A DNA stretch of 39,691 nt. Origin: Catajapyx aquilonaris (lineage: Eukaryota). How positions within the stretch are numbered: position 1 is the stretch's first letter; each line of letters begins with the position of its first letter. The stretch is from the NCBI GenBank assembly GCA_000934665.2, contig JYFJ02003629.1, positions 1-39,691 on the forward strand, given 5' to 3'. Positions 1 through 39,691 of the stretch are shown here, in pieces. The notes under the pieces were generated by a model, which saw only the letters and a program-made list of their open reading frames with translations, ran no database searches and had not been told where the DNA came from. Made by a program: the position numbers and the translations under genes.

Positions 1-99
1 CAACCTCGCAACAACCTCGTTTCAACCTAAAATACAACCTTGCAACCATGGAACAACCACATACAACCTCACTACAACCTTAAAATTTCCGTAAGGGAA

Positions 100-480
100 G
101 GTTTAAAGTTAGTCAGTAAAGTTAAGGTTTAAAGTTAGTCGGTAAAGTTAAGGTTTAAGGTTAGTCAGTAAAGTTAAGGTTTAAAGTTAGTTGGTAAAGT
201 TAAGGTTTAAGGTTAGTCGGTAAAGTTAAGGTTTAAGGTTAGTCGGTAAAGTTAAGGTTTAAGGTTAGTCGGTAAAGTTAAGGTTTAAGGTTAGTCGGTA
301 AAGTTCAGGCTTAACGTTAGTTGGTAAAGTTTAGGTTTAATGTTGGTCGGTTATTAGCTAGTGCTCTTGGTTATAGGTTAGGTTACATTAAGTTAGGCTA
401 GTTTAGGTTATGTTTAATGATAGGTTATAGATTAGGTTTAAACATAGGTTACGTTAGGTTAGTGTAAGGTTAAGTTATTT
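100..480. repeat. 26-bp tandem repeat (GGTTTAARGTTAGTCGGTAAAGTTAA, about 9 copies) decaying into a GGTTA/TTAGG-rich tract
   Basis: The unit recurs with period 26 from 100 (100, 126, 152...) to about 345, followed by degenerate ggtta/ttagg repeats to about 480. Confidence 0.9.
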
Positions 481-517
481 TAAATTCACAATGTCAGAAG
501 TCGGCGCCTTTGATGTC

Positions 518-775
518 CGCATCTCTCTGTTTGGGGCCGTTGCCAAGGCTGGCGGCCATTTTGAAGTGTGGGCAACGCCAACGAGGTATAAATAGGTACA
601 GGCAAAAATACTCATCTTTGATGGTTTTGGCGGCCATGGCAACTACACGGCAAGAACATGCGCGAATCAAAGATGGCGGACCCTATTTTTGCCTGTACCC
701 TATTTATACCTCGTTGGCGTTGCCCACACTTCAAAATGGCTGCCAGCCTTGGCAACGGCCCCAAACAGAGATACG
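518..775. mobile_element. Foldback/MITE-like element with about 92-bp inverted arms
   Basis: 518-610 (cgcatctctctgtttggggccgttgccaaggctgg...ggcaaaaata) is the near-perfect reverse complement of 683-775. The inner catctttgat/atcaaagatg also pairs. No credible coding capacity. Confidence 0.8.
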
Positions 776-1436
776 CCGAAATCTAATGTTTGCACCTCTT
801 ATGTAGCGTATGCTCCCTGCCTATAGTGTAGCTGTAGCATCTACCTGTAAACCGCTTGCACGTACTGTACGAAGCTGTTTTTATTACGGCGCTAAGCAGT
901 GCGTCAACCATCAAGTGGACTTCTGGGACACCCTGTTGAACTGTAGTGCTAAAGGCAAGGTCATAATATTTCTCTCCATGGCCAGCGAATGGCCCATCTT
1001 GGAATAGCGGAACTAGGCAGCGAAAACGTTGTTAAACTCGGCGAAGATTGACCAATCAGCGAGCTCAGCAGTGCTCCAGCAACATCCAGTTTAAGTAGAA
1101 AATTACAGATAGGTTTCGCAATATGTTCATATGACATGTTTGTCCAACATGTAATGCTTTGAAGGATCAGAAATGAAGTACATGTTTCGACCTACATCTG
1201 TATATTTTTCGTACCGACTACAAAATAAACCTGTGATGAAAACATTTCACATCCAGTACGACCACTAGGAATGACTTTTTTCCTGTTAGAATCACATACA
1301 GTAATCAAAAGTAAAGGGTTTGTGGCTACCTGTTGCTCCACAATGGAGAAAAAGAGAAAATGAAGGAAAATAACTGTGGTAACTTCCAAATATGTCGTGG
1401 CACAAAAAATGCTGGAAAAAATGCGGTGGAATAAGT

Positions 1437-4400
1437 TCATCGGCGGTCGCGGTAGTGCCGGCTGCGATCACGGTCTCGGCGATCACTGGTCCGGCGCAGG
1501 AACTCATCTACAGACCGCTCGTACTGGAATGAAGTGGTGGCCATGTTTTTTCTGTGTCAGTATCACGCCTAATGATCATAACGACCTTACCTCACTGGTA
1601 CTGACAGATCTCTTATCCGAACGACTGGACCTCGGGTAATCCGGCAATGGAGGTCCGTCGTAATACCTCGGCGGCGGCGGCAAACTATCAAACGGTGGCT
1701 GTAATAAACAGTGCTTGGTAATCAACAATTCCACAATTTTCAAAAGAATAACAAGCCTCTACATACTGGTGGAGGGTATGGCATCGGGCCCAGTGGTGGT
1801 GCCCTGGAGTGAAACTCGTGCAAAAAATCAGAGTAGGTCTGCAAATTCACATGATTAGTAAATTAACGAGGGAGTTGTCAAAATTAATGTTGCAAAAACT
1901 GTTCATACTCCATTGAAAGGACGATCCCTTGGGTACAGTCGTCCTGGTGAGCGATCACGTCGGGTGTCCTTTAGGAAGCCCTTGAACATGTCGAATGCAC
2001 CTAGAAGGAGAGAGATGTAAACTTTTTAAACTCATGAACTACATGGTGATTCAGAGGGTTGTTGCCTTGCCTTCAAAACCACGGCTTCGCTTTCGGGGTG
2101 GTCCATAATCGTCGTCGAGTCGCCTCCGCCTCCTGCCCCTATCAAGTAATTTTAAATTTCCAAGTGGATTGTCATGATTGTTACATGAACGGACACGAAA
2201 TCACAACTTGTCTCCAGTTGTAGTAACGTGCCAAACTGCAGGTGACAGAAACATGCTCTTTGTGTTGCAGTACTTTAACAGGGTGAATGCCCATAATTGG
2301 GGATTTCATACAGTCTTTCTAATTACACTCTCACGTATTATGTCAAAAAAGTTGAGCCAAAACTTATCCTGACCTTGCCTACACAAAAGTGCGCAGGTTT
2401 CTTCCGTCCAACCTTTACTTGCACTGAAATGGTGATAGTTACATAATGACGTGGCACGTTCGTACGAAACATTTTTACACTACACTCGAATAACCTAACG
2501 TGAGTTACACAAGTGTCAGCACTTTAAGAATAAAAGCCTCAACTTACCACTACACAACAATGCAAACAGGAGAGCATTATTAATGCAGCATAATGTCACA
2601 CAAGCGACAATCACAATGCAAAAGTATTTAAACACCATCTATATATCCTAGCGAATCCTAACAAATTCATCGAGATTTCCAGCACAAGCAACATGTTTCT
2701 ATCGCACACCTGCAGCATACAGCAACATACGTACTTCAACTTGAAACGGATTCACATAACATACTGGGTGCTTGACCATGATGGAGCAACAACTGGTTCA
2801 CCTGTACTCAAAATGCGAATAGAGCAGGCGTGCAATCTACAGTGCAAGGGTGTCTACTCCACGATTGCATAGGAAGCAAGGTGGGAAGTTCAACAACTAA
2901 TCACATAAAAGAGATTGCCAACATTTTCACTATGCGATGAGCGCTTTTGCAGTTACCCTCTTCTGCTGCAATCTTGGGCTAGACGATGCCTTTCAACAAG
3001 TTCAAGCAGTGGGAGTGTACCCATACGTAGGACCACCGTTCAATTTCATCACATCGTACAGGCAGTTTTTTTTTACAGGAAATGTTTTGAAACTCTCTTC
3101 ACACCCTAAAGGCCCTTGCGAAAATGCTAGAAACTTATGGAATTTTGTGCGGATTAACTGATTTCGCTGCCCCATACAAAACATTTCTTGAACAAAACAG
3201 TCACTTGCTCAGTCATTAGAATGGTCAGTGGCACATACGGAAAATATGTCTCTCTGTATGCAGCTCTTTTAATTACTCCACTTCAAGAAGATCAATAACT
3301 CGGGATCAATAAATATTTTTACCATTAAATAGAAGGAATGCTAGCAAATAAAATATGGAATCAGTAGAACAAATCTCAAGTTCCAAGAGCGAAATAGATA
3401 CCTACAAACACCGTACTTTATTTGCTAGTATTATTTCTACGCAAGCAATTCCGCACGTCTGACTAACCACACTCGCACACCTCCTACATCGTGATAAAAA
3501 TACACATTAATTTGCAAATATTCCTATCACAATGCAGGAAGAATGTTTGCACACATGAAGAGACAAGCGATGCTTAAATTACTTAGGATTCAAAAGGACA
3601 CGTAATGCAGATATTATTACCTCATGTCCTGCAGATTGTGTCTCAACTTAAACAAAAATTCGTCGTTCCACGACTCTGTGTACCTGGGATTGAAAACATT
3701 GCATTAATTCTCTCTTCCATCGGAACTGTGACTAACCCCTTTTTTTTTTACAAAAAAATAACTTCTGATTCTTAACTAATGTACAGCTAGCTTAAGCACT
3801 ACCTGCATAAAACCTGTTAGTCTCTTACGGATATAAAGTTGTACATCTAAGTGTATTTTTAAGCACTCGTGGAATGCCCAATTCTACAACTTCCAGTGAT
3901 GCAATTTTTCTCACTCCTTTTCACTGTTTCCGGAGATGATTATTAGATTCTGCATAATGTCATGCGATTAGGAAGCAACAAAATATCTTTTTGTTTGACC
4001 TTCTGGCTTTGAATTGACATGCGTTAAGCTCTGCATGTTTTCCATAATCACCCGGTTGTAGAATTAGTTTTCTCGTATTATCGAAATTCCTTAAATTTTT
4101 ACAACTTGATGTTCTTCCGCTCCTGATGATCCCACTCTTTAATCAATGCCCTTTGACGCAGCAACTACGCCAAGAAGCACTAATTGATAACAATGAGCTT
4201 CAGGAGTGAAGGAACATCATTACGTAAAATTACTTTACGGCTCAACTATAAATACCATATCATTACCATTCTAATTAAAAATTTCGTATGTCAAATATGT
4301 CCAAATCAATCCAAGAATTTACATCTCACATTCCTTTCAGAAATTTTTATAGACTTATGTCGCTAATAACACCTACCACAATGTGTTAGGCTTCCAAATA

Positions 4401-7400
4401 TAGACTCTTTTTTTTTCACCTTCCATTATTAAATTTTTTTTTTTTGAGAAAAGAAAGCATGATCAGTGCAACCTACCGTGACCCCACAGACGACCCCATG
4501 TTTTCACACAGCTGCAGGTCAGAGCACGGATGGTGCATCTGCCACACAACACAACACTCACAGAACCACTTCTTTTTTCTTTTCTTTTTTAAAAATGTCT
4601 CTTTCTCTCTCTCCCCCTCTAAAAACAGTCCCCTATTTCTTTTATATGCTTCGGGCCATAACTTGGTACCACCCCTCGGAGAGTTCCATATTTCAACAAA
4701 AAAAGAAAATAAATCTTGTGTGTCCCCCTGGCGAGTGGCGAACAGTTCCACTAATCTACTTATTCATAGGGTAGTCCCCAAATGTCCAGAGTTCCGGTCA
4801 ACTGAAAATGTGACCCAAAAAAAACAACATAATTCAACCGACCACTCACCAAGGGGGGAGGGGAACTTCACTTATTCTCGGAAAATGCGCACCACTGTTT
4901 TTTAAACCACTTATTCGGCGATCAAGGTCCCGAGTCCTCATATTTTCTTTCGCCAAAGAAAAAACTCTTTATGTAAAGAGTGATGGGATTCTAGGAGAAG
5001 GGTATTTTTTTTTTTCAGGTGATCCATGGTGCGAAAAACAGACACTTGTGTGTTCGTAAACAACAATGGAGTCCTGTGTACCTCCCAGAATCGTGCAACC
5101 GGCCTGGAAACGCAGAGCTACGTGGCTGCTGCTGCTGCATCTGGAGCGAGGAGTGTGACGGAGGACTCATGCGACCACTGCCTCCTCCGCTCCCACTTCC
5201 GCCTCCACCGCCTCCTCCTCGGCGGCCGCTTCCTCCGCTGCTGCGTGACCCGCTGCCTCCATTTCCAACATTGCCTCGGGGACGAACAGCACGCGAGGCC
5301 TCCTTGGACTTGCGAAGTATTGGGGTCATCTCGATGCCTTCATCCAGCGGAAACAGGCGGCACAGTTCCTCAGCCACGCGGGGCTCTATCTCCTGAAAAA
5401 TCAACATGTCACAATGTTGCAAAATCACAATAAACAACATCAAACAATAGATATCGATTAACATTTCCCCCTAAAGGCTCCACAAACATAATTTTGTTTT
5501 AAAATAATATTGATTATAAACATGTAAAACATACAAAAGCCATTACTTTACAATCGCAAGTCAAGCAGCTCATTTTATTACCACGATAGAAAAAAAGTTA
5601 TTTCTAAAATTCCACCCTTTATTATTTTTAACTGGTTGCTACACTGAACATTCTTTGCAAACAGTACATTATGTAACAGTGTGTATGAAAATTCACAGGC
5701 AATGTTTTCGATTGGAATGACATGCAGAAAGCAATGTTGATCTTACCTGTCCGTCTCGACCGATTTTGACAGGCTTCCCTTCGTTCCAGGGATTGTACAA
5801 ATGTTGCGTTTTAGTGAATGGCAGTTCCTTCCTGAAATGAAAAAAAAAAAAAGTCCTTCGTGGTAACACGTATCCTAAGTGTTGTCACTGGTGATCTTAC
5901 CTGCATATCCAGTCTAATCGGAACACTCCTCCCAAAGCCTTGGCCGACAGCCCAGGAGGAAGGACCCATGAAATTGGTGGGCCATCTCGGCGGGACTCAC
6001 TGCCCAGGCGACAAAACCCTGCAAATACAGGCAGTGTTACATGTAATTATAACTTCAAGCTATGATCCTCCGAATGGAAATAAAAAGTACGCAGTTCGCA
6101 CCTGCAAATTTTCCGCTCTCCTTCACTGAGAAGATCAGCATGACATTTCTCGACTCTCGATAAGCTTGGTTCAGTTTGGCCTCATTTTGCGGCGGAGTGG
6201 ACCAAACCCCTTTGGCTTTGGACAAAGCTACGTTCTCTGCATTGTTGCTCTTCATCAGAAAGAAGCGGGCGTCACGGAACAAATAGTTCAACTTCGTTAT
6301 GAAATCTGATGACAAAGGACCAATTAGTCAACTTGAATACGGCAACAAAAGTGTTTCGAAACATACCATAAGACTTGCCCTTTCGCCCGGCCTTCCCATG
6401 CTTCGGGCTTTGGCCTGCAGGTGAAAACAAACAAATCAGTTACACTAAGCAAACTAGCCTAACTACAATTATAATGGAACACAAAAATGTAGTCCGGTTG
6501 TCAATTATATTTTTCAAAGGATTCCTGCAAGAAGATGCTTTACCTCACATTCTTTTTAATATTTTCATGCCATATCTTAATTATCTAGCAAGAGTGGATG
6601 ACCTTCGAAAATAACACTTACCGGGGCTTGCTGTGCGGATTTCAGGTGACTCCGAACGCCTGCGCTTTCCACTCGATTCATCTGTAAATTAATACAAACA
6701 AACTTGTGAGTACAGCCACTTTCGACTAAAGAATGATGATAATGCGGTGTAAACTATAACATATCAACAAATAGAGGCATCAATCACATAACTATTGCAA
6801 GTCCAGCACATCCGTACCTGAATCAGAGGATGCAGAGCTCATGCTGGGGTCACTCGATCCCGAGTCGTCGTCACTCGAAGAGGAGCTAACCTCACTCCTG
6901 GTGTCATACTCGGGCATCTCCTCGTCCTTGAAGTCATCACCAGTCACTTCAGACTTCACCGAGTCTCCACTTCCACCCCTGTCCGCACCACCTTCCGGCT
7001 TCTCCTCCGCAGCTGTAATCAAAGAGTACCTCATAAATTCCTTTCTGTACACTCCGCACGTTTTATCACAATTCATGCACGAACCCAGTTTCTAAGAAAT
7101 AATAAATCTACCATGAAAGTTTAAAGCCCCACTCTAGTAAGCAAACGACCAAATTAAACGGCCACCGTATCCCAACATTTAGAGATAATACAAGGAATGT
7201 ACCCACAAGGATTCCGAGCATCAAAAAAAAAAAGCTACAGACAGTGTTTCACAACGACTAATGCTAAAACACCAACAAATCCAGCTTAAGTAATTGTAAA
7301 CAAGACACATTTCACACAGAAGCAGTGAAAACAATCACATCCATATTGCACAATTGTCATAAAAAGTACTACAATGCTGCATGTATTTGACATATTTCAA

Positions 7401-9125
7401 CATTATAAGTTCTGTGACATTGTCCTCAGGTAATTTTTATTAATAATTAATGCACGTTTCTATTAATCTTTTGCAATACTTGAACAAACGGGACAAAACC
7501 GAGGCTCGCTTTTTCATATATTAATAGATCTACCGCAAAAAAAAATGTCGCAGTTCACGGCAGAAATCGCACCCTTCGAAATACCGCCACAAACAGAAAA
7601 ATCAGTGTCCATGACATTATAATAACGCATTTTAATGAAAGATTTCATTACGACTTGAAATAATATAAACAGCAACCCAAAACTTGACACAAAACGGAAA
7701 CCAGCCCACCATAAAATAATGGAGAAAATTAACATTCCCAGGGAGCTGATAATTAAAAGAGCAAAAAGGAGGTTAGCGTCAAGCATAAAAAGGCAGCTTA
7801 TTTTCTGCGCAGTAGTTGTTTTCTTTACATTTTTTAAAAAAAGGGGGAGTTAATGACTGACTACTGTCGTCTACCTCCACTCCCTTGATCTTCCTTTGAA
7901 GTTACGTCTGATTTCTCCTCTTTCAACTCAGCCTTACTTTCTTCACTGCTCGTCTTACTCTTCTTCACCGATTCCTTCACTGACTTTGCTTTTCCAGTTT
8001 CGACCGACTTCTTCACTTTTTCTGTCAGGACAAACATTTTCCACATGTGCATAAAACACATAGGTGCAACGACTAGTTTATAAAAGAGGAATTACTAACC
8101 AGTCTTTTCCACCTCCTTGGTCTGTGGAGTTGCCTTGTGGTCGGCGGCTTTTGAAGTAACTTTCTTTCCTGACGATGTCCTCTTAGCAGCAGTCTAAATT
8201 GTATGGAAAATTATTACAATGTTGTCATTGCAATGTTACCTCGGCAAGTCTGGATTTTATGCATCAGATTTTTCCATGTCACTTACCTTAGGTTTTTCCT
8301 CCGTGTTCTCTTTCTTAGCTGCAGTTTCACTCGTAGCTTTTCCTGCAGACTTCCGAGTGACTCGCCTTTCCGGCTGGACCTCCGTCGCTGTTTGAGATTT
8401 GGTCCTCGCCTTCCGTACAGACTTCCGCTGCAAATATCGTGACACATAATGATTTTGCTAATTAAGAAATCGTTAAATACTTACCGGAGACCGCTTCGGC
8501 GTCACCTTCTTCGCAGCCTTCTTGGGTTCATCTGCTTTGTCAGAACTTGTCGGCGACTTCTTCAGGTCTGTCAAAGAATAATATACTACTCGTACTATAA
8601 CAATTACAGTCGAACGCTTCATGTACGAGAAAGCAGCCAAATTAAAAGTGCACACAAATAAATTCATAGCAATATTTTTGTTCTGACTCATTACATCACG
8701 TATAAAATTATGAACCATTTTGGTGCAAATCACTGTACCTGTACTTATAAGTAATTTGCATGAAATGTCGTGAAACGTACAATGATGTCATTTGTTTTAA
8801 AAAAGCTCACCCTTCAGTTCTTCGGACAGTTCGTCAAACACTTCTGATGAGTTCTCCAATATCTCATCCAAGAGGTTCACCTCCGTGTCCCCTAGAACGC
8901 AACGAACAGAAAAATTAGAATATAAAAAACTCATCGCTCTTGTTCTTATACGCTCAGAATAATTGCGACGCTAATAATTTCTTGAGATCAACGCCATTTG
9001 ACCTAAGAAAGGTCATTCCTCCAAAACTCTTCGAACAAAATGTTGACCATTTAAAAAGGGGGGGAAAAAAAGAAGAACCCTTTTGATTTTTTACCCTTGG
9101 TCTCTGGATTGTCCCCTTCGCTCAT
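1437..9125 (-). CDS. YTHDC1: YTH domain-containing protein 1 (YT521-B), nuclear m6A reader; 18 coding exons, about 674 aa
   Basis: Exons 9125-9095, 8891-8811, 8567-8485, 8427-8287, 8193-8100, 8021-7875, 7012-6818, 6681-6622, 6414-6367, 6305-6102, 6018-5901, 5831-5747, 5392-5082, 2138-2071, 2000-1909, 1838-1767, 1698-1591 and 1523-1437 join in frame (2025 nt). YTH domain: [25 protein letters not shown]...[17 protein letters not shown]...WVLPPG...[25 protein letters not shown]1-type motifs are also present: [24 protein letters not shown] and C-terminal SVDEFLRRT followed by an RD-rich tail. Confidence 0.95.
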
Positions 9126-9822
9126 CCTGGGCGCATCAGACCCCCAGCAGATCTTTACAACAAAAAAACCTTCCTCCAACTGGACCAACTGGTCTAGAAT
9201 CCTCCGCACAAAAAGAACGGACGGAAAAATGCTCAAAACGTAGATAGAAAATGGCAAAATAAATTCCACGGCACAAAATGTAAGATGGCGAACCAAGGTC
9301 AAGGACCATGGCATAAGAAAGCAGCTGAGGAGGGGGCGGAGGGGGGGTAAATGTAAAAGAGAGAGAGAAAAGGAAAGATTGTAGCTTATTAATACATGAA
9401 AACAATAAATTAGTTTAAAATAATAAATAAATAATTTAGATTATTCGGAGAAGTGGAGAAAACAAAGATGGCGGATGACATGCATCGCCTCTAGCGGCCA
9501 GTATGCGCAAGTTGAATTTTATTCAAATTCTGGCGGGAGCTGTTGAGAATTTTTAATTTTAATAATTTTAAATTAACAAGCTCAATTTTTAAAAAAAAAA
9601 TGGTACCGCTGCTTTTTGTCACGTCCAGGACATGATGGTGCATACTGGGAATTTCAGACGAAATTGTGCAATTATTATTTAAGACAATATTCGCAATGCC
9701 TACTTTTTTTTTTGCAAAAACACGTGCAATGTACATAAGAGATAATGGGAAGAAGCCATTGCTAATTAGTCCAACAATCAGTTTTTAAAATGCCCAGAAA
9801 ACGATAATGTTACTGTATAATC

Positions 9823-9824
<2 letters not shown>

Positions 9825-9893
<69 letters not shown>
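9825..9893. repeat. (ATT)n microsatellite
   Basis: Pure att run. It generates the spurious poly-Ile ORFs in the track. Confidence 0.95.
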
Positions 9894-11130
9894 GATATTA
9901 GGAGGTTGGCACAGCATTGCCTTTCAACCTCCAAGGACAGGGAAGAAAGGAAGCGGCTGTGGCCTATTATATATGGAAACAACACCGGATCCCTGATCTA
10001 GCAACAATCAGTATTTTAATCTGCATTTGCATAGATTGTCAAGCAGCAGATATGGTAATGTTACCGTTGGTTCGTGGGAGTGGGTTAGGTTCAAATAATC
10101 TTGGTGCGTGGCCAGGCGTGGCTGCTACTGTATAAGTGAAGTTAGTTGTAATCTAGTGTATTTACAAATGTTTTCCCATAATCGTTAAAGTACAATGTTA
10201 ATTACTTGTATTACCCTAGCCTATACATACAAATTCCAATCAGTTACGCGTTGTCTCTACACCAGCCTGGGAAAGTGCCAGCCTCGCGGGTTAAATACGA
10301 GCAGTTACATGCGAATTACGAGTCCAGTATATAAGAGCGTGATAAGAGTAACTTCTTGACAGGACAAGAGAGTTCCTGGGCGCGGGCTAGGACTCGCAAT
10401 TCGCATGTAACTGCTCGTACTTGCATCGCTATTGCACAAAGTCAACTTGTTTTGCCCAATGTGGCAATATTTATGCACGTGTAACTCATTAAGATAGGGA
10501 TTGCAAAATCCCCTTGCAACAGTAATGACCAAAGTAATGACGTTCCCACAAATTGATCAGAAATATTGACAATATTTCTTTACTGAACTTAAAAGACGAA
10601 TACAGTGTCGCGTCAAGGAGGTATGAACTTGTGATGGCCAGTAATATTTATATTGAACATGGAAAATATCCTGCAACACTACTGCAAAAATCTAGAAGCC
10701 CACCACAACGTCTGCATGAAAGTCTCGTATACGCATTTTTAATGTTGCGGAACTGGTTTTCCAGACACTGTGTGATAAACGCATGGGTTATTATAATATA
10801 TAAAGCAGACTCTGGATTTATGCAAAATTACATGCTGCCATAATTTGCACCTCCACAATGAAGAATGATCGGCTTACGTAATGGGGGGAAAACCAGTGTG
10901 TCCCTCCCCCCCACCACCACCATACCCCGCCCTTCCAAATAATTCTGCGAACAAGCCCTGCACTTGACTCTTGATGTACGCAGTAATAACTCTGCGCGAA
11001 ATATTTCCGGTGGCGGGGTATTACAGAGGTTGACGTCTAGGAATTTTTCATGGGCGAGGTTTCTCGATGCCAGTCACCTTTTGCAGAAGGTCAAAAGCTG
11101 CGGAACTAGTTTACTCTTATCAAGCTCGAG

Positions 11131-11138
11131 TATATAAA
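11131..11138 (+). promoter_or_regulatory. TATA box of the first CS-alpha-beta gene
   Basis: TATATAAA about 80 nt upstream of the ATG at 11213. Confidence 0.55.
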
Positions 11139-11212
11139 GGATCGGAAGATGTGGGTACGAGGCTTCAGATGCACATAGGGACCTTAAGCGTGTTATATAG
11201 TGGTCGAAAAAT

Positions 11213-12525
11213 ATGTGGACTCTGCTTATTCTCACTGTTATGGGTAAGTTAATACTTATTTCATCTCTACGTTGCGACTTAATTTGTATTATTTATTACA
11301 CTTTTATTTTGTGCCATACCTGTCATTAATATTGCTACTCTGTTGGACCATAATAATTTGGCAATGAATTTTCGCCAATAGAAGCAATAATATTAGCCTT
11401 ATTACTATACATTACTGATTACATTCATTATTTGATTTTACTGGTAAGTGAAAATGCAAAAAAAACTTTTATGTCAATATTGTATAACTTTGTTGTGCCA
11501 AAATAATTTGGCAGTGAATTTTAGACCACTAGAAAACAGTAATAAGCAATTGGTGGTACTCATTCATTAGGCTACTGATTTTATGCAGATAACGTGCAAA
11601 TGACCTTTATTTATGTTTGTCATCAGTTGCGTCATGTACCGGCGCTCCAGCCAACGATTCCTCATTGGAACTGTTGCCATTGAACATCAAATGCTCCATG
11701 TTGGTCTACACTCCTGAGGCCAACAGAAACAACAGCTGTTACGTCAACTGCGTCCTCTTCAACAAGGATGGTGGCTACTGCGACCAGGAGGACAACTGCA
11801 TGTGCTACATGGGCACACCGAACAGCAGAGTGACCATCGTGTCTCCTACGCCACCTAAATGCTCGGACATGGACAGTACGTACATCAAGGACGAGGAGTT
11901 GAACTGCTACATGGCCTGTGCAGTGTCAGGGTACTACGGTGGTACCTGCATGGAAGACTTTTGTCTCTGTTTGGAGAACCGGAAGCCTGATATGAAGATT
12001 GACCTTCGTGGTGTTGACCAGTGCAGCCAGCTACAGGAGGTGCATCGGAAGGCTTGTGGGTACAAATGTACGGCGGAGAAACACGTCGGAGGGTACTGCG
12101 AGGACATCGATGGACAATGTCAGTGTTTGTCATTGTCGATTAACCAACAAGTCAAGCATGGTGACCGGATTGGACTTGTGACCTCTGAAGGTGTTGAGAA
12201 GAAGGTGGAGGTCACCCAGCTGCTTCAGGCAAGTCGGAAGACATACTGCTCGTCTCTTCGAGCCATTACCAAGACCCAGAGCAAGAAAGGTCTGTGCTCA
12301 ATGTTCTGCTCAAAGTACAACTTTCACGGTGGGTTTTGCGGAGTACAAGACGAGTGTCTCTGTGTCAAGCATGTCAAAGGTCTTGACGAATTGGGTGTCC
12401 GGATTGAGGATCTGACCACCACCACAGAAGGGTATGACGAAACCTCGACATATGCTCCAGAGTATGACTATTGGGCCACTGAAGATGACCAAGTGCCCAC
12501 AACAATTGCTTCAATTGCTGAGTAG
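11213..12525 (+). CDS. Secreted protein with four tandem CS-alpha-beta (defensin/scorpion-toxin-like) domains and a Thr/acidic tail, about 309 aa
   Basis: Exon 1 11213-11243 (MWTLLILTVM, donor G|gtaagt) plus exon 2 11627-12525 gives the signal peptide MWTLLILTVMVASCTG. It is followed by four C-x10-15-C-x3-C-x9-C-x4-6-C-x-C units, each with GG[YTF]C. AATAAA lies at about 12568. Confidence 0.85.
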
Positions 12526-13754
12526 AGATATAAATAATTGTTGTATTGAAAATAACATTTTCGCAAAAATAAAATCGGTGCCATAACACAGTAACCCACA
12601 ATAAAACCAGCTGGCAGCACAAAAATGCTATTATTATTTTTTAGAATATGTGCGATTGTAACATAATTATGTTATGACAGATTTTTTTTAAAGATGGTCA
12701 AAAATACCAGATTCAAACACTGTACAGTACATTTTACAATTAAACTTTATTAAAAGTACGGTACTTGTCTGCCAAAATGTAAAAATAATATAAACTTGTA
12801 TAATAATTATAAGCGACATTTTCAGTACATATTTTTGATTAATGAACAAGGCGGACACATTTAAAAAAATGGTTTACAAGATACAAACACTGCTCATTCT
12901 CAAATGAAAAAATTAAAACTTGCCGTGTCAGCCAAACTGTAAAAATAATATAAGACGTCGTTTTATACTGTATATTTTTGATTAATATTCATACATGGTA
13001 ACGCACTTACTTTTTCTAATTATCAAGTTATTGTCGCAGGCTTTTCCTATAAATCACTAATTGAATTTATTTGGCCAAAAACACTGGCAGGGATACATTA
13101 TTTTATGACAAACCTGATGAGAACGACTCCATGTCCCAATCCCACGTAGGAAAATCCATGATAATTATTTCGCTTCTTCCTCGAAAATCAATGCAATTAG
13201 CGCGTGATTAAATAGCACTTTTTTCCAAGTCCTTTCGAAACACCAAACACTACTTATGATACAAAGTATAAGCCACTTGGTGCCACCGACACAACTCGGA
13301 ACACTAGCCAGCAGAGTCTTGTAATACCAACGCTATATTTTGTCGTACACAGTAGGCTACAATATTCATGAGTTGAAAACAAAGCGATGTCATCAGATCG
13401 ATCGGGGATAAAAAGTTTGATCAGCAATTTTGTGATGCTTATTTTCAGCCCCATCTGCATGTCAACCTGTCAACAATGGATCGATGTTTTTTTTTTAAAA
13501 AAATAATGTAAAATACAACAACAAGCAACGTTATTCTCGTAATGAAATGGTGGCGTATTTTTTCCCCAAAAGGTGACTAACGAAGGACCATGACCTGTAC
13601 CTTGAAAAATATTTTTTCCAACGGTAGTGGATGACCCATATTGATAGTCACTTATAGCCATTGGGTAAAACGGAAGTTGCAGGTACCGTTGCATGGGTTT
13701 AAATACTGTATAGTAGATTTTTGGGGGCATTACTTGACTTCGAAAGCTCCAAAA

Positions 13755-14481
13755 ATGTATCTTAAACTCTCAACGCTGTTGCTGCTCGTCGGAGTTGTCG
13801 CAGGTACGTACTTTTTTATTATTTAATAATGATTCATACATAATATCCTTCAATATCTTGGGAGAAAAAATTATCATATGCCTAATTGTTCTGCATGTGC
13901 ATACTCTAGTATGGTGCCAAACATCGGACTATACCAGTACGACGGAGATACCAGACACCGAGACGACCACAATGATTCAGGAACAACGAGAACCTGACAT
14001 TGAAGTACGTGAGATCATACCTTGCCGACCCGAAATCCGGGTCAATTGCATGTACAAGTGCAGGGAGAAAGGACTGGATTACGCTACTTGCAGCGACGAC
14101 AATGATTGCTCTTGTTACCAGAAGCCATCTAGACCACAAGGTTAGTCCATACAGTCGTGAAAATGAGTAAGGTAGTAGACCTGAGTCACCTGACGCTCAA
14201 ATTAGCCTCCAAGAGAGGACCGAGTGCGCACCCACATGAAGCTGCGCGAATGTGGGTGCGCACTCGGTCCTCTCTTGGATGCTAATTTGAGCTCCTTTCC
14301 GGCCAATGTACGTACTTCCATATATATTATTACTGACAGCATTTTGTATGTTGTAGTTGCAGGAAAGGACCCGGTTTCACGAACATTGCTGTGTTTCCCT
14401 AGCCTCTGCTTCGAGTTCTGCCGGATCACCGGATACTGGGCCGGATTCTGCCAGGGACCCACCAGCTGCATGTGTTTTTAA
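13755..14481 (+). CDS. Secreted protein with a Thr/Glu-rich pro-region and two CS-alpha-beta domains, about 132 aa
   Basis: Exons 13755-13803 (MYLKLSTLLLLVGVVA), 13910-14140 and 14363-14481 (alternative acceptor 6 nt upstream), joined by phase-1 introns. Domains: CRPEIRVNCMYKCREKGLDYATCSDDNDCSC and CFPSLCFEFCRITGYWAGFCQGPTSCMC. Confidence 0.8.
14195..14292. repeat. 98-nt near-perfect hairpin (43-bp arms, 12-nt loop) in an intron; probable tiny MITE
   Basis: 14195-14237 is the reverse complement of 14250-14292 with a single mismatch. Confidence 0.85.
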
Positions 14482-15595
14482 CTGCAACTTAAAATGACAC
14501 TACCGTCGTGTTCATCATCGTCAACATGACATTATATGACTCTGTGTACCGGTAATAAGTTAATTTATTGCGCCAATAAAGACAACTCTCGTAATAGGCT
14601 ACATCACCAGTCTTATTGTCATCTAATTATTAATAGGCTACCCAACTGTCATGGAAACTCCTGCCGCACCGTACGGCCTACAGCTTTGGGAGTGGTGTCA
14701 AAATTTTTCTCGGATTTTCTATATTTGCAAACCAATTTGTTTGTTTGGGAAATAATGCCATTGGAATTTATAAAGCGCAAAAAAACGCAAAAAAAACGCG
14801 CAAAGTCGCAGTTCCACGGAATTCCCATTTCCGCCGCGCAGGGCGCCACCTGTTTGGTCGGAACCGGTCGCGACTTTCTTACTTCCGCACTTATTTACCG
14901 TCGTATGTCGCTGCGATGCTGCTACCATGGTAACCACTTTTGCCAAATTTTGGCAACCGGTGATTAGTTTGACTTCTAACTTTGAAGAAGCCCTGTATTG
15001 ATCGTATATAAATATTATTTTTTCAACCCGTTCCAACCTGTCCCTTTAAAAAACTTTAAAAAAAAACAAAAACCCAAAAAAACGCGGCCATATTGGGCGC
15101 CAACAAGTACTTGACCAAGCCGCCGCCAGATGGCTCACCCTCCTCTATAACTGCTCTAATTGTAAACGAACAAAGTTTTTAAACAAAAATAATATTACCC
15201 AACTTTAACGCACCAAATATTAAGCCCGTAAATTCGCAATTGAATAATCTGACAATTAAATCGAGTTCGTGTGTGTGTGTCACGATTCCACCGCCATCTG
15301 TCGTGTGAAAAGGGCGGCGTCTCACCCACTCTCGTTGAGAAGAAAAGATTGTTCCGATTTTTTCCTTCTCGAAATTTCGTCTCTTTTTCCTTTCGAATTC
15401 AAGAGGGTTTCCAGCCGTGTCCTCCTCCTTCACCCTCCACTCCCTTCAGACCCTTTGCTTCAGCCTGGAGATTCAGCCCCCCCGGTAGCCCCCGTTGAGA
15501 GAGACTCAGGAACTCGCTTGGGGGAAGGGGCGTCCCCGTCCGTCTCGTCATGTTCCACTAAACGTCAATCGAACGCGTAAGGTTTTTATCCGCTC

Positions 15596-15626
<31 letters not shown>

Positions 15627-15689
15627 TAATGTAAATAACGCTCAGCTGATCCCGTCCTTCTAATAAGCATTTGTTGTCGTTGGCAGCAC

Positions 15690-16610
15690 GGCAACAATTG
15701 TTGCAATGGAAGGGTTGGCATCCTGGGCAAACCAAACCTGGACAAACAAACAGACAAATTCTGCTAGGCCTAGTCTCCTATTAACGTCATGCAATGTGTG
15801 CTTGTTCTTAAAATAAATTTTAAAAAAATGAACATAACGAGTTGGAGGGACGCCCGTTCTAATCATCGTACCACATGGCAACATGTTGATATGATAACCC
15901 GTTGCCATGGTAACCTGGCCAAACAAACGGACAAACTTAGCCTTTTGTTTTGAACCCGGGCCTTAGCGAGGTGTCATTAATTAAATGAAAGTAACTGGCG
16001 CTGGAACGTTGCTCTATGATCATCATTGGTACCGTGGCAACCGGTTGCCGTGGATGTCGAACCTAGACGTGCAAACAGACAAACTTTTCCTTTTCCGAAG
16101 CCAGGTCTCGTGAGCGTCATGCTTTTAACGTCGCTATGTTTAACTGGAAATTACTAGCAGCGGAACCCTGACCTAACGTCACCCTGAATGCCACAGCAAC
16201 GGGTTGCCATGGTAGCTGGACAAACAAACGAACGCACTTGGCCTTTTTTTTCTCGAAGCCAGATCTCGTCGAGCGCCATGTTTCTCTAACGCCATGCAAG
16301 GTTTACTAATTAATTATGTATTTATTAATGAACATATAACTAGCAGCCAGGAACCAAGTTCCAATCATTGATGAAATGAAGCGGGTTGTCATGGTGACCA
16401 AACAATGGACAAACAAACAACCAAACTTGGCCGTTTTGAAGGCAGGCCTCTCGGGACGTCATGAATGGCTTATTATCATTGTTTAAATTTTTATGAACAT
16501 AACTAGCTGCCGAACCTCGTTCTAATCATTGCAGCATGGTAACAGGTTGCCATGAAAACCCGTTGCCGTGGAAACCTGGACGAACAAACAAACTTAGCCA
16601 TTTGTAACGA
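15690..16610. repeat. Degenerate tandem array (about 6 units of 160-190 bp) in the presumed 5' UTR intron of the POGZ-like gene
   Basis: Recurring gttgccatgg...ctggacaaacaaac..acaaactt.gcc blocks near 15740, 15900, 16045, 16203, 16385 and 16562. Confidence 0.75.
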
Positions 16611-16742
16611 TGGAAATGGCAGTTTACACAATATTGTTCAGTTAAAGAAGTTGGGGCGTGATTGGCAGCTGTTTGTAATTTTGCAATGATCTGTTTCAGA
16701 TTTTTCGGCTGAAATTTTGGTTGCTGTGCCAGATTATCAACA

Positions 16743-19700
16743 ATGGTGGGTGAAGTGAACGGCTGCGGCGAGGATGACATCTCGCTGTACATGGAGTGTG
16801 TGGACGAGGATCCGGAGCCGTGCCAGATGGCGGTGTACGAGCGGCTCGTGAAGGAGAAGGAGGCCTTCCAGGCGCAGCTGGAACTGTTGCGGAAGAATGG
16901 GGCGGAGATACTGGGGAAGGCCCTGCAGGGTCCGCGGCCCGTTCAGGTGATCCAGGCGCAGGGAGCCGCTCCGGTCAAGACGACGCAGATCAGGCCGCCC
17001 ATTCCGGTTGCTCCGGTGCCGCAGGGCGTGAGGCAACTGGTGCCGCTTCCGAAAGGGGCCGCGGGTCAGATTATAGTGCAGGGAGCTCCTGCGGGTGGCG
17101 GACAGTACCAGCTGCTGATGGACCCTAACCTGGGCCTGGTTGTGGGAACATTGCCGCCCAACAATGCGGCCGGCACACAAGGTTCGTATGGTTGACACCC
17201 GAGTGGAGCATTTGACGAACTTAATTTATTTACAGTGCTGACAAGAGCACCGTTTACAACAACAGCACCGTTTACAACAACAGCACCGTTTACAACAACA
17301 GCACCGCCTATTGTAAGTATGAACTTAACTAGAATGGAGTTAATTACTGTAATGGCTTAATTATAGGTGCCAGCCAATGCTGTTGCGACTCAGCTACGGC
17401 CGTTGAATCCTGTGGCGCAACCTGTACGACCTGTTTCAATCGTAAGCACTAGTACACGTACTGCTTCGACTGTCAGTACCGGTGCATCATCTGCTCCAGT
17501 GATTAGTGCTGGTATGTATACCGGTAACACATTTTAAAGCAACATTCCGCGTTGACGTTACGATTTGTTTCAGTACCAAGTGCGAATCTGCTTCAAATAC
17601 AACCCAAGGCGCCTTCAGTGTTGATGGTGCCGCAGAAGCAAAGTCTTCTTAAGGCTGCAACACCCGCAGCTTCTGCAGCACCAAATGCAGCACCGCAACG
17701 TGGCATTAAGGACGTACCAGTTGTCGATCTGACGAAAGGAGAAGATCAAGTCGTGGAGGGTGATCCCAAAGTGATAACCACTTTCCGATCTGAAACCGGA
17801 CAAGGAAAGACCTTTCCATCGCTCGTCGTGATGGTACGCCCCTGTCTACATGATAAAATGCCGAAGGGATTTGCTAATGCCGAGCGAGCAAAACTAGGTA
17901 TTGTACTTCACCAAGGGTTCGATATAGTTTTGTAACCTTGTATTGCGTTCGCAGATGTGAAGATAAAGAACGTACTGGTGTACACACCGACCCGATTCAC
18001 CGAGTGGTTGCTTCAGCAAGGAATGGTACGGAGCGAGCAGAAATGCAAGTATCACGTGACGCCTCAGCTATCTCAGATCAACTTTAAGCTTGGGATGTAC
18101 TCGGATGGTAGCCATTTTCCGTACAGCGGCGGCTACGTTTGGATAAGCGAATGCTGCCCGAACCGCCTGGTCTCTGTTTTTAACGGATCCATATTTGAAG
18201 GAGCGCCTCATCCGCCCACGATCCTTCTGAAGCTGATGTACCATTGGGCATGCCAGACGAATGTCCAGAATGTGATTCAGTGGGTCAAAGTGGATAACTA
18301 CTACGTGAAGAACTTTTTCGCGTACATGCGCAGCGCTTGCGTGTCGGCCATACACCAGAAGTTTGGAAAGATGGGAAAGCCTGGAAAGTTTGTGGAAGTT
18401 GGAGTGATTAGCCTTGGAACAACGTCGCAGGATGGAAAACAGCGGCAGGTGAAGGTTGAGGTTCTGGGTGCGTTGGACGTGGAGAATAAGTGGATCCGGT
18501 TGAGAGCTGTCGAGCCGCCTCAGGATTCGGAACGGAACAGCAAGAAGCGGTTCATGAAGATTCTGTCGCCGCTGGAAAACTGGATCGAGAAAAGCAGCGT
18601 TATCGTTACCGACTTCACGATCGATAAGGAAACATTGCATCAGTTGGGATACGCAAACGTCATCCAGAGCTCATCTGGACAGAACATGACTGCACCGCAC
18701 AACAACACTCACATCATGGACTACTTGCGGAAGGTTATTCCAAAAATGTTTCAGGTAATGATGCGGTATTAACGAGTAAGAATAATTGTATGCTCATTTG
18801 CCATTTATATCTTTCAGAACACTCTGTCGCTGCTGACTCGCAACCTGATTCAGCAGTTTTTGGATGAGCTGGTGTGGCGTGAAAGATGGGGCATCGTGGC
18901 GTCCGCTGCGTTTGATAACCTGATAGAGCATATGGCTGATCAAACGAGAGCTGAAAAAGGTGCGTACCGATACGCTCGGTAGAGTCGCAGAGATTCGACT
19001 TAATCTGTCATTTGCAGTCGACACGTTCATCAATCGGCTGAACAAGATTGCGCTCAACCCGTTTCAAGACTGGAGCTATCAGATCCCCGGGAGGGAATCT
19101 GTGAGGCTCGTAATCAGCGGTTCAAATGCGACTCGGCAAATTCAGCCTGGAAATCAGGTGGTGCCTGTGATGCCGAGAAGCTCGATTGATATGCTGCCAG
19201 CGAGTATCCGCGATGTTCAGGTATGCCATACAAATGCGTTTGAATCTATGGAAGTTAATGTGTTGCATTTGTTAGCCGAGACATCCTCCTCTGGCAAGAG
19301 CGGCTGTAAAGCGAGCGTCTCCATCTGATGGCGGCAGTGCTAGTAAAATGATTCGTAAAGAAGACATGCAATCTCTTGAAGCTTACTATTACGGAACGAT
19401 GCCAGGGAATTCCGATCGTGACCTCACCCATCTCAATATTACTCACAAGGTACGACAACTCGTTACTTTTACGAAGCAATGAAATTAACCGAAATTTAAT
19501 TGCAGTGTCCCATTTGCGCCCACCACATGGCGACCAATTTGGAAGTTGTGAAGCACATGATGCTTCACGTCGACCCTTCTTTAAGCGGAGGTGCATTACC
19601 TGCTGCGCCGGTGCAATGCAAATATTGTATGAAGGATATGAGAACTGAAAGCACATTGAATCTTCATGTGGAAGCTGTACGTCGATGAGATCATACCATC

Positions 19701-21553
19701 TTTCCAAATGTTTACTGACCAAATATTTTCAGGCCCATGTTTGCTCCAAAATGACCCACATTTGTCGGATCTGCGATGAGGTTTTCCTGAAGCCCGACAT
19801 GCTCATTAACCACATGCATAAGAACCATGTCGGAAAGGAGATGCCGTATGTATGCGGTGGGTGTGGCTTCCGTGCCTCTTTCCGTCACACATTGGTCGAT
19901 CATTTCTGGGAAAAGCATGAAGGCACGGACGTGGCTCTATGCCCGTATTGCTTGAGGACATTGTGCATTAAGGCGAACCAGAACATCCCGCACTTGTTGC
20001 GCCATTTGCAGGTAAATACTTGGTAAATTCTGCCAGGATTTGGTTGCAAATATTGTCGTTTTACAGCGACATCTGGGCAAATCTGCGAAGCCGAGGTGCA
20101 GATTATGCACCCTCGTCTTCCTGACCGATGGGCACCTGAAGCAGCACAGTGCCCGTGCACATGCCTCGTTCCAAGATCATCTAGGTATGTTACTTTGACC
20201 AGCAACTTGCATGGAGTTGCTCAATTTGCGTCTTGCAGGTGTTTCGCCTCTGAAGGTCCCAGGCTCAAAAGATGACCAGCTTATGCCTCCGCCGCCTCCG
20301 ATCCAAGCTGCACGTATGCATCCAGGTCCGAGGGTCAAACCACCATTCTCCACGTCCCATAATTCCGAACTGGTGTTCTACAGTGTTGAGAAGGATGTCA
20401 ACAAGTGTTACGAGTGCAGCAGATTCATGAGCGATGCAGGACACTACACGTAAGTCACTGCATTACAGTTCGTTACAGACTGTGTCTGACAACAATTGCG
20501 TCCACAGGTCTTACTACTGCTGCGAAAAGTGCCGCTACTCGACTTGCTGCAGGCAGGGAATTGTTAGCCACGTAAAGAACTTTCATTCAAACCGCAAGTC
20601 GACCTTCAAATTGGGACGCTCGACTACGTTGCCTCAGATAATGAAGTGCGCTTGCGGCGAGAATTTCAGCACTGGAAATTCACTAGGTACTTACTTCCTT
20701 ACGTTTACATGAGAGCGATTCACTCAGCGATGCATCCAATTGCGTGGGGCGAAAGTAATGAGTACGTTTCGCTCCCAAACGATTGATTTCATTGCTGATC
20801 AAATCACTCACATGTATTCCTGGCCTAAATCAGTTTTTTTTTCTGATATATGGAATTTCGCGTTTGTTACATACTATTGTTCATTCGTAGCTAAGCATTT
20901 AGTTGAATGCGGATACACCATTGCGTATCCAACGGGGATACCTGTACCGATGGATGCGGACAGCTATCCGTCAGCTTCCTTCCCGCCACTGGTTGATTTG
21001 GACGATCAGACTGAAAAGGATCCGAGCGAAGAGTTGCTGAAGGCGTACGCTAAGAAGGACAACAGCGGTTCGAACAACAAAAAAGAATCGCAGCAACAAT
21101 CAAACGTGAAAGGTATGGAGCGCAACGGAGGATAAAATAGCAGGGGAATTCTTCATGGCCGTGAAATTAATACGGAGATTGGCCAAACGCTGAGTGTTTT
21201 GTTGACCGTTTGCTGTCTTTGCAGATGGGGAATTTCCCAGCATGCTGAATGTGCTGGGGTTGGTACGGAAGTCGACTGAAGATGCTGGGGAAGACGGACC
21301 GGCTTCGACCAGCAAGGAAGCTGGATCGGCTGAAGAAAGTGCTGAATCTTCCGCAGAAGCGAAAACAAGTGCAGATGAAGGGAAAACCGGTGCAGATGGA
21401 GAGAAAACCGGTGCGGATGGAGAGAGAACCGGTGCGGATGGAGAGAAAACCGGTGCTGATGCAGAGAAAGCTGGTGAAGGGAAAACTGGTGTGGCTGAAG
21501 AGAAAACTGGTGCGGCTGAGGAAGCGGACAAAGGCCCGCAAGCATCGGAATAG
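16743..21553 (+). CDS. POGZ: POGZ/ZNF280/Row-family zinc-finger protein containing an internal Merlin/ISXO2-like transposase-derived domain; 15 coding exons, about 1270 aa
   Basis: Exons 16743-17181, 17236-17312, 17367-17511, 17574-17897, 17955-18754, 18818-18959, 19018-19220, 19276-19449, 19506-19676, 19733-20011, 20067-20184, 20239-20449, 20508-20686, 20891-21112 and 21225-21553 join in frame (3813 nt). Family signatures: LYMECVDEDPEPCQ (cf. POGZ LFMECEEEELEPWQ), YYYG, EMPYVC..C.FRAS, LCPYCL, an HPZ-like CYEC...CEKCRYSTCC...SH..NFH, and GNSLAKHLV. A probable non-coding first exon ends at the donor near 15577. Confidence 0.85.
20697..20826. mobile_element. Degenerate MITE (same family as 21948, 22014, 31718 and 32940) in a POGZ-like intron
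   Basis: Imperfect inverted arms tttacatgagagcgatt...aatcactcacatgta are shared with the other copies. Confidence 0.55.
21361..21530 (+). repeat. Coding 21-bp minisatellite encoding (KTGADGE)-like heptapeptides
   Basis: About 7-8 degenerate copies of aaaaccggtgc(a/g)gatggagag in the last exon. Confidence 0.85.
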
Positions 21554-21947
21554 TCCATCGCCAGATATTTCGCAATCATCCAGCAGATTCCTGGCATTGA
21601 GAGATCTATGCTACAAACTAACAATCTTTTGTCTATATCAGTATTCAGTCGAATATTAGGAAACAATTATTAGTGTGTAGCATAGATGCAGTCAATGCCA
21701 GGAACTTGCTGGATGTTTGGACCACATTTTATTCTGGACCTAGTGCGATTAGGATATGATGCAATTCAATTCATTAGCTGGAGCACAAAATGTTGCCGGA
21801 ACAATTTTTGATATAAGGTATGATAGTGGAAGAAATCTCGGCTGTAAATGTCTTGAGAGTTGCATGGTGCCAGTTACGATCCAAGTAATTGAGGGGCTTT
21901 GAATTGTTGCTGAAGGCTCTTGCTAGATCATTCCTTGAACAGTATTA

Positions 21948-22173
21948 AGCCGTGTTTACGTATGAGTGATTTGATCAGCAATGTACATTGCCGATCAAAT
22001 CGCTCGCATGTAAAGGTGCGTTTGCATGTGAGCGATTTGATGAGCGAAATCTTCGCCGAGGCTAAGTAACCAATATTGTTTGAGGTGAAAATCGATTGTT
22101 AATTTCAGCCTTTGTGAAGATTTCGCTTGTCAAATCGCTCACATGTATTCGCTCACCTTATGTAAACGCGGCT
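21948..22173. mobile_element. Nested MITE pair: outer AGCCGTGTTTAC...GTAAACGCGGCT containing inner AGGTGCG...CACCT (22014-22158)
   Basis: Both elements have inverted arms of the tgtgagcgatttg...caaatcgctcaca family. The inner element interrupts the right arm of the outer one, with ATGTAA present on both sides of it. Confidence 0.7.
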
Positions 22174-23249
22174 TTGGATAAATCTTAACAATGACGAGCA
22201 GCTGGAATTGTGATTAACGTAATTGAAGTTTTAATCAGGATTTGATTTTTGTGAGCTGAAAAATTCAAGCTACCAGTGTTGAGAGAATGATGATTGATTA
22301 CACATTGATAACTTCTTTGCAGCAGACGGCTGCAGAAGAATTTATTTGTTTTCTAATGCTACTTTTGCGATGATATACACAATTATTACGACAGGTGTTG
22401 GTGAAGTATATAGTTGACATTATTGGGTAATGTTTTGTACTCAACTATTGAGATGTGCGGACTCTGACACTTCATCTTTCCTGAATCACACAGCTGCATA
22501 GTTTTCAGGTAAACATTTTTTTTTTGTTGCGATCTGTATGTGCTTCAATATTCATGATCATGAAAAAGTTGATTACAGGAAGTGCATTTGAATCAAACGT
22601 ACAAGCATTACAAATAAGTTCGTTTTGTGGATGAATCGAAAGGGACTGGAGGTGTGGGGGACGTGATCTTAATTTTGCCTGTTTATTTCAGTTTTTATTT
22701 TATGCCAGGGTGATCTGCATTTTTAGGTTTATCGTGTGCTGTGTCTCCTACTTTGTGCGAATCATGTTTAGTAAGTAATTGGCCTTGTGATTGGTTGGAT
22801 GTTAATGATGGCCCACCTCAGGGAGAACCTGTGGAATTTTATACCGAGTTCTCTCCAAGGATTTGTGTGCAGTACTTTTGTCATAATGGATAGTAAATGT
22901 GTCTCCGGATATCGCTGGCATGCTTATTTTTAACAATTGCTCTTGGTTTTATTTTAGTGGGAACTAATTATCCCCCTAGCTGTAACGAGGAACAAATCTT
23001 ATTGTTTTATTCCTGGCAAAAGAGCAGTGCAGTAATTTTTCATCCAACTGAAATAATGCGTCAGAATTTTAAGAGCAAGAATCNCCCCCCCTTCAAGTAC
23101 AGCCAGTATTTTTCTCCCACTCGAATCACGTGTACGTCTGACGTCATTGCACCAGATAAGACATGAGCCAATTACAAATAAATTTGTTGCATCACCCTTC
23201 ATGATTTTTTACTTTCCATTTTTGCCCATTTCAAGTGAACCTACTCATA

Positions 23250-24350
23250 ACAATTATAACTAATAACAAATAACTAAAGTAACCAAAGAAATATAGCTAA
23301 AATAACTAATTGCCTGTAACTTAACCAATAAGAAATAACACCTAAAATAACTAATAGCATGTAACTAACAACCAATAGAATATAATAGTTAAAATAACCA
23401 ATAGAATTGTTAGCTAAAATAACCAGTAAAATAAAATAGCTAAAATAGCCAATAAAATATAATATCTAAATAACTGATAAAATATAACAGCTAAAATAAC
23501 TAATTGGCTGTAGCATAACCAATAACATACCTAAAATGTAACTAACAACCAATAGAATATGATAGCTAAAATAGCCAATAAAATATAATATCTAAATAAC
23601 TGATAAAATATAACAGCTAAAATAACTAATTGGCTGTAACATAACCAATAACATACCTAAAATGTAACTAACAACGAATAGAATATAATAGCTAAAATAG
23701 CCAATAAAATATATCTAAATAACTGATAAAATATAACAGCTAAAATAACTAATTGGCTGTAGCATAACCAATAACATACCTAAAATGTAACTAACAACCA
23801 ATAGAATATGATAGCTAAAAGAGCCAATAAAATATAATATCTAAATAACTGATAAAATATAACAGCTAAAATAACTAATATGTAACTATGATAAAATATA
23901 ACAGCTAAAACAACTAATATGTAACTATGATAAAATATAACAGCTAAAATAACTAATATGTAACTATGATAAAATATAACAGCTAAAATAACTAATATGT
24001 AACTATGATAAAATATAACAGCTAAAATAACTAATGTGTAACTATGATAAAATATAACAGCTAAAATAACTAATATGTAACTGATAAATGATAACCAATA
24101 ACATACAGTACCTTAAATAATAAATAATGAATAACAAAAAATAACCATAGACGCAACAGCTAGTAATCAATAGTTATTAACTTGTTATTAATAACCAATA
24201 ACAAATAGCAAATGAAGTCTAATAACCAAATTATTATTTAATAACTAATAATTACAATTACGAAATTAATTTAAAAAATAAAAATGAAAACTAAAGCAAA
24301 TAATTACCAATAATAACTAATGCTAAGTAATAGCCAAAACCTAATTAAAT
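23250..24350. repeat. AT-rich compound satellite (123-126-bp unit x about 3.5, then 39-bp unit x about 5)
   Basis: aataacatacctaaaatgta recurs at 23521, 23647 and 23770. tgtaactatgataaaatataacagctaaaataactaata recurs with period 39 from 23881. Confidence 0.9.
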
Positions 24351-24470
24351 AAAGTAAAACATTTGAAGGAAAAATTTTGGTCCGCACCACGGTCCGCACA
24401 AATTAATATTATTTCGCAGCCTCAGTACAGTTCCCCATAAATACTTCGAACATATAAGAAATGAAAGGAG

Positions 24471-24478
24471 TGACGTCA
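24471..24478. promoter_or_regulatory. CRE/ATF palindrome upstream of MFAP1
   Basis: TGACGTCA about 150 nt upstream of the ATG. The same TGACGTCACG also occurs at 35213, upstream of the CCDC152-like gene. Confidence 0.4.
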
Positions 24479-34989: not shown

Positions 34990-35784
34990 TTTGCGAATTT
35001 ACAAAAAAAAATCAGCAAACGATGCAAAAATCGTTCTACACAAATGAACCGTAACCACACCGTACAGTATGCAGATAATACACAAAACAAGTTTAACATC
35101 GACATTCGCTATGAAAAATATAATATCAACATTTAATACCGAATTTAACATTTAATTTAAATTATCGCAAAATTTTTGGTGGAATTATCATGGTGTGTTC
35201 GTGCTGCTGTTCTGACGTCACGAGGGCAGTGTTTGGTTGGCTGCTTGTGAAGAACTGTTCTGAAAATGATGCCACGCAATGAGCGCGGGCAATTTCAATG
35301 ACCCGAGAGGGAAATGACTTGTCCTCTCCAGAGTAGTTGCAAGATTAGTTATTTGCAGCGGGCAAAGTTTACTACGGGTATTGCGCACTTGAGTTGCAAC
35401 AATAATGCGGAGCCATGTTGAGCAATGTTGCTTCTTAAACGACACTCCTCATAATTATGTTGTAATGTAGCTTCAATATAAATGTGAAATTTTAAACGTA
35501 TCATTAATAGTTGCAAATCCGGTGTACACTTCGACATAAATCCATAAATCCGGTCACAAAGCCTATAAAGGACATAATTATGGTAATCCCATAAATTCAG
35601 TGTGCACTGTGCAGTACTGTACATTAATAATGGTAAGGTGTAACTTACAGGATTACAATAGCTGGTTATGTAAGGAAGGCTCTTACATATGCAAGTTGTG
35701 AAATGAATAAAATTGATTAAATAATTACTTAATGTAAGCCTTGTTTTATGTGCTAAAAATAATGTAGTCGTATCAAGGAGAACA

Positions 35785-35846
<62 letters not shown>
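35785..35846. repeat. (TAT)n microsatellite
   Basis: Direct inspection. Confidence 0.95.
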
Positions 35847-35847
<1 letters not shown>

Positions 35848-38653
35848 ACTAATATGAAAATCAAGAGGTCACCCTCCAGTCTCTGGTGACGGGCTCGAAT
35901 GAGGAACATAGAGCATTAAAAAATTATCTATCCCACTTCCTTGCACATTATTCTTAGAAATAAAAATTAAATATGGTCAGCAGCATCACAACACGAGTGT
36001 TTAGAACCTTGATCACTTCGTTTCTGCGTAATCTGCGAGTGACCCTTATCGCAACGGGGTTAGACCCCGTTTGTAAGGTGGAATTTGGCCGCACGTTGCA
36101 TAAGCCAAACCACACCAGTAAATACTCGAGTATGTAATGTCAACTATACGATCTGATCAGGGGGAGGGGGAGAGGGGGGGGGGGAGGGAATATCCGTAAT
36201 GATACGTTGCCAAATCGATCATTTCGAAATCTCGATTGGAAATGAGATCACCACACACGCATTGTATTGCAAAGGCGAGAGCTCGTGTTGTTATTTCCTG
36301 GATTGGTCGCAATTGGTTGCTTACATTTATTTATTTTATTTTATTTATTAGTGAACCAGTTAGCAAAATTTGGCAACACTGCCTGGCCCGCCCACACTTG
36401 GACGTAGTGCGATATTCCACTACCAGATGGCGTGAATCCGCGCCTTCTCTGCACACTAACTGCCTCAGGAGGAAACTAAGTATTACATGCACGTTGGTGA
36501 TGAGTCACCGGCGACAAATTTATTTATTTATTGCATATGTAGCTTTGGAAATGATATAAGAAGAAGAATTCTCTGCCAGATTTCCTGCACATTGTGCAAT
36601 TACTTCCCAGCCTCCAGAATAATATTGATATTATTCTTTAAGGACCCATACACCATACACGTGTTTGGTCCAGATTTAGAAGCAAGGCCGTATTTTTGTC
36701 CTAGCTCGTCGAGACTCCATCTGATCGAATTAAATTTCGAAGACGCCACCGTGCATTTATGATCCACGTGATTACACCATGCACAATATGACGGAAGCAT
36801 TTTTGCATCCCATAAAAATTATGTCCCCCCCCCCCNCCCCCCCCCCCCCTTCCCCCCAAAAGAAGAAATCTGCAATTGACACTTTGTTGACAACCGAGGA
36901 AGTTTGGCTGATTTTTTCTTCTTCTGCTTTGCTCCAGTTTATGGTTACCAAGTTCAAGACAGCAGCTGTTTGGGGGAGGGGTTGGGCTGAAGAAGAAGAA
37001 GAAGAACGGGGGGAAAAAAAAGAAAGTCCAAGGAGTGGTCGGAGGGTTGGTTGAAAGAAAAAGGAAAAAAAGGGACACCCCGTGGAGCAAGCACGCGCTC
37101 AGCGGATGATCTCCTTCTTGTCCTTTCTTTTGGCTCGAGACAAACTCGGGAAATATTTTTGTTGCTGGCCAAATACCACGAAATATTTTTTTGCTCAAAA
37201 AAAAATGTTGCCAAGCTCGTTATCTATTCTAGCGTTGAAATCTAGCAAATTTTAAAAATAATGTTTTCAATATTTTCGATCAAATCAATGCAAATTGATT
37301 TTCAATTATTTATCGCATACCTTCTGGACTATGTAAATGATATCTATTGTAGTATCCGGTCCAGTGGCGTATCTAGAAAATGTCATGTGAAGGAAAGGAT
37401 ATACAAGGTTAAAAAAGAGAGAAAAAAACTGGACGTGCTATAATAATAATAATGCATATATTTACCTACTTGTCCCTAGCGTCCTATATGTAGGATGCAT
37501 TTTAATTTCTGTTGCAATTAAAATTTTATGATGGACTATTACTTCTCTAAGTTACGACCTTCAAACGTATGCCTAAATATCACCAGTAGATCAACCTCAA
37601 TTGAAAAAAAATTAATATGCAAAAAATCATGTACATACTTTTTTTCCCTAATAATACATTATTAGGAAAAGTATATGTACATGATAAAAATTACAATAAA
37701 ATCACCAAATTTTTGACTAATTATCTGCCAAATAAGGCACATACCATAAGGGAATTATTGGTGTCTCATATGAAAATGGATCCACGAATAATCGACTCCC
37801 AAAATATATGAAAATGAACATGTGTCCCCAACATTTTGCGGCCGACTGTACACAATCTCAATTGCTATCAGTTCACACAATTTAAAAAAAAAAACACTCC
37901 GGTTGATAACCGGACGCGTGCGCCAACAATGCAACGGGTTGACACTTTGTTTTTTGTCGCCAAAATTCCGGCTTCCATGATCAAACACATGCGGAATAGA
38001 AAAAAAAGAAGAAGATAAGGATCTATAAGAGAAGTGTGGCTTTATGGAGTTAAGATTAGAGTAGGTCCAAGTGGGGTCAAGCCCTGTTCGGGATAATCTC
38101 CGTTTGTAGGGAGCAATGTGGAAAGTGCAAGGGCAAAAGTATGAAGGGTTCAACTCTTATTGCTAAGATGTGGTTAGATACAAAAACGGTGACTATTTCG
38201 AGGGGAACCCAGCTGGAGATAGGCATCTAGGACAAAAAAAAAACTATTGGGAAGTGACCTTCACGGGCAATGTTTTTAGTAACTGCAATATTGTTGTGTA
38301 ATTATTTTGACAGCAATTTGAACCCGGTTATTGTATGATGTCATTATGATAACGATGGTATATCCTGGATTGCTTGAACTCCAGCAACTACATTGTTGGT
38401 AGTGGTCAACACTTTTCTGTTGTGTTATGGAGGCTACTGTACATGACATAATAATGTAGGTGAAAGAGAAGGCTGCTTTGCTGGGGTGGATGGGAGGGTT
38501 TTCTTGGGGGTGGTTGGAGGGGGTCCCTAGGGAGGGTGGGGAGGGGTGGTGCATAAAAGCAAAGAAAAGAGTAGCCCCACTGCCCAGTTGCAGCCAGGAA
38601 TTCTTGTAGAAAGCAACCTTCCTTTTAGATGGCTACAGTTTGCTCTCACCGGT

Positions 38654-38723
38654 CGACCTTTGACCTGTCGGATAACCATCGCTGATTCACAGTTTGTTTG
38701 ATAAACTCGAGAGTATATAAAAG
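38654..38723 (+). promoter_or_regulatory. Proximal promoter of the dawdle-like gene: DR1 nuclear-receptor-like element and TATA box
   Basis: CGACCTTTGACCT (reverse complement AGGTCA-A-AGGTCG) at 38654-38666 and TATATAAAAG at 38714-38723. The ATG is at 38760. Confidence 0.5.
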
Positions 38724-38759
38724 CACAGCGTGGTCTTCATTAAGCCGGCTGTGATAATC

Positions 38760-39321
38760 ATGAATCCTCGTGTAGTGTGCGCGCTTGTCATCCTACTAGT
38801 GGTGTTGCTAGAGTCGACAACCAGCTCGCCAGTGGATCGAGACATGGCCAGAAGAACCAACCGTCACAATATGAGGCACCAGAACAGTCGTCACAAGACG
38901 AGGAGGATTCACCATGATGGTGCTGTTGGCGCACCGGACCCGGACATATGGGACAGCACCCAAGAGAACCGAAGACCAGGCGCTGAAGACGACCCTGAAC
39001 CGACGCTCTCAAGACGACGAACATTCGTGGACGAACCATCGGAAGAAGAAGAAACACCGGAAGACATAGTGTCCATTCCATGTCCCAAGTGCAAAGAGAG
39101 TGACGAGGAGCTGAGGCAACTGAGGATCGACATGATCAAAGAGCAGATACTGATGAAGCTGAGGATGAAGGAGCCACCAAACGCGACACTGACGCCATCG
39201 TCTTTGCCTCTGCCTCTCTTCAAAGGCAGCATCCTTCCAAGAGGAGGAGAAACCCTGGAGAACAAGGATTCAGATGACTTCTACGGAAAGACAGAGCAGG
39301 TCATCGTCTTTCCTGAAGATA
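38760..39321 (+). CDS. daw: Exon 1 of an activin-branch TGF-beta ligand precursor, most like dawdle (gene continues beyond the window)
   Basis: Signal peptide MNPRVVCALVILLVVLLESTTS, then CPKC...LRIDMIKEQILMKLRMKEPP...LPLPLFKG...NKDSDDFYGKTEQVIVFP. This matches the dawdle prodomain pattern (CPKC, LRIE.VK.QIL.KLRL, LP.PIF.G, DD.Y) better than myoglianin. Phase-1 donor A|gtaagt at 39321/39322. Confidence 0.75.
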
Positions 39322-39364
39322 GTAAGTTCATTGAACCTTGAATTTGGAAAGGGGGGTGGAAGTC

Positions 39365-39691
39365 GCTGCGGATTTTCCGCGCGAGATCGCATAAGTTTTC
39401 CTCATTCTCACAATGACGGGGTTTTCCGCGTAGCTTATTGGAAAGCAGGTATTTTCGTCAATGCGGGTTTTCCGTGCGAGATCGCATGGAAACACTAGGT
39501 TTTCCTCATTCTCCTCATTATATATGGTTGTTTGATTTTCCCTTCCTGTTACGGATTGTCCTCGTAGATTATTAGCTGTAGGGAAAGCAGGGGTTTTCCT
39601 CCATGCGGATTTTCCGCACAGGATCGCACGGTGTTTTTCCATTCCATTGCGGTTTTTTCGCAACTGAATATGTACGAGAAAGGATTTTCCC
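39365..39691. repeat. Degenerate repeat rich in GG(A/G)TTTTCC motifs in intron 1 of the dawdle-like gene
   Basis: gcgg(a/g)ttttccg...gatcgca blocks recur near 39368, 39463 and 39605. Confidence 0.65.

Follow-up and report, generated by a model that had tools for sequence, protein, structure and literature searches.

The window analysed here, i.e., the whole stretch of 39.7 kb, carries on its plus strand a gene, denoted gene A, whose product is a predicted secreted protein of 309 amino acids encoded by two coding exons. The coding part of exon 1 (11213..11243, 31 nt) starts with the ATG at 11213 and comprises ten signal-peptide codons and one further nucleotide, which places the following intron (11244..11626, 383 nt, GT..AG) in phase 1. 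The coding part of exon 2 (11627..12525) is an open frame whose stop codon ends at 12525. In this order, it encodes the end of the signal peptide, a short pro-segment, four CS-alpha-beta domains with their linkers, and an acidic tail. Residues 1-16 constitute the only hydrophobic stretch found in a scan of the whole protein, and since this stretch is N-terminal, the product is predicted to be secreted rather than anchored. Upstream, a TATA-like box (11131..11138, plus strand), about 30 nt ahead of an initiator-like TCAGA near 11165, was read from the sequence as part of a putative promoter.

Transcript evidence comes from one public run (X1) of unrecorded type, which is stored as contigs with a depth of 4-9 and holds part of the region. 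Its first contig begins at 11208, such that the transcript does not fix the start site, lacks precisely the 383 nt of the predicted intron, and ends at 12229. The second one covers 12213-12620 and overlaps the first by 17 nt, so that the four units do not lie together on any single contig. It extends to the end of the 3' UTR (12526..12620, plus strand), where AATAAA occurs at 12568 and 12600. Together, the two contigs cover exon 2 (11627-12620) gap-free and reveal no joint inside it. Most simply, the spliced contig represents the mRNA of gene A; a less likely alternative is its derivation from a retrocopy. Between the contigs and the genome there are six differences. Four of them lie in the coding sequence, and none of the four changes an amino acid (P about 0.006 for substitutions of these types), which suggests real alleles maintained by purifying selection. 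Gene A is a real arthropod gene, spliced and constrained. The original prediction of a signal exon followed by a phase-1 intron was borne out, as a spliced contig that includes the signal exon and skips exactly this intron is present, and so was the placement of all four domains on one exon.

The sequence GGGAAAACC at 10886 corresponds to the Dorsal zen motif (PMC3239199), but the pattern was chosen post hoc and has 24 matches in the window. The stricter kappaB form GGGRWWWYCC matches seven times in the window, with no match near gene A. For these reasons, we rejected kappaB sites as evidence of immune control.

The surroundings of gene A are composed of ordinary neighbours: a YTH-domain gene (4900-9450, minus strand), a zinc-finger gene (16700-21700, plus), which we take to be POGZ-like, MFAP1 (24800-26310, plus), a DnaJ-domain gene (30780-31750, plus), and a coiled-coil gene (33200-34400, minus). 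The first exon of a secreted precursor (38720-39340, plus) has no Pfam match and is presumably TGF-beta-like. A further contig of run X1, 313 nt in length, maps to 13002-13314 (minus) in the spacer between gene A and its downstream neighbour gene B, with zero differences from the genome.

The best named matches of the window's MFAP1 are termite, cockroach, and stick-insect proteins with 76-77% identity, and no lepidopteran protein is among the named ones in the best 120 of 905 matches. The genome contains 107 gustatory-receptor (7tm_7) matches, many of them tandemly clustered. A true odorant receptor was not found in the genome, the single 7tm_6 match being one of the gustatory-receptor loci. 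Odorant receptors are a mark of winged insects and of the wingless groups nearest to them. We take the host of gene A to be a non-lepidopteran, probably primitively wingless arthropod.

Pattern and fold of the four domains

Of the 25 cysteines of the gene A product, one belongs to the signal peptide, and each of the four domains has six. Members of the CS-alpha-beta (cis-defensin) superfamily pair their disulfides 1-4, 2-5, and 3-6. All four units reveal the CS-alpha-beta pattern C...C-x3-C...G-x-C...C-x-C, with spacings of 14-3-9-5-1, 14-3-9-4-1, 10-3-9-6-1, and 15-3-9-5-1, and all four carry the gamma-core GG[YTF]C. On a recount of the exon-2 protein, coordinates, spacings, and gamma-cores agree with what had been proposed from the sequence. 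A short pro-segment of about 15 residues separates the signal peptide from Cys33, where domain 1 begins (Cys33-Cys70, 11692..11805, plus strand; net charge -3, with an N-glycosylation sequon at Asn45). It is followed by domain 2 (Cys89-Cys125, 11860..11970, plus; net -6), domain 3 (Cys143-Cys177, 12022..12126, plus; net -1), and domain 4 (Cys218-Cys256, 12247..12363, plus; net +3), which has the dipeptide RK two residues upstream of its first cysteine. The linkers measure 17-40 amino acids. The chain ends in a tail of 53 residues rich in Thr, Glu, Asp, and Tyr (12364..12522, plus; net -10), and as a whole it has a net charge of -14 and a pI of 4.85. The expected charge profile, acidic to neutral in domains 1-3 and basic in domain 4, is the one observed. 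Outside the cysteines, the units are just 11-29% identical to each other.

When the exon-2 protein was shuffled 100,000 times, three or more motifs occurred in none of the shuffles, two motifs in 2, and one motif in 950. A six-frame scan of the 39.7-kb window with the same motif returned six occurrences, all of them on the plus strand between 11.7 and 14.5 kb.

Against the Pfam model Defensin_2 (cut-off 20.4 bits), the whole protein scores 24.1 bits and unit 1 scores 23.7 bits. Units 2 and 3 stay below the cut-off and unit 4 has no Defensin_2 match; in units 2-4, defensin or thionin Pfam matches are all sub-threshold. A profile of the four units compared with the PDB gave 24 matches at E<=10, nearly all of which are CS-alpha-beta proteins. 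Insect defensins identified by name, or mutants of them, make up seven of the top ten, and 6px8, a fly-venom peptide on a defensin scaffold, ranks first. For domain 2, AlphaFold2 with a 10-row alignment of genomic units predicted one helix and two strands at a pLDDT of 85.8. With this model, Foldseek probabilities reach 1.00, with no match at E<=0.001, and VIA gave Z up to 4.1 with an rmsd of 1.5 over 33 residues. Domain 2 is the only unit for which a confident model was obtained; a single-sequence prediction of the whole exon-2 protein reached a pLDDT of 34. The CS-alpha-beta assignment made in the original prediction is supported by all four patterns, the Defensin_2 score, the PDB profile matches, and the domain 2 model. 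Pfam and per-domain structure prediction had both been suggested as checks on it: the former scores above cut-off for the whole protein and unit 1 but not for units 2-4, the latter yields a confident defensin fold for domain 2 and no confident model for the others.

The domain 2 model resembles scorpion short toxins, insect defensins, and plant defensins alike, with FS50 and LURE among the fold matches, and the modelled fold does not discriminate function. The option of an ion-channel toxin, which had been offered alongside defensins, is disfavoured. Scorpion potassium-channel toxins carry a pore-blocking Lys immediately before Cys4, where the gene A units have Y, T, Y, and F, respectively. 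Moreover, the N-terminal loops of gene A are long, while such toxins have no long flexible N-loop (PMC5506212).

Relatives, origin and precedents

Besides the sources discussed individually, the literature drawn on includes PMC10051947, PMC10506718, PMC13555911, and bioRxiv 10.1101/2022.10.13.512120.

No close homologue of the whole gene A protein was found among 180 word-search candidates at E<=0.01. The four-unit profile compared with longer proteins scored none of eight candidates, which is weak evidence, and the ESM Atlas gave no usable match for the whole protein or for residues 72-170. A second copy of the whole protein in the genome was not detected either: two candidates were scored and the one match was gene A itself. 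A phmmer search of 1.84 billion proteins returned three matches. Two of these, a VCBS-repeat protein and a chitin-binding repeat protein, were discarded as repeat or composition artefacts. The one meaningful match (E 3e-6) is XP_026745889.1 of Trichoplusia ni, a protein of 285 residues with five CS-alpha-beta units and the database name 'tenascin-like', which from its unit pattern appears to be X-tox-like.

This match might suggest that gene A is a distant true orthologue of X-tox or nasonin-2, i.e., an ancient multi-domain defensin gene kept in scattered hexapods, the more so since unit 3 shares a run of eight residues with the last unit of the moth protein. However, the alignments are just 22-28% identical with sliding registers, loop length, charge, and exon structure differ, and the match was picked out of 1.84 billion proteins precisely for this kind of likeness. 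We regard orthology as highly improbable.

The multi-domain layout as such is already known, from lepidopteran X-tox and from nasonin-2 and nasonin-6 of a wasp; what is unusual in gene A is its charge and its gene structure. The view that the fold is normally single-domain had overlooked both groups, and because of these precedents the layout is less surprising than it had seemed. X-tox proteins consist of 3-11 CS-alpha-beta units with non-conserved spacers (PMC2728511), with an exon of its own for every unit (PMC4558851, which cites d'Alencon 2013). The unit consensus is C-x4-C-x3-C-x7-G-x-C-x3-K/R-C-x-C and cationic (PMC2728511). X-tox expression in haemocytes is induced by infection. Gene A shares with X-tox proteins such as Spod-11-tox and Gall-6-tox a signal peptide followed by imperfect tandem CS-alpha-beta units with the core C-x3-C-x7-G-x-C. 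In contrast to X-tox, its N-loops have 14, 14, 10, and 15 residues instead of 4, K/R before Cys5 is missing, three of its four units are acidic, an acidic tail is present, and all units reside in one exon rather than in one exon each. The units of gene A are far more diverged from each other (11-29%) than four of the five T. ni units (71-100%). Finally, X-tox is restricted to Lepidoptera, to which the host of gene A does not belong.

Nasonin-2 and nasonin-6 of Nasonia vitripennis have 4-5 units per chain and are devoid of processing signals (PMC2853521). Nasonin-6 has one unit per exon, while for nasonin-2 intron loss after exon duplication was proposed (PMC2853521). Nasonin-2 is induced by infection (PMC3873987). 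Like them, gene A has four units in one secreted chain and a phase-1 intron after the signal peptide. The hymenopteran nasonins have a short N-loop and no propeptide (PMC2853521), whereas in gene A the loops are long and both a short pro-segment and an acidic tail are present. No sequence match to nasonins was found in our homologue searches. Gene A belongs to neither X-tox nor nasonins, from which it differs by loops, charge, tail, and host, and in the case of X-tox also by exons.

The individual units also resemble classical insect defensins, which are antimicrobial (PF01097; sapecin 1L4V, phormicin 1ICA, lucifensin 2LLD, coprisin 2LN4). They have in common the six-cysteine spacing, the long N-loop, the GGxC gamma-core, and the predicted fold, and insect defensins are the best PDB sequence matches of the unit profile. 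Classical insect defensins, however, have a single cationic domain and a propeptide with a dibasic site, whereas gene A has four, mostly anionic units and a dibasic site of this maturation type at unit 4 only. Two-unit defensins occur in other kingdoms, i.e., the plant protein MtDef5, which is highly cationic with a 7-aa linker (PMC5700942), and Bizyarsin of a fungus (PMC5234102); they share with gene A the presence of more than one CS-alpha-beta unit, but have only two. Five springtails surveyed for defensins reportedly have single-domain ones only, 63-72 residues in length. Antibacterial activity has been reported for anionic defensins. A multi-unit defensin from a wingless arthropod was not found in our literature search on defensins, with subscription papers mostly outside its reach.

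As to the origin of the four units, all of them open with C-S-x-[L/M], and their N-loops of 10-15 residues compare to 4-9 residues in ten other units examined from the same genome and to 4 in the five moth units. Aligned with each other, the gene A units score 58 on average, compared with 28 against other genomic units and 38 against the moth units. Length accounts for part of this advantage, and the pairing of unit 3 with moth unit 5 reaches 69, which equals the best pair within the gene. Internal duplication of one long-loop ancestor appears the best reading of these patterns. Because of the low identity outside the cysteines and the decay of DNA repeats within exon 2, of which exact-seeded ones do not exceed 13 nt, the duplication is considered old.

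Processing and possible function

The original prediction had left the choice between a polyprotein cleaved into four peptides and a multivalent secreted effector, and had pointed to basic sites in the linkers (ENRK, EKK, SRK). Gene A has five dibasic sites, all of them RK or KK, but R-x-x-R is absent, and units 3 and 4 themselves contain two of the five. Linker 1 is devoid of a dibasic site, in linker 2 RK is followed by Pro, and unit 1 is preceded by a single Lys. Proline at P1' blocks dibasic cleavage. No conserved cleavage motif was found across the linkers of gene A. Release of all four units, each as a peptide with a target of its own, would be in line with their strong divergence, with the length of the linkers, and with the single Lys or Arg in every linker. 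We nevertheless consider such a polyprotein quite unlikely, because linker 1 provides no dibasic site, linker 2 provides RK-Pro, and the analogue Spod-11-tox is secreted and not processed into defensins (PMC2728511). Hence, the multivalent secreted effector is the better of the two options.

RK214-215, two residues before the first cysteine of unit 4, is the only canonical-looking defensin maturation site in gene A. It gives rise to an alternative in which domain 4 is the sole active, cationic peptide, inactivated or carried by the acidic domains 1-3 and the tail until it is released by cleavage at RK214-215 and removal of the tail. Such a latent defensin would agree with the position of RK ahead of the only basic unit, with the dibasic motif at which insect defensin propeptides end (PMC5506212), and with the anionic C-terminal extension of mytilin, which was proposed to neutralise the cationic peptide (PMC7168163). 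On the other hand, there is no dibasic site C-terminal to domain 4, a KK lies within its own N-loop, it has a net charge of no more than +3, and preserving three intact disulfide frameworks just to form a carrier would be uneconomical. This alternative appears rather unlikely to us.

The reading that we favour, at about even confidence, is that gene A encodes a multivalent immune protein that is secreted, remains largely uncleaved, and evolved independently. A single long-loop domain of the insect defensin type would have been tandemly duplicated within the gene, apart from X-tox and nasonins, resulting in a secreted 24-cysteine protein of the beads-on-a-string type. After removal of the signal peptide, we infer, the chain stays whole or largely so; at most, the basic domain 4 might be clipped at RK214-215, in which case the acidic tail would remain attached and mask the charge of the domain. 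The four different surfaces may grip microbial envelope ligands or basic host proteins by multivalent binding in humoral or epithelial immunity. The protein would thus act by binding and not by membrane-attack killing; membrane-directed killing is unlikely because three of the four units are acidic and the overall net charge is -14, with the antibacterial anionic defensins mentioned above as counterexamples. An immune role is suggested by analogy with nasonin-2 and with Spod-11-tox, which is infection-induced and lacks antimicrobial activity (PMC2728511). The same source weakens the case for microbe binding by gene A, since Spod-11-tox bound neither E. coli nor yeast (PMC2728511).

A non-immune secretion of the reproductive tract, the cuticle or a glue, or a salivary or defensive gland could account for a multivalent chain as well, e.g., as a multi-headed protease inhibitor or a receptor ligand, with the acidic tail and its tyrosines docking onto a basic exosite. 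The CS-alpha-beta fold also serves protease inhibitors, channel ligands, and signalling ligands (PMC2853521; fold matches FS50 and LURE), the tail tyrosines have acidic neighbours, and a convincing kappaB site upstream of gene A is absent. Yet the homologue searches linked gene A to no protein of these kinds by sequence, composition is the only hint of tyrosine sulfation and O-glycosylation, and the toxin hallmarks are absent. We consider this alternative unlikely.

Gene A would be an independent case of the layout, based on another defensin subtype, opposite in charge and with its four units strongly diverged, and would indicate that this layout evolves repeatedly. With its four domains, singly or together, it offers a natural comparison for a class (X-tox, nasonin-2 and nasonin-6) of which X-tox no longer acts as an antimicrobial.

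Gene B and further defensin-like units in the genome

About 1.2 kb downstream of gene A lies a two-motif neighbour, gene B (13755..14481, plus strand), which the original prediction had overlooked. It is predicted to encode 132 amino acids in an open spliced frame of three exons: a signal exon (13755-13803), an exon with an acidic Thr-rich pro-segment and unit B1 (13910-14140), and an exon with unit B2 (14363-14481), which scores 20.1 bits on Defensin_2, just under the cut-off. Both introns are in phase 1. The splicing is a prediction, as run X1 has no contig cover of gene B, which speaks neither for nor against the gene. AATAAA occurs only downstream of B2, at 14575. We rejected B2 as a separate gene: a donor-like site at 14308 joined to the acceptor at 14363 gives a stop, and no signal exon is evident. 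The second intron contains a 43-bp inverted repeat (14195-14292; 98% complementary, 12-nt loop), which is part of a dispersed repeat; genome-wide, this repeat has 27 matches.

Gene B is a probable two-domain paralog; its units and those of gene A show no close similarity. As an adjacent paralog with one exon per domain, it illustrates how defensin rosaries may be built.

Beyond the window, a census of the genome with three Pfam models and motif scans, plus one unit found by eye, counted no fewer than nine additional units, distributed over contigs C206, C522, C3054, and C1958; this number is a lower bound. Not in a single case were several units found in one open frame. Two of the further units have Thr-rich tails.

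On contig C1958, at about 12.2-14.1 kb (plus strand; L043 about 4180-6090), three defensin-like exons with sub-threshold Gamma-thionin matches flank Ig exons encoding two C2-set domains of 33.7 and 21.8 bits (cut-off 21), and the splice borders look compatible. The order of exons possibly corresponds to a predicted mosaic protein of the form defensin-defensin-Ig-Ig-defensin, which may be a more surprising lead than gene A itself. The opposite strand of C1958 carries one more defensin-like exon, the fourth, as well as additional Ig-like ones.

Gene A, gene B, and the C1958 mosaic together allow the tentative idea that, in this lineage of wingless arthropods, the defensin fold was turned into a general, shuffled extracellular binding module. 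If true, gene A would be a member of an undescribed defensin-based recognition or adhesion system, and the lineage would represent a third independent origin of defensin rosaries in the insect line, seen at different stages (exon-per-unit versus single exon).

The remaining units are single-domain. Contig C206 contains, at about 38.5-40.5 kb (L007), three clustered single-domain defensin genes with short N-loops, one of which scores 38.1 bits on Defensin_2. On C3054 (L010 about 1100-1945) and C522 (L003 about 1315-1695), single units are followed by Thr- or Ser/Gly-rich low-complexity tails.

Follow-up and report, generated by a model that had tools for sequence, protein, structure and literature searches.

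A probable domesticated and catalytically dead IS1595-type transposase domain within a Row/POGZ-like zinc-finger protein of Catajapyx aquilonaris

Exons 5 and 6 of a Row/POGZ-like gene of Catajapyx aquilonaris very probably encode an IS1595-superfamily transposase that has been domesticated, is catalytically dead, and lies inside the Row protein. This superfamily consists of the bacterial IS1595/ISXO2 family, to which the eukaryotic Merlin elements are related, and the domain is an old mobile-element enzyme that has been reused. The gene was found in a window of 39,691 nucleotides (the whole stretch of DNA analyzed, contig JYFJ02003629.1), and all features described below lie on its forward strand.

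The coding part of the gene spans positions 16743-21135 and was modeled as 14 exons forming a single open frame of 1168 amino acids, with GT..AG at every intron. Exons 1 to 4 (16743-17181, 17236-17312, 17367-17511, and 17574-17897) precede exon 5 (17955-18754; model residues 329-595), whose reading phase carries one base, g17897, over from exon 4. The IS1595-type domain is divided between two exons: exon 5 contains its zinc-ribbon-like and helix-turn-helix parts and the larger share of its RNase H-like core, and exon 6 (18818-18959) contains its last helices. These are followed by exons 7 to 10 (19018-19220, 19276-19449, 19506-19676, and 19733-20011) and exons 11 to 14 (20067-20184, 20239-20449, 20508-20686, and 20891-21135). 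A protein homologue search returned best relatives named row, relative of woc or POGZ, and the closest full-length relatives were Row/POGZ-like proteins with an identical order of parts, the alignment with 10 orthologues running over the whole length. The peptides quoted in a preliminary description of this DNA are present where it had placed them, with exons 5 and 6 in frame within the zinc-finger gene.

Exon 13 (20509-20685) probably holds the second half of a POGZ-like double zinc finger, its match to PF25429 (E 9.8e-4, profile positions 22-42 of 43) scoring 20 bits versus a cut-off of 27; the intron 20450-20507 divides the motif, and exon 13 was scored alone. In full-length Row orthologues, PF25429 passes near the C terminus with 38-49 bits. 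The open frame terminates at 21135, and the Pfam scan of 12 of the 14 exons (all except exons 2 and 3, of 25 and 48 amino acids) yielded no match to DDE_1 or CENP-B and no C-terminal HTH_Tnp_Tc5 plus DDE_1 module, consistent with the earlier statement that the pogo-derived CENP-B/DDE module is absent here.

The former transposase frame is interrupted by an intron of 63 nt (18755-18817; GT..AG, phase 0, with an in-frame TAA). Splicing was assessed with contigs of one public run (X1, whose kind is not recorded), which cover part of the gene. These contigs agreed to at least 99% in each of the 7 pieces and skipped nine GT..AG introns, including 18754|18818 (listed as 18748->18812, cut +6), and the exon 5-exon 6 junction was therefore seen in RNA-like contigs, which bears out the spliceosomal intron proposed within the domain. 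The loose end of an X1 contig fitted a tenth intron, 17312|17367. Since the junctions 17897|17955 and 18959|19018 had no contig cover in this run, the link of exons 5 and 6 to the zinc-finger exons rests on the open frame and on the full-length orthologues.

The IS1595-type domain in Row is roughly 315 residues long. Its N-terminal part holds a putative, degenerate zinc ribbon (18044-18157) composed of C-x2-H (18044-18046 and 18053-18055) and CC (18152-18157), whose residues C, H, C, and C are kept in 143, 140, 141, and 144 of 160 family rows, respectively, and at which the structure model places beta strands or a beta ribbon. The alignment of this ribbon with CP.C / C..C of IS1595 transposases was obtained only in a low-confidence hhalign extension, and the Pfam scan reported no match to PF12760 in exon 5. 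The helical (helix-turn-helix) part includes the most conserved motif of the domain, LLKLMYHWACQTNVQNVIQWVKVD (18224-18295), which pairs with the helical part of IS1595 transposases in hhalign and in which L, Y, H, and W are invariant in two family alignments (A1 and A2). The RNase H-like core (18368-18904) is split by the 18755-18817 intron; its limits are approximate, because they were transferred from P0123, an orthologue whose model has the core at residues 156-313. In exon 6, FLDELVWRE (18857-18883) aligns with the YL.EF.WR motif of IS1595 transposases. All parts of the transposase are accounted for, and they run in the original order from the zinc-ribbon-like part through the helix-turn-helix part to the RNase H-like core.

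Kinship to IS1595 transposases was evident at the profile level. The sole Pfam family reported for exon 5 was PF12762 (DDE_Tnp_IS1595), with an E value of 0.021 and 15.2 bits, below the curated cut-off of 27 bits. Among 20 relatives, 10 showed PF12762 at E<=1 (best E 4e-4) and none reached the cut-off, the top score noted for a named row protein being 17.3 bits; zinc fingers aside, no other Pfam family recurred in these 20. The HMMER comparison with PF12762 proposed earlier thus gave similarity below the threshold: no single sequence attains the curated cut-off, and standard Pfam thresholds overlook the domain in every orthologue among the matches listed. A domain profile built from 52 non-redundant rows was then run on 346 frames (of at least 100 amino acids) from 49 bacterial IS1595 loci, and all 34 matches at E<=1 (best, 32 bits) fell within the 59 IS1595 frames, versus none in the 287 other frames; 25 of the 59 escaped the profile at this threshold. 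In profile-profile comparison with hhalign, the domain matched a set of 14 IS1595 transposases with 91.2% probability (P 9.9e-7) and a set of 46 with 96.8% probability (P 2.8e-10, 222 columns), and the reversed controls gave P 0.47 and 0.36. PF12762-carrying sets accounted for 24 of 30 language-model look-alikes of the orthologue P0123 and for 23 of the 30 look-alikes of P0243's second copy. An NCBIfam search gave no match, the best 120 matches of the A1 profile protein search were all Row-like with no transposase among them, and PF12762 had no match in E. coli K-12. At the level of profiles, the proposed IS1595/ISXO2 homology holds.

An AlphaFold model made for the orthologue P0123 (pLDDT 88.5, pTM 0.88) comprised a beta-ribbon, helices, and an RNase H-like core resembling integrases and transposases. 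Foldseek matched this model to retroviral integrases, IstA, and Mos1 with E values of about 4e-4. With VIA-align, the top match was the SIV integrase (Z 8.6, 133 residues), the core corresponding to model residues 156-313, and the ISCth4 transposase covered model residues 31-310 (Z 7.1); Z values of 7 to 8 are common in VIA-align for any model. A BFVD fold search again yielded the general integrase/transposase fold and nothing specific to a family, and a sequence search of solved structures with alignment A1 returned chance matches only (E 0.34 or worse). The predicted structure thus supports the RNase H fold that had been anticipated, and the fold matches are general ones within the RNase H-like superfamily and do not single out IS1595. 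Homodimer prediction with two copies of P0123 residues 20-350 gave scores of 0.00 and 0.00, which speak neither for nor against a dimer.

The catalytic sites were located from the hhalign columns and counted over the 160 family rows. The first catalytic Asp position is now Gly (VEVG, 18401-18403), and the family has G in 153 rows, A in 5, S in 1, C in 1, and Asp in none. The second Asp is kept (IVTD, 18611-18613), with D in 159 rows and E in 1, and the Glu/Asn position is now Met (HIMD, 18716-18718), followed by an acidic residue; here M occurs in 152 rows and Glu in none, and the next column has D in 76 and E in 69. The G/D/M triad is identical in about 95% of the 160 relatives, and the residue assignments first read by eye (Asp to Gly, Asp kept, Glu to Met) hold both in the profile alignment and in these counts. 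Given the conserved D/E next to Met, there is a small chance that the alignment at this site is one column off; the absence of the first Asp does not depend on it. Metal binding by DDE enzymes requires all three residues. Judged by its residues, the domain probably no longer cuts DNA.

Relatives at E<=0.001 numbered 377, and the named ones span mayflies to flies with 59-69% identity, the fly orthologues among the matches listed being from flies other than D. melanogaster. All named relatives among the matches listed are insects. Over nine named orthologues from several insect orders, the domain is 58-69% identical versus 29-36% for the zinc fingers, and no other part of Row is as well conserved across insect orders. 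A quick tree placed the Catajapyx copy outside the named neopteran orders, with weak support. A search with the divergent alignment A2 returned five proteins and showed that P0175 is from a mirid bug and so does not serve as an outgroup. The Row protein of thrips carries both the IS1595-type domain and a pogo-type DDE_1 in one protein. THAP domains occur in the Row/POGZ scaffold of some flies. Within 16000-21500, six pairs of inverted repeats of at least 14 nt were found and none of them brackets 17955-18959, in agreement with the reported lack of flanking terminal inverted repeats, and inspection by eye of the open frames of at least 110 amino acids in the whole window revealed no second copy of the domain. 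Three observations argue for a host domain, namely its conservation between insect orders, the spliced intron within it, and the lack of flanking inverted repeats, and the G/D/M triad supports its description as a dead one.

Several other readings of exons 5 and 6 were weighed. That they represent a recent transposon insertion in the gene model, or an assembly artefact, can hardly be credited, since the domain occupies the same place in orthologues from different insect orders, with the identity given above, the intron is spliced in RNA-like contigs, the triad is dead family-wide, and no inverted repeats flank the region. It is also very improbable that the RNase H-like fold has another origin, such as a different DDE superfamily or an old host nuclease, and that its likeness to IS1595 is unspecific. 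Integrases, Prp8, Argonaute, and EndoV were indeed returned at similar Z, and all Pfam matches lie under the cut-off; however, PF12762 is the only Pfam family that recurs, the profile matches (34 of 34) are specific, the clusters of look-alikes carry PF12762, and the 222 columns aligned by hhalign are collinear and include the helical part before the core. An equally remote reading is that the domain is still a nuclease or transposase that works through other acids (the E of VEVG, the D residues of TD.T.D, and the D/E after Met), and vertebrate POGZ does keep its own pogo triad according to the accessible text of PMC7386202. The acids near the old site are kept in Row (E in 151, D in 159, D in 151, and D/E in 145 of 160 rows). 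Nonetheless, the first Asp and the Glu are each missing in 160 of 160 rows, the metal-binding requirement for all three residues is well established, and the conserved Glu, which lies on the same strand two positions ahead of the missing Asp, should face the other side of the sheet.

The alternative with most in its favor, though we regard it as rather unlikely, is that the POGZ/Row ancestor of bilaterians, or that of arthropods, already had the domain and vertebrates lost it, with no separate capture in the insect line and without the scaffold having taken up two transposases as alternatives. It would fit the presence of the domain in every insect order among the named matches, down to mayflies, the position of the Catajapyx copy in the tree, and several divergent relatives with no named origin, and thrips show that both kinds of module can share one protein. 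Against it, every named relative among the matches listed is an insect, and hmmscan of vertebrate POGZ gives only ZNF, HTH_Tnp_Tc5, and DDE_1 in what could be consulted of PMC7386202; the latter argument is weak, because Pfam misses the domain in insects too. We favor a domesticated, dead IS1595-superfamily transposase inside Row as the explanation of exons 5 and 6.

POGZ, whose insect counterpart is Row, is a major gene in human neurodevelopmental disease, and Drosophila Row is studied as a model for it. A DNA-binding or scaffold role of the domain has, in our estimate, about an even chance of being correct. DNA binding might be retained through the ribbon and helices of the dead domain, the RNase H-like core might hold partner proteins or a second copy of the domain, and the domain could thereby help to place the HP1c-WOC-Row complex on chromatin. 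Full-length Drosophila ROW co-purified WOC, BEAF-32, and HP1c, and a zinc-finger-only fragment (736-936) did not, as given in the accessible part of PMC9724677; some other part of ROW must therefore carry these contacts. The IS1595-type domain is a candidate site for such contacts, which the zinc fingers by themselves fail to provide, and its identity as a dead transposase offers a concrete fold and concrete residues for mutation. A broader reading, which we consider unlikely, is that the Row/POGZ scaffold repeatedly captures and retains mobile-element proteins, namely IS1595-type in insects, pogo in vertebrates, pogo-type DDE_1 in thrips, and THAP in some flies, and that the dead domain has retained former transposase abilities, recognizing particular DNA and pairing two DNA sites. 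The insect HP1c complex would then be built round two dead enzymes, the DDE transposase of Row and the Crypton recombinase of WOC, and site pairing by the dead domain would underlie the reported Row/BEAF-32 long-range promoter contacts.

In titles and accessible passages of the literature outside subscription journals, InterPro, and FlyBase, we found no account of an IS1595-, ISXO2-, or Merlin-like domain in either Row or POGZ. The accessible portions of published Row descriptions likewise make no mention of a domain of ~315 residues whose conservation is about twice that of the zinc fingers. For domestication from the IS1595/Merlin superfamily, the accessible sections of a survey give tentative cases only (PMC8101967), and to these the Row domain adds a well-conserved one from animals.

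Compared with bacterial IS1595 transposases (PF12762 plus Zn_ribbon_IS1595, ISXO2-like), the Row domain has a putative zinc ribbon, the helical DNA-binding part, and the RNase H-like core in the same order and shares the motifs VE.D, i.TD, H.N.vE, and YL.EF.WR. In contrast to these enzymes, it has two of three catalytic residues replaced, lacks inverted repeats, contains an internal spliceosomal intron, is embedded in a host protein of 1168 amino acids, and gives single-sequence Pfam scores that are all below the cut-off. Merlin elements have the DDE_Tnp_IS1595 core in common with IS1595, and the classical Merlin/IS1016 elements are said to lack a zinc ribbon (PMC8101967, accessible text). Since Merlin occurs in animals, it is a plausible local source. 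With its putative N-terminal zinc ribbon in collinear position, the Row domain is closer to the IS1595 elements that bear such a ribbon than to classical Merlin. Of the label "Merlin/ISXO2 (IS1595-like)" originally applied, the IS1595-type part is upheld by the profiles and agrees with the structure, and because a zinc-ribbon-like part is represented, "IS1595-type" is a safer name than "Merlin".

Vertebrate POGZ and Row are alike in the N-terminal acidic motif, the C2H2 cluster, and the POGZ-like double zinc finger, and both have HP1 partners and are host-transposase fusions. The transposase part of POGZ is derived from pogo/Passer (HTH_Tnp_Tc5 plus DDE_1), is C-terminal, and has kept its triad, whereas that of Row is IS1595-type, lies ahead of the zinc fingers, and is probably dead. 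The pogo part of POGZ is dated to within vertebrates in the consulted part of PMC7386202, and on this dating a capture in Row independent of the pogo part of vertebrate POGZ is plausible. WOC/ZMYM proteins (DUF3504, derived from a Crypton tyrosine recombinase) provide a further parallel, a dead mobile-element enzyme fused to zinc fingers; this domestication is placed before bilaterians (PMC3212892), and Drosophila WOC is a direct partner of Row in the HP1c complex (PMC3212892 and PMC9724677), as far as the accessible text of both papers goes. The WOC enzyme is a tyrosine recombinase and not a DDE transposase, and the two enzyme classes are unrelated.

The IS1595-type transposase-like domain was located in exon 5 (17955-18754, + strand), which is in phase with one base, g17897, from the preceding exon, and in exon 6 (18818-18959, + strand) of a Row/POGZ-like gene; the two are separated by a 63-nt GT..AG intron containing an in-frame TAA, and the following exon starts at 19018 (+ strand). 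The coding model (16743-21135) comprises 14 exons in a single open frame of 1168 aa, with GT..AG at all introns, and exons 5 and 6 account for residues 329-642. In the contigs of one public run, 7 of 7 pieces were at least 99% alike to the gene and nine GT..AG introns were absent, so these contigs behave as RNA, the kind of run not being on record. The intron 18754|18818 was among the nine removed, confirming that a spliceosomal intron interrupts the domain, and a loose contig end was compatible with a splice at 17312|17367. No contig of this run covered the junctions 17897|17955 and 18959|19018; therefore, the case for linking exons 5-6 to the zinc-finger exons comes from the open frame and from orthologues that combine domain and zinc fingers in one protein. 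Thus, of the fusion transcript proposed in the preliminary description, the exon 5-exon 6 splice was seen in contigs, while the flanking joins were supplied by frame and orthology. Exon 2 holds an 18-nt unit repeated 3.7 times (17241-17306, 97% matches), which encodes the repeat APFTTT.

In the Pfam scan of exon 5, PF12762 (DDE_Tnp_IS1595) was the sole family reported, with an E value of 0.021 and 15.2 bits, below the cut-off of 27. The same family appeared at E ≤ 1 in 10 of 20 relatives (best 4e-4), its matches spanning profile positions 27-116 and 64-152 in different proteins in collinear order, and no other non-zinc-finger Pfam family recurred among these 20. The single-sequence evidence for the homology to IS1595 is weak but consistent. 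Precomputed Pfam annotation of all listed orthologues lacks PF12762. A bacterial test set was assembled from 49 IS1595 loci with PF12762, yielding 346 frames of at least 100 aa, 59 of which were assigned to the IS1595 family by a profile from 40 central frames. At E ≤ 1, a Row-domain profile of 52 non-redundant rows matched 34 of the 59 IS1595 frames (top score 32 bits) and none of the 287 non-IS1595 frames; the remaining 25 IS1595 frames gave no match at this threshold. Profile-profile comparison gave a probability of 91.2% (P 9.9e-7) against 14 transposases and 96.8% (P 2.8e-10, 222 columns) against 46, and controls with the alignment of either side reversed gave 0.1-0.2% (P 0.47 and 0.36). 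In a language-model atlas, PF12762-bearing clusters made up 24 of the 30 nearest to P0123, the orthologue used for modelling, and 23 of the 30 nearest to a divergent copy in the relative P0243. The proposed similarity to the IS1595 family thus holds at the profile level, while the window's own sequence scores below the PF12762 cut-off.

The confident part of the alignment is not limited to the core: from the second cysteine pair onward, it already takes in the helical part that precedes the core. Only in its low-confidence extension does Row C-x2-H lie over the CP.C knuckle of IS1595 and Row S.CC over the C..C knuckle; these four ribbon residues (C-x2-H and CC) are conserved in 140-144 of 160 rows. 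Because the alignment extends past the core and the ribbon residues are kept, the domain seems to represent the complete transposase, with a worn zinc ribbon. We therefore named the domain IS1595-type in preference to Merlin: of the "Merlin/ISXO2" assignment, the IS1595-type homology stands, in a comparison with bacterial transposases, and the Merlin label was set aside over the ribbon, which classical Merlin/IS1016 elements are reported to lack (PMC8101967).

Profile alignment placed Row VEVG over transposase VE.D (the first Asp site), IVTD over i.TD (the second Asp), N..IM over H.N.vE (the third catalytic residue), and FLDELVWRE over YL.EF.WR, in exact agreement with the earlier residue assignments of Asp to Gly, Asp kept, and Glu to Met. 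Columns were counted over 160 rows, namely, the window and 159 segments covering most of the domain, drawn from 274 domain matches in retrieved proteins after exclusion of segments that were too short. The first Asp site held G in 153 rows, A in 5, S in 1, and C in 1, with no Asp; the second held D in 159 and E in 1; the Glu/Asn site held M in 152, V in 3, K in 3, S in 1, and L in 1, with no Glu. An acidic residue directly follows the Met site in 145 of 160 rows, and the alignment may have slipped by one column there; the loss of the first Asp is independent of such a slip. A DDE enzyme whose site lacks these residues cannot bind its two metals. Since the losses would leave two-metal binding impossible, the whole family, as read from its sequences, appears dead as a transposase, as had been proposed for the window's copy.

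The domain of P0123, which is uninterrupted and 64% identical to exon 5, was modelled from a 20-row alignment (mean pLDDT 88.5, pTM 0.88). The predicted order is helices, a three-stranded ribbon, three helices, and a core of beta1-beta2-beta3-alpha-beta4-alpha-beta5-alpha. Foldseek against the PDB returned retroviral integrases, the IS21 transposase IstA, and Mos1 transposase (E about 4e-4), and in a search independent of Foldseek, model residues 156-313 superposed on RNase H-like cores, matching the RNase H fold expected of the domain. The latter search matched SIV integrase (Z 8.6, 133 residues, rmsd 4.1), ISCth4 transposase (residues 31-310, Z 7.1), Prp8, Hermes, IstA, and TnsB, matches to a predicted model that show the general fold without pointing to a family, any model commonly reaching Z values of 7-8.

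No inverted repeats bracketing exons 5-6 were found, consistent with the reported lack of flanking TIRs. Conservation along the protein peaks in the IS1595-type domain: across nine named insect orthologues, model residues 301-636 (most of the domain) showed 58-69% identity, the zinc-finger region 29-36%, and the first 300 residues 17-31%, and in a tenth, from the fast-evolving mirid bug Nesidiocoris, the domain region showed 41% and the zinc fingers 30%. Given the absence of inverted repeats, the spliced intron, and this top conservation, the domain is best read as a host domain and not a transposon. In a quick tree, the window copy branched outside the clade formed by the named neopteran orders, a weakly supported placement.

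Two divergent relatives, P0243 (1455 aa) and P0237 (747 aa), each carry the domain twice in tandem, at 31% identity to the window's copy; their first copies cluster together in the quick tree, and the second copies likewise. P0243 has a THAP-like motif at its start (by eye; no Pfam THAP match) and a POGZ-like double zinc finger at its end. THAP, a DNA-binding domain that derives from P-element transposase, stands at the start of the Row-like proteins P0030 (Stomoxys), P0161, and P0307 (PF05485, 31-45 bits), the last (1452 aa) also matching zf-POGZ.

The exon 5 query (266 aa) retrieved 377 longer proteins at E ≤ 0.001. Among the best 120 of the 377, identity to the whole of exon 5 was 59-69%, and the named relatives were mayflies, cockroaches, termites, stick insects, a katydid, bugs, thrips, a louse, beetles, moths, a caddisfly, and flies; a lacewing was among the matches listed in a further search. 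The best relatives carry the names row, relative of woc, or POGZ. Most of the listed relatives bear the POGZ-like double zinc finger PF25429, a motif that is intron-split in the window, with its second half in exon 13 (E 9.8e-4), and exons 9-11 gave weak C2H2 matches. Scanning of 12 of the 14 exons yielded no DDE_1 or CENP-B-type match; therefore, within those exons, the gene conforms to the Row type and lacks the pogo module that vertebrate POGZ bears at its C-terminus, as the preliminary description had held.

Just upstream of the gene start, in 15600-16650, both strands show several short open frames that resemble one another, along with an inverted pair (16191-16212/16550-16571, 86%); by eye, the region seems to consist of copies of one short repeat. 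Directly past the stop, open frames at 21206-21553 (+) and 21100-21666 (-) accompany a 21-nt repeat array (21356-21519) that is open in several frames, e.g., a putative (GEKTGAD)n on the + strand. Tandem arrays occupy 23286-24082, 27991-28492, 34356-34572, and 98-351, with AT-rich units of 26, 39, and 126 nt (score up to 841), 80-nt and 40-nt units, and a 26-nt unit at the window start. Further long open frames noted by eye are one of 310 aa with repeated cysteine-rich units (11593-12525, +), a charged one of 254 aa (25546-26310, +), one with a J-domain-like HPD motif (30784-31356, +), a coiled-coil-like one (33265-34415, -), and a signal-peptide-like one near the window end (38721-39341, +).

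In PMC9724677, full-length Drosophila ROW is reported to co-purify WOC, BEAF-32, and HP1c, and a fragment with the zinc fingers only (residues 736-936) did not. The dead transposase domain would be the obvious conserved candidate for these contacts, and its ribbon and helices could bind DNA; for a DNA-binding or scaffold role, we consider the odds about even. Many fly proteins of 567-622 aa (P0029, P0087, P0025, P0019, P0076, P0292, P0297, P0301, and others of ~570 aa) consist of the N-terminal part and the domain, without zinc fingers, and stop ~20-40 residues past it in a conserved basic tail (...KRK or ...KRGRKPKD..); two carry the name isoform X2 of row. These short forms look like a real isoform, and their existence suggests that the domain can act without zinc fingers. 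The tail is absent from the window's exon 7. According to PMC3212892, WOC, Row's partner in the HP1c complex, descends from a Crypton tyrosine recombinase; if so, both zinc-finger partners of HP1c carry dead mobile-element enzymes.

The pogo part of POGZ has been dated to within vertebrates, from Passer elements, in PMC7386202. If that dating is right, the IS1595-type and pogo modules were taken up separately. A live rival is that the IS1595-type domain predates insects, being ancestral and then lost in vertebrates; all named relatives among the matches listed are insects. Our search of the openly available full-text literature yielded no account of such a domain in either Row or POGZ. Fusions of this general kind, in which a host DNA-binding protein is joined to a dead transposase, are well known; the novelty lies in the donor superfamily and the gene, prior notice being possible.

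Six of the six thrips Row orthologues scanned (P0014, P0018, P0020, P0024, P0026, and P0039) bear a pogo-type DDE_1 (PF03184, 42-53 bits, ~residues 940-1118), in the order IS1595-type domain (~361-626), DDE_1, zinc fingers; two of the proteins come from contigs of 5.8-6.5 kb, barely exceeding the coding length. Therefore, the two kinds of transposase module can coexist in one protein. Whereas the pogo module of vertebrate POGZ is C-terminal, the DDE_1 of thrips is a second transposase module, differently placed.
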